A stretch of 63,511 nt of DNA, filler included, from Platydemus manokwari (taxonomy: Eukaryota), in assembly GCA_037951405.1 (NCBI GenBank). It is 5 parts of 5 records of this genome, joined end to end, with 100 filler letters (N's around TTAATTAATTAA, not from the genome) between each part and the next. Parts side by side here need not be neighbours in the genome. Positions count along the whole stretch, not along the records: positions 43,678 to 63,511 come from JBBMOY011733619.1; 4 more parts are not named here. One strand, 5' to 3'. The notes beneath the pieces were generated by a model. It did no database searches. It had not been told where the DNA came from and worked only from the letters and a program-made list of their open reading frames with translations. The position numbers were made by a program, and so were the translations under genes. The number at the start of each line of letters is the position of its first letter. The stretch's first letter is position 1. Shown in pieces: positions 1 through 63,511 of this stretch.

Positions 1-353
1 TTGACCTTCTTGAGGCATGGGCGAGTGCTGCACTTCCAAAAGATCTCTTGACCAAAGTATAGTTTCATTTCGTGGTTTAAATTACTATTATAAATTACTA
101 TTTAAATTACTATTATAAATTCAAGTGTGGTCGGGATAATGAACAAGTACCGAATTTTCTATTGTTGGGAAGAACCATGGAACATGGGTAAATATACTCA
201 GATAGTGAGAATGAGAAAATGTTCATGACTGCTAGCTCATATGAACAATTGAAGAAATACGTCGAAACAGATTCAGCGAGGTATGTTGAGGTTCGCGGAC
301 AATTTAATCCAAATCAGACTATTAAGAACGATTATCGGATAATTATTCGATAA
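1..353 (+). CDS. 3' end of an unidentified spliced gene (truncated by window edge)
   Basis: Exons <1-56, 126-187 and 236-353, joined by GT..AG introns of 69 and 48 nt, give a continuous frame: ...DLLEAWASAALPKDLLTK/CGRDNEQVPNFLLLGRTMEHG/SYEQLKKYVETDSARYVEVRGQFNPNQTIKNDYRIIIR* (TAA 351-353). Exons are more GC-rich than flanks. Family not recognised. Confidence 0.6.
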
Positions 354-858
354 TTATTGTGTATCAATGTATAAAATTGTCGAAAAAATTTCTGAAACAA
401 TTTGGGTATAAATTACCATTATTATTATTTACGTTATTTCTATGGAATATTTATAAGATTATTTTATCAGTTCCAGGAAAAAACCCTGTTAAAATTTACT
501 TAGCCATTAAAACAAATTCCAACATTAAAAATTCCTAAAATAATAAATTTCAAAAATATATTTTAATAATAATATATTTTAGTTAATAAATTCAATTTTT
601 GATTTGATTTGATTTGTACAGCAGTTATAACAGTTAATAACAGTAATATTAATAATTTTATATCCAAGTTGTAGTAATAATAATTTGTATTTAATAATTT
701 TTGTAAAAATCAATTTAACTTTCAACAACGTTCAAAGTCAATAATTCTGGTGTCAAATATAAACAATTTCGGCCAATAGAATTATATGTGCATTAATTAA
801 GATCAATTTAAAATTAAATTATAAATTATATCACTGCTGACACACCTATTGTCTTCAC

Positions 859-1252
859 TTAATAAGATTTTACTAGACGAAAAATAAGCAAAAATAGGTA
901 AATTAAACTTGTGACCTTAATAAGAACAAATTGAGGCTGATTGAGCCGACAGTGATAATCAATACAAAAAAATCGATATTGATAATAAACCTTATGAAGC
1001 CCTAGGGTAATAGACATGTAATTATGTTTGTAAAATATTAGTTCACAGAAAAGGAGAATGATAACAAAACCAAAGCTCATACTGCGTGGAAACAATCGAG
1101 CAGCATGTAAAAAACCTGGAGAGAATTTTAAAAAAAATAGGAAGAAAAATTGTAGTGTAAACATCTATACATGAGAAAAATCCCGAAAAATTCCAATATT
1201 CTGATTCCAACTCATTCCAATACAAGTATTCAGGTATTATTGATTCTGACAT
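859..1252 (-). CDS. candidate small (~97 aa) membrane protein, 3 exons
   Basis: The overlapping ORFs 1043-1252 and 859-1164 join in frame via GT..AG introns 1170-1116 (55 nt) and 1046-1002 (45 nt): MSESIIPEYLYWNELESEYWNFSGFFSCFLHAARLFPRSMSFGFVIILLFWLHKVYYQYRFFCIDYHCRLNQPQFVLIK... No homology recognised; the last exon boundary is uncertain. Confidence 0.4.
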
Positions 1253-4164
1253 ATAATTTATCTTTGCACTTTATATAAAACATTATCTTTGATAATTAAT
1301 GACATTTATTGATTATATTTATCAATATGCTCAATCATCATTTTATGATTTTGTAAAAAAGTTGTACTAAATGATTATTTTTATCTGTACGATTAAAAAA
1401 ATATATATTATTATTTATAAAATCTAAATGATTTTTTAACAAATTTAAGAAGAATCAATAAAAATAAGTAAAACAAAATAAATCAAAGTAAGAAAATTAA
1501 CAAAGTTTAATCAATTTACAATTTTATGTCACAAATTATTATCAGATGAATGGTTGAAAGTTTAAAATATCGGTACAAAGTACCGAAAAACAGTAAAATT
1601 TACGAATGATTGTCGGGTACAAAGTATCAAAAGTCGACTATTATGTAAATTGACGGAAAATTACCACAAATAACACTGACGAAAAATCTGAAGTTTGAAC
1701 TAACAAGCTAACGAAATTTACAAATTCTTAAAATGTAAATTAGCAAGTTGTAAAACACAGCTTTCGAAAATTTGTGATATTCGAAAAAAATGACTATCAG
1801 GAATCGATTAATTTGGAAAAATAATTCTGAAATTAATTTCTGTAAAACTTCCCTTTGGACCAATTATAATTTATCCCAAAAATCTATTAATTAAAATAAT
1901 AAAGGTCATAATTAAGTTCGTGCGAACTCAGAAAGATAACAATACTAATGGTTACAAATTATCCGAATGAGTTAAAGTGTGTGATCAATTTTGTGATTCG
2001 ATGTTTAATAAAATTCTAAAAGGGTATGTGTCTTTTAATGAACAACTATACACATAGATTGGTTATTGGAAACTCACTGTGTTGAGTTTATTAGCAGCCC
2101 CTGAACAACAAAAAACCAAACAATAAAATTTGCTGCCTCGAGTGAGGACTGAATGTATTTATTATAAATAGTTTGTTGTTAATGATTTGTTGTGATAATA
2201 AATTTGACTAAAGGCACATTTAATAAAATTTGATCGATAATATTATTTTGATTGTTATTGCTCATATTTCTTCATTTTTCATGTTTAATTCAAAAGACAT
2301 AATTGCAGAAAATAATCTATTTTTATAATACATTCATTTTTAACAAATATTCGATTGTCTTCAACCTTTTAAAATTAAAATTTTATAAAAAATTACTTTT
2401 TAAGTATTTTTTAAAAAATTATTCTTAACATATTTTTTAACAAATTGAGCGATCACAGTAATGTTTTGAGCGAGACCATTTTATAAATACAAATATTAAA
2501 TATTTCTAATAAAATTATTTAAAAATATTTTTTTAATTATTAATTTTAGTCTTGTTTAAATTAGAAACCTCAGAATTATTATTTTATGAAAAACATTATC
2601 ATTATTATTACCATATTATATTATCATTATTTTATAATAATTTTATATATAGATTCATTATATCCAGAGATCACGATATCTTATTATAATGAGTAGTAAT
2701 AAGCCAACAATGAATTCTTACAGGTGAATCTTCAAGCCTTTTCACATATATTGTATTGCTTGATAAGTTTTTAGTATTAAGATTCAATATTTTGTAATTC
2801 CAGTATTTATAAAATATATATATCTTTGTGGTTTGAATGTCTGTTTTTAAGTTAAGTAAATATTATCCAGTAAATTAATGATTTTTCATGCTAAAAATTG
2901 TATTTTTAAATATTTGTTTATAAATGAGACATTTTACAAGGAAATTCTGCAAAACTTATTTGGTTTTATATTAGAAATAATAATATTGAATTACTCATAA
3001 TATTTTATTGTAAATATTTTATTGATATTTGGAAAAGTATCCAGGACATTTCCGAGCCTACCGCACAATTAAATAATTATAAATAATATGAAAAAAACTT
3101 TTTAAATAAAATTAAAACAAAACCAATTTTTTTTATAAAATATCCATAAATTTTTTAAAAATTGTTTTATTACATCAAAATTAAGCGACGTCAAGGTCAG
3201 TAGAAACAATAAAATTGCATATCAACCCCTAGTTTTATAATGTTTATCAAATACATTTTATTGATTTGCGTGGTGTTATTTTATATTTAATATTTAAAAT
3301 ATTATCTTTGACTATTATCAACCGACCTTATCTAATGGAGTTCAGATGAGTTAAATATTTTGAAATAAACCCTTCTGATATAATTATATAAGTTGCTCAA
3401 TCTACTTTTACAAATCGTAGATTTGTACCTTAAACTTGAATAATCAGCCATTTTATATCAATTATCAAAATCTTTAACAGATAAAAAACACTTGTTTATC
3501 TCAATCAAAAAGGAAATAATATAAAATGACCTTCAATTAATTAATAAAAATCCGCTTTTCTATTATTTCTGCTCATAGTCGCGATAACTTATTAATACAT
3601 ATTCATTTTAAATTTAATGAGAATAATAGATGAAAAGAACAACAAGAACAGGTGTATAAAAACTTATAAATACTCTTTCATTGTTAACAAGCTTCTTTGA
3701 AAATAAACTAAAATATTACTCAGAACTTGAGTTCACCAGAATGCTCCACGGTTTCAGTTGCCTGGATCTAAAAATATCAAATATAAAATATATTAAAAAC
3801 CAAATTGAATATTAAATCAAAAATTCTAAAATTTGCTGAATACTTTAATTAAATCTTAAAAATTCGTAATTTGAAAATACATGAAAAATTTGTCTAATCC
3901 GGAATCAATCTAATCTGCACAAATTACTGTGGTTCCCAGTATTCCGGATTCAAAGAATTCTACTTTACATAAAAAAAAATAATTGATTCAGAAAAGCTCT
4001 GATTCAGTAAATCTCTTTTACAATTTATAGATTTCCTGGATAATGTTCGTTTCCTACATTCACCTCTCGATGAGTTGACTAAGCTTTGCAACGAATAATA
4101 CCATGTTATACACGAACAGAAAATTGAACAAACAAATTTTTAAATTTACTTTAAAATGTGACTT

Positions 4165-4180
4165 TATTATTATTATCATA

Positions 4181-4235
<55 letters not shown>
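4165..4235. repeat. (ATT)n microsatellite
   Basis: Directly visible; pure from 4181 to 4235. Confidence 0.95.
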
Positions 4236-4236
<1 letters not shown>

Positions 4237-6842
4237 ACTAAAAATTATTATTTAAAATTTAAAGCAAATAATTAAATATATCAGAACCTCAATTCAATCG
4301 AAGTTATTTCTATATCATTATTGGTACTCCAAAGAACCCATTATATTCGTGAATAGCCGGTACTAAATACAAACGAATAGATCGATTTGCTAGAGAAAAT
4401 TTAAAAGTTCATATTATTTTGTTAAAAATTTTATAATTTTAAAAAAGATTGATTATATCGGTAATTTCGAAACGTAAGTGATGGGAATACTGATGAAGGG
4501 TGGAATAAGCGGTAAATGCATCAAGTAGATCGTTAGATTGAATTAATTAGGTTTTGACAATTTTGTTGAGTCCTGTAATTAATTAACGATATTTTATTAA
4601 GATTTCATCAAAATACCGGTAATTAAGAATTTCATTTACAAATAAATTGCCATTCAAAAATGATCGCAATGCATCGGATTAGTCACCAAAGTATTCTCCA
4701 ATCAGTAATATGGAAATACCATGAAATAGGAAACACTGATAACATCAAATTTTCACAAAAGACTAATACATTGAAAATTGTAACCGATTGGTGACAAATA
4801 AATATAAAATATAATAAAATAAATATTAAAATAAATATATAAATAAATATAAAATCGGCAAGAAATTTTCCTTTGCCTATCGGTAGTTTATTACTATAGA
4901 AATAGAATGCGTAAATTTGTTGAAGTTGAGTGCACAATGTTCTTATATTGTTATCAGTAAGGCATTTGTTTTGAATGAATCAAAAATTCTGCCCCAATTA
5001 ATACATTTCCGGTCGAGTGTTTAGAGGGGATTATATAAGGAAATTGCCGATACCAGGTGACATTCTTTGAATGACAACAAATAATAAATGGTATGGAGTA
5101 ATAATTATTGCTAATATTTAACAACGCTAAATGTCTAAATTAAAATTTGGAATGACACGGCCCAGAATCACACTCACAATTATTAGATCAATAATCGATA
5201 CAGAGCGGGGTCAGTATATGAAAATTAGACAGCGACAAAGATAGCCATCATAGACTAGTTACTAGGAAACCACATAAAAGTCACGACAATTAACATTTGC
5301 AGATCAAGTAAGACTAGTCACTGATCTTTAGATCCAACTCCTTTTATATTCTTATCATGCATGTTCACTTGATGTCACCAGTCTTTAATTTTCATTCAAA
5401 CATCGGTTTGTTAGCAAATTTCCTTATATCTCTCGTGCCATCAGTGTATCTCTATGTTTGTTGCTTGTTGTTGGTATGTGCCAATTGATTATCGAATTTT
5501 ATGTATAGGTTGATATTTAGAAAGAATCTGATTGGCTATTCTGCGCTTTTCAAATATATGTGTCGGGTCTGATGGTTATTTCCAAAGTTTCCGTGATTAT
5601 TTCCTCGGTTTTTATAATATACTCAACATAACAAATAACAGAGAATAAGACTGAAATTACAACGTCCAAACAATAAATTTCTTGTCAAATGCACGCTGCG
5701 CAATTTCAACAATAATACGACATCATAATAGACAAAAAGCAAGGGCCTATCGAGAAGAATTTTTTTTAAGCAGGAAAGTGTCACGAAATTATCTAAATTT
5801 TTGAACAGTTTTGTGGTAAATCAATCACAAATCAATTTCTTCTTATAGTGAGAGATTTGAATCAATAGGAATTATTTATGAAAAACCACAGAGCAAATGA
5901 CTCAGTTTTTAATGAATTTAGTAGCAGTGGTTCTGAAGCGATGTTGTTGAGAAGCGATTTTCTCCTTGTTTAATAGTGGAAATCTTTATGAAATAAGGCT
6001 TGTTAGTTCACTTCAGTAAGTGTTATATTCATATAGAGTTGGGTATGGATCCCACAATGATAATAATAAATAATAATATATTATTTTTTTAATTTTCAAC
6101 ACTATTTATGATGTAATCATTTATTTATTTTCACTCATTAGAAAAGAGAAGGAGGAAACCGTTGACAAGAGATAAATTAGATAAATAAAAGAGATTAGCT
6201 AGAAAGATCAGCGCGTACATTTTCGAGTTTACTATTCAAGTGTCATTAGTCGAGGAGATGTTTTGGAGATCTAAACTTCACTTTTTTTGATCGGAATAAG
6301 ATCATTTCAATATTTTATTTAACATCCATATATAATTAATTGTCAGTTGATTGTCAACGTTTTTGTCTTCGACCCCCTTCTCCGTCCGCTTTCTGATTGC
6401 CAGTAATCCACATTCGTGATGCACTGAATATTGAATCAAATCTTTTACTTGATTCATCTTTTTATTAATATTCGGTTATTTTTTATTTTCAATAAATTTG
6501 TCTGCATAAATTTAGCTTTCTAATCATGAGCAATGACCTTTGAAATTTATTAGACATTATAAAATTAATAATGTAACTTTAATTCGATCGACAGCATCAA
6601 AATGGTAGTTATACTCAGTCTGAAATAATGATAAGAATAACATTAATACACTTTATAGACCTTTAGATATACAGTTACACTTTTTCCGATAGTGTAGTCA
6701 TCAATACTTATGATCGAAACCCCTTAGGACCAGTAAATGAAAAAAATCAAATATGAAACAAAAGTTATTTAATAAATATATTATTTCTTTTGTTAAATGA
6801 CCAAAATATAAAAAAGAAATGACCTACCTTTTGCTGAAAATT

Positions 6843-6880
6843 AGTTCAATTTCGGCCCTCCGTAGGGGCCTTCAGGAACT
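6843..6880 (-). ncRNA. degenerate minimal type I hammerhead ribozyme-like motif
   Basis: Minus strand reads AGUUC-CUGAA-GGCCC(CUACGGA)GGGCC-GAAA-UU-GAACU. Stem I AGUUC/GAACU (5 bp), stem II GGCCC/GGGCC (5 bp), GAAA core present. The CUGANGA core is 2 nt short and stem III is essentially absent. Confidence 0.4.
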
Positions 6881-6920
6881 GCAGTTGCAATGATGATGAT
6901 GGTTTTATGATATGGATAGT

Positions 6921-6978
6921 GTCCTATTTCGATGTTCCATAGGCCTTATCAGTGCCTAGGATCAGAGACAGATAGGAC
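6921..6978 (-). ncRNA. type III hammerhead ribozyme-like motif (G8A core variant)
   Basis: Minus strand reads GUCCUA-UC-UGUCU(CUGAUCCU)AGGCA-CUGAUAA-GGCCUAUGGAACAUC-GAAA-UAGGAC. Perfect stem III (GUCCUAU/AUAGGAC), AUC cleavage triplet, 5-bp stem I with one G-U, core CUGAUAA (one mismatch to CUGANGA), G10.1-C11.1 pair and GAAA. Stem II is imperfect. An outer GGAUAG/CUAUCC helix (7005-7000 with 6919-6914) extends stem III. Confidence 0.62.
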
Positions 6979-8060
6979 TAAAAGAAATCTAGAAAGTAGC
7001 TATCCGTTGATATACTAATTTAGAGACCAATTCATCAAATAATCCAAAACCCAAGATTAATATATATCCACGCAGAACTCGACGAAATTTTAAAGCGCTA
7101 ACAGGCAAAAAATTTTGACACATTATTGCCATCAGGATAAATGTTGTTGGAGTACAAAAACTTGAAGAAATCCAATTTAAAATAGGTTAGAAATTGAGCT
7201 ACGAATATGAAGGATTATCGTGGCACAATCTGATAATTAATTAAAAATAATAATTATATTATAATTAATTATTGTTATTATTATTATTGTTATCATTATT
7301 ATTATTACTATTATCAATATTATTTCTATTGTTATTATCGCTATTACTACTATTATTATTATTGTTTAAAAACAAATAAATCAATATTAATTTATAGATT
7401 TTTTGATCCAAATAAATTATTTAATACGCACTAGGTCAGTTCTTTTAAAAAGATTTTGTGTTTTAAATTATTTGTTTTAATCGAATAAAAGTTATTGTTT
7501 CATTTTGTTTTATCTCTATATCTCTATTATAGTACATCCAGCCGTCATAAAATTTCTGAAAAAATGGAAATTATAAAATTCGAAATATGATTATGATAAA
7601 TTTATTGAGAAAGTAATCAACATAAAAATTGAGTCACAAAAATAATTCTGATGATTTATTGTGTCACAATTTCTCGACAATGAACAACAGAAAGTATTCC
7701 AATATTTCAATCTGTTTGTTTTAAACGATATTTAAATAATTTATTAATTCAAAAACGTAATTTCCGGTGAAGAAGCTCCCTAGGAATTAGAATATCCGAT
7801 AACAGTTGAATATATTATTGAAACATAAATCTGTGGCTAAATTAACATTTACATTTTTCTCTTTCAAGCATTGTTTATTATCAATTTCGTTGATATGAAA
7901 AGATAATGGAGAAATTTGTCGTAATTTATTCAATTAACTACAACCGGAGAATTGTTATCGACAAATACTGGAACTATTTAGTTTTATTTGACTTTTCAAT
8001 AACTCTAATGATTTGTCATTAAACGAAATGATTTTCGAAAACAATTTTTTTGGTTTTTTT

Positions 8061-8464
8061 TATAAAATACATATTATAATAGTTGTTGCAAATAGAAATT
8101 GAAATTATAATTGTCTATTAGTCGATGTGAAATTTATATTGCCGATCCGAAACTCTGCTCAACATTAAATTTTAAATGAGCTAAATTTAAAATGAGTAAA
8201 ATTTTTAATTCTGATTTAATTCATATTTTATATAATGTCATATTTATATAAAATTAAATCCATTTGTTTAAATATTTTTACCTAAATAGATTCGCGGTGT
8301 CTTGACTTTTCAGTTCGTTTTTAATGTATGTGGTTTTAAAAATGGAAGCGGCTAACATTTATAAAATAAATATCATATTAATTGTTGCAAATAGGAATTG
8401 AAATGATAATCATATATTAGTCGATGTGAAATTTACATTGCCGATCCGAAACTCTGCTCAACAT
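8061..8464 (+). repeat. ~105 bp imperfect direct repeat (8061-8165 and 8360-8464) bracketing a 194 bp spacer
   Basis: Both copies contain TTGTTGCAAATAG-AATTGAAAT...TATTAGTCGATGTGAAATTTA(T/C)ATTGCCGATCCGAAACTCTGCTCAACAT. Confidence 0.9.
8203..8357 (+). mobile_element. dispersed repeat end, copy 1 (terminates ...GCGGCTAACA)
   Basis: GACTTTTCAGTTCGTTTTTAATGTATGTGGTTTTAAAAATGGAAGCGGCTAACA aligns by eye with copies ending at 21360 and 32644. Start approximate. Confidence 0.6.
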
Positions 8465-8961
8465 CAAGTAACGAACACAGAGTCTGATAATACATAATCC
8501 AATGAAATTGATGGTGAAATGATTATGATTTTGATAAATACATTGTATATTCTATTGATTCAATTTGAAAAACAAGCTGAAAATAATCAGGCAAATATTG
8601 TTCAAAATATATATAAATTGTTGATTGCAAAAACATTGGATTCAATCGCCATGGGACCGCGCGTTGGGAATGAACATGCTAATTCAATCCAGTCATTTTA
8701 GAATATTTTCATTTTAATAAAACATCTTTATCAGTATTTTTATTTTCTTAATCTGTTGAATATTGTCTGCATTATTTCTTAATTGATCTACTCGAATTTA
8801 ATTTTTAAGAAGAGATTATCTTATTATTTCAATAACATACGTTCTTATTTCCAAAGATTATTATTATTAATACAATTATAATTATTAATATTATCGAAAT
8901 TTTATATTATAGCTTTATTAACATGTTTATTAATATTAGTGTTATCAAAATTAAAATTACA

Positions 8962-9009
<48 letters not shown>
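8962..9009. repeat. (ATT)n microsatellite
   Basis: Directly visible, just before an assembly gap. Confidence 0.95.
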
Positions 9010-9011
<2 letters not shown>

Positions 9012-9072
9012 AAATAATTTATTCTTGAAAAGATAGTAAAATAAAATAAAATTCAATCGAAAATGAGACAAT

Positions 9073-9172
9073 NNNNNNNNNNNNNNNNNNNNNNNNNNNN
9101 NNNNNNNNNNNNNNNNTTAATTAATTAANNNNNNNNNNNNNNNNNNNNNNNNNNNNNNNNNNNNNNNNNNNN
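9073..9172. other. assembly gap with artificial TTAATTAATTAA linker
   Basis: 44 N + TTAATTAATTAA + 44 N = 100 nt; the same construction occurs four times in the window. Confidence 0.95.
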
Positions 9173-9284
9173 ATATTAAATAAATTTTCTAATAATTTAT
9201 ATTAAATTTACAAAACGTAGAAAGAAGAAAATTTACGTATCGATGTGTAAATTCAAGTCCAAAACCATCAGGCTTCAATCGTCG

Positions 9285-9315
<31 letters not shown>

Positions 9316-11083
9316 CAAATAATAAAAATATATTGGCTATACTAGAGTTTGCCATTTTTCGATTCGAATTATCAGAGCAATAGCTCATTTGGAAAGAGAT
9401 TTTATTGAATTCAATGAAGTCTTTTATTGTCTATATATATATTCATCAAAATGGTTTTGTAATGGCTTTATAATCATGTTTTGTAAATCGTTGTTGTTAT
9501 TGCTGTAATTGTTGTGATAGTCATGTTCCATATTCCACATTTACAACGTGATCATTGATTAGATTTCGATCTTTAATTTTTGATTGATGTTAAACATCAC
9601 AAAATAATTTCCCATTGCTTTTAATGGTGAATGGCGATGTGAATGACGTGGTTTTTATCGAATCTTTAAAGAAATATAAATTGGGGGCTTAAAGTCTAAT
9701 GTTTCACAGTATATTATCGTTTGATAATTATAAATATCTTATCGTTGTTAATTCAATACTTAATTTTGTTTATCATCAAGATTGTTATGAAAAAATTACT
9801 TATTGGTGTTTCATGTATTATTTATTAACATTTAGCTATTATTAATATTATTTTTATAATTATCATATTGAATATTAAATATCAGTGCCAAAGTTAGTTT
9901 TGGCGTCACAGTCATTTTAATCCAACTGTGCGAAATCATGAGACCGCGACAAGTATATTTCAATGAGCACAACATCAGGTATTTTAAATGAACACGTGGT
10001 CGCTTTAAAATAACAGTCCAGGGAATTGGTTGTTTCGTCAAATAATCACATTTTCCGTGTCAGAAATAGTTATGGCAAACCAAACTTAAAATAATATCAT
10101 GAAAAATATTTAAAGGATTTTTTCCTAGCTTACACAATAATTATTGATATTACATCGTTTATCATTTTTATTTGTCAGGAGTTTCTCATTCTCCAATTTG
10201 TTTCTTGTCAAATGATCATGTTTGAGAGGAAATTTTTAATGAACAAGTTTAATAATAATTTAATAAAAGATTGGATTAAATAGCTTTGATAATTCAGTGA
10301 TAATTTCAGAAATTAAAAACGATTTCATTGAATTACTAATTTTTTTATTAAATTATTAATAATTTAATTATATATTTATATTTACATGCCTGATTAAGAT
10401 TATCAGAACAAAGCTATTTGAAAATTTGTTTCAAAAATGTTCGATTTGTTAAAAAATAAATTAGTTAAGAAAATCGAAATAATGACTTCTTTTGTTGAAT
10501 ACTTCATATTAAGCGAAGTAGCTGCTAGTAACCTGGCGATCAATCATATTGTTGAGATATTGAGCAAATTTGTTCATGAAAAAATGCAGACGAGGAGACG
10601 ATATCGAACGGTTTATTAAAAGCTGTAATCCTTGATTATGAGATTTGGAATCTTCTAATTTTGCTGACAATATATATTAAAATAAAAGTTTGTACTGACT
10701 TCTGATCGAAATTAAAAATAATCGTCACATGATATACCACAGGTTAAGGAATCATTTTTAATGAATATGTAATGGATCAATTCTCAATTATTGTTGTGAC
10801 GTTCTTTTCAGAGGGTTTTCGAGGTTAGAAATTCGTTTGAAAACACTGAAAAAAATTTCATATCGGAAATATCAAACATATCATATTGCATATAAGCTTG
10901 AAAGTATTTTCCAATAATTTCAAAGAATACAAAAAGATTTTAATTTTAAATGATTGAAGAGACATATATGTTGATTTGTGTAGTTCTTATGATTATCAAA
11001 ACTAATTGTGGGCTCCGGTATGCCATCAAAGATTTGATTACCAGTCTCTTTATTAATATTTTAATCAGTCTCTGGTATATATA

Positions 11084-11627
11084 CCGTGCTATTCATAAGT
11101 CTCCGTCTTTAAAACTAAAATAAAACAAAAAAACACAATATAATTTATACTCACATATTTATACTCATTGATATTAATTATTATTCATTGATTAATGTGC
11201 TTTATTTCTTATTGATTAGTTGCATTATTACAATATAGCGGAAGCAGCTGGTGATGTTAAATTTTCGCTTGCGGATACAGTGTTTATAGTTAGTCATGCA
11301 ATAGTGTATCAGACTAGTGCCAAAGTTTGCCAAGAACAATCATACAACGCTCAACGAACTTGAAGAAGCAATTACACAAGAATTAATAACCATCAATCAA
11401 GAAGTCGTCCGTATATGTTATTCAAGCTTCAGGAAACGATGCTTGCCTTGTTTTGGAGCAAGATGGTTAACATTTTGAACAGTTGCTATGGAAATGGTTA
11501 TTATTTACCGTTATTTGTTCTTACTATTATTGTGTTTTGTTATCCATTAAAATAACTCAATACATTTGGTTTGTTCTTCCCGTTGTTTTATTTTATTTCT
11601 AGAGACGAAGATTTATGAATCGCACGA
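11084..11627 (+). mobile_element. internally deleted Tc1/mariner-superfamily DNA transposon (544 bp)
   Basis: Imperfect TIRs CCGTGCTATTCATAAGTCTCCGTC / GACGAAGATTTATGAATCGCACGA, flanked by TA on both sides. The interior (~11323-11487) encodes KNNHTTLNELEEAITQELITINQEVVRICYSSFRKRCLPC/(frameshift)LEQDG*HFEQLL, matching the typical C-terminus of mariner-like transposases (..C....G.HFE.LL). Confidence 0.85.
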
Positions 11628-14179
11628 TATATTAGTATATAACGGTATTATATGCATACATGGTTCAAAATAGAACATTGTATTGACATTTTCTAATTCG
11701 CACACATTTGTGGCTATTTGTTTTTCACGATTTTCAAATTATTTTTAACATAAACGTCAATAAAAATATATCGATCTATCATTATCTATAAAGATTATTT
11801 TCAATGACGTAAATAATATCGATTTAATTTTATAGTAGTGATTGATGTAATAGAAGAATGTCATATGTAGAAGGGATGGATTGTTGTCAAATCAAGTGTA
11901 ACGATAAATGATATGGGATTTTATTATCATTTCTTCTTTCCATAAATTCACCGTTAATGGATAAGTAATTTTCAATATTTATTAATGATTTTCCATGGTT
12001 TTCGGACAGATTGCCAGTATCGACCACTCATCAATCCAAACCACTATCATCTGATGTATAAAGTAAATCAATTTTGCAATCTCTCAATCAATATGTTTAA
12101 TAATTCGCAGGAATTATTGATTATTGGTGAATATTTTAAATAAGAATTGAATTTCAATTTTGTTAAGCACAGTTCAATTGGGGGAGAGAACAGTGACTAA
12201 TATTAGACCCAAAAATTCGACAGATTGCAATTCAAAATTGGGTCAAAAGGAAGAAATTCATAAATTACTACGACACTGACAATGGATGGGTATGTTAACA
12301 AATGAACGATTCGTTGAATCCCATGAGGAGTGGCTTTGTTGGTTATTTATTTACCAATGAACATGTGATTTGTGTTGTAAACATTTGACAGGCAACGGTA
12401 AATTATTCAATATCATTACAGATGCTAAACACACCAACAAAGTGGTGGTCATGTTTTAGCTGCACTCTTTACATACCCACACACACACACCTACTAACTT
12501 AAATACCTCGATTAAAAAAATCTTAATTGTAAATGACAAATACAATTTGGTTATAAGTTCTATCAAACAAAGTATGAAAATAAAAATATAAATATATATG
12601 GATTATTTTTTGAAAAATCTATAAAAAACCATTTATTTGGGACAAAGTCCACCAATAATTATCATGATAATTAATGTGGGTAAAATCGATTAATGAATTC
12701 ATTGCTGTCATTTTTGTTTTGTCATTGAATGATAAATGAGTTGAATTGATTTTGTTTTTCTTGAAATATTATGCAATTAATAAAATCAATAATTAATTAT
12801 AAAAGTAGCTTCACAGTGAAACAATCGATGAAAAACAAAAACGAATAGATAATACGAATAAAAATAAGCAAAACACAATGTATAACATTAGCAAAAAACT
12901 AATAATAATCGTCTATTGCTTAGAAATTCTGAAGACGATTTACCCCGCGTATTACAATTTTTATTCAAATTCTAATTTAGGCAGAACTTTGTGCACACGA
13001 CTTCGTAAATAAAGCGAAAAAATAGAATAAAGTAGAAATGGGTGGATGGATTGAGAGAATAATTCATTTGTCAGTGTTGGTGTGTGGAATTATTGTGAGT
13101 GCGGACAAACATTGTTTCTCTGATGGTGTATGCATGCAAACATAGCAGGTTGATTTGAATAGTTGGAGAAGAGAGGGATTGTTTCAGCAACGATTTGTAT
13201 TATATAAATTTGACTTCTACTCTCTGAAAATTTTAATAGAATAAAAATCGATATTACAACGTTATTGTGGAAATAACAATAACAACAATAACAATTCTCA
13301 TTGATAACGAAATGGTAACATTGAGAAAATACATCATTCATTGACATAATGTCGGATAATTCATTTGCAAACCCACTTTGTAAATTCATTCGATATAATT
13401 ATAATGAATAGGTTATGTAATTCGTTAAATAGTTTATTTACTAGCGTTTAAAACTATTAAATCGCCTCAAATTGGTTACGTCATCCAAAAAAAACACAAC
13501 ATGCTATATTAATAGTGGTGCGAATGAATTCATACCATTTATTCATCGTTATCAAGTGAAGTTTGCTGGAACTTTTATGTGTTTTGTTTTATCAACAACC
13601 ATCGGTAATTATTTACAATTTTATACTTAGTATTATCATTATATTAATATTATAATTATGACAAAACATAATTTTACGTTTGGTCTTTAATCGATTGTTA
13701 TCAGTGATGAATGCGAGTTAAACAATATAAAAATACAAGAGGATGTTGTTGATATTTATACGTACAAGATATATTTCAATAAATTTGTCGATTTTTCCAT
13801 ACGTGTTCAATATATAGCTACACACAATCATCAGATAAGTAGCAAACGACACTGGATTGTGCACACACACACTTGTAATCATTGATCGAAAGTCGGGTTG
13901 GCCAATGAAATTGTAGTAATAAAGATTAGCATACAGACTGGCAAAGTTGCTTTGTCTAATTTATTTATTTTAGAATCAACTTGTTAAAATGTTGAAAACG
14001 ATTTTTTATATGAAAATTGATTATTTTATTATAGCATAGATTAAATTTTTCCATTTATTTTTGCAAAGTTGGAATTTTATTAGTGCAACTTTAGAACATA
14101 TAATTCATTGATTCAATTGCGTGGGAATTGTTTTGGAAATTTTCTCTGGCAGTGTCCGATCTTCGTTCGATTTTGAAAA

Positions 14180-16590
14180 ATGCTGATGCAGAAACATTCT
14201 CCAAATAATAATGCTAAAATCGTAGAAAATGACGATGTGAATTCCAATTCTTCACATTCGAACGGAAACTTCTTTCCAGGTAGGAATGCCTCGCTGGCAG
14301 GTTCGGAATGTAATGATGACAAGTCCAACGATCCTTGTAGCAGTGGTGATGAATCCCACGAGCAAGACAATGCAGAACAAGAAAATCAGACTTCATTTAT
14401 TGATAGTTCTAATCGAGACCAGTTTAAACTTTCGGCGAAAAAGAAAAAAAAGAAAACTGTTAAAGTGAAATTTTCGGGTAGCCAGGACGATAAAGCTGGA
14501 ATTAAATTAAAAATCAGAAGAACAAACAACTTCAATCAGGATGAAAATCACGTAATTGTTGATCCTGCAGATCAACAGAGAAAGCGGCATTTGAAAAACA
14601 AACGTAATAAATCAGATTCACAGGAAAATGGCGCATATAAATCGAAATCACAATTGGAAGAGGTATCAAATACCGTTACTAGTGACGACAGTCTTCCGCA
14701 AAAAAGGAGTCGTGCTGATTCCGAGGAAGAAATGGTGAGTTTGCGGATGATGTAGTGAATAAAATCGATTTAATGAATTCTTAAGATATCGAAAGTTTCT
14801 GTTGGAATAAATACATTATCGAAAGGTACAGAAATCGATGAATCAGTGTTAGGGCCATGTCAAGCTGGTTCGAAATTAACATTAGAAAGTGTAGTTTTGA
14901 TGGAAACTCAATCAGGTTTTCATATTCGACATTTTATCATTTGCTAACATAGATTTTCAAGGGATTTTAATTGTGAGCGTTCAATGGCGAGGCAAGACTT
15001 TGATGGGAGCTTTAATGGAATCAGAACGATTTCAGATTGGAACACTGTGAGTGATTTAAATGATAAAAATAGACTGTTTTTGATTAGTAAATTTGATTTT
15101 TTTTTTATTTTAATTATTATTATTTCAATTTCTGTCAGTCTTAATGGATCTTTATTGATTTTTTAGTGAAAAAGACACGATATATAGAAGGGAGAAATTT
15201 ATGGGTATGAATCGTAGGAATACCCGCAGAAAATCAAAAAATCTATTCGGTAAAAAGAAACGCAAAACAGCCACACCACCAGACCCGAATGATGTCGGTG
15301 GGACAGAAAACGAAGCTGGAAATAGTGACATCGATAATCCATATATTTGTGATAAAGAAAATTGCCAGATGAAATTCTCAGATTTCCAAGCGTTACGCAT
15401 TCACATCTATCAGAATCACAGAATGAAGGACGGGTTATCCGTGAAGGAGGAGCCGTCTGTAAAAATCGAAGCCTCTATGGTAATCAAATCTGAGCCGAAT
15501 GTCATGGGAAATGTGTACGTGACGTCGGAATCGTTATTTCCGATGTTGAAGCATTTGCGAACAACTGACTGTAACAAACCCAATGAAATTGTGAGATCAG
15601 ACCAGTTACCTCTTGGGGTTCGGAATCGACCGAGCCCCTTACCTGAAGTGATCAGCACAAATCAACCATCAGAAGAAAGAAATAGTTTTAGTCCAGCTTA
15701 TTCAGACATCAGTGACGCGAATGAAGCTCCAGTTCTTGAAAACGAAGCCGAATTAAAACCACCATCCTCATCGTCACAACCCCCTCTTAACCTCTCCTTA
15801 TGCCATAACCCTTCCCTCCATGCAGCAAACAGATTATTTTCTCCTACTGCACCAGCGTTGCAACCGGAGGGTCTGTGCTCAGGGCCACCTCTATCGAATT
15901 TGCGATTATCTCACGATACCAAACTGCCAAATCTGGCAAATTATCGTTATCCGATATCGACCAAATTTGATCATCAAGAACCAACCATTTTTTCCAATGG
16001 TTACTTGCACAACTTATCAAACAATCACAAATCACAAAACGGAGTGCTTTCCCTTCATTCATCATCAGGACCACCCTTATCAGAAAATCATCCTCAGAAT
16101 GTTGTCAACTCTATCCAAGATCTCTCTATGAATAGTCCCCTTAATTTGTTATCAAATAATAATAACAACAACAGTAACAAAAACACTAGCAGTAGCAGCA
16201 ACAACCACCTCAAATTTCCACACCATCAATCCAATCACAAAACTGCACCAAGTATCAGTAAGCCAACGACCCTTCATCAATCAAGACATCATTCTCTTCA
16301 TTCACATCATCATTCCATCACTAATGGGTTTCCCTCAAACCAAAATTCCAAGCATTCTACATCTGTATCTTCATCAAATCAATCAGAAAATATTAGTTCC
16401 AATCAGACTCCCCCTAATGGGGTGGGTTTTTCTCATATGCCCTTAATGTCTTTCGTTACATCTGTGAACAGCCCAACTCCTAAATTCAGTGAGAATTCGA
16501 TATTTTATTGTGATTCATTGTGTGTGTTAATTATATTTTATTTCGATTTCAGATTATCCTTATTCCATCACTCGAAGTTTTGATTTTTAG
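14180..16590 (+). CDS. ZNF608/ZNF609: ZNF608/ZNF609 (Drosophila scribbler/brakeless)-family C2H2 transcriptional cofactor, ~709 aa
   Basis: Exons 14180-14734, 14786-14915, 14962-15046, 15167-16488 and 16553-16590 (2130 nt, in frame, GT..AG). Spliced exons 2-3 give LGPCQAGSKLTLESVVLMETQSGILIVSVQWRGKTLMGALME, matching the family block LGPCEPGTSVNLEGIVW.ET..G.LVVNVTWRNKTYVGTLLD. Also a single C2H2 finger (CDKENCQMKFSDFQALRIHIYQNH) and the conserved SPAYSDISD motif. AATAAA at 16825-16830. The last intron is less certain than the others. Confidence 0.9.
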
Positions 16591-18827
16591 CAACTTTCCG
16601 CTTGTTATTCGCGTAGTGTAACGTAGAGAAACGAATTGTGTTGTCCACCACAGCCCCACAATCTTCAGTCGTCTTGTATAAAATGCTTTTATTCGTGGAA
16701 AATTGAGTTGCGTTACTTTTCAAATGTAATGATCGATTTGACCATTGATTTCACCACAACACAAGCACGGAACTTGTTTTATAATGGAGAAAAATCGATA
16801 CTTTCATGTTGAAAATTTTCTTTGAATAAATTTAATCCTTGTGTTGCGTAATGTATCAGTTTCTATTAATTGAACACACTATTACATCATTACGATTATG
16901 AACATTTACTGTTAGTTATCAACGAATATTTTTATTACTCATTTAATGTTTGTTTATCTAGCTTCGTGTCCCTGAACTTAGGTTTATTGATTTTTTTCTG
17001 GGAATTTCTGATCGATTGAGTAAATATAAACTATTAAGTGGTACGCGTCCTGTTATAAGCAAATCGATATTTTTAATCTCACCAATACTCTATTTGCATA
17101 ATTTTACTTCAGTAGAGAGCAATAATCTGATATCGGTAGTAGTACCATTTTATTAACATCCCTATTTCCAGTAAATAAACAATATCGAGATGTTCTTAAA
17201 GTACATCGATATTTTGTTCAGAGTTGGGATTTTGTTCCACAATGTTTCAATCTTAACAATCGAATATGTGACAAAGATGGCTATTGCTATGATGTAGCAT
17301 CGATATGTAACTATGGCATAAAATTTGATGAATAAAAATTGTCTTTGCTAAAATCGTTTTAAAAACCAATAATTCGCTGTAATGTATATCATTAACTGCA
17401 CTGGCGACTAATGTCAAGATTCACAGCCAATAACAGCTTAACAAAAACCTATTGTGGACACGTAAAGTGAACAATTTAAATGGCTATCAAAGGAAACAAA
17501 AATAAAACGATGGATTAGCCTTTTGATATTTTATCAATCTCCCAAGAGTTCTTTGAAAATATCATTAGAATTGTTTCTCGCTATTAGTTTCCCCAATATT
17601 ATCTCACGCTTGTTTCAATATTTAAGGGCTTTTGGTTATCAGAGTTATTCAGTTTAAGTCTCGTGAATTACAAACTGGTTGCGTGTACTCTATTATTTTC
17701 TTAAATATTCCTAATGCCCCCCCCCCATATTTCTATTGCCGATTAAAATTACGTATTGTTTAACTGTGGATTTATTTTTATTCCATTTTTTTAAAATTCT
17801 AATAACAATTTAATTTCATAATTCATCTGAACTTTATTTTGATTGGATTGCCAGTCAGTAAATATGATGCCGATTTATTTTTATTCTATCTCGTGCTACC
17901 GGTATGAAGCGAGCATTTAGAGAATGTATTTGATTTTATTACACGTTTCCATATTACTTACTAAAACTATATTAATGCTGTCGTTAGCGATGTCGGAATT
18001 AAAGTTTTGATTTCGCATAACATTCGATAAGTGCCAGCTAAAATATGATGAATTCCATTTTATATTTTGATGTTCTTTAATAGTTTTAAATAGTTATGAC
18101 TGAAGTCCATCGATTCCATAATTTAAAAACTACTAAATTTCAATCGGTGGTTACGTAATCATAATGATATTTTCTTATATTTTTAGAATTTTACAGTATG
18201 CAACCATTATATGTTGAATTTAATTGTAATTGGTTATTTCTGAAATCGATACAATACACATGGGCAATAATTCGATCATCATTACAGTATTATTAGAAAC
18301 ACGCACACACACACTCAAAGCGGGATCAGTTTCGTCATGATTTATTGATATCTTTTGAAATGTTGAAAAATCATTTGACAGAAATGAATTGTAAAATATC
18401 GATTGACCATGATGGCATATTGTTCTTGAGAACAATCATTTAGAAATAATTCCTCGACCATGGTGAATGTATAAATCTAAAGTGAGATCAATTCAATTTA
18501 AAACAGGCTGTAAATTTATTTCACCTTTAAAATTGCTATTAAGACAAATATAAACAACTGATTCCAAGTGATTTCTTTTCATTAATTTGTAGACAAGATT
18601 TATCGTAATGAAGTGGATTAGTTTTATCTATTCAAGTCATACAAAATACCAAATACTTATCCAAACTGAAATAAATTCAGGTATGCATAGGCAACCATTT
18701 TATTCGTAACTGAAAATTAGATATTATTCTCTCATTCCCGTCTTTTATTTTCGAACCAAATGTTAATGTTTTGTGTTCTCTTTTTCTATATTTTTAAGAA
18801 ATGTTTTCTCTCAAGTTTATGTATATA

Positions 18828-18986
18828 CCTTGCGGTTCACAAGTCCCCGTCTCTAAAACAGTAAGAACAAACTAAATGTATTGAGTTGCTTTAATGGATA
18901 AAAAACATAATGACAGTAAGTATAAATTATTTTGTGTTTTGTTGTTTGATTTTAGTTTTAGGGACAGAGACTTATGAATGTCACGG
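18828..18986 (-). mobile_element. 159 bp MITE of the same Tc1/mariner family as 11084-11627, inverted
   Basis: TIRs CCTTGCGGTTCACAAGTCCCCGTCTCTAAAAC / GTTTTAGGGACAGAGACTTATGAATGTCACGG with TA flanks. Both subterminal segments align in reverse complement to the two ends of the 11084 element. Confidence 0.85.
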
Positions 18987-20124
18987 TATATATATAAACT
19001 CTAATATTCTGTAATGCTGCTTTTCTTGTCCTTTATTAAATACTTCATCAAAGACATCATATCGACTTATAACGAAACAAACACTCGGGTTCAACCCATT
19101 TAATGCTTCAGTTCCTGTATTTAAATTTTGGTTCCTTAAAGAATTCCTTCTTTTAATTGATCATGAATTAAATCAAATTAATACAAATTGTATCTTTGTA
19201 CTCAGAAGGTTACTGATTTTTTGTTTAAGATTTTCAAAAGTGATTTATATACTTAGAGACACCCTTTGTCAAATTATAGCTTTATTCCTCTTATGTTTAC
19301 TTTTGTAAATTATTGGAACCAATTGAAACAAAATAGGACATTCTGCTTATCGTGTGACCTTGACAATCAATATTTATTCCATTATCATGTCGATTTCTAC
19401 TTATAATGAACTAAAGGAATAACAATGTAACCTTTAAAAGGTTATTCGAAGCTTTCATCAAAATCTAATCGTTATTGATTTCAGTTTCATATATCAAGGC
19501 AAATTACTGGAACACAATTAGACTGAAATGTCAAGCTTAAATTCAATGTAAACACACCAAATCATGCAATGACAAGAAATCCAAGAATCTATTTCTAAAT
19601 CAATAAAATTCTCAAATAGATAGTGATAGATGAAAACACGACATAATAGCCGGTGCTGCACCTGGAAAAAATTAATAATGAAAACTGATTAGCTTGTACA
19701 AAACTACGATGGTCAGTGATAATATATTGAATGAATACTCTCAACATACAAGGGAAAAACAAAAATAATTGTTTATCAAATCTACCGGTTATTGTTTATG
19801 ATTATTTCTTCCTTATTCCCGTTTTCTAAAAATAAAATTAACTCTTTGTCAAGATATTTTCATGATTTTCATAAATTTTCAAATTGTTCTCACCTTTATC
19901 AGACTTTTTCATTTTGCGAAAATGGATATCTTTGCTTTGGATATATCGATGAAGACCTGCAAGGAGTCTACGTGGGCTAAAAAAATTGGAGACTCAATGG
20001 GAAGAATTTTTCAAAAATGGCAACAAGCAGTATAATGAATACAATTTTAAAATTAAAAAAAATTATTAAAATTTAACCTTGTAGCTTTATCAAGTCGGGA
20101 TATTCACTCGTTGTCTTATATATG

Positions 20125-20416
20125 TACGCATACAGCGAATTGCACTGGTGCTAAGCTTTTTTCTCGGCAATAAAACTAACCTTATTTATGAGATAATTAG
20201 TTTCAAAAAGGAAAATATTTAATAATAATAATATAAACTGGTAATTAGGCACGTATAAATTATATTAAAATGTTCTGAATTTTTTGCCTTTTCCCATTAT
20301 AGGAACTTCACTACTGTTGAAATTAAAATCTTTTATAGTGTATAGAAAGGAGGTCTACCCAAAACCGAAAAACACGACAAGGAGTCTACCGGAGAAAAAA
20401 CGTTTGAGAACCTCTG
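20125..20416 (+). mobile_element. 3' remnant of hAT (Charlie-like) DNA transposon
   Basis: TTTGAGAACCTCTG (20403-20416) is the reverse complement of a Charlie-type TIR, CAGAGGTTCTCAAA, and is followed by GTCTATAC (nTCTAnAn-type 8-mer target). Upstream WC*AFFSAIK (~20146-20175) resembles the hAT dimerisation motif YLCE.GFS...K. A more decayed similar end lies at ~19961-19999. No left TIR found. Confidence 0.5.
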
Positions 20417-21225
20417 GTCTATACTATGACAATGATTACATTTCTTATTTTTACACTGTCGAAAAGTCGATAGTGGTCTATAAATTTAAAATGACAGAAA
20501 CTCAAATTCAAATCATTGAAAGGGAAATTTGGTTTTTACGAAATTCAATCAAAAATTGTTTGATTAACTGACTCTAACTAGATATCAAAAATTGTCCCAA
20601 TAGTAATCAGTGTCATTGTTACTGTTAATTTCTAAAGCATATCACTTTTTGAGCAGAGATTTTATATCAACGATGAGGCAGAGTTAAAACTAAACAACAA
20701 ATCAATTTATTTAAAGACCACATAATTGATTTTGTTTAAGTTAATCTGAAGCGTAATAATACAATTTCTAGATGGGTATTAATCGTTAGAAATGATTGTA
20801 GCAAATATGGAATTTCGTTCAATTTACCCGTCTATACTCATAATAAATCGATAATATTTTTCAACAATTAAATATTGGAAAATTTCTGTAATTCTTCTAG
20901 CGATTAATTACAACAACAATTGTTTCAATCATTTTAATTGCTCAAAATATATATGGTTTATGAGTTCACGAAATGATTATGCAGCACATCACAAGCTTTT
21001 AAAATACTTTTCCGTTTTTTATTAATATTTGATGTTTATTTTGAATTCCATGTTTTTCAAGTAAAATTTCTGAGCGAAGAATAAATTTTTGCTGAATTTA
21101 AAGCCAATTTGAAGTCAATTTAATCAGAACAACACAACTGTTGTCGTGAGAATCGTCTCATAACAATACGTTTGAATGGAATGATAAAAATAAAACAAAC
21201 ACTGAGAATTTTTAAATGAATGAAA

Positions 21226-21360
21226 TTTTTAAAGATTTAATTCAAATTTTATATAAATTATATTAATTTGTTTATATAATTGTATTTTAATATATAATTC
21301 AGTGCTGTGACTTTTCGGTTCGTTTTCAATGCGTGTTTTATAAAATTGTACCGGCTTACA
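21226..21360 (+). mobile_element. dispersed repeat end, copy 2 (terminates ...CCGGCTTACA)
   Basis: GACTTTTCGGTTCGTTTTCAATGCGTGTTTTATAAAATTGTACCGGCTTACA plus ~80 bp of upstream AT-rich sequence aligns with 32509-32644. Confidence 0.75.
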
Positions 21361-23445
21361 GCCATGTCTCGTGAGATCGGGAAAAATAAAATTCACTTAA
21401 AATCAAAATATTTACGGCAAGTACAACATACAACAGACAAGAAAATATTTTTTCTGTCAATATTATAGCCTAAAGTTTGGGTTTTTTTGAAACGGAATCT
21501 TGCTCATTCAACATTTCGGAAATGTCGAAATATCCAAAAATGGCTTAAAATATGTGCTCCGAGAAATGCATTATCCAAACTTCGAAATTGCATCAAGAAG
21601 AAATAAAACCAATAGACGGATATTATAAATTCGGTTCTGCGAAACAGATAACTTCAACATCATTTCTGCACTTTTGCATTGTTATTGTTCTGGTTCAGTT
21701 ACCATGTTAGTAACCATCTATTAGTAACTATCGGTTTGTAATTATTTTATTTACAATATGGATTATTATAATCGTACCATAAAACGAATTAACTTGTCAT
21801 GAAAATTTATCCATAATTAACGTAATAATAGGTACGAAATATTACTGTTTTGGTACAAATGGTTCTTCAATGTAATAAAACATTCCAATCTAACGTTAAA
21901 TAATATTATTTCAAATTCTTCAAAGAATATAATAGCTGCAGTTTTAAATATCGAAATCGATTATCGAAAATAAATTGATAAAATATTTAATTATGAGATT
22001 CATTTCGAATTTCTTGGTTTTGTTAAAATTTAATTTCGAGCCTTCTTATTTACTTATCGAATCTCGACAAGTAACTAACTCATAGGGTGTTTCAATCAAT
22101 AATTCATTCACTGGTGGATTCGAACACACCGTCAATCGATTCAACATAATCATCAACTCATTATAAACTTTATTATGTCACATAATGAATTGTGATTAGA
22201 TTTTATTTTAATGCTTAGCATGTCCCTCACATAATTCGTTTTTTCAATTAGCTGTAAATATTGACTGTTGGGGCATAAAATGGTTTTTAAACCTTAAAAT
22301 CATTAAAGAACGAAAATGATATTTGTGAAATTAATTTTAAAAGAAACCAGATTATCTTTTAAAAATGCGATGAATAATTAAAATCTACATGATATCAAAA
22401 CTATTTAAAAAACTATGTTAAAAATAAATAGACCATATTAATATTTATAAAACCCAAGGATCTTATTAAACAATACCGTTAAACTCTTAGCATAAAAAAT
22501 TATTAAAATAAAGTTGAAATGTTTTTTAAAAAGAAAAGATATAATATAAAAATGTGGGAATTTTTATATTTTGATAAAAAATGTAGACAAATCTCACGGG
22601 GCAAATTTTGATTTTGAAAATTTTAAAACTGGGTTTAAATATATTAAATAATATATTATTGTTCTGATAAAAATGACTTGTGATTTAAATCTAAGATGAT
22701 GAAGAAATTTTGGCAAAACAACAATATTAATTATTCTTTTAAAGAAAATTCCGTTTTATTCACCAAGGAAAAGATTCAAGCGAAAGGATTTGAATAAATA
22801 GAGACAATCAGATTTGACATGGCAAAACTAAACGAAGGTAAATTCATGACATGCTTATCTAATTCGATTTGCTTTACCAAATATATCTTTGAATTGAAAA
22901 TTTCATTGAAGAGAATTGTTCTAAGAATGATCTGTTAAATTGAGAGGATAGCATTGTAATGATTTGAAATGAATTATCATGGGACTATTAATATTTTAAA
23001 AATAATAAATTATAATTAGCTTATAAATTCCAATAATAGTAACAGCAAAATAATAATATATTCAACTCAATTGATGACAAAGTACCAAATATACACTTTT
23101 ATTGCTTTATTGGTAAATTTCGGATATCTATAAAGATTATTCAGGAAAATCAATGAGATAAGCGTACAAACACTCATATCAGGTATTACTAAAGAGTCTC
23201 TGCTATTACTGAAGAGAATCACATGGGTTTTATTATATTTGAAATATAAATTATTTTATTTATTGTGATTCATATAGGTTGCGTTTCAGTAGAAGTAGAT
23301 TAAAAGGACAAAAGCTCAATACTTTTACGATACTTTTTATCTGACATGAAATCCTGATTTTACGATTATCTTATTTTGTTTTATTATCTTTATTTGTTTT
23401 CTACAATTAGTTCCTATTTTTGTATCATTCATATTATACAGATCG

Positions 23446-23511
<66 letters not shown>

Positions 23512-23521
23512 ATTATTATTA
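23446..23521. repeat. (ATT)n microsatellite
   Basis: Directly visible; runs into an assembly gap. Confidence 0.95.
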
Positions 23522-23621
23522 NNNNNNNNNNNNNNNNNNNNNNNNNNNNNNNNNNNNNNNNNNNNTTAATTAATTAANNNNNNNNNNNNNNNNNNNNNNN
23601 NNNNNNNNNNNNNNNNNNNNN
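23522..23621. other. assembly gap with artificial TTAATTAATTAA linker
   Basis: 44 N + 12 nt linker + 44 N. Confidence 0.95.
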
Positions 23622-24642
23622 GGAACTAATAATATTTCAAAATCTAATAAAATTTATCATAAATAATCTTGATAATAATGATGTGTGGTCTAAATAACAA
23701 AATTGTTGCGATAAAGATCATTAATAATTATTAGAAATAAATAAACATTTCGACATAATATTTATAAAATTAGAATATTGTTTTAATAATTGATGCTAAA
23801 ATAATTTTGTGAAACGTAAATCAATTTCTACGGGATCTCACTCAAAATCTCTTATGGTAATTACTCCTTAATTAACGAGTATCCGTTGTTTCGAACATCA
23901 ATAGTTCATTCTACTTTATTATTGGTGTCATATATGAAATGTTTTTTGAAACTTTTCAGTGGAAAATCCAATTACAGATTTGACCAATTCTCTCTAAAAT
24001 TATAATTTATTAATTTTACTAATTTAATTATAACACACACTGAAAAAGTAAATTCTAATTTTAATGAATTATCATTTTTTATTACACAATACATTTTATG
24101 AAGAATAAATAACTTCTAGCACCGATTTTTATTTTAAAAAATCTCCTATTCCAGCAATTTTCATTGAGCTTCTGAAACTTCTAATTAAATACATCAACTG
24201 ATATTAAGACAAAGATATTTCGTAGAATCGAGAAAACGTCTCGTATTAGCCTTTGAAGTTCTTTTAAATTCATTGTGTTAGGTAAGGTTAATATGTTACT
24301 TAAAATACAGATTTTAAATGGGGATAGCTGGTAATTTATGACAATAAAAACCAACTCAACTAATTGGAAAAAGTTCATTCACTCTTTCACTTACATTTAA
24401 GACAAAATCCGAAGAACCATCATCTTAAAATAAAGCTATAAAAATGTGTTAATTTAATAACTATTAATTTTTAAGGTATTACTTTAAAATAATTATGCAT
24501 TTATATATGATCATCTAGGTAATATTTTATAACACAGGACCAGGTTATTCTTTCGAATATATTTTTAATCATGTGTGTCTGTTTTTGGCATGCATCGATA
24601 TCGACACTGTATTTGAAAATTCATACGGAAGAAAATGTGATC

Positions 24643-25732
24643 ATGCAACATATATGGAACATTGAAATCTTTCTCATTCCTGCACTTTTAGTTTTCTATG
24701 GATTGGCAGTTTTGATATTTGTATTGGTTATTTATTTTGATGTGAGATTTTATTTATAGTTTATGCTTTATACTTTGAATACCGAATCGAAAACTAAAAT
24801 ACCATTAAATACTGGGATATTAATTCCTTTTTGATATTAGAGATATTGTGAAAATCGAAAGCAGGGAACCTTTGGCAGAACCTTTCGAGTGCTACAATTA
24901 TTTGAGTTGAATAAGCTGAGGAATTTAATTTAATTGGGATTAATTAAAACAAAATATAATAAATTAAATTCACTAAATTTAATCTAATTAAATTGAAACA
25001 ATTAAATTTAATTAAATAAATCGTATTTTAATTAGAATAAATTAAATTGACTAAAAAGAAAATTATATATTTAAATACATTTATAAGCAAAACAATATAA
25101 TTTTATACAAAATTTGAATTAAATCTTTAAAATTAGAATTTATTTAAAAATTCCCACAATCGCTAAATATAATTAAATTAATTTATATCATACTAAACTA
25201 TACTCAATTAAAATAAATTAACTTTGATTAAATTTAATGGTATGTTTTGTTCTGTCAAGAAAATTAAGAACTTACAAAAATCGACATAAACAAATCATAT
25301 TAATTGCGATAATCTTTGAAAATGCATCTCAACGATGTTTTAACCGATTAATTAATTTGGCGATGGTGAAAATATATGACAATTTAATGACAGAATTCAT
25401 TACCCTTGGACACTGGCTGCGTTATTTGTTCGTCAGGCCAATGCATCCCGAGGAAAAATTTTAAATTATATGATTAGAAATCTTTAATGTTGACGAATAG
25501 CTGTGTTCAATGTCACTCAATTAATAATAAAATCTATGCGCGTATTTCCGACATAATAATAATTGGCATCCTAATCGCTTTTTCTCAAAGTACATTTTCA
25601 ATTCCCATACGTACTCATTGATAATTGCACTTTTGATAGGCTGGAAAAAGAAGAAGAGAAATGCGTAGAAAGGATGAAAATTTTGAGAAACGTTTGAAAA
25701 AATTGGAAGACAATGCTATTGTGATCAAATAA
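24643..25732 (+). CDS. candidate single-pass membrane microprotein (~63 aa), 2 exons
   Basis: Exon 24643-24741 (MQHIWNIEIFLIPALLVFYGLAVLIFVLVIYFD) ends at a strong GTGAGA donor in phase 0. The acceptor TTTTGATAG at 25639 opens AGKRRREMRRKDENFEKRLKKLEDNAIVIK* in phase 0, giving a hydrophobic helix followed by a basic stop-transfer cluster. An in-frame upstream ATG lies at 24571. No homology recognised. Confidence 0.4.
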
Positions 25733-28091
25733 TTTTCTACATCAAAAATTTTTATTGCCTTGCATGATTCGTATTATACATTTTACTTCCACAACAATTT
25801 CTGATTTTGTTTATGTTTTGAAATTTTTAGCTTTTGAATTGAATACATATCTGATCTATTCTAACAAATGTGATTGCTAATATTTTTATAATTGCCGTAT
25901 TTTTCGTTAATAAACAAGAATTTGCATTCAGATTTTCGTGTTTTGTTATATTATTGTAATTTTGGAGGGAAATGTTAAAAATTATGCCAATAATGTGTCT
26001 GAAATTATTTGTATCAGTCAGTGAGAGAATTATAGGATGGTGGATCTAAATAATTAATCATTAAAGAGATTAGAGAGATTATAATACCAATTTATTTGTG
26101 GATCAATGGTCAGAATTCTCACAACCCTTACAGTTAATCCAGATCATTTTATATGATTCTTAATGGTAAATACTTCAGAATCTTTGCGAATCATTTTCAT
26201 TCAGAATTGAAAGGAATATCATATGCAGATAAATTCCGATCACTATCATATGAAAATCTAAACATCAAAATAACGATACCAACGGTACATTATCCCGAAT
26301 TTTTTGGATCAAATCAAATCTCTTTAGAAAAAAAAGTGTTAACAAGATATCTTAATAAATTTTAATTTAATTATTAGAATTTCGGTAACTCAAAAACTCC
26401 AAATTTAAGTAATCAAACGATAGATCTGCTATGAAAAGTAGTCAAAGATATTTTAAATTACTTTCACTTAAGTTAATGTAAACTAAAAGAAAATTGTATT
26501 TATGTTTCATAAGGAGATTATTCTACCTACGGCTATGATCTTGAATCTAAAATCGATAAATTATAAAATTTTTATTACTAACATTTTATAATTTTATTGG
26601 TCCCTTGATGTCACTATGAATACATGACCAGAAATTCAGTTGATTTATAGTTTTCCATGGATTTTAATAAATATCCGATCTGACTATTTGATTCCAGAAG
26701 ATAAGCCATAATTTTATAATTGTTTTCTTTAGTAATTCGAGGAGGAATGAATGAACTTCATTTCTAATAAATTAACTTATAATTTTATAATTTTTAAGAT
26801 TTTCTCTTCAATGCTCGAATTATAATAAACCAATTTCGAAAACAATTGATTTAATTTTCTCAAAATGTTTTATTCGATTGTTTTTCTATAATTACTAGTC
26901 TAGGTCTTTGTAATTTGATTACCATTACTCCATATTCATCTATTTCTCTGTTTACAACGACAATTAATTATTTCATTTCTAGATTTCATAATATATTCAA
27001 TTATATTTTGATGTTTAATGTTCTGTTTGATAGAACGATAGATGTTGATGCTGCGATATTAAAAACGGATTAAATAAAATCTAGACTATTAAAACCAACT
27101 AAGAAAGAAAACTGTTCTAATCACATCCCAATATCTACGAAATAAAAGGTTGCTAGGTGATATTTTACTTTCTTTGGAGTTGTTATTTTGTAAATCATTT
27201 CTCTTTGATAGGAATTATCAAACAATAAGATTGTGTGTTGCTGTATCCATCCTCGTGCTTTGGTACTGCTATACGGTAACAATACTTCATTGGTGTATAT
27301 GTATTTTTGTGAATCATTTTTTTTAATTAAAAATGCTCAGCAAATCTTTGTAAGGAGTTAAATTTTGAGAAAAAATCAAACACTTTTAAAAAGGGATTCG
27401 TTGAAATTCTTTCAGATATTTATCCCACAATATTCTAACATTTTATAAAAACTGTCACATTACTACAGATGTAGATCAAAGATAATGCGACAATGGTTTT
27501 GTTCACATTCTCTTTATAACGAGAACGAATATTTCTATTTAAGTAACACTGACTCTGATGACGTGATATAAATAAAAATAAACTGAAAAACACATTAAGC
27601 AATTTGTGTCGAAAATACTTACATACTTCCGATGTTCTTTTCAGATTATTTAGGTGATAATCTAACATTACGCTTCACATCAAAGCTCATTATAATTACA
27701 ATAATTTAATTTATAGAAAATTTTAAAGTTAAATGAGCTTAATAATTATAAATGCTTTGTTTCATTTGGTCCGAATTTTATCATGAGCTATGGGTTTCAT
27801 TTGATTAATGAAAGCGATAATAAATATTAGACTATTATTGTTCAAATAATATTCCACTCGATAAAAAATATTTTTTGTCATACAATACGTTTTGTTTCAT
27901 TTTTTTTTATTATTTAATTAAATTTTTCATGTTTTCCTTAATTTAATTAATCATTATCTCAGTTTTCAAATTCGCCTTGTATTTATTTGTGAAATAATTC
28001 TTCTTTTAAATAAATAAGATTCGCCTAACTTCATATTATTATTATTATTATTGTTGGTATTATCAACATTATTATCATCGTTTTTATTATC

Positions 28092-28261
28092 NNNNNNNNN
28101 NNNNNNNNNNNNNNNNNNNNNNNNNNNNNNNNNNNNNNNNNNNNNNNNNNNNNNNNNNNNNNNNNNNNNNNNNNNNNNNNNNNNNNNNNNNNNNNNNNNN
28201 NNNNNNNNNNNNNNNNNNNNNNNNNNNNNNNNNNNNNNNNNNNNNNNNNNNNNNNNNNNNN
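28092..28261. other. assembly gap (170 N, no linker)
   Basis: Run of N flanked by ATT-like sequence. Confidence 0.95.
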
Positions 28262-31200
28262 TATTATTATTGTTTTATAATCGATATCATACTTTTAGTC
28301 AATAAATCGTGTAAATTTAAGTAGAGAAAAGGGAAGTCAAATGTTTATAATAAATAGATCTTATGTAAATTCATTAGAATATATAATTTAAGTTAATTTT
28401 TTAATATCTTTATTTGGGATTTGATTCTGCTACAAAAAATATTTATTTGCGTTGAAATAGCTCTAGTTTTATTATAGGTTGAAGGCAGTTACATATATAT
28501 TGTGATAGTTTGAATGAGTGCATTCAAAAGAAGATGTTGACAAGTTATAATGAAGTTATAAAAAAAATAAAGATGAAATGGAGATGATAAAAAATAGAAA
28601 AGAAATTTTTACAAGGATAAATATCCAGAGAATTTGATGGAGATAATTAAGAATTAAGAGCAAATCAAAAATTTTAAAGAAAAATCTGATCAAAAGTACT
28701 TTATCATAATTTGCGATAAATATTAAATTCGTTATCAAGTCGTATTAAATGAAAACATATCAGTTAACACGATTATTGAAAGAAATCTGTAACAAAAAAT
28801 AATCACACGATTTCCGAAGAAAAATAATTTTGTACTTATTTACAACCTTATATTTGATTTAATTCGATGATTACAACTGGAAAAGGTAATCCATCAAATA
28901 CAAAATGTCAATTTTCATTTAATTTTAAAATTGTGAATTGGAAAAAAATTGTTTTGGTTTGTCAAAGGAAAAAGTTGTTATTTAGATTTATTATTTTTGC
29001 CAAATCAATAAATTGGCGAAAATGTTTTTAGTTTTTCATTTATAAAAACGTATTGGTAAATATTTATGTTTAAATTTTTCAGATGATTTATCAGGACGCT
29101 TTACGAGTATTAGTTGAGACAAGTTGAATTGTGATCAATTAAAATCAATATGAAGTATGTTAGTAGCGGCTACTTCGCTTGTAATTGATGTTTCAACTGA
29201 AGAACTCATTTTCTAAAAATTTATTTAATTCCAAAACTTTATACAATTTTTTTAAACAAATTATAATCCCGGAAAGTTTCGATATCAATCTTAATCAGGT
29301 CTATATATAACAATATTAAATTAACTTTAAATTATCTTATTTTATATAATAAATTTTAAAACACTATTTTTAAAATTTAATAACTTATTTATTATTTAAA
29401 ATAATGATTTTAAAATTAATTTAAAAATTATTTTAAATTATTTTGAAATTTTAAAATTATTATCGTTTAATTAAAATTAATGCTCACAAAGTATATTATT
29501 GATTTTTATGTGATAAAATTATTTAAAATTCATGTTTCACTTATTATCGTCATTGTTGGAATTAAACCCCAATTTAATCGTCCTGTTTGCAGAGATTAAA
29601 AATAACTTTTCTCCCGATGTCCAATTTTGAAAAATTTAATTTGCGATTTCTTCAAATAGAATAAATCTGAACTGATTGGATAATTTGGAATAGATCAGGA
29701 TATTTTTCTAGATTCTTTAGTTAATATTATAGAAAAGTTAGAAGATTAGAAATTAAAAAAATCACGAACCGATTTATTGATAAGGTCTATTGATGTTATT
29801 ATCTACATCAGGACTAATAAGATTACATTTGAATTATGGTAACAATCTGAAAATTAATTGTTTTCATGTCTTTTTTTATTTAAATTTTTATTTTTTTCTT
29901 CACTTCAAAAACTAAAATCAAAAACTTTAAAACATTCGTTTATTTTAAAAGTAGATCTAGGCCGATTTGTTGAGTATATCTGACATAGAGTACAATTACT
30001 CGATGATTTACTTAAAATAATAAAATAATAAAAGTTTAATGTTAGTTAAAACAGTCATGGACGGAACAAGCCCATGACAAAAGTTATGTTAATAAGAAAG
30101 GCAACTAGACCGCACAAAATACCTGAAATGAGTGCGAGAGCTTACTCCTGACGGACAAATATTATCGCAAATATTATTACTATATTTTACACCTTTACAA
30201 TTCTTGAAGCGTGCAATGGATTATGTGCTTACCATACTGTGGAAAAAAGTAAATTATATCTTCTCCGGTTTTGGTTTATATTTTTTCTAGATTCTGGAAT
30301 GTCTAAGGGATCATATTTTCTGATAAATCTTGAATTCCTCTTCGAATTTTCTTGTTGCGTTCAGTGGTCGGTTTTTCACAAAATTCTATTAATGAGGATC
30401 TTCATCTGATTGCTGTTTATCTGCGATTTATCTGCACCATTCTGTAGTAAAATATCACCCTTCTCGATAAAAATTATTTCAAATGTCGAATATCAAAGTA
30501 TTCAACAATTTCCTTGATTGGTATGCGGGTAAATAATTATTTCACTCTTTTGTGGAATTTATTTATCATAAATTTTGTATTTTTTTAATCAATCAGTGAT
30601 ATTTAATAATTTTTATTTTTATTTTTTATATTTGGTTTATCCTCATATTGAATATTTTAGTAATATTGGGCTCTTCGAATTTTTAACATCGATGTATTTA
30701 ATGGTTTGCGTTTTAATAATTTTAGACACTCTGATAAGTGACAGCACTGTATAACAAAATATTTGTATTTCAAAATAAAATTCGCCAACGCAATTAAAAT
30801 ATCAAGGGTAACGTAATCAATAAAATTTTCATACCTATAAATGAACTTTAAAGCTTTTTTAAAATTAACGAAATTACCTGTAAATTTTTAAGAAAAAAAA
30901 TAAAATTTCCTTGAAGAGAGATGAATTTTCAACAGTATATCATCGTCAATTTTTACCAAGTTGGTAAATCTTTTTGCTTGTTATTGTTAATATATTATGT
31001 TTAGATTTTTTATTTAATGGAATCATTATTATTTAAAAAATCATTATCTAAGCTAATTGATCAATACTAATGTAATTATTTTTAAATCAATTTCTAACAT
31101 ATTTGATACTTAATCCGAAATTTAAAAATGATATCATTCTTAGTCACTGCGTCATTCAGGATAAATAGATAAGAAAGTGATGTAAATATTGTAGGCCACT

Positions 31201-31739
31201 ACTATTTAACAAAGCACACAAAATTATATCTAATCGAATTATTTAAACAAATTAAATCAATCTTTTACATTGTGAGAATTTTAAAATTATTTCAAAATTT
31301 AAAGATTTAATTAAGATTTTGGCTGAAGTTAAAAAAGGATTCTAAAATAAAATTTCAAATTTGTGGAGTGTATTGCAAAGATTTATAAAGTTTATTTAAT
31401 TATTTTGTTTAAAAACGCTTTGAGTTTTTTATTTAAGTTCTTGAAAACAATTTTAGTTGTTCATAAAATCTAGTAAAAATTAATTATTTGAAAAAGGGTC
31501 AAAGTAGGTCAAAATGCCTTTAATTGAAAATAAGTGAGAAGCCTTTTTTAAACATTAGAATCAAATGGAACTATAACTAGGTTTTTAGAGTTGTTTTATA
31601 AAATCAAATGACTTGGAATTCATTGATGAGTGTCAGAAACTAGATACTTGTCTTTTATCTCAAAATAAGTGTATTAATATCTATTTAATAGATTGGATAC
31701 ATACACCTGTCGATACTGTAATGAACTGAAAATTTTTTC

Positions 31740-32215
31740 CAAATCAAATAAATCGTACAGATGGAGATGCCACAGATATATAAAAAGTTTAGGAATTTGA
31801 ATAGGAACTGGGTTCAACAATTCGGTCTTGTCCCTTTCCGGCATTCTGGATTATTTATTTTTGATGCACAGGGGTCACACAAAAAGTACATAGGAAAAAT
31901 GACCTCCATAAGCAAACCAACTACTAGCAAATTGTGACAATTTTTATTAAAATAAAACTATGAATTTAAAATTATTTACCAAGGCACAAAATTTGTAGAC
32001 TTCGCACCCATGATTAAAAATATTGGCAGAGAAAAATAATTGGAGGCCGAAATATGGTTGTAGAAATCGATGAGACCTATTTTGAAGGGACTAAATATAA
32101 TAGCGGACTCGAAGACATGGTTTTTGAGTTGATGACAAACTGGAGAGATACAGTAAGAAAGAATTACTTCTTATTTCTAGTCTTCAACCGAAGTGCATCG
32201 ACTCTAAAAGCCGTA
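31740..32215 (+). mobile_element. decayed Merlin (ISXO2/IS1016-like DDE) transposase
   Basis: IGGRNMVVEIDETYFEGTKYNSG...MVF...LVFNRSASTL (32039-32205) matches the Merlin pattern IGG.G..VEIDES.F...KYNRG...WVFG...V.DRS..TL. Upstream YRWRC and I*IGTGFNNSVL resemble WRC...SIR.GT.F..S.L. Interrupted by stops and frameshifts; boundaries approximate. Confidence 0.8.
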
Positions 32216-32508
32216 AATACAAGTCACACAGAAATTTTATATTTAAAATGTTACTTTTATTTAATTGTAGGTTTGTTAAACAATGATTAATAATACATAA
32301 GGATTGTTTGAGTAGTTTTTTCCTTTATCATCTAAAATTGAATTTTGAGAAAAAATGTAGAGATGTAGAGAAGACTTTAAAAAGATAGAAGAATTAGAGA
32401 TTTTTATGGATAAATATGCAGGATATTCGAAACGAAGTCAAATGAGAATACAACGAAAATCAAGGATTTTCAAGAAAGGGGAATGTGAGGATTTTTAATT
32501 GATTTAAA

Positions 32509-32644
32509 TTTTTAAAGATGTAATTAAAATTTTATATAAAATAATAACAATTTATTTATATAATTGATTTTAAAAATATAATTTAGAGTCGCGACTTTTC
32601 GGTTCGCTTTCAATGCGTGTTTTCAAAAATAGTAGCGGCTTACA
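32509..32644 (+). mobile_element. dispersed repeat end, copy 3 (terminates ...GCGGCTTACA)
   Basis: GACTTTTCGGTTCGCTTTCAATGCGTGTTTTCAAAAATAGTAGCGGCTTACA aligns with 21226-21360 and 8203-8357. Confidence 0.75.
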
Positions 32645-34500
32645 TATATTTCAAATATAAATTCCTCGTTAATATTAAAAGAGCTGATTTGTTTTTCTTT
32701 ATTTTGGTAAATGGAAGGATATCAATTTGAAAAAAAAATACACTGTTTATTTAATTCGATAATCTAATAAAACCTGATTGTACTGAATAAGATAATGAAA
32801 CCAACATTGTTTTGAAAACAAAGCTAATGATAAAATGGAATATTTTTTTATTATGTCTTACATTGTTGTCCATTCAATAAAAATGTCAGTCGAAAATGAT
32901 CGTGCATGATAAATATTGCAAATATAAGTGAAACTTTGAGATCAATTATTATTTGTAAAATTCCAAACTACTTTTCTCTCACTTATCTTTCAAATCAAAC
33001 TGTCCAAGGAATTATTTTCAGTTTTTCTTTGAAATAAATAGATACACAAAAATAGTTTTATTTTCAGTGGAAAGTTTTCTTGCTTTTGTTTCCATCATCA
33101 AAACGAATAAAAAAACGAAAAAATTCTATTATAAAATAAACTGCTAGCAGGAATACAAAAAGCGAATGAAATGAATGAGAGATAATTTATTCAATCTTTC
33201 TGACATAACACATCATCTGTTAAACGAGATTAATTTATCTGTTCCTTTTAAATTTAAATACAAATCTCTCCTGTCATATCATTCGAGTAGTGAGTTCATT
33301 CAAAAATTTAATCGAGATACTTGGTGAAGTTGAGCTGCGTTGGATGGGTTTTTGTTCGGTTGAATTTGTTTTTTATATATTCGCTTTCTCTGTTCCATTT
33401 ATTTTGATTTCAGTGTTTATCTGTGGAAAATAGTCATCTAATGTCATCTATAGTAGCAGTGATTAAACCCGAATTTTAGGTGGTTTTCAAAAGTGTTTAT
33501 TAGTAATTTCCAGCCATCTTTGTCAGTAGTATATTAAGCAAAATTATTATATTTCATTGTTTTGTTATTTTCTCGTTGCATTGTGTTTAAATTCTCATTC
33601 GTCTATGAATGTAATTTTCAGGAATAGCTTAAATTGGTGGGATTTGTCGTTTTTGTTTGTCGGTTTCTCTCGATTGTAAAATACATTTTTCTTCATCATT
33701 CTCATATGCGGAACAAATTAATTTTTGTTTTACTGTGTTTCCTACTTGAGCTTTGTTGTCGTTGTTTCTGCTGTGATTCTTGCTGTCATGAAGATAAATC
33801 AATGAATGATATCCTCGTTGTATTTGTTGATTTTTAGAAATGAAATAAATTGAAAAAATAATGGAAAAGAGATTGATTAATCTCGTGTTATCAAACCCAT
33901 CCGATGAACGAGTCGAGCAAATATCGTTCATTAGATTGTAAATATTTTCGTTGAAATTCATTTTTAATGGGCTTAATGTTTTGATTTTTTGTTTAAAAAT
34001 TGAGATCGAAAATTTAACGATTAATAACCGGGAATCATGATGATGATATTATAGTAGGTATTAGACCAGGAATCGCGTATTATTTTTTAAGATTAGGAAG
34101 TATATCGATTAAATCACGGAATGTATTCAATCAGATCCAATTAACAAATTAATTTTCTACTCTCAATATTTGAAAATAATAAATTATATTTTTCTATTTT
34201 GTATTTCCACAAATTATAAATATAATTTATTATTTTATAATATTATCAAAATTATTAATAAAATTTTTAATTTATTTTAATTTTTGGAATAAATAAAATT
34301 ATCAATGAAATATATTTAGTAATAATTATTATTTATTTTAATCAATAATATATAATAAATAAATATTAATAATTATTTTGAATTATAAATTATTCACCAT
34401 CTTTTATAATTAATTATAGTACTATTTTATATTGATTTTATTTTAGATAATTATTTTAACAATATAATTAAAATGATGACATCACCATTCACAAAAATTA

Positions 34501-34600
34501 NNNNNNNNNNNNNNNNNNNNNNNNNNNNNNNNNNNNNNNNNNNNTTAATTAATTAANNNNNNNNNNNNNNNNNNNNNNNNNNNNNNNNNNNNNNNNNNNN
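34501..34600. other. assembly gap with artificial TTAATTAATTAA linker
   Basis: 44 N + 12 nt linker + 44 N. Confidence 0.95.
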
Positions 34601-37600
34601 TATTTTCAATAATTTAAAGATTTTTAAATAAGTAATTTTTTGATAAATAATTAAAAAAAATTAATATTTAATTAATTTAATATTCACATTTATATAAAAT
34701 AAAGAGACAAAAATATTTTTACATTTTTCATAAATCGTTTGAAATTTTGAAATTTTGTTTGCAAAATTATTTTTAATGCTTTTACAAATAATTATATTTA
34801 ATGTCTATCTATTAACTATTGTGTATCTTTCAATTTAATAGAATTGATGTTATTTATTTCTCGTATTTCTTATCGTTATTATTAAAAAAATAATTGTGTC
34901 GCATCCGTGAAAGAAAATAATTCATTATTACAATATGGTTTTCTCCATTCTCTTAAATTTGGAATCGACTTCGTTTGAGTTCTTACTATGGATAAATTTA
35001 AATCTGAATTAGCAAAAAACGATCACAAACAACTATTTCCGATATTTTGTCTTTAATTAGAAGTAGAAATCTCAGGAAATTATTTTTCATAAAATTTACT
35101 ATTGCAGATAAATAATTATTATTATTTGAGTTAAATTATTTATTTAATTATTTTAGAAGAATGTAAAGAAAAAAATGATGGATTTAATATATTAAGTATA
35201 GGTATGGAACAAGTAGTTCACCAATGGATTAGTTTCGTAGTTCTTTCTATCAATATAGAATTGAGTGAAAATTGCTTGAATCGATTATTCTATTATAACT
35301 AACGTCACTAGCACTTGCCTCTGTGATGTAGGTGTCTGATTGGGTGGTATCTTCATTCTATATCAATGTCTCCACCACAGCGTTAATTAACGGTTTTAGT
35401 TTAAAATAAAAAATATTGCTCCAATATTTACCAGCATTAGTCAAATTTGAGTTTCTTTCACCAACATTATGACAATTTTTGCCTTTGGATTAAGCAATAG
35501 TCCGTGATTGGGTTCACTATTAACAATAACTGCACTTCTAGGACTACTTATTAATTAGAATCCCAGTTAATAACCAAAAGCATTAAATACAACTTAAAGA
35601 ACCTGTCCCCGATTCTTCCCAATATTAATTATGCTGAAAGGTTTTATTTCCAAGCATCAATTTAAAAGTATGCAAGAAACATAGTTCAATTAAACTAGTG
35701 AAGAATTATACTTGTGAAGAAATTTACCTTTGATAAATGATTATGTATTAGTTATCATTTGTTTGGTTTCATTATTGTTTATTCCTTTCATTTGTAACTG
35801 AAACAAATTCTTTTATCATATACAGATCATGAATATAATCCAGTTATAAAAATGTTTACTTCTTCATCTAGGCTATCTTTAGCACTTTCGCATAATAAAT
35901 ACACAAAATAAACACTTTAAATCAAATATTTGAAATTATTATATAGCGTAGACATGTGTAGACAAAACATTCACCCTGTGGTAAAAAAAATTGTAAAGTA
36001 GTAGTTTAACTAGATTCCAATGACCTTTAGTCACTAATAAGATGTTCTGTTTCAACAAACAATTTTCAAAGTATGTATTAATTGTTTTCAATTCACTTGA
36101 TCAAGTTATATTATCTTTCAATTGAAAATCTTATAAAAATAGGTCACTAGTCTTAGTTTATTCTTTTTTCCCAAATAATTTATATTATACAAAAGATGTA
36201 ATACATATTTTTTACTATACCAAAATTAAATGATATTTTTTTCAAATTTTCTAATTTTATATATTTTGGAAGTTACGATTTTCTTATTTTAAATGATTTG
36301 ATTATTCAAATTATGAAAGTAAAATTTTTCAAAGATTAGTAATGTCAATTATTAGTTTGACTCATTTATGCGTATATCATTGCTTGTAAAAAATTTTCTG
36401 ATTTACTAGGCATGTTCATCATGCAATTTTTTCAACAAATCCAATGATTTGCGTGAATAAGCAATCCATTTAACTAATGCACTTTTTTGATAGACAAGAT
36501 TCTTTTGGATAGTATTTTTTTATTGTATGTAAAATTTTAAAATTAAAGATGACAAAATTATTTCTCAACTTATTTTATTTGATGCATGAATATTTTATTT
36601 AATAATCTTTTATTTGTTTATTATATTCGAAATTTCCGATTAGCATTTTTGCTAGTTTAAATAGTATTTAAATAACATTTAAATTTCTTTGTTAATTCAA
36701 GTATGGTTAGAATCTGTATGAATACTAGACAATGAACCCAAATTTAAATTTTAATTCTTAATTCTTAATTATCCTGAGACATTAGTAAAATAATTATAAA
36801 CCAACATAATCTTCAGTAAACTTAATAAAATATTAAAACTAAAACAATTGTGCAATCCAAAGTTAATATTAACCTTAATTATATTGAATAAACAATATTT
36901 GGAAATCAACTTTCACCCATAAATTTATTTTTAATTAGAAATTACAATTCTAACCAGAAACGGATCTGTGAAAAATAAAACATTTAATACGCACTTTCTT
37001 TACATAATTAAAACATTTGATCCCAAATTGAGACCTGTGGATTAGATCCTGTCCATTTTTACATAATTTGTGAATTGATTAATTAAAGTTTGAGGTCATC
37101 TAATTTAAATATTCGCCATAAAATCTTAAATTAAGCATACTTTCTCAAATATTTTATTAAATAAAAATACAATTAAAGGTTGCCTTTAATACATATCAAA
37201 TCATATTTAAATTAACATTAATAAAAAGAAAAGAACCGAACTAAAAAATTAAGACTTCAAAAACGAGCACAACTCTTAAACCATAATTCAACATTTGTCA
37301 ATTAACTCAATTAAATATTCACTTTCCATTGAATTATTTATCTCACTTGATTAATTGAAAAACATGGGCATTTTTAAATGAAGTAATTTTTGGTAATAAA
37401 TCTTGTAAATACGATTTCTTTATTAATTTTTAAATAAATACCTCTTGGCAATTTTAAACACATTTCTTTTAATTTCCGTAATTTAAATAAATATTCATAC
37501 ATTATTTCAAGTAAATATTTTTTCAGAAATATAACTCAAATATCCTTATGTTTTTTTAATGATTATTTTATTTTAATTATCACAAATCATTTTATTTTAT

Positions 37601-37639
37601 AATTTTTCGACCTTGAAAGACAATTATTGAACAAAATAT

Positions 37640-40388
37640 TTATCGTACATCTTCTTTTTGGATTTTATTAGTCTGACCACGAAGTAATTCTCTGAGAATT
37701 CTGTTTTCTTCTTCTTTATCAGCGATTTCTCTTTGGGCTTTGAGATATTTTGATTCTGCTTCAGTTACTAAACGTCGCATCGCTTCAAGTTCATTGGGAG
37801 TCTAAAGTATTTTAATGAATTTTTCAATTTTTACTTTAAGTCCTTTTACTTTTTTATTTTGCACGGTTTGGACTGCCTTTGTTCCCATTCTAATGGATTT
37901 AGTCGGTGATAATTTGAATGTTCCAATTGAATTTTGTGGAAGTGTTTCGATTGGAGGCGGTGGTGGATAATTTATAACCGGTGAGGAATCCTTTGATGAG
38001 TAATCTCCATTCATATATGAATCCTTGTGAATATTATTCGTCATCGGAGAACTTATCATAGAACTAGGTATAGAGAAAGAATCTTTTTCCATTCCAATTG
38101 TGTCTTCAACAGAATCAAAACAAAACTGGTATTCCATTTGAAATTCCGGATCTAAATCAATGTCTATTTGTGGAGCTTGTTCTGGACTAATTAAATGACT
38201 CTCAGCTTTCTCAACCAAGCATTTCCAAAGATGATTTATCTATGCAAAATAAGCCTCCATTAAATTTAATAATCTAAAAATAATAATAATTATTATTATA
38301 TAAATATTTTCCTATAATGAAATGAAAAAATAAAGAAGTATCAGATTTATTCTAATCTATAAAATGCTACAATTGCAATACCTCATCCACATTTATAGTG
38401 TGCCGGGAATTGGTCGGATTGGAATCCTTCTTTTCAATAATTGGAGTTTCGATTGCTACAGGCATTGATTTTTTTCTTAATGTATTATTGCAGTTGTATT
38501 TCATATCAGCTGTGTGCCCCTGACTTGAATATCGGGTGAATGTATCTTCCTTTTGAAAGGTTTTCATTTTATTATCGTCTTGTGAGAATTCATCAATGGC
38601 ATTATCTGCGAGTAATTTACAATTTCTTGAAAGAAGTTCTGCCATTTCAGTAGTAGTGTTGGGATTAATATTTGGAGTAAGATATGTTTTCAATTCTTGT
38701 AGAATCGGAATCAAAGGTTTTAATCCTTGTGGTAAATTCTAAATCGCAAATATATTCGTATAATATTTATAGCCTTTCATTTTATAGCAAACCTTGTCAA
38801 CAGAAGCGGAAAGAAATATCTCCAAATAATACATGTGCGAGACCGCCAATTCGTAACCGATATCAATATACTGATGCCATTTCGAGCTTGTATATTTATT
38901 GGGTGGTGTCTGAAATTCATGGATAGGTTCGGTGGAAATCTCTCTAAGAAAGTTGATCATCTTATTTCTTTCACTGGCTAAAGATTCATGAATCGGAATC
39001 ATAAATGGTTCTTTCAATGATGGGGCATCATTGGAAGAATCTGTTTGATTGGCTAAGGTTTGCAAAGATTTTGATATGAGAGTAAAATTTCTGATAATTC
39101 TTGGGTCTTGAGGATATTCTTGAATTAGTTGATATAAATATGGATTTAGGATTGCAGGACAAATGAATCGTAGAAAAACACAACCACTTAGTAATTGATC
39201 AGCAAATTCGGGAGTGTGATTTTTTTCTAAATTGTAGCGAAGAGAAGAAAACACCCTTTTTAATTCACTGTTAAAAATTAAATAAAATGAGAACAATAAT
39301 TTTTAAAGACAATTTTTAAATTTTATTACACTATGCAAATGGCTTACATTGGCATTTGATTGATGCTGGAAGAGATTTTATTCCACAATGAATGTACCAT
39401 ACTACACAGTTGGACTTGTGTAAGTTTTAGTAAAGACTTATCTTCCAATCTATTTGGATCTACCTCGAGAGAAGATGGATAAAAAAGAACTTTCATAGCG
39501 AATTCACCAAGAATCGCTTTAAGATAATCCATCCCAATAAGTTTCATATAACTTTCCATTGCCTTTGATCCAATGGTATTTGAGCGTAAAGCAATCGATT
39601 GTGGATCATCTACAGAAAAAGAATGTAGGACGAATCAATTAGTACTGATTCTCACTGGCTGATTCTATTTTGGAACAAATCGAATTGGTAATGAATTGAG
39701 GAGCGTTGTTCACGAGCTCATGAATTGAAATGAGAGAAGAAGCTATTTCTTCTAGTCTTCTACCCGATAACTTATTATCCAAATATTGCACCAAGCTTTG
39801 ATAATGATCGAGAATGAACTAAAACCATTTCAATTTGATTCATTAATTTAAAATCATTAGGAAATACTTCTCGTAGTTGATTATAGCAATTCAATGGCAA
39901 TATCTCAATACATTGATATTTGGCGCTAATACATATCTTAAGGCTTTCACCTTCCTTTTTCGATCTGAGATATCGCATGAAACTTGATCTAGTATATGCC
40001 GAGCAATTTTCCCTTGGTAATGAATAATATTCACCATCAACTCGGGGTAGATCAGAATCACTTCCTTCACTTCGATATAATCGCTTAGACTTGCCTTGGA
40101 TATCATTCTGTTTGGATTCAAAAGGTAAGCAAAAACTAATGTCATTGGCCTGTTCCAAAGGAACACTGGAATTTTTTTGCATAGTTAATTTTTTCTTAAC
40201 CTCATTTCGTTCATAGAGTTCCTCGATGGGTAAAGTGACAAAAGCTAAGATATTCAAATTACATGTGATCATCCTTTCTAATAGTCAACCAACCTATTTT
40301 TTGTCTAATATTTTTTCTTTTACCTCCTTTACCCTCCACCATTTCCTTGTAAAGATTGATTGTTACAGACGTCACAGGAGAAAGATTA
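37640..40388 (-). CDS. Ras GTPase-activating protein of the SynGAP/DAB2IP/RASAL2 family (partial C2, RasGAP, Pro-rich linker, C-terminal coiled coil); 5' exons not found
   Basis: Exons 40388-40294, 40244-39868, 39818-39656, 39609-39348, 39267-38793, 38738-38382, 38239-37850 and 37801-37640 splice in frame (GT..AG). C2 segment NLSPVTSVTINLYKE...AKYQCIEILPL; arginine-finger region LRSNTIGSKAMESYMKLIG; RasGAP signature FLRFICPAILNPYLYQLIQEYP..TLISKSLQTLAN; YIDIGYELA; PPPPP; final helix ELEAMRRLVTEAESKYLKAQREIADKEEENRILRELL. Confidence 0.93.
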
Positions 40389-43300
40389 CTAAGAATGATA
40401 AATACAATAAATACTGCCTTTTAATAATATGATAAAATTGTTGAAATAGTTAAGTAAAATAATGTTCATTATTTCGTACTTTTTATACAGTATAAATTCA
40501 ATGGTTAGAAGGCCTTAATAACTGAATCATAAAGAGTAAAACACCGATCAACCAGCTTCTATCAATGCTTAGTACGGATTTGTTGTAATTGCATTTTGAT
40601 TTTAAATATGAGTATATTAATCACAGAATTGTTGTTAACAAAAAGACACACATACACATACACACATATACATAAAGTTGCCAACATCATATTGAACAAG
40701 TGATAATTTTTTATTTTTAATGACTTTTAGCAATATGTAAATATTAATAGCTGATATTTAAAAATTTTTGATTTAAAAATGAAGTACAAAAATAGTACAA
40801 TAGTTGATAGTATGAGATAATCTATTTTAACATCAAGTTCATGTTGTTTTTAGAATAATAATCATCCGATTATTTCGGCGTCACTTGTAGACAGTGATTA
40901 AAATTAGAAGCTGAATGAGATTTTTCTTGATTTTGTCATCATTCGTATTGACATTAATAGTTTCCAAATTCCTGGATGGAAGTAACATAAATATAAACTA
41001 TTGAATTTGGCACTCAGGCCTTCGATTTTTTTCGGCATTTACATTGTCGGACACTCGACAACAATTTTGTTTTTCTATGTTAAGCACATAATTAACATAA
41101 AATAACAATTAACTGTATGACAAAAATGCTTAAATGAAGATTAATTAAAGTTTTTTTCAAATATAATTGGTCGATTTATTTAACAATAACAGAAAATACT
41201 CAATATTAGTGAATTCCATTCCTTGATTGATTTCAACCATATAAGCTCTTTTATTTATTAAATTGCCTCAACTTTTCCATTCAATAGTTGAAGTGAAAAT
41301 GATTCCCATTTTAATTAGACCAATAATAAAGTTAAAAATAGCAAACTAGTAAAGTTCACCAAATAGAGACAGTTAAGATTTCCAGAGAAAATAATTGATA
41401 TTTTATAATTTATTCGAATAGCTTTACTAGTTATTTAATTTCGTTTGGAATAATCTGAGTGTAATAATTTAATTAAAGTTGCTTTACATTAAACCATATA
41501 TCATTCAATTCGAATTTTTATAATATATTCTAATAGAAAAATATCGAAAATCGGAAACTAGTTCTACGATCTAAAAGCTTTATGTTCAATAATTATTTAA
41601 ACAAAATTTTATTGAAACAATAATTTCATGAATCCATGTAATTTGAGTTTAAATAAATTGAAGACTTCAAATCATTACTCATTTAAATAATTAATTTCAC
41701 TTAATTAGAATAATGAAAATAAACTGATCATATTTTCATAAATAGAAATATTTTTAGTATAAAAAATATAAATTAGTGAATTAATTTTGATGATTAAAAT
41801 GAAATTAACACTTATTGATATCTTCAACAAAAATAAAGTTTGAAATCATCATATTCTTGTCCAAATGAGTTTATATATTTTTTTTGTTTGAGAACAATTT
41901 AATATCTTCTTTAACGGGCTTGGATTTTTTGAATTCAGTAAGGATTATTTTTATTTTCTGAATCTAATTATTTCAAATAGATCTAATGGTAAGACTCGAA
42001 TTCAAAATTAAATTTTAATTTTAAAATATAAATTAAATGTAAATTCCATTAATTTCTATATTAATTTCGTCTTTACGAAACATATATTCTTTTAATAGAT
42101 TGAACTCAAAATTAAACTGTAGCAAATCAATACATGGTTAAAATCTATTTCAGAGAAACCCATTAAAAAAATAAGCTGAAATGTGTAGTTCTCAAGTGAA
42201 AATCATATATTTGAAACTTAATATATTACCAGAAAAACTTATAAATCTTTTAACAAGAAAATCGTGCAATACAGGATTGATTCTAATAATTTCAATTTCA
42301 TTCGATTACATCAATAATAGCTATTTCCACTTCACGAAAAACTCATTCATAGCTATTTATTTGTCTAAGTAAAATAGGTTCTACTTATAGTTTGGCTCAA
42401 AAATCTAGATATCTAAAAAATTTTGAAATATTTCTGTATAAATTTATATCCGTTGATAATTCATAAATTAGAACTGCCGAGTTATGTTGATCTATGATAA
42501 GTGTGATTATGTTTGTTTATATCGTGTTATTGATGATACTTGTTTAAAACACATTAAACCAAATTATCGATAAACAATGAATGGTTAATTGAAATTAGCA
42601 AATAATAATTGAATCCAAATTATCAAATCAATACCAAGCGCCATTTTGGATTTTTATTTCATAAATTATTAACTGTTAAAAACACAAACCAATAATAAAA
42701 TAACAAATAAATCAAAACTATTATATTCTATAATAGTTAATATTTAGAAGGAACATTAAGAGTAATCATTGAATCAACTATTTAATGAATTAATTAATGA
42801 AAAATTATTTCACAAATTTTGTGCAATTTTTAAAAAGCGCTGTTAGAAAAAATTGTCACAAAATGTGCTTGTTGGAAGAAAATATTATAGGATGTATTGA
42901 AAATGTCTCATTTACAAGTATAATGATTTCAGAAATGGATATGACTTGATAGATATTTATGTGAATAAGATATTATTTTAGACATTTTTAAACACAACAC
43001 TTAATGATGAAAATTGAATTGTTGCCGATGATCGAGAAAACAGAAATCTCAATTTTTATTAAGAATTACTTTTAAAGCTTTTATAATAATAAGATATATC
43101 AAGCAGTCTTCAATTTAAGAAAACAAATTTTTTAGGTGATTTAATTAATAATTTTCGATTTTCAGGAATGCATTCTTAGTTTTTCTGTTGAAATTGTAGC
43201 TTTTTGAATTGGGTTTTTTTTTACTTTGAAATCTTTTAGAACACATCTTTATTGAGAATATATTCTTTTCACATTCATAATAAAAGCCATTTGATTAGTT

Positions 43301-43577
43301 AAACAATTTTTATTGAATCCATTCATGAGATTTAATGAAATTATATTATTTAATTCACTAATTCTATCTATGAAGGCTTGTCAAGCAATAATTACATTAC
43401 GTCGGTTTCTACCATAAACATGGCTTCTAAATTAATTTCTTACACAGCATATTTCATACACATCAGTTGATTAGTTAAGGCCATGTCTTATTCATAGAGC
43501 GATTGACTTCATAATTAATTCTCTCGCAGATTTATTATTAGATTTCATAGATTTTTCAACTTTGTTTTAAAAACGAC

Positions 43578-43677
43578 NNNNNNNNNNNNNNNNNNNNNNN
43601 NNNNNNNNNNNNNNNNNNNNNTTAATTAATTAANNNNNNNNNNNNNNNNNNNNNNNNNNNNNNNNNNNNNNNNNNNN
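43578..43677. other. assembly gap with artificial TTAATTAATTAA linker
   Basis: 44 N + 12 nt linker + 44 N; lies between the unresolved 5' ends of the RasGAP and synergin-gamma genes. Confidence 0.95.
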
Positions 43678-44413
43678 TAATATTATCAAAAAATATTCTT
43701 ATTTTAAATAGAATTTGATTGTTCCATATAATAATCCATGATATTTTAAAACCATAAAAGAATAAAAGCATAAATATAGAAGTAAATGACAAAGTGTAAA
43801 ATGAAGCGTAGAATTTTCTTATCAATGATGGTTTATCATTCAAATAAATGAATTGAGAGATATGATGAATTAGTCAAATGTCAATGTTGATTTTCAATCT
43901 CACAATAGAATGGTAAATAAAGCAAATATAAACCGTGATATCAATTGTTTTGTTTGTGACTGAAAATTTTTAAAAAACTACTTTTCTTACTAAAGAATAT
44001 TTTAAAATTTTTCATTCGGTTATTTGTTTAAATATAAAGTTTGAATATCTGTATAGACTGAAATTCTGACGTCATTGATATCCATCTGAAATTATATTAA
44101 GTGTTTTAATTCTCTAATCAAGAGGTAAGTGTATTAAAATGATGAAAATTCTTTTAAAATGTTAGTTGCTTCTATTTCATTAAATGTGCATTGGATAAAG
44201 ATTTTTAGAAGTCGATTTTTATGAAAATTTTTTATCAAATTGATTAAAAGTTATTTTTAATCTTGAATAATTATCAAAACTTGAAAATCCTCATATAGAA
44301 CAAGTTTCTCTTTTATGAAGTACACTAATTCAGATGTATATTAACTGAGCCATTTGATTATAGTTAAATCTTTATTTTTTACTTTTCAAGATTTCATAAA
44401 ATCATATTTCTAG

Positions 44414-47186
44414 TCCAAATGGTGAACTGGACACCCAACAGATTTATCAGATTTTTATTTCGAGTGGTTTGAGTACAGAAATTCTGGGATCAATTTGGTC
44501 CGTAATCAATCGCACTTCACCCGGTAAACTGACTGTTTTGGAATTTTCAGTTGGTTTGGCAATGGTGGCTATATATCAGGAGCGATCATTTACTAATGGA
44601 TCTGTTACTTCATTTATTCCATTGACATGGAACCAAGTAATTTCCAGGGGTAAATTTCATGTTCCAAAATTATCTGTCGATAAACCGAATGCATCGAATG
44701 GTATTGATCTATTCAATATTAACTTGCCAACTGATAATAAAATATCAACATCAACTAATGAAATCTCAACAGACAACGATAATTGGGCCGATTTTTCTTC
44801 GTTTGTGTCATTCGATCGTGAAGTACCTGAAATAGTTGAGACTACAGAGGTATAAAATAAAGATTTATTTTCACATTCAATTGTGTTATATTTATTATTT
44901 TATATAACTTTGAACTAAACAAAATTTGAATTATCATGTGAGTTTTTTTAATGAAGTATTCTTTGTACTGATATATAATAAAATTAATTAATGATAATAA
45001 AATGAAATCATTATAAAACTTTATTATTAATACAACACTGTAGAGATTATTTCTATCAATTTTGAAATGTTATATTATAAAATGGCTTTGTATTTAAGTT
45101 TTCCCCATCTTTGATATTGGATTGATTTTTATTGGGATAAAATTTATTGTTTTCATTATATTCGTTCAAAATTAAATATATAAATCATTTTTGAATAAAT
45201 AACCAGAAATTAATGAAGAAGAGGACACCTTATTTTATAATTTGTTCTTAGATAAATCAAAACCAAATTGAATAATATTTTATTTTGATTTGGATTCATA
45301 CAGCTTCATTTACATACTCACGATATTATTAATTATTATTTGTAAAACTTTCTACAGCTGAATATAATATTGACGAGAATAGGCTATATTTTACTGAAGT
45401 CCTTAGTGTGATTTTAAAGATTCAATATTATTCAATTTCGTGTATAGTTTGTTAATTTATTTCAATCATCTCAAGATCTCATCAGATACCAAACATCAAT
45501 CAATAATGGAATTGGAAAATATCAACCAATCTTATGATATTCAAAAGCAGATCAATAATCAATTTTCTTCCTGGGAAAATAATATCAAATCTGATAATGC
45601 CTATATAAACTTATCTAATTTTGTTAATGATAATCTCCTGCAAAAGCCAACTATAACTTCCACAAATCCAGATTCGTTATCTATTTCCAGTAACGGGAAT
45701 GTAACCATGGCGACGTAAGTTATATAGATTTGATTAATGTTTCGAACTTGAAATTTATGAAAAAAGCCGGAATAAGGTTTTCAAAAATTAACTTGAGTAA
45801 TGAATTTATAACGTGTTATTTGATAAACATTGTAATTATATATATAACGGATCCATAAATATAATTGAGATTTTATAAATATATTTCTCGATAACTGTAT
45901 TGTTTTTAATTAATATTCAAGTATGTTCTAACAAAACATAATTATTAATAAAATGTAGAATGATGTCATATCATGCTTTGCTACACTCAAATAACATTAG
46001 ACGAACACGTATTTTTGAATCGTTTTAAATGTAAATTTGTAAAATTATTTTTATTAGAATTCTTCACAATGATTGTGTCAACTTTATTTTATATAAGTAA
46101 TCAGAAAATTGGGTCATTTTAACAGATATTAAATCATTTTATTATTAAACAACAATGATTATTTGATTCAAAATATATACATTGCATTCTGCACGTTTAG
46201 TTCATTGCATTTTATGAATCCGATATTTTCACGTTGTTGTATATCTTTGACATAAATAGATTTAATTATTTCATATATCGATAAAATTGTTCTTTTTATG
46301 GTTAAAATTATTTATTCTAAAATTCATTAGCGTCTTTTGATTAAACGATATCCATTATCATGAAATTATATACAAATCATTTATCCGATCTTGTTTTATT
46401 TTATAGCATTATATTTATTCTTTATCATATATGAAACAAATCGAAATCCTTCCGAATATAATATTACTGCCTTTTTTATAGAAAATCATGTTTTACAAAT
46501 GTAAACTTCTCAATTTTTGTTAGTCAAATGTATAGTGTAATGATTTGTTTGTTTAAACAAGATATAAGTGGTTATAAATTTATAAAAAAAGTCTTGGAGC
46601 ATCATTTATAGGTAAAACGATCTTTATTTTGTCTATGAAAAAAAGGTATCATTTGGCGCCGTTTCAAACTATTAATAAATTAAAGTTTTTATTTAAATTG
46701 ATTTGAGGCATTTTTGTATTGGAAAAATAGTCTCATCAATCGATTATTATTGATAATTATTTGTTCTTAATGATCTTAAAAATACTAAAATTTATTTAAT
46801 ATATTGATATGAAATTTATTTGTAAAATAATAGAATGGCGCTAAATAAGTCTAATGTTGATTCTGATTTCGGTGACTTTCAAATATTCACATCATCCCAA
46901 CCAGTTATATCAACAAATGACAGCCTTAATCTTAATTCTTCAAAAGTTGTAGTCACAGATCGTTATCAAATTTTTAATTCCGAATTAAAGGTATACCTTT
47001 GTTTAATTGATATTGTTTTTTATGATCATTAGGATCCACAAAATAATCTCATTGATCAATGGCTGCGTTGTTTAAATCAATGTCAAAATATCATTGCTGA
47101 CACTGTTAAAGTTTTAAACAGAGTTAGCGATATATCAATAAAAGTTGAAGTTTTCAACAGTGATAAAGGAGTTCTTTTGCTTTCAG
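44414..47186 (+). CDS. SYNRG: synergin gamma (AP-1 gamma-ear binding EH-domain protein), partial
   Basis: Exons 44414-44849, 45476-45714, 46834-46990 and 47033-47186 have matching phases. The EH-like domain ELDTQQIYQIFISSGLSTEILGSIWSVINRTSPGKLTVLEFSVGLAMVAIYQ matches SYNRG IDTAKLYPILMSSGLPRETLGQIWALANRTTPGKLT. Adaptor-ear binding motifs DNWADF and DSDFGDF are present. QWLRCLNQCQNII...LNRVS...VEVFNSDKG matches the start of the SYNRG C-terminal domain. First and last exons not located. Confidence 0.85.
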
Positions 47187-50151
47187 GTAATAAAACTAAT
47201 TATGTTGATCTCTTTTAATTTTCGCCAATCTATTTTTGCACACAATTTCTATAGCCTAAAAATTTATTTGAATAACTCTATTTTAACCTATCTGATCATA
47301 TGAGATTAATATGTTCCTTCCGATTAGAAAAATCAATTAATTCCATATTTTCTCTCGGTTAAATCATTGTGTGACTATTTATTTCAGTTTTTCATAATTA
47401 TATGACATCCTTGAACATTTTATAATTTCAATGATTGAATTGATTATATCTTGAGTGTAATTTCACTCAAAATATTTTACATCGGATTAATTTCGTTAAT
47501 CTGGTTAGTGTGCATAAATTCTCCTGACACACAAAGCCATTTCAGCATTATGGAAACAGAAACGAAGGTCAATGTATATACCATTACTGACTGTTTGAAA
47601 ATCATTTCACCGCATTGAATATTTCTGAACTTTTATTTTGATGTTAGTTTTGTTTTATTTTTTTAGACTTATGTTGGATTGGCATCTATTTTTATTGTTA
47701 TGGTATTGGCTGGAATCGTTGCCGATCCATAAAGTATTTATGCTTAAATTTTTCTATGAATGGTGACATTGTTATTAATCAGATAATGCTTCGGATAATC
47801 AGAAATCTTTTTTCGTAGGTCATAGAAAAAAAATTATACAAAATTTTCAAAATTACGAGTTTCTAGTATTCAGACATGTTTCTTATCGAATGATCATAGT
47901 TAATTATTATTTTATATAAAACTCACTGAATCCTTATTTACAAAATATGTTATAAAATACCGGTTTGTACCAAGTTCTGATTGATATCTAAAGTCATCTT
48001 CGTCACATAAAGTATCATTTTGTCAATGAATAAACAATTTTCTTTTCTGATAATTTCCCATATTTTGGGGCTAAAAGCTCATTAGAAAAATTAAGTTTAC
48101 ATTGCAAAAAATAATAATTTTTATATCAGAAATTCCTCTTGTATTTGTTATAGTCTAAAACTCTGGAAATATTTTCGACCGATTTCAAAGTAAACAAGAT
48201 ATAGTTTTCCATTTTCTGTTTGGAATGATTGAGAGGACACATGTAAAATAAATCGATTTAACAAATAATTTCTCCAGTTTCATTATGAATTATTTAAATT
48301 TCAGACACCTTATTTTTAAAATAAATTACACAGATTTTCTTTTATATTCAACAGGCTTACAAACTTAAATAATGCACACCCACTAGTCATTCTCACGCCC
48401 AGTCAGGTAAATTTACAAATATTTTTGTAGAATAATTATGTAAATTTTAATTGATAGGCTCTTTCACGAATTTAACCTTTAACAGTACCTCTGGTACCGA
48501 TATTATTAGTATCAATCAGATTACTTATTACATTGAAGATTGCATTTATTTCAAAAACACAAATTTTAGTTATATCTAGTTTTTTAAATATTTTATTCAG
48601 AGAGAATATTTTAAAAATTAATGACTATACATAAGTAAATATACCTTTCATAATTGTAATTACTTGTATAGTTGCGATGATTTTGGTGGGGGAATAGAAC
48701 AATTTTTCAATGCTAAAAGGTGTGTTTGAATTGAAATTTCTTAGAATTCTGTATAATCCTAATATTTCATCAAACGAAACTTTACGATAACAAATTGTAA
48801 AAATATAAATTTATTATCTATATGAAATTACTCGAATATTACTGACCTATAACTTAACACCACGATTTGTTCATGCATTTTTAATGTCGATGAAAAAAGG
48901 CTTGACGAATATTCAAGTTGTTCAAATAAATCGTATTTTACTGAGTACCTTTCAAATTGCATAAGACAGAAAAATTTTACGTGAAATAAGTAAACTTTTA
49001 AATTATCTGATATTTATAAATTAGTCGATTAAAATATTAATCTCAAAATATTTGACCATTATCCATTTCACAAAGGTTTTATGTAAATGTTCAATAAAAT
49101 TTTTATGGATATTTTGAATGGTTTTCCGTTCGCGTCCCAGCATCTAAATTCGATGCTGATAATATTAATGCAAGAAATACACAGAAGACAATATGGAGAA
49201 AATTAAGAAAACAGAAAAAGAAAAATTAGATATTTAAGAGAATTCTACATAAAATATAGAGAATAAATAGATGTATGTTTATAGATAAATATATCGAGAA
49301 TTCGATAAAAAGAATATAATTGATTTCAGGTAGAGAGAACATTTAAAAAAAGAATTCTATATATCAAAAATGTGAAGAAAATCAAAAATTTGAGATATTT
49401 AAAATCAAATAATATTTAAATTGTCATTTTAAGTAAAAATATATTTGTATTGGAAATGTAAATGATGAAAATAGTTTGTTCAAATGCTTTTGATTAAAGT
49501 GACTTTGTGGGTTAAACTTCTTAAACCGTTTATAATTCTTATTTCTGAAATCGTAGCAGTAATAAATATAAAATAATGTTTAAAAATTAAATTATCATTT
49601 ATACATTTGTATACAGTTATACTCATTTTTATGGCATAAAATTAGTTTTTAGAATTGGCTTATCAGGACATGAGACTGATTATTTGTGCTATAGGTATTT
49701 GTGTGGATTTTTGTTGTTATTATATTTTTGGATATGATGCGACTTCTATTTATAGATTTTGATTGAATTTTCATTAAGATATAGAGGTCGGGTAAACAAT
49801 TTTAATTTTAATGCAATTAAATTTTTTCATGTATATCTTTTATTGAAAAATTTGGTTAGCCTTTATTTAATGTTTAAAATTTTCTGTACTTATTTTTTAT
49901 AATTATTTAATTGTTCGGATGGCTCAGATGGTTCCCCACATAATTTTATGAAGTTGTGTGATTAGTATTCATATAATTAGTCTGGTGAATAGATAATGAT
50001 TTTTCCCCATTTGAATTAATAAACCAATTTCCAAGAAAAGTAGTAAAGAATAGATTTTATTCAATAATATTTATTGATATTTTAGACAATATAAAATTTG
50101 ATTTAAAAAATTTAATCAATTTATCATCTGACCGATTGTCTTTAATTATTT

Positions 50152-50988
50152 ATGGATTGTAACGAGAATGATTTAGAAATATCGTGTTCTAAATGCTTCA
50201 AAATGACCAATGAGTTGTACTTTAAAAGTGCAAATTGTCAGCATCAATTTTGTAGTAATTGCTTCCAAAACAATTTATTATTCAACAATCAATGCCCACT
50301 GGATGATACGACACTCAAAGATATTCATGTAATGGAAGGTGCAGTAGTTAAAGAAATCGCATCTATTACAAAATTAGAAAATGATTTCGTCAATGATCAA
50401 TTGGAGAAACTGGAATGGGAGGCAGAATCATTTAGTCAAGATATCACTGAAGCTTTAAGTGAAATAGAAACAATGGAATCTGCAGCTAATGATTTTGAGA
50501 ATTTAACATTATCAATTCTTAATAATCTGATATCGTATGTGGATAACCCTGTTGATGATAAGCTTGAAGAAGAAAAACAAAACGTAGAATCGTTATTGGA
50601 AAATATTTTAGGTATTAAGGAATATAAGGAAGAAGCTGAGAAAATTCATGAAGAAATAAATGATTTTGTCTATCAGTTGTCAAGTTTTGTTCCACAAGAA
50701 ATGAGAGGTTATTTAGTTAATCTTTATCGATTGAGTGTTTGGAAACGAGAAGTTTCTGGATCCTTTTTTTCTCTATGGAACTTGATCTATGAACAATGGA
50801 AGATAATGTATAGAAAAATCAATGAATGTCTTAACAGTTTGGACAAAAATTTAATAAAATTGACAAAGAATAAAATAGTAAAGAGTAGTATGATAATGTT
50901 GAGAAGAATTCACAAGCTTAATATTAATTTGGAGGTATACGAAAATATCAATAATCAGAGTTGTGAATGTGAAATGAATGAGGAATGA
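50152..50988 (+). CDS. intronless RING-HC (C3HC3D) finger protein with acidic coiled-coil region, 278 aa; putative E3 ubiquitin ligase
   Basis: Clean ATG-to-stop ORF with CSKC-x13-C-Q-H-QF-CSNC-x10-CPLD, followed by E/L/N-rich heptad-like helices. TATAAAA at 50090-50096 and AATAAA at 51075-51080. Confidence 0.8.
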   Translation: MDCNENDLEISCSKCFKMTNELYFKSANCQHQFCSNCFQNNLLFNNQCPLDDTTLKDIHVMEGAVVKEIASITKLENDFVNDQLEKLEWEAESFSQDITEALSEIETMESAANDFENLTLSILNNLISYVDNPVDDKLEEEKQNVESLLENILGIKEYKEEAEKIHEEINDFVYQLSSFVPQEMRGYLVNLYRLSVWKREVSGSFFSLWNLIYEQWKIMYRKINECLNSLDKNLIKLTKNKIVKSSMIMLRRIHKLNINLEVYENINNQSCECEMNEE

Positions 50989-51299
50989 CTTCACCTTTAT
51001 TTTTGGTAATAATTTTCATTGTTATATTTAGAATTTCTGTGAAATTTTATTTACATGGCTTCTCTTTAATGATAAATAAAACATTATTTATCAATATATT
51101 TTTTTATTTTTACACTTTGAATGGAAAATATTGCGTTCAATTAGTAAGGAAATTAGAAAATAATGTTTGCAAAATGGTAATGGTAAAAATAAAGACATAC
51201 AAATAGAACATAAAACTTGATTATTATAATAATCTTAATAATATGATTTATTATAAAATTATAACATAAAAATAACATACACATAAAATCACACCAAAA

Positions 51300-54200
51300 G
51301 TTTGGTTGGAGCTCGGTCATTTTAAATCTATTTGATTCCGTTTCCTGAGACTCTATGAACCAAATTGATAATTTCCGTGAATATGCAACCCAGCTCGTTG
51401 GACACGATTGATTATGATAAATGTTCTGGAATCAAGGAAGAATGACTTCGTTCGAAAAAAACACGCAAAAGTAGATTGGTAATTACAGCAATGAAACACC
51501 AGAGAGTGCTTTCCGGTAATAAGAAGATAATCGTAAACTTGGAATTGTAAACTTGAAATCGTGGCCTTGGAATCGATGTTTTTATTTAAACAAAATAGCT
51601 TAAGAAGAATTGAAAGATGGAAAAGAGATAGAAAATGCATACATTAAATAAACAATATAAATATCATGAGACTGATGGTAATGATTGTTATGATAAAATA
51701 ATAAGGAAGGTGAATGATAAGTATTCTAAACCAGACTGAAGAAAAATTAAATTTTCAATGGTATTGGGTATATCACAAATCAATCAAAAGGGTTACGAGA
51801 ACCAAGGAAAGAATTATAAAAAGGGTCGATACACACAGGCCCAATAAGCACATGTGCAGTGAGGCAGTCAAATTCGTTCTAATATTAATCCATATTTAGA
51901 AGCTAAAAATCGACAGACCCATACCTATAGATGGCAGCAAGCTCAAATATCCGCCAATGGCACGAGAGATGCGAGGAAAATTTCAAGTAGACCGATCTAT
52001 GGACAAATTCAGCATATTGAAAACGAAGATCCGTGACATCAAGCAGACACATTCGATAGATTTATAAAAGAAACTGAGTTTCATGAATAACTGCCAGTAT
52101 TTTTGGTCGGTTACTTGGGTGTTAAGCTTATCTTGGTGTGATTTTAAGTAATCAGTCTTTTTCATTACTTTCTATTCTGTTTTTGACTTTCGGGTGCTGA
52201 TTTGTGTGATTTACCATTGTGAATTGTAAAGAGATTTACTTGTAGTTATTGAGATTACTATTGTGACATTTTGGATAATACAGTTTTAAAATCTAATTAA
52301 ATGGTTAATACACCCAACACTGAATATTGATTATTCGTGCAGGTAAGACAGAAGATATTTGTGGTAAAATTCTCTTTGAATGGTTGATATGGTTCGTATA
52401 TATGTGATATACATGGAACGCTACTTGTGTGATGAGTATAACTTACAGTCGGGAATTACATTTTTATCCAACTCTAACAGGGTCAGGGGTTTATTGTTTT
52501 TAGAGTCCCACTGTTCCAGAAATTCAATATTTAATACATTGAAATAAGAGTAATGAAGACTTTTCCATCAAATCTCAGAATGAAGTTGCTGATGTTTGAC
52601 CTGATTGTTTGAAGGTTAACTAGAAAGTTTTTAAAATTTGAGGTCTAGAATTGCTGCTATAAGTTTTTCGAATATTGACAAGTTGAGTCTCGGCATTTAC
52701 ATTCATTACCGTAGGAACTGACTAATAGGATATAGAAGCATATTAATTCTCTAGTAAAGGTAGCAAATTCATGAAAATATGATCCACAGTTTAAATAGTG
52801 ATATACTACTCTAGATAAATTAATTACATGTCAAATTTCGAGCTATGTGCCACTTACCGAAGCGTTGGGAATGGAACTGTGTTTGTCTATATTTGCATTG
52901 GGACTAAGTTCTGCTTAGCCGAATTAATATTAATCCTATGTAGCACTTCTGTATCTTGACTATAGAAAACAACATCTAACAATCAGATTGCTAGAAAACT
53001 TTCGGACGAAAAGCAAATGAACGGTCATATTTAAATCCCTGGAAAAGATGATTCGAATTCAATGAAAGAAAAAGGAAAGGTGATTATGTTGTATTTTATT
53101 AATTATTGATAAGGTATCTGATATCTATGTGTGTAGATAGGATGGTTCCAAACAGTATCACAATTGTTGCTTTATCATGCTCATTAAAATGATATGTTGT
53201 ACTTATGCAATTGTAAAGTGCTGGATCATCATGATAAAGTGATTATTGGAAGAGTTCTCTAAATGATTTCATGAGGGAAGCATAGCAAACCTTCTTCGAA
53301 ATCGAGCGAATACAGTTGTGAGATCACTTTGCTCAACCCTAATTTTTGTCGCTAGATAGCGAGGTAGGCTATGTACTCTGGTCATCCAACGTGAAAAAGT
53401 AGAACCTTTTGATCTCTTGGAAACCCTATTTTATAGACGGAAATTTGAAACATTTTCAAAAATCCTGCAAGATGTGCCAAAAAACACAATTGGATAAGAA
53501 CAAGAACAAGATTTATGAGAGATAGAAATCTTACTTAGTTCCAAAATTATTTTGGTTTTGGATGAAATCTATCAATCCGGTACAAGATGTTAATTATACA
53601 AATGGAAATGGTTGTCAGTTAGAATAGGTCAGACTTGAGAGAAAGAAAGTAAACTTTCCCGTCCAAAAAAGAAAGTGAAGCTGGTGGTATAGCAAAATGT
53701 AATTAGTGCATGGGTGGAAATTAGGTTTCACAACGACTTTGAGATTAGTTTCATAATTTTTCCAGAGACAAATCAGATTGAGATTTATAAAGGTGAGAAT
53801 TTTCTCGGTTTAATAAGACTATATTTGCTTACTATTTTTACAAATGTGGTCATCAAGTGGGGTTGTCTTCATCGTAGAATTTACCCATATCTAGTTGATT
53901 TTGAGATATGCAGTTCTTTATTTCAGCACAATCATATAAGTTATACAACGACATTCTATATGAAAAGTCCACCAAAATGTTTTTCATTTTTAATTACCAG
54001 ATATTTTTGTGAATATTTTAATGCTTTGAAAGAAAGGCCATATTCTTGTGGACAGAATCCACATCAAAAGTGAATCACAAGAAAGAAATATAAAACCTAG
54101 GAATAAGAGTCTTGAAAAGTAAGTCTTATGGTCGGAATCTCGGGAAGTAAATCTTTAAACACTTGGGTAGTTGATGAGTTTTGTTGAAATGCTGAGAGTT

Positions 54201-54550
54201 GTAGAAACCAAAGTCAAAGGAGGTTAAAACGAAGTCAACAAATTAAGATGAGTTAGCAATAACGGAATCATATGGTTATGGAGCGAATGAGCTGAAATAT
54301 GGAATACAAAGAGAAGAATCAAAGAGCTATGAAATAATGTTGAAAGTTTGACATCATCCAAATGGTGATAATTAAATGTGATAGAGACAATATTGTGATG
54401 TGAGTAGTGGAAGAATATAGGTCAAGGGAATCAATGCAATACTGAACGCATATTAGCAATTGGGTTGATTTTGTACATTGATTTGTATCGAAAAGTTCTA
54501 ACAAAAGGTTATAGTGTGTAAAGCATTCGAAATTTATGGTTATTTATTAT
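51300..54550 (-). mobile_element. probable heavily decayed non-LTR retrotransposon
   Basis: Compositionally distinct from flanks. RT-like motif ghosts occur on the minus strand in the expected order: SN*QP/ISIC..NILYRI (~53625-53575; cf. NWRPISI..ILYR), IGFPRD (~53425), LYSLDFEEGLLCFPHEII (~53315-53262; cf. LD...AF.S.PH..I), and later RFQG (~51570). Many stops; boundaries approximate. Confidence 0.4.
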
Positions 54551-55199
54551 GTAAGGTCTAGATATGATTTTAGCAAGATCGAATCCCTGATGACGTTATA
54601 CTGTGATGTTAACAATAATAATCGAAATATAATTCAGAATCTAAATTTTTTATTAGACTTTGATTTTTAAATCAAACTCCATCACGAATCTGTCAATGAA
54701 GAATGCTGATTTTGTAAGTAAAATTTTATAATTTTATTATCATCAAATTCGACTGCAATATTATTCAAATTTAAGATGTACCACATTACTCCATTTTAAG
54801 GAATTGCATACAATAAATATCGATATTTAATCCCAATACTAAATCTTACCGTGAGGATTATGATAAAACTCTTTATACTCTGAGCAAATTCATAAGATAC
54901 TTATTCTTGGAGTCATGTCTTAAGTCAAGTTATGTTTAAATCATGCCAGAGTTCTGAAGTATTTTGGTAGACTGATCTGACTAAATAGATGAGATCAGAC
55001 AATATGTTTTTAATATATACTCTAAAAACTCCACGAGTCAGCTTAATGAAAATATATCAGACAAGATTAGTACATTAACTTTCTCTACATTTGGATTATA
55101 ACCTCAAAAAAGTATTATTTCTTTTACTTAACCACCAACTTCTCGAATTATGACTTCGGAGAATTGATGAAATACATATATATGGAGGTTAAATACATG

Positions 55200-58100
55200 T
55201 CTCGGTAAATTTACCTTTATTTCTAACATATCTGAGGTGTTCTTAATAACATCCTTCTATGTGCACACGTTTATAACTACAGTGTGAATGCTATCAATTA
55301 TATAGATATTGAGAGATTTAGTGCTATCATTCAGCGATTTGAAGTAAATGGCATAGTCATTATTACTGAATCTGAATCCATTCGAATAGCTGCAACTGTA
55401 AGCGAAAATTCTGAGAGGAATGTTCAAAATCTAGTCCAAGGTTTTTACAAGGACCAACAGTAATAAAAATACATTTACACTGATTTCGTCCGGTATCTTG
55501 ACTTTATACAAACTGTGTGAACAAACTTTCGATATAGAGCCAATTGCAGTTAATCAAATTATAAAAAAGCTCAAATCCCAAAACTTTGAACCTCAGAAGC
55601 AAATCTTTAATAGAGTTTTTGGAAAATCATTTTTATATCAAGAAATTATGATTCGGAAATCAGTAAAACTGATTATAAAACAATTTCAAATTGGATGCCG
55701 ATGTCATTCTTAAATTAAATATGTAGAATTTTCGCGAAAATTTAGCTGGTTGCAATTGCGTAGCCATCAGCAAAAGATTGAGTCCTGGTAAAAGAGGAAG
55801 GGGAGTTTTTGAATGTTTCACTAATTACAATTGTTAGGTTTCTATGGTTCGAGACTATTACACGCTGTCGGTAATCAATCCAGCATGTGAGTTCGATCTA
55901 TTTACCTAAAATCAATGTTTGATCTGGTGGAAGAAATGAATACATTTATTTATACGCTACAATGCACAAATTGATTTAATTCGATAGTGTAATTACTTTA
56001 GATAAAGGAATTAAGACCAATTAGAGAGCAATTTAATATAGATTTTAAGAGCTGTGTACAAATATAAATAGGAATAGTTTTTCGTAGGCGATGTGTAAGA
56101 CAGATCAAAACTTGGGATGAGAGTAACTTGAGCAAGTTGAAATCAATCTTGATATATTTATTGTGCAGTTGCAGGGATTGCTGCAAGTCCGGTTTGGAGA
56201 TGTAGACATCATATAATTCCAAGGATGATTATTCGATAGATAAGGTTATAGGTGAGGTAGTTGATATTTTGTTTGACACAATGATTGGTTGAATTTTTTC
56301 TCACAAATGATAATAATTGTTCTGCTATTGTACCTTATATTGGTAATAAAGAGATGATACCAAATTCAACCAATCAATTTGGTGATAGGCTCCTTGATTA
56401 CTTACTCGATAGTATGGTTGATGAGTGCATAACACACCATTGGAAAAGTCACATTCCGTTCTCGGACTTGGATGATATTGATTACACTTATTTCTCCAGC
56501 AGTTCTGATTTTGACTCTATGATCATGAACATTTCTGTAGGTGTACAAATTGTTTTGGAAAGTGATAATGACTCTTTCATCTTACCACCGTCAATTGTTG
56601 ATTCCAAAGACCTAAAATTAGATATGAGTGTTTTTAAACCTTTTGGTAGAATTAATAACTATTCCTATTTCTGATATAGAAATAACAGATCTCTCTATTA
56701 TTTCTGAGACGCCAGTAATGAAAATCTTTACAGTTTGCTCTAACTCAAAGGTTTGGTGTTGTTTGTGTCAAAACAGAAAGAAATTTTTTGTCATACACTG
56801 TAGTGCCAATATTACAGTGGAACGAAAACACTTTGCTACAATTCATAATCTGACAGATATTAATGATCTTGGAATAACTTACCATAGTGGTTTTGTTGTA
56901 AATATTGTTAATTTCAAGCTACTACTCAAGTAGAATCTTGTAAATCTTTGACTTTAAATGACGAAATATTGATGTTATTACAGTTAAGGGAAGACGATCT
57001 TACTTCATGATGACTAAGCGGGCCAGAGATTGAAGGTTATATCCGTCTTCTATTGTCTGATAGGAAAGGTATAATTTCCATTCCGCCTCTTCCTACTATA
57101 GCTATTGCCAGTTGTAAGTCGAATTTATTATATGATTCTTTCCATTTCGTAATATTGGAATAACGATTATTACCTTGCCTTCATTGCCAATGCTGGTAAA
57201 CAAAAATCTTTCCTAACAGATCCCGCAAGGAGTGAGTTATCAGAAGAATAAATATTTTTATGGGACAAACTTAATTGGATCTTGGAGCACTTCTTTCTAA
57301 TTTAAATATCGACGTTCCTTTTTCCGAAGATCTTTTCACAAATGAGCCAATTTCTGTTGAAGAAATTGCTTCTGCTTTCAAAACCTCGAAAAATTCTACT
57401 ACTGGTAATGATAGCTTGTTGTCCAAGGATTGATGTGAGATTGATCCGAAATTTGTGTTTTTGCATAAGTTCTTTAATTTAATGTTAAGTTCAAATCGTG
57501 TTCCGGATCAGGGGAAACAATTTAAGACTTTTCTCATATTGAAACCACTGAAGGATGTGCAAGCACACTTAGTATCATCTTGGCGACCAATAACGCTAAT
57601 GAACAAGTCCAATAGATTGTTTTGTAACATTATTAACATTCGTATGCTTCGTTGGATTACCAGTAAAGATTTAATCTCTGGGAATCAAAAAGCACTTTTA
57701 TCTGAGGATGAATGTGCTAAGCACAATGCATGCCTTTAATCCATTTACAAATCTTGTAAAATCTCAAAGGGAAATTGCCATTTCGTTTGGTTAGATCTTA
57801 AGGAATAATTTCCTAGCTTCCCTCATGAGTTAACTTGGTTGACTCTGGAAAAGATGGGTTGTGCATCCAGCACAATCAATCTTCTGAAGAATTTGTTTAG
57901 TGGCGTGAGTACTGCATATCACTGTGAGAATATAATCATTCCTTCTATTGATTTGGTTAAAGGTGTCAAACGAGATTGCCCCTTGTCAAAGTCATTGTTC
58001 TGTTTATCGATAGATTTCCTTGTTAAGTCCTGTAATAATTTGAAGAGACTTCTCACATTATCTAATATGAAAATTTCCATATTGGCTTATGCTAAAGACT

Positions 58101-59783
58101 TGGTAGTTGTTTCTAGTGATGCAGCAGGGATTAGGTGGAATAGGTTAGGTGGAATTGTGAATCTGGCTAGTAAGGTTAATCTTACTTTTAATTCAAGTTA
58201 ATGTGTATATTTCTGTAGTGATCCGGTGAAAAGAACGGTTCTCAGAATATACGATAGTGATATTCCAGTAGTGGATGAAAAGAACCTATATAAGTATCTT
58301 GAAGTTCCGTTTGGATTCCCAAAGAGGAAAGATATTGGTGACATTTTAAATAATGTCATCTCCAACTTCGAGGTGATTTGCACCAAGGACTTACATCCGA
58401 GCCAAAAGCTAAATGCTTTAGAGTGTTTCTACACTCTAGACTGCTTTTTTTTTATCTTCAAAACAGAGAGGTCAGCATTTTATCTCTTTCCTCTCTACAC
58501 AAGAGGAAAATAGGTGGTAAGCCCAGGGAACTCGGGTTCGATGAAAAGATTAGACCGTTGGTTAAGAAAGTGATAGAAGTTAGCTTTTTTCCTGCAGCCA
58601 ATAATGATTTTTGTATACCAGAAAGATGGGTGGTCTTGGCCATATTATATTAAGAGTATAGTAGGAGGTTTTCGGTTGTTGAACAGTTTTGACTCTGTCT
58701 TTGATTGATCGCACTAGTGAATAAGCGTTTCAATCTTTCTGAAGTTGACGAATTCCATAGGGCTTGTGACTGGCTAAATAACACAATTGATGATGATCAT
58801 GCTGGACCAGGCTCTTGGTGGTCGAAGGTTTGGTTGAGGGTCCGAGCTCTGTGGAAGAGAGAAAAAGGTTTTAATTTCGTCTTGCTTGAAGGACATATAT
58901 TTGTTATAGTTATCTGCAGGGATTCACAGTATATGATAGACAACAAAGAGAAGAATAAATTGTGTTTTATTCTTCCTGATGGGTTTGGTTTCTTGAGTTT
59001 TATCTCTTGAACTGAGAAAAATTTCCAGGGTATGTTAGTTAAGACTGTTGCGCTATCTAAGATTTCAATGGGAGTCTTGAACTCAATTGTGTTGTCCCAC
59101 AGGTTTGGTCTTTTTTACAGCTGAATTTCATTCCTTTCTGTGTAATGCAGGGTAAATATTTAAATTACAGTCGGTGCGAGACTGCAGCGGAATAGATAGC
59201 TCACGTACTCAACTATTGCATTGGTAACCGTTATGGGGTGACCTTTAAGCAGTGCTTGAAATTTTGGCTCAAAGGCTTATTGCTTTAGGATATAATGTAG
59301 ACATCGACCGCTCATCAAATGAGGTGAAGACTTCCTTACGTCCTGACTTAATAATCCAAACTCCGGGTAGTAGAAACATGAAAAAACATTCCTTTCTCCT
59401 AGATCTTAAGGTCCCACTTGATAAGGAAGAAAACTTTAGGAATAACGTGATGAGAAACGACCGAAAGTATGAAGACCTAGCAGTTCAAATAGCTAAGCAA
59501 TTCAGAACTTTAGTGAGTGTGCATGTGTTAAAGGTAGTTGTTTAGGAACATGGGATCCACAAAATAATGGAGTTTTGAATAAAATAGGGTTAGATAATAA
59601 GAGTTCAAATGACTTGGCTTCACTTCTTGTTTCTACTTCTATTATAGAATGATATATAGGTTTTATAGATCTCAAATAGAGAAGGAGGCTAGGCCTCCTA
59701 TAAACAACCCCGCCAATATGTCTAACACACAATAACGGAAAAAATGAGGGCTTGTACACACGTAAAAGGGATACCAGTATAGG
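55200..59783 (+). mobile_element. pseudogenised non-LTR retrotransposon with RT and restriction-like endonuclease (R2 group; NeSL/Utopia-like)
   Basis: Ordered RT motifs: WRPITLMN..RLF, NQKALLSEDECAKH, WLDLK..FPSFPHE, GVKRDCPLSKSLF, LAYAKDL (YADD), YKYLEVPF, LHPSQKL. Then a CCHC ghost YSRC....E*IAHVLNYC (~59166-59219) and RLE motifs LRPDLII, LLDLKVP, KYEDLA, LGTWDPQN. Multiple stops and frameshifts; ends at a (TAT)n tract ~59784-59806. 5' boundary approximate. Confidence 0.9.
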
Positions 59784-60623
59784 TATTATTATTATTATTG
59801 TTATTGTCGGTTGTATATAAGGTGTATGTAAGAGACAGTATCGTCTTTTCCACATTTCCATTCATTTTTATGCAATCGTAGAGCGCATTTATCTTGATTG
59901 TTGAGATCATCTCTTCATGGAGAAAAACATGGATAAATCGATTATAGGATATCGAATAAATATTACCTTTTATTTTCATTTTATATCAGAAAAATATCGC
60001 CACGGGGATGAGTTTTATTATTGTTACATAAGCATATTTTGTTTTTTAGATTTTAGCCTGGTAATTGATGATTGCGGAACGAGAAGATAAGACTAAAGAA
60101 AAGCGCACAGTGAACATATTCATACCCGTGAAAACCGACTACAAATTACAAAAGTTGGACTATAAAAACCAGAATTTCGGACTTTGATTTTCAAAAGAGA
60201 AATTTTTGTTTTGAAATAAATCCTTGTATCTTCAAAAAAATTCACATTTTTTACATTTCTTTTATTTTATAATCTATAATCCACTGTTCTATAATGTATT
60301 CAATGATAGTTGCGTTACATTTTGAACCAATTTTGCTTAATTTTTAATTTGATATTTATAAAACAGCTTTTTCTATTGAGACATTCCATTTGGTTCTAAA
60401 GGGTTTGATATTTATCGAAGACATACAATGTACTTTGCATTTTTCAGGCATTTTTCAGTATGACTTAATACTACTCGTAAACTTGATTTATTTTTTGTTT
60501 GTATTGGGAAGGTAATGAAATTCTTAATTTTTTAACTTTATATATATATATATATCCTAATCTAAGAGGTATGTTAATTTATTTGTCAGATAACGATATA
60601 ATATGACAGCTTATTTTTACCCA

Positions 60624-60714
60624 GCAGCTTGTGAGGTTTAGTAAAAAATACTTAATTTACATAAGATTAAAATTATAAAATTAAAAAATATTTTTAATAA
60701 ACCTCACAAGCTGC
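60624..60714. repeat. 91 nt inverted repeat / hairpin
   Basis: GCAGCTTGTGAGGTTTA (60624-60640) is the exact reverse complement of TAAACCTCACAAGCTGC (60698-60714); pairing continues imperfectly inward. Confidence 0.9.
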
Positions 60715-61552
60715 AAGATGTCTTTTGCTTTAAATATAAAAAATAAAGAAGTTTTAGCAACTAACACAGCCCAAAATCAATCGATATATAATAAGCCAAA
60801 AGATCGTAATGAAATTAATTCAATAAATGTATTACCAGACTCGGTTAAAGTGATTTCAATCGTTCTGGAAAAAGTGTTTCGATCCGAGTTTATCAAAAAT
60901 TGTTGATAATTAATTAATTTTGAGTAATGGTGTATCCAAGATCCTTCAATATCTACAGATTAATTTAGTTATCTGTCATAATCATTCGAATCTATTCTTA
61001 TTGGTTTTATATAAATCTTAGTTACTTTATTTTTAAACGATATATTGTAAGTTTATTTATCAAACCAGTTATTTTTGTAAGTTATATCAAATGAGTATGG
61101 ATATTAGCAAGTTGTGGCGAACGACAACAAATTACTGGATATCTAAAATGAATGGTTTTTTAATTAAAATGATGATCAAAAATGTACTTGTATAAAGTAA
61201 TTCCGTGTATAAAGTAAGAAGCATTTAGGATAACGAATATTTTTAAATCTAAAATATTCTTAGAATTTGAGTTTAATTTTCTTGTCTGTATAGATCTATG
61301 CGATATTTTAGAAAATTCGTTTCGATCGTTTGAATAACAGTGAAAGAATTTATGGTCAACTTGATGGCTAACCACTAAGTTTTTTAAATACTGAATTTCA
61401 TTATAAATTAAGTATTGAGGGAAAATAAAAAATTAAATAAGTTATATAATTCCATCATTTCATTTGTACACACTATTAATACTTTAAAATAAAAAAGTTA
61501 GAAATGAATATTAATAAATAACGATCGATAATTTTAAAGGTTTATAATATAA

Positions 61553-63213
61553 ATGGTATGAATATGGAATAATAAATTAAACATCATACTTTGATGAAAC
61601 GATTTGATTTTTAGAAGGAAATCATCTCGATAAATATCGGTCAATCTGGAGTACAGTTAGCCAATGCTGCATGGGAATTGTTTTGTATCGAACATGGTAT
61701 CAGAGCAGATGGCACAATGCACAGTGCTATAGAAAACGATGAAACCGGTTATGAAACCTTCTTCAGATCTACAGAATGCAACTATATTCCACGAGCAATT
61801 TCAGTTGATTTCGAACCAACAGTTATAGGTTTGACATTATCTTGCATTAAGTTGTAATAGATTTCATTATTAATATTAGATGAAGTTCGCGTTGGTGCTT
61901 ACAGGAAATTATTCAATCCCGATCAACTGATCTCAGGCTTTGAAGACTGTGCCAACAACTTTGCACGAGGAAATTTTACTGTTGGTAAATCGTTCTTGAA
62001 GCCTGTTATGAAACAAATCAGAAAACAAATAGAAAGTTGTGATAGTATGCAAGGATTTTGTTTTTTAAATAGTTTTGATGGCGGTACTGGTTCTGGATTT
62101 ACATCTGCTGTTCAAGAAGAATTGTCTATGATTTTTGGCAAACGTCCCAAGTTTCAAATTGGAATTTACCCATCTCGTCGAATGGCTACTAGTACTGTTT
62201 ATCCATACAATGCTATATTTCATACTCATTCGACAATGACCCACACTAATTTGAATGCTTTAATGGATAATGAAGCTATTTATGATATTTGTACAAAGAA
62301 ACTTGATATAGAAAGACCCACATATAGCAATATAAACCGGATTATTGTACAATTATTTAGTAGTATAACCATTTCCGCTCGATCAAGAAATCTTATAAAT
62401 AGCGATTTGGATCAGTTATGTACAAATTTAGTTCCTTACCCACGAATCCATTTCCCTCTTTCACATCTTTCGCCTCTATTAAGTGTAAATAAAGCGGATA
62501 AAGAATCGTCAAATATTACTGACATGACACGAGATATATTCGATGCAGAAAATCAATTAGTTCAATGCAACTCTGCAAATGGGAGATACATAGCTTGCGT
62601 ACTTCAATTTCGAGGTCCGATACCACCAGCTCTTGTTAATAAAACCATCATTGAAATTAAAAACCGAAGTGATGTTAATTTTGTAGAATGGTGTCCAACA
62701 GGATTTAAAATTGGAATCAGCAGTATGCCTTCAGCAAGTCCACCGGGTAGTGCATTAGCTCATATGAAGAAAACTTTGGCAATGTTATCAAATTCCACTG
62801 CTGTAGTGGAAACGTGGATTGATTTGTTAAAGAAATTCGATTTGCTCTTTGCCAGGCGATCCTTTATTCACTGGTTTGTCGGTGAGGGATTGGAGGAAGG
62901 AGAATTTCTTGAAGCTTATCAAAACATAAAATCATTAGAGAATGATTATTTGGAAATATCTTTGTCGGAAAACGAAATGTCTAAAGGTGGTAAAATTCCA
63001 ACATCAAGAAGCTTTGAAATTACTGAATCTAGAAGTGCATCAAGAGGAATGAGCAAAAGCAAGTCAAAAAGTAAAGAGTCCAATTTATCGCAATCAAGTC
63101 TAAACAAATCATCGAAATCACCAAAAACAACAGCAAAAACTCAATCGAAATCACCAAATAAATCATCGAAATCTCCAAAGAAACCTCAATTATTTCCACC
63201 TCCTAGCAAGTAA
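61553..63213 (+). CDS. TUBA: highly divergent alpha-tubulin with basic C-terminal extension, 516 aa
   Basis: Exons 61553-61555 (ATG only), 61615-61828 and 61880-63213 (1551 nt). Introns fall after codon 1 and within the D76-equivalent codon, both positions known from animal alpha-tubulin genes. Alpha-type motifs: WELFCIEHGI, FEPTVIDEVR, GGTGSGFTS, DNEAIYDIC..LDIERPTY, TNLVPYPRIHFPL, FVEWCPTGFKIGI, FIHWFVGEGLEEGEF. Confidence 0.93.
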
Positions 63214-63511
63214 ACGTCTCCCATTGATTGTATTGAATATCTAAAATCATGATATCTTAAATCTATTATACTTATCAGAATATTTAAATGAATTTATTAA
63301 CTGACTATCTTTGCAGGTTTTAAACCTTGTCTAAAATTAATTTCAATCAATTTAGTGATTGAATAAATAACTGAAATATCTCATACACAAGGAGATAATT
63401 TTCCATAATTGTTATTTTTTGATGAATGTCCAAAATAAATAAAGTTTTCGACTTTAGATTTAGTATTTTTGTGTGGCAAAGTTAATTGTGAAGTATAAAT
63501 TTGAGAATTCA

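Follow-up and report, generated by a model that had tools for sequence, protein, structure and literature searches.

A divergent alpha-tubulin of the flatworm Platydemus manokwari with glutamine in place of the catalytic Glu254 and a basic C-terminal tail

Dynamic instability of microtubules depends on Glu254 of alpha-tubulin, an otherwise almost invariant residue that triggers GTP hydrolysis. QM/MM work indicates that this glutamate completes the E-site of the beta-tubulin below it and deprotonates the lytic water (PMC10319017). The hydrolysis-dead alpha-tubulins described so far are engineered human and yeast mutants, and the only natural one that has been noted is a single apicomplexan isotype. 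What, then, should be made of an animal gene that encodes an alpha-tubulin with glutamine at this position: is it a working gene that selection maintains, and what might its product do in a microtubule? Such a gene is found in a 63,511-nucleotide stretch of DNA from Platydemus manokwari (GCA_037951405.1; five parts of five records joined end to end with filler), referred to here as the window.

The alpha-Q254 gene, as we call it, lies at the right-hand end of the window on the plus strand (61553–63213), and its three exons encode a divergent alpha-tubulin (Table 1). Translation is predicted to begin at the last three bases of exon 1. The start codon must be spliced in, because exon 2 has an in-frame TAG upstream (61612–61614) and no ATG before canonical residue 36; in the orthologous genomic contig L001, exon 2 is likewise preceded by an ATG followed directly by GTATG. 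The junction at intron 2 is spliced out in the Schmidtea mediterranea transcript SMEST013371001.1, which reads ...P-T-V-I-D-E-V-R... at this point. Exon 3 contributes an open frame of 443 codons, in frame from 61882 (61882–63210), within a reading frame that is open from 61861. A first-pass annotation of this DNA had described the ORF and splice sites as intact, and this description holds: the frame is open to the TAA stop, both introns are GT..AG, and the exon structure is repeated in L001. ORFs at 56.3–59.5 kb, near the gene, resembled a decayed retroelement and were set aside, as Pfam support was absent.

Table 1. Features of the alpha-Q254 gene, with positions counted from the first letter of the window and residue numbers of canonical alpha-tubulin.
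Feature	Position	Strand	Details
Exon 1, coding part	61553..61555	+	Predicted ATG start codon alone; donor GTATGA directly after
Intron 1	61556..61614	+	59 nt, GT..AG, ends TTTTTAG; position kept in L001 (there 93 nt)
Exon 2	61615..61828	+	Residues 2-72 (K-E-I-I-S-I-N-I-G-Q-S-G... to ...E-P-T-V-I); ends in phase 1
Intron 2	61829..61879	+	51 nt, GT..AG; identical junction in L001
Exon 3	61880..63213	+	Remaining tubulin body and tail; TAA stop at 63211-63213
Asp at canonical G142	62077..62079	+	GAT; D-G-G-T-G-S-G vs G-G-G-T-G-S-G; fixed in orthologues
Tyr at canonical E183 (T5/ribose region of N-site)	62200..62202	+	TAT; fixed in three orthologues
T7 loop and helix H8 (canonical 243-259), GTPase-activating element	62380..62430	+	Alignment to solved alpha-tubulins
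Asn at canonical G246 of GxxNxD	62389..62391	+	AAT; alignment register
Gln at canonical catalytic Glu254	62413..62415	+	CAG; alignment register; CAG also in L001
Lys at canonical M-loop His283	62500..62502	+	AAA; fixed in three orthologues
C-terminal tail	62962..63210	+	83 residues, Lys/Ser-rich, basic; composition count

Homology searches were carried out with exon 2 and exon 3 separately, or with natural orthologue sequences. Exon 2 matches the Pfam Tubulin family (PF00091, E 3.5e-12) and contains the equivalents of GQxG, D69, and E71. Exon 3 matches both PF00091 (E 5e-30) and PF03953 (Tubulin_C, E 5e-33), in each case above the gathering score, and Pfam thus recovers the tubulin GTPase domain as well as the tubulin C-terminal domain. 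The 60 best PDB matches listed are all alpha chains (E 1e-121 to 1e-128), and trees place the gene within alpha, with the beta clusters, which have Lys at position 254, as the outgroup. Residues 1–365 of exon 3 align without a gap to residues 77–441 of solved alpha-tubulins (E ~1e-127); because this alignment is gap-free, residue n of exon 3 corresponds to canonical residue n + 76. Identity to canonical alpha-tubulin over the core is only 50%.

With this register the element that activates the GTPase can be read residue by residue. The local motif, R-S-R-N-L-I-N-S-D-L-D-Q-L-C-T-N-L, differs from the canonical T7 loop and helix H8 by F244S, G246N, V250S, T253D, E254Q, F255L, and Q256C, and N249 and D251 are unchanged. 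Where an alpha-tubulin is expected to have GxxNxD and Glu254, this protein therefore has N-x-x-N-x-D with Gln254, exactly as the first-pass annotation had proposed, with the Gln codon at the position that it gave. The peptide that it quoted for 62365–62430 is present as well, although its true start is one codon earlier, at 62362. Residue 253 is Asp, where the canonical alpha-tubulins aligned have Thr, and may represent a shifted carboxylate. The same annotation had called for the codon to be checked in sequencing data. A Logan contig of run X1 has zero differences from the window over 61400–63300, CAG included, at a mean word depth of 13.6; as X1, which is not listed as an RNA run, is the only public run holding this DNA and probably the source sample, the match excludes a single-read error and is not an independent confirmation. 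G-N-D-E is found at positions 246/249/251/254 in 107 of the 120 best database relatives. Gln254 is not a product of chance, given this near uniformity and the retention of Gln in both orthologues despite saturated synonymous sites. One seeming nematode protein with Gln254, from Steinernema (P0087), proved on alignment to be a gene model with a duplicated segment, with Glu in place.

The two orthologues come from different kinds of data. One, P0001, is 84% identical to the alpha-Q254 protein and is encoded on the genomic contig L001, where the introns match those of the P. manokwari gene. The other, P0003, is 83% identical overall and is an earlier model of S. mediterranea SMEST013371001.1 / dd_Smed_v6_24053_0_1. 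The former of these identifiers is alpha.56 in a published Table S1, where it is labelled ‘tubulin alpha-1D chain-like’ and residue 254 is not remarked on (PMC12579930). The S. mediterranea orthologue is transcribed and spliced, since exon 2 is joined directly to exon 3 in a de novo transcriptome contig. Both orthologues are set apart from canonical alpha-tubulins, which are ~50% identical. All three proteins carry D-x-D-Q-L-C-T-N-L, and the Gln codon is CAG in both genomic sequences.

Substitution rates were compared between the P. manokwari gene and L001. Synonymous sites are saturated (pS 0.76 for exon 2, 0.86 for the exon 3 core), and because dS is undefined when pS exceeds 0.75, we give pN and pS in place of dN/dS. 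At nonsynonymous sites, pN is 0.069 in exon 2, 0.055 in the exon 3 core, and 0.45 in the tail. The low core pN of 0.055 against a saturated pS of 0.86 implies strong purifying selection on the tubulin body. Furthermore, the retention of Gln254 is itself selected, because a single base change would give Glu, yet Gln has been kept over this distance. The first-pass annotation had made its reading depend on whether orthologues keep Gln254 under purifying selection, and they do; what is found is an alpha paralogue conserved across species with Glu254 replaced. These comparisons are best explained if the locus encodes a divergent alpha-tubulin isotype of a triclad flatworm, functional and kept by selection, and is the orthologue of S. 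mediterranea alpha.56.

The substitution at position 254 extends well beyond this one gene. In a profile-free scan of 1.8 billion cluster representatives, 148 of the best 150 matches were scored at this position. Glu was read in 99, Asp in 15, and Gln in 10, and a further 13 show Val, Ser, Ala, His, Thr, Gly, Leu, or a gap; the rest are eight beta-tubulins, in which the residue is Lys, and three sequences without the position. Among the matches listed, the divergent clusters with a named source are all from flatworms (Fasciolopsis buski, Sparganum proliferum, Paragonimus westermani). S. mediterranea encodes 62 alpha- and 8 beta-tubulins (PMC12579930), and we tallied residue 254 in the alpha models of the Table S1 of that study, by eye and on shortened sequences, as the residue three before the T-N-L of helix H8. 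Glu was read in 19 models, Gln in 14, Val in nine, Asp in eight, and another residue in six; six further models are missing the region. Glu254 is therefore absent in 37 of the 56 assessable entries, which are gene models and include some isoforms or duplicates (e.g. alpha.31/57 and alpha.52/58).

In both FastTree and quick IQ-TREE analyses, the P. manokwari gene and its orthologues form a fully supported trio. The trio is nested in a group of 14–15 representatives that all have Gln254 except for one with His, with support of 92 and 93; the clade with an SH-aLRT of 93 has 15 rows, 14 with Gln and one with His. With the T7/H8 columns left out, ten core Gln sequences and the one with His remain together at a support of only 41, and the wider Gln set is mixed among Glu and Asp groups. 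That Gln254 arose once in this group is therefore plausible and not established. Other Gln254 lineages, such as that of the Sparganum protein, are clearly separate in the tree. Judged from these sequences, the alpha-Q254 gene is not singular but one member of a flatworm-wide radiation in which most alpha paralogues are without Glu254.

The trio differs from other alpha-tubulins at many sites outside the T7 loop and helix H8. In all, there are 31 positions at which 10 canonical alpha-tubulins never vary and the trio shares a different residue, among them F244S, G246N, V250S, E254Q, F255L, and Q256C in T7/H8. Gly142, another of these 31, is replaced by Asp, so the tubulin signature, which we take to be the PROSITE pattern [SAG]-G-G-T-G-[SA]-G, is broken at its first position and fits at the other six. 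In the T5/ribose region, P175R, S178A, and E183Y are fixed in the trio. The M-loop change to Lys at position 283 is likewise fixed, and His283 is kept in all seven sister Gln254 paralogues examined. Fixed changes in helix H12 are R422Y, E423Q, D424N, and A426K. The N-site residues G-Q-x-G, D69/E71, N101, N206, Y224, and N228 are present. Position 40 is Ile, so that there is no Lys40, and the H1-S2 loop is three residues shorter. The N-terminus reads M-K-E-I, as compared with M-R-E-C. A salt bridge from alpha-R2 to beta-E69 has been linked to lattice compaction and hydrolysis in QM/MM work (PMC10319017), and for this reason the effect of R2K may be of the same kind as that of E254Q.

In the C-terminal tail, Lys occurs 16 times and Arg three times, against five Glu and not one Asp (net +14; pI 10.6), and 24 residues are Ser. 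The tail ends in ...P-P-P-S-K; the acidic tail of alpha-tubulins, which usually ends in Tyr or Phe, is not found in this protein. For comparison, tail net charge is −7 and −11 in canonical proteins and −13 and −31 in sister Gln254 paralogues. Three S-P-x-K motifs are present in the P. manokwari tail and absent from the orthologue tails; the latter are of other sequence, yet they too are Lys/Ser-rich and basic (net +9 and +4). From composition, the polybasic Lys/Ser tail appears unique to this orthologue lineage.

What would such a protein do? The engineered human counterpart is informative. Human alpha-E254Q polymerises into microtubules with GTP throughout the lattice, without catastrophes, and with EB3 along the whole length; compaction is blocked even where the mutant makes up only ~20% of the lattice (PMC11893814). 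This agrees with the statement in the first-pass annotation that engineered changes at alpha-E254 give stable GTP-lattice microtubules. The alpha-Q254 protein also has the N-site residues that alpha-tubulin requires for folding with GTP and for binding beta-tubulin, and it is under tight constraint throughout its body. On these grounds, we regard as the likeliest role, and give about even chances to, the proposal that it co-assembles with ordinary tubulin and acts as a dose-dependent, gene-encoded stabiliser. The protein would bind GTP at its own N-site, pair with beta-tubulin, and enter microtubules. Its minus-end face, formed by T7/H8 with Gln254 and Asn246, could then take no proton from the lytic water at the GTP held in the E-site of the beta-tubulin below, and each incorporated copy would lock one inter-dimer contact in a GTP, expanded, stable state. 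A basic Lys/Ser tail in place of an acidic one would remove the usual substrate for tyrosination and glutamylation, and together with the H12 changes it should affect how motors and MAPs bind, or form bridges to acidic tails nearby. What is inferred here is that the protein forms heterodimers, that it enters the lattice, that its GAP activity is lost within such a divergent sequence, and what the tail does.

Several observations weigh against this proposal. Core identity to canonical alpha-tubulin is only 50%, and with 31 fixed changes, among them G142D, E183Y, H283K, and those in H12, a normal fold, dimerisation, and lattice geometry are not assured. Asp253 could partly replace the lost carboxylate. 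Finally, the S. mediterranea orthologue, like most divergent paralogues, has a high transcript number, as we read the identifiers, which hints at low or very restricted expression. A literature search on dd_Smed_v6_24053 / SMEST013371001 for the tissue of expression returned no match, and in two papers on planarian reproduction the only mention is of antibody staining.

The same fixed changes allow for a different role. Dimers containing the alpha-Q254 protein might stay outside the normal 13-protofilament wall and instead cap ends, sequester beta-tubulin, seed or template special arrays, or form another polymer. We regard this as unlikely but worth serious weight. The changes cluster at the lateral contacts (H283K and the short H1-S2 loop), on the longitudinal face (T7/H8), and on the outer surface (H12 and the basic tail), and microtubules of pure human alpha-E254Q are already curved and discontinuous in growth (PMC11893814). 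The ratio of 62 alpha to 8 beta genes in S. mediterranea also suggests that many alpha paralogues compete for few partners (PMC12579930). However, the strong constraint on the core as a whole (pN 0.055) is in keeping with a protein in which many conserved contacts are still made, and the alpha-beta intradimer face and the N-site retain most of their residues. Moreover, the literature searched holds no precedent among alpha-tubulins for a role outside the lattice.

It is less probable still, and in our view distinctly unlikely, that catalysis has been compensated, with Asp253 and the retained Asp251 still activating hydrolysis, perhaps more slowly, and the isotype tuning the size of the cap and the rate of hydrolysis instead of abolishing it. 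All three orthologues have Asp253, which is also common in sister Gln254 paralogues, and in Toxoplasma alpha3-tubulin Glu has moved to position 253 in a parallel way (PMC10056924). At 254 itself, Asp is found in eight S. mediterranea paralogues, and human E254D is described as a mutant with slowed rather than dead hydrolysis (PMC10319017, PMC7018511). Nevertheless, residue 253 lies one place earlier in H8, where helix geometry would point its side chain ~100 degrees away from that of 254, and several Gln254 paralogues have Ser, Asn, or Val at 253. Human E254Q, in which D251 is intact, is fully hydrolysis-deficient (PMC11893814).

It is very improbable, and already contradicted, that the gene is a duplicate in decay or neutral drift, or that the codon results from a mistake in sequencing or assembly: the alpha-tubulin family is indeed very large and fast-evolving, S. 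mediterranea alpha.37, 47, 51, 55, 61, and 62 are shortened models or are without the T7/H8 region, and the tail evolves quickly (pN 0.45), but here the ORF and GT..AG introns are intact and conserved in a second species, core pN/pS is ~0.06 with synonymous sites saturated, three species share Gln254, the depth-13.6 contig has the same codon, and the S. mediterranea orthologue is transcribed and spliced.

The proposal can be extended to the radiation as a whole, and we offer this extension only tentatively. Flatworms would hold a large, selected repertoire of alpha isotypes without the catalytic Glu (at least 37 of 56 models in S. mediterranea, with Gln, Val, Asp, and other residues), and by blending hydrolysis-competent with hydrolysis-dead alpha-tubulins their cells could control genetically how stable the microtubules are and which state the lattice takes. 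The polybasic tail might then serve as a built-in MAP-like cross-linker, or as a charge neutraliser, for very stable arrays. Mixing of this kind would be the natural counterpart of the engineered ‘mosaic GTP microtubules’. Dozens of selected genes in an animal would amount to a natural system for the uses of GTP-state lattices in vivo and would show how EB proteins, motors, and severing enzymes handle such lattices. The same system bears on how dimers are sorted in a cell with 62 alpha and 8 beta genes. There is a practical side as well: planarian work routinely treats ‘alpha-tubulin’ as a single entity, and related genes occur in parasitic flatworms, whose tubulin is targeted by drugs.

How does this isotype compare with known systems? 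The closest engineered relative is human TUBA1B alpha-E254Q (PDB 9f3b/9f3r; PMC11893814), which carries the identical substitution; among the PDB matches of our protein, the 9f3b chain ranks second, with Q aligned to Q. The human mutant is one residue away from wild type, whereas the flatworm protein is natural, under selection, and 50% identical to canonical alpha-tubulin. It also has G246N, T253D, G142D, E183Y, H283K, R2K, no K40, and a basic tail. Human E254A, E254N, and E254D mutants have been made as well (PMC8764682, PMC7018511).

Among natural proteins, the alpha3-tubulin of Toxoplasma gondii and its coccidian homologues have Thr251, Gln or His at 254, a long tail, and an altered N-terminal motif, and the authors of that work, arguing along the lines followed here, proposed reduced GAP activity and polymer stabilisation (PMC10056924). 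The P. manokwari protein resembles apicomplexan alpha3 in being a natural isotype without E254, in having a carboxylate at 253 and an altered M-R-E-x, and in the stabilisation proposed for alpha3; its tail of 83 residues likewise recalls the unusually long tail of alpha3. In contrast, D251 is kept in the flatworm protein and lost in alpha3, and alpha3 is a single gene per genome where flatworms have a radiation of dozens. Only the length of the alpha3 tail is reported, and the flatworm tail is a basic Lys/Ser one. Among the sequences compared, the nearest named relatives of the alpha-Q254 gene are all from flatworms, which points to an origin independent of apicomplexan alpha3.

Within flatworms, S. 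mediterranea alpha.56 shares D-G-G-T-G, T-V-Y-P-Y-N, D-L-D-Q-L-C-T-N-L, and a Lys/Ser-rich tail, as expected of the orthologue; its published model starts at an internal Met because the underlying transcript model has its beginning within intron 1. Schmidtea polychroa Q7Z1L8 (P0095), which has been called a divergent planarian alpha-tubulin, belongs to the same Gln254 group and has a long, non-canonical tail. It differs in combining D251N with E254Q, in keeping G-G-G-T-G-S-G, E183, and H283, and in having an acidic tail (net −13). Literature searches on E254 or Glu254 together with planarian, flatworm, isotype, or evolution found no paper that notes an E254 substitution in flatworms. Alpha-tubulins that naturally lack the GAP residues are already known from Apicomplexa; new here are its occurrence in an animal, the dozens of genes, the retention of D251, and the polybasic tail.

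Glu254, the catalytic residue of canonical alpha-tubulin, is absent in 37 of the 56 assessable Schmidtea mediterranea alpha-tubulin models in Table S1 of PMC12579930, according to our own count, which was made by eye over gene models that include some isoforms or duplicates. The replacing residue in these 37 models is Gln (14), Val (9), Asp (8) or another amino acid (6). The table's alpha.15 is probably the closest paralogue of the window lineage, and the two have in common the motifs Y/F-D-G-G-T-G and S-T-V-Y-P-Y-N.

Three other flatworm Gln254 alpha-tubulins retrieved by sequence search (P0150, P0151 and P0143) have a very long C-terminus, extended by 100 to 250 residues, with the extensions partly Lys/Ser-rich; in two of these proteins the nucleotide-binding signature is G-G-G-C-G-S-G, replacing G-G-G-T-G-S-G. 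Both GAP residues are gone (D251N and E254Q) in a paralogue group comprising Schmidtea polychroa Q7Z1L8 (P0095) and S. mediterranea alpha.31/alpha.57, which has the motif N-L-S/N-Q-I-V.

The predicted exon 1/exon 2 junction has the pattern ATG/GTATG...TAG/AAG both in the window gene and in L001, the genomic contig of orthologue P0001, and is kept across the two species. The first Met of the published model for the S. mediterranea orthologue, alpha.56 (SMEST013371001.1), is internal because its transcript begins within intron 1; the annotated N-terminus is therefore probably truncated.

Features located in the window and, for exon 1, in L001
Feature	Window (strand)	L001
ORF of 278 codons, RING-finger-like Cys pattern at N-terminus	50152-50988 (+)	
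Run of short ORFs, all on one strand, within raised G+C	56285-59545 (+)	
Coding part of exon 1, apparently ATG alone, spliced onto exon 2	61553-61555 (+)	107-109
Three S-P-x-K motifs (K-S-P-K-T, K-S-P-N-K, K-S-P-K-K) within the basic tail	62962-63210 (+)	

Upstream of the gene, G+C across the run of short ORFs is 0.33-0.37 versus ~0.25 in nearby sequence. This run resembled a decayed mobile element; Pfam gave no credible match for any of six tested ORFs. Elsewhere, the RING-like ORF matched several Pfam RING families (E 2e-5 to 5e-4), each just under its gathering score.

A search of the tails of both orthologues (P0001 and alpha.56) for S-P-x-K motifs found none, and only the Lys/Ser-rich composition is common to all three tails. 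The motifs in the window tail match the form typical of proline-directed kinase sites and also that of DNA-binding motifs of the SPKK type.

What the first reader, a model, noticed from the sequence alone, without database searches (positions are those of the whole stretch)
62980..63213. Acidic EEY tail replaced by a 77-aa basic Ser/Lys tail with SPK repeats
Seen: after LENDYLEISLSENEM the frame continues SKGGKIPTSRSFEITESRSASRGMSKSKSKSKESNLSQSSLNKSSKSPKTTAKTQSKSPNKSSKSPKKPQLFPPPSK (16 K + 3 R versus 3 E). An internally duplicated unit (AAATCATCGAAATCWCCAAA at ~63106 and ~63160) builds part of it. There is no terminal Tyr and no glutamate-rich stretch. Established: alpha-tubulin E-hooks are acidic and carry detyrosination and glutamylation; SPK(K) motifs are CDK sites and DNA-binding motifs of histone H1 and sperm histones. 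Inference: the charge-reversed tail could act as an intrinsic, phospho-regulated MAP that binds neighbouring acidic tails or nucleic acid. Together with Q254 this hints at a specialised stable array, e.g. the cortical microtubules or 9+'1' axoneme of flatworm sperm.
Basis: partly seen in the sequence, partly recalled or inferred. Interest (0 to 1): 0.8.

Follow-up and report, generated by a model that had tools for sequence, protein, structure and literature searches.

The report
Alpha-tubulin with basic serine/lysine tail
A fast-evolving alpha-tubulin gene, most likely from a flatworm, really does end in a positively charged serine/lysine-rich tail instead of the usual acidic one, and related species keep the same kind of tail, so it looks like a selected feature of a specialised microtubule protein.

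Summary
A three-exon alpha-tubulin gene (ATG 61553-61555; exons 61615-61828 and 61880-63213) runs without a break from the tubulin body into an 83-residue tail. The tail has 24 Ser, 16 Lys, 3 Arg, 5 Glu and a net charge of +14. The stop codon is 63211-63213.

The tail is coding and maintained:
- Two orthologues (84% and 83% identical) carry tails of 73-89 residues that are also Ser/Lys-rich and basic.
- Synonymous sites between window and orthologue are saturated, and the tails no longer align.
- The tubulin core is under strong purifying selection (dN 0.05), so this is not a pseudogene.
- The GT sites proposed as splice donors are not conserved, and no acidic exon lies in the remaining 298 bases.

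The SPK/CDK/H1 reading is not supported, because those motifs occur only in the window species.

The gene belongs to a wider group of alpha-tubulins that lack the catalytic Glu (E254Q) and have long tails. The group includes deposited planarian sequences. Its tails range from -31 to +14 in net charge.

No RNA data were available. Expression, tissue and mechanism (a cationic, phosphorylatable tail on a stable microtubule array) remain inference. I rate it a new variant of a known kind, of moderate to high interest.

The parts
61553..61555 (+). Start codon, alone at the end of exon 1 (ATG|GTATGA)
   Evidence: sequence. The same ATG|GTA(T/A)G arrangement occurs in orthologue L001 and paralogue-type locus L002. 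Splice dinucleotides were checked.
61556..61614 (+). Intron 1, 59 nt, GT..AG
   Evidence: The position is conserved in L001 and L002.
61615..61828 (+). Exon 2: residues 2-72 plus the first base of the Asp codon. N-terminus is MKEI, residue 40 is Ile (61729-61731) rather than the acetylatable Lys
   Evidence: translation. Pfam Tubulin E 4e-12.
61829..61879 (+). Intron 2, 51 nt, phase 1, GT..AG
   Evidence: The same position holds in L001 and L002. It joins EPTVI|D|EVR.
61880..62958 (+). Exon 3, tubulin core up to the end of helix H12 (..DYLEI)
   Evidence: Pfam Tubulin and Tubulin_C. E 6e-128 to solved alpha-tubulins with a gapless alignment. dN 0.053 with saturated synonymous sites against L001.
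62413..62415 (+). CAG codon: Gln at the position of catalytic Glu254 (context D-L-D-Q-L)
   Evidence: Q is invariant in all group members.
62959..63210 (+). C-terminal tail, 84 codons, Ser/Lys-rich, net +14. Same exon and same frame as the core
   Evidence: Orthologous tails in P0001 and P0003.
63111..63183 (+). Internal repeats of ATCGAAATC(A/T)CCAAA encoding the (K)SSKSPK / QSKSPN units
63211..63213 (+). Stop codon TAA
63347..63442 (-). Block conserved with the orthologous locus, 133 nt downstream of the stop. Either the last exon of a convergent gene or a 3'-UTR element. It contains no acidic coding potential for the tubulin.

Best explanation
This is the genuine, selectively maintained C-terminal tail of a divergent alpha-tubulin isotype. 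Shown: the gene (516 codons in three exons) encodes a complete alpha-tubulin fold under strong purifying selection. It has Gln for the GTPase-activating Glu254 and Ile for Lys40. It has no acidic E-hook and no terminal Tyr. Instead it carries an 83-residue low-complexity Ser/Lys tail that three lineages keep open, of similar length and net positive, although its sequence has turned over completely, in part by slippage of 9- to 21-nt AAATCN-type repeats. It belongs to a group of Q254 alpha-tubulins with long tails. The named members of that group are planarian, and tail charge across the group ranges from -31 to +14. Inferred: the protein builds a specialised, slowly or non-hydrolysing and therefore stable microtubule population. 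The tail removes the substrates for the tyrosination cycle and for polyglutamylation or glycylation. It replaces the anionic surface with a flexible cationic brush that can neutralise neighbouring acidic beta-tubulin tails, favouring close packing or bundling. About 24 serines could tune or reverse its charge through phosphorylation. The male germ line is the most likely site, but this is not shown.
For: Gene model and frame. Alpha-tubulin identity. Orthologues with Ser/Lys basic tails (net +9 and +4). Same exon structure in L001, where the tail is again contiguous with the core. Core dN 0.053 and 91% aa identity with pS 0.86 (saturated); tail 37% identity with all indels in frame. Stop-free chance is 0.002 for the window and 0.0007 for L001. 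Ser enrichment (z 7-8.5) and the same codon-position periodicity in both species. Tails are not alignable by BLASTP (E about 1), so composition rather than sequence is kept. Slippage repeats. Wider Q254 long-tail group including S. polychroa Q7Z1L8 and D. ryukyuensis A7M6D9. Canonical alpha-tubulins form one clade with 100/100 support, and all Q254 forms fall outside it. One group member lies on an intron-less contig, which is a spliced transcript that includes its non-canonical tail. E254 is the GTPase-activating residue, and its natural loss together with a long tail is interpreted as stabilising in Toxoplasma alpha3: PMC10056924.
Against: There is no RNA evidence for this gene or its two orthologues; the only run holding the locus is DNA contigs. 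Tail omega is about 0.45 and positional conservation is essentially nil, so selection may act only weakly. Other members of the group carry hyper-acidic tails, so a basic tail is not required for whatever the Q254 core does. Helix H12 stays acidic (net -7 against -9), so the motor and MAP surface is only partly altered. The phospho-regulation, bundling and testis parts are inference without data. The structure prediction was uninformative (pLDDT 35).
Confidence: 0.6

Rival explanations
1. The tail is translated but is functionally near-neutral. Once this isotype no longer needed an E-hook, replication slippage of A-rich AAATCN repeats produced a tolerated low-complexity extension. Its Ser/Lys make-up reflects the repeat unit rather than selection for charge.
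For: Tandem 9-, 21- and 33-nt repeats lie in the tails of both species. The tails are not alignable. Tail omega is about 0.45 against far below 0.1 in the core. Paralogue-type members have entirely different tails, ranging from acidic to neutral.
Against: At saturated synonymous divergence, three lineages still have open tails of 73-89 residues, all Ser/Lys-rich and all net positive. The stop-free probability is 1e-3 or lower in each species. Hydrophobic residues are depleted relative to shuffles in both. A short K-S-S-x-S-x-K stretch lines up in all three.
Confidence: 0.25
2. The tail is a nucleic-acid or chromatin-binding module of SPKK or histone-H1 type, regulated by CDK.
For: The window tail has KSPK, KSPN and KSPKK, giving two full S-P-x-K sites, and it is strongly basic.
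Against: No S/T-P site is present in either orthologous tail. There is only a single SPKK, whereas such motifs act in tandem arrays. The Atlas and Pfam searches find no H1-like signal.
Confidence: 0.05
3. The tail is not in the mature protein. It is removed by splicing to an undetected acidic last exon, or the mRNA ends differently.
For: GT dinucleotides exist at 62964, 62979, 62987 and 62990, and the last fits G|GTAAAA. The piece ends 298 nt after the stop, so exons further downstream cannot be excluded. No RNA data exist.
Against: The orthologous DNA has no GT at the equivalent place. No donor-acceptor combination in the piece gives an acidic tail; the best is a 6-residue peptide. A conserved block, possibly a convergent gene end, starts 133 nt downstream of the stop. 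Coding periodicity and an open frame are kept in two species. A gene model from a third species also reads through.
Confidence: 0.04
4. The gene is a decaying tubulin copy (pseudogene), and the tail is read-through into former 3' UTR.
For: It has lost E254, K40, the first Gly of the GGGTGSG motif and the acidic tail. It is only about 50-55% identical to canonical alpha-tubulin.
Against: The core is 91% identical to the orthologue while synonymous sites are saturated (dN 0.053). Splice sites and the frame are intact. All the 'losses' are shared by orthologues, so they are fixed features.
Confidence: 0.02

Closest known systems
Canonical metazoan alpha-tubulin (e.g. TUBA1B/TUBA4A, PDB 8ixf, 3j8x)
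   Same: Same fold and domain order. The alignment to residues 77-440 is gapless and includes the alpha-specific S9-S10 insert. It is about 50-55% identical, and helix H12 is acidic.
   Different: It has Q for E254, I for K40, MKEI for MREC and D-GGTGSG for GGGTGSG. The tail is 83 aa and +14, instead of about 12-15 aa, about -8 to -10 and ending EEY. The whole protein sums to about +7 (pieces added), whereas canonical alpha-tubulin is strongly acidic.
Deposited planarian 'alpha-tubulins' Schmidtea polychroa Q7Z1L8 (489 aa) and Dugesia ryukyuensis A7M6D9 (534 aa)
   Same: They have Q at 254, long non-canonical tails (55 and 100 aa) and many shared core substitutions. In the tree they fall outside the canonical clade with the window protein. 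The Dugesia tail has a basic S/K/R-rich middle.
   Different: They are only 45-50% identical to the window protein, so they are different subgroups. The S. polychroa tail is net -13, and the Dugesia tail is mixed (+4) with acidic ends. I found no paper that describes them.
Toxoplasma gondii alpha3-tubulin and its coccidian homologues
   Same: They are natural alpha-tubulins lacking the GTPase-activating Glu (replaced by Q/H), with an altered N-terminal regulatory motif and unusually long, poorly conserved C-terminal tails. The authors propose that they stabilise polymers (PMC10056924).
   Different: They also lose D251, which is kept here. The tail there is 48 aa and is not reported as basic. 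They come from a different eukaryotic supergroup, so the origin is presumably independent; common descent was not tested here.
Neurofilament-H/M and MAP 'KSP' phospho-repeat sidearms; histone H1 SPKK motifs
   Same: These are Lys/Ser(/Pro)-rich disordered projections on a cytoskeletal polymer, or a basic DNA-binding tail. The window tail has three KSP units and one SPKK.
   Different: This is an analogy only. KSP/SPKK units are absent from both orthologues, and there is no sequence relationship.

Membership tests
alpha-tubulin | Tubulin GTPase domain followed by the Tubulin C-terminal domain | tested here: met
   PF00091 E 5e-30 (exon 3) and 4e-12 (exon 2); PF03953 E 5e-33.
alpha-tubulin | Closer to alpha than to other tubulin classes, including the alpha-specific S9-S10 insert | tested here: met
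   The 60 best solved-structure matches shown are all alpha chains, E about 1e-128, with a gapless alignment over chain residues 83-447.
alpha-tubulin | Catalytic Glu254 (with Asp251) that activates GTP hydrolysis on the neighbouring beta-tubulin | tested here: not met
   D251 is kept, and residue 254 is Gln (codon 62413-62415). The same holds in all group members.
alpha-tubulin | Short acidic C-terminal tail ending in (E)EY, the substrate of the tyrosination cycle and of glutamylation | tested here: not met
   The tail is 83 aa, net +14, has no Glu run and ends in Lys.
alpha-tubulin | Lys40 acetylation site and MRE(C/I) N-terminus | tested here: not met
   Residue 40 is Ile and the N-terminus is M-K-E-I. 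The orthologues also lack K40.
alpha-tubulin | Forms heterodimers with beta-tubulin and polymerises | not testable with these tools
   No partner sequence from this organism was available, and no complex job was run.
Q254 long-tail alpha-tubulin group (informal; named members are planarian) | Gln at 254 plus a C-terminal extension of about 45-107 aa | tested here: met
   Window, P0001, P0003, P0092, P0093, P0095, P0118, P0122, P0133, P0157, P0173 and P0307.
Q254 long-tail alpha-tubulin group (informal; named members are planarian) | Shared intron positions (after the ATG; phase 1 in the Asp codon of EPTVID) | tested here: met
   Window, L001 and L002.
Q254 long-tail alpha-tubulin group (informal; named members are planarian) | Single origin, separate from canonical alpha-tubulins | tested here: inconclusive
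   The split of canonical against Q254 forms has 100/100 support, but relations among the Q254 subgroups are unresolved and all are long branches.
SPKK / histone-H1-type basic DNA-binding tail | Tandem S/T-P-K/R-K/R units conserved among orthologues | tested here: not met
   The window has one SPKK and one SPNK; P0001 and P0003 have none.
KSP phospho-repeat sidearm (neurofilament/MAP type) | Multiple conserved Lys-Ser-Pro repeats | tested here: not met
   The window has three KSP; the orthologues have none. They have K-S/T-x repeats instead.

The most novel reading that the evidence does not exclude
This would be a microtubule subunit with a built-in, charge-reversed sidearm. It is a GTPase-dead alpha-tubulin whose cationic, multiply phosphorylatable tail acts as its own MAP. 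The tail would cross-link or space hyperstable microtubules, for example the cortical or axonemal arrays of flatworm sperm. It might act together with sister isotypes from the same group whose tails are hyper-acidic (-31), so that oppositely charged tails zip neighbouring polymers together.
Probability: 0.15. Interest if true: 0.85.

Novelty: new variant of a known kind. Interest (0 to 1): 0.6.

Why it matters
Almost everything known about the 'tubulin code' assumes an acidic C-terminal tail. Motors, MAPs, severing enzymes and the tyrosination, glutamylation and glycylation enzymes all read that tail. This natural alpha-tubulin is kept by selection yet combines four departures:
- a positively charged tail;
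- loss of the GTPase-activating glutamate;
- loss of K40;
- loss of the terminal tyrosine.

It is therefore a ready-made natural experiment on what those features are for. The surrounding group spans tail charges from -31 to +14 on similar Q254 cores, which gives matched comparisons. If the inferred behaviour holds, it would show that microtubule stability and spacing can be encoded in the subunit itself rather than in accessory proteins.

Tried and rejected
- **RNA evidence.** The look-up of sequencing runs returned a single run of DNA-like contigs. Laying it only showed one 2383-bp genomic contig spanning the gene with its introns, so expression is untested.
- **Taxon identification.** The neighbouring RING-finger ORF has no homologues. 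Pfam on other ORFs of the piece gave nothing. No tRNA or Rfam hits were found. Run accessions are not mentioned in any held paper. The flatworm assignment therefore rests only on the named relatives.
- **Exhaustive representative search.** The window clade is not a 50% representative of its own. The search added only a few further Q254 members.
- **Structure prediction.** AlphaFold2 on the exon-3 product with a 6-row alignment gave pLDDT 35. I discarded it and ran no fold search.
- **Tail-only searches.** The Atlas feature search on the tail gave chance-level scores.
- **Alternative splicing.** Enumerating splices from the GT sites at 62964-62990 gave no acidic C-terminus.
- **Literature.** Searches for a description of the planarian entries or of lysine-rich tubulin tails found nothing relevant.
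- **Joined protein.** All searches used exon references, and whole-protein figures (516 codons, net about +7) are sums of the pieces.
- **Complex prediction.** No job was run, because no binding claim is made.

Full report
**What is there**

The piece 43678-63511 is AT-rich, with 23-27% GC between genes and about 35% in coding parts. At its right end lies a three-exon gene on the + strand:
- The start codon stands alone at 61553-61555 and is followed by a 59-nt GT..AG intron.
- Exon 2 (61615-61828) encodes residues 2-72, beginning K-E-I-I-S-I-N-I-G-Q.
- A 51-nt phase-1 intron splits the Asp codon of EPTVI-D-EVR.
- Exon 3 (61880-63213) encodes the rest.

Pfam finds the Tubulin GTPase and Tubulin_C domains. 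The 60 best solved-structure matches shown are all alpha-tubulin chains, at about E 1e-128, with a gapless alignment to TUBA4A residues 83-447. The protein is therefore an alpha-tubulin by fold and class, but only about 50-55% identical to canonical ones, which makes it very divergent for this family.

**The observation**

After the H12 helix (..ENDYLEIS) the same exon and frame continue for 83 more codons to a TAA at 63211-63213.
- The whole tail has 24 Ser, net charge +14 and pI about 10.6.
- The internal duplication is real, with three copies of ATCGAAATC(A/T)CCAAA at 63111, 63144 and 63165.
- A stop-free run of this length is unlikely by chance: 44 of 20000 shuffles of the tail's own bases, and 3e-4 with flank composition.
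- Ser is four-fold enriched and hydrophobic residues are depleted relative to shuffles. The three codon positions have sharply different base composition.

**Relatives and selection**

A word-index search found two close relatives:
- P0001 is 84% identical and lies on a 2026-bp Logan contig, L001.
- P0003 is 83% identical and is UniParc UPI0005FF755D, a gene model with a spurious N-terminal extension.

L001 is genomic and has the same ATG|intron and phase-1 intron. Its tail is again contiguous with the core.

Both relatives have long tails of the same kind:

| Protein | Tail length | Ser | Lys | Net charge |
|---|---|---|---|---|
| P0001 | 88-89 aa | 21 | 18 | +9 |
| P0003 | 72-73 aa | 19 | 11 | +4 |

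Between window and L001 the core is 91% identical in protein. Synonymous sites are saturated (pS 0.86), with dN 0.053. The tail is only 37% identical, with dN 0.75 and omega about 0.45, and all indels are in frame.

BLASTP with composition correction cannot align the two tails (E about 1). Yet L001's tail is also improbably stop-free (13 of 20000 shuffles). It shows the same Ser enrichment (z 7.3) and the same codon-position pattern. It contains a 9-nt tandem repeat encoding (K-S/T-x)n.

So the core is under strong purifying selection. The tail evolves fast, partly by slippage, under a constraint on frame, length and composition rather than on sequence. This rules out a pseudogene. It also makes read-through into untranslated sequence very unlikely.

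**Could the tail be spliced out?**
- GT dinucleotides occur at 62964, 62979, 62987 and 62990, but L001 has no GT at the equivalent place.
- No donor-acceptor pair inside the piece gives an acidic C-terminus.
- Starting 133 nt after the stop there is a block (63347-63442) that is about 80% identical to L001 even though neutral sites are saturated. On the minus strand it reads as a short open frame ending in a stop, with several synonymous differences. It may be the end of a convergent gene or a UTR element. Either way it holds no acidic tubulin exon.
- The piece ends at 63511, so exons further downstream cannot be excluded. No RNA run exists. This remains the main gap.

**A wider group**

Among the hits, twelve proteins have Gln at position 254 in place of the catalytic Glu. 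In most of them Asp251 is kept and residue 253 is Asp. Every one has a long non-canonical tail of 45-107 aa.

| Member(s) | Tail net charge or character |
|---|---|
| P0092, P0093, P0118, P0173 | -29 to -31 |
| Schmidtea polychroa Q7Z1L8 | -13 |
| P0307 | about neutral |
| P0122 | +3 |
| Dugesia ryukyuensis A7M6D9 | +4, with a basic S/K/R-rich middle |
| P0157 | -6, with an acidic patch followed by a K/S/T-rich end |
| Window clade | +4 to +14 |

- L002 shares both intron positions.
- P0307 lies on an intron-less 1460-bp contig, which is a spliced transcript that includes its tail.
- In a maximum-likelihood tree the canonical alpha-tubulins of animals and fungi form one clade (100/100), with all Q254 forms on the other side.
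- The window clade is a 100/100 group on a stem of 0.81 changes per site.
- Relations among the Q254 subgroups are unresolved, and long-branch effects are possible.
- The only named members are triclad planarians. This is my basis for calling the source a probable flatworm; nothing else in the piece gave a taxon.
- Five of the unnamed members come from one sample (SRR33002330) but differ strongly in GC content. They may be paralogues of one animal or a mixture of species.

**What is and is not conserved in the tail**

The orthologues have none. The shared features are K-S/T-x repeats, high Ser, positive net charge, and one short K-S-S-x-S-x-K stretch that lines up in all three. The H1/CDK reading is therefore not supported. 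A general 'basic, serine-rich, phosphorylatable disordered tail' reading is supported.

**Mechanism: shown and inferred**

Shown here:
- Loss of E254, K40 (Ile at 61729-61731), the terminal Tyr and the Glu-rich tail.
- An N-terminus of MKEI.
- A first-Gly-to-Asp change in the GGGTGSG motif.
- A core net charge of +1 against -4 to -7 for canonical cores over the same span, with H12 still acidic.
- A summed net charge of about +7 for the whole product.

Established knowledge:
- E254 activates GTP hydrolysis in the lattice, and its loss stabilises microtubules (PMC10056924).
- From my own knowledge, E254 mutants used in vitro behave the same way.
- Also from my own knowledge, the acidic tail is the substrate or docking site for the tyrosination cycle, TTLL glutamylases and glycylases, severing enzymes and many motors.

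Inference:
- This isotype makes a stable, modification-poor microtubule population.
- Its cationic tail can neutralise neighbouring beta-tubulin tails and promote close packing.
- Phosphorylation of a fraction of its 24 serines could cancel or invert the charge.
- A male-germ-line role is plausible, because planarians have strongly testis-specific alpha- and beta-tubulin transcripts (PMC6467871; PMC12654950). Those transcripts were not shown to be Q254 forms.

**Comparison and novelty**

The closest described analogue is Toxoplasma alpha3-tubulin and its coccidian homologues. They lack the GTPase-activating residues, have an altered N-terminal motif, and carry unusually long, poorly conserved tails (PMC10056924). 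That tail is not reported as basic, and the lineage is unrelated.

Two planarian members of the Q254 group have been in public databases since about 2003-2007 under the plain name 'alpha-tubulin'. I found no paper describing their peculiarities, nor any lysine-rich tubulin tail, in the held library. The library is incomplete, however.

I file the finding as a new variant of a known kind: a divergent alpha-tubulin isotype with a charge-reversed tail.

**Limits**
- There are no expression data.
- The organism is not identified.
- The structure prediction failed.
- The joined three-exon protein was, by rule, neither searched nor folded.
- Tail selection was measured on one saturated species pair only.

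Noticed in passing
window 63347-63442 (minus strand): A block about 80% identical to the orthologous contig L001 (1928-2026), although synonymous sites between the two species are saturated. On the minus strand it reads as an open frame ending in TGA at 63349-63347, with several synonymous differences. It may be the last exon of a convergent neighbour gene, or a conserved 3'-UTR element of the tubulin gene.
   Followed up: partly
window 60624-60714: A 24-nt inverted repeat (96% complementary, 43-nt spacer). Contig depth in the one available run jumps from about 13 to 100-580 here, and many contigs break, so this is probably a high-copy hairpin or MITE-like repeat.
   Followed up: partly
window 50152-50988 (+): An intact 278-aa ORF with an N-terminal RING finger that scores below the Pfam cut-offs (E 2e-5). 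It has no homologue in the 5.8-billion-protein word search. It is an orphan RING protein.
   Followed up: partly
window 57455-59545 (+): A run of broken ORFs in a GC-richer stretch. By eye they resemble a decayed reverse-transcriptase element, but Pfam finds nothing. Their identity is unexplained.
   Followed up: partly
window 61615-61828 (exon 2), codon 61729-61731: The K40 acetylation site is Ile, the H1-S2 loop is two residues shorter than canonical, and the N-terminus is MKEI instead of the MREC/MREI autoregulation motif. Both orthologues share the absence of K40.
   Followed up: partly
L001-L004, L006 (all Logan SRR33002330): One public sample holds at least five different Q254 alpha-tubulin genes, with tail charges from -31 to +9. 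L002 is much more GC-rich than the others, so the sample may contain more than one species.
   Followed up: partly
L005 1-1460 (Logan SRR21676451): An intron-less full-length Q254 alpha-tubulin contig (P0307, 476 aa) with a 45-aa near-neutral tail. It is evidently a spliced transcript, which shows that at least one member of the group is expressed with its odd tail.
   Followed up: partly
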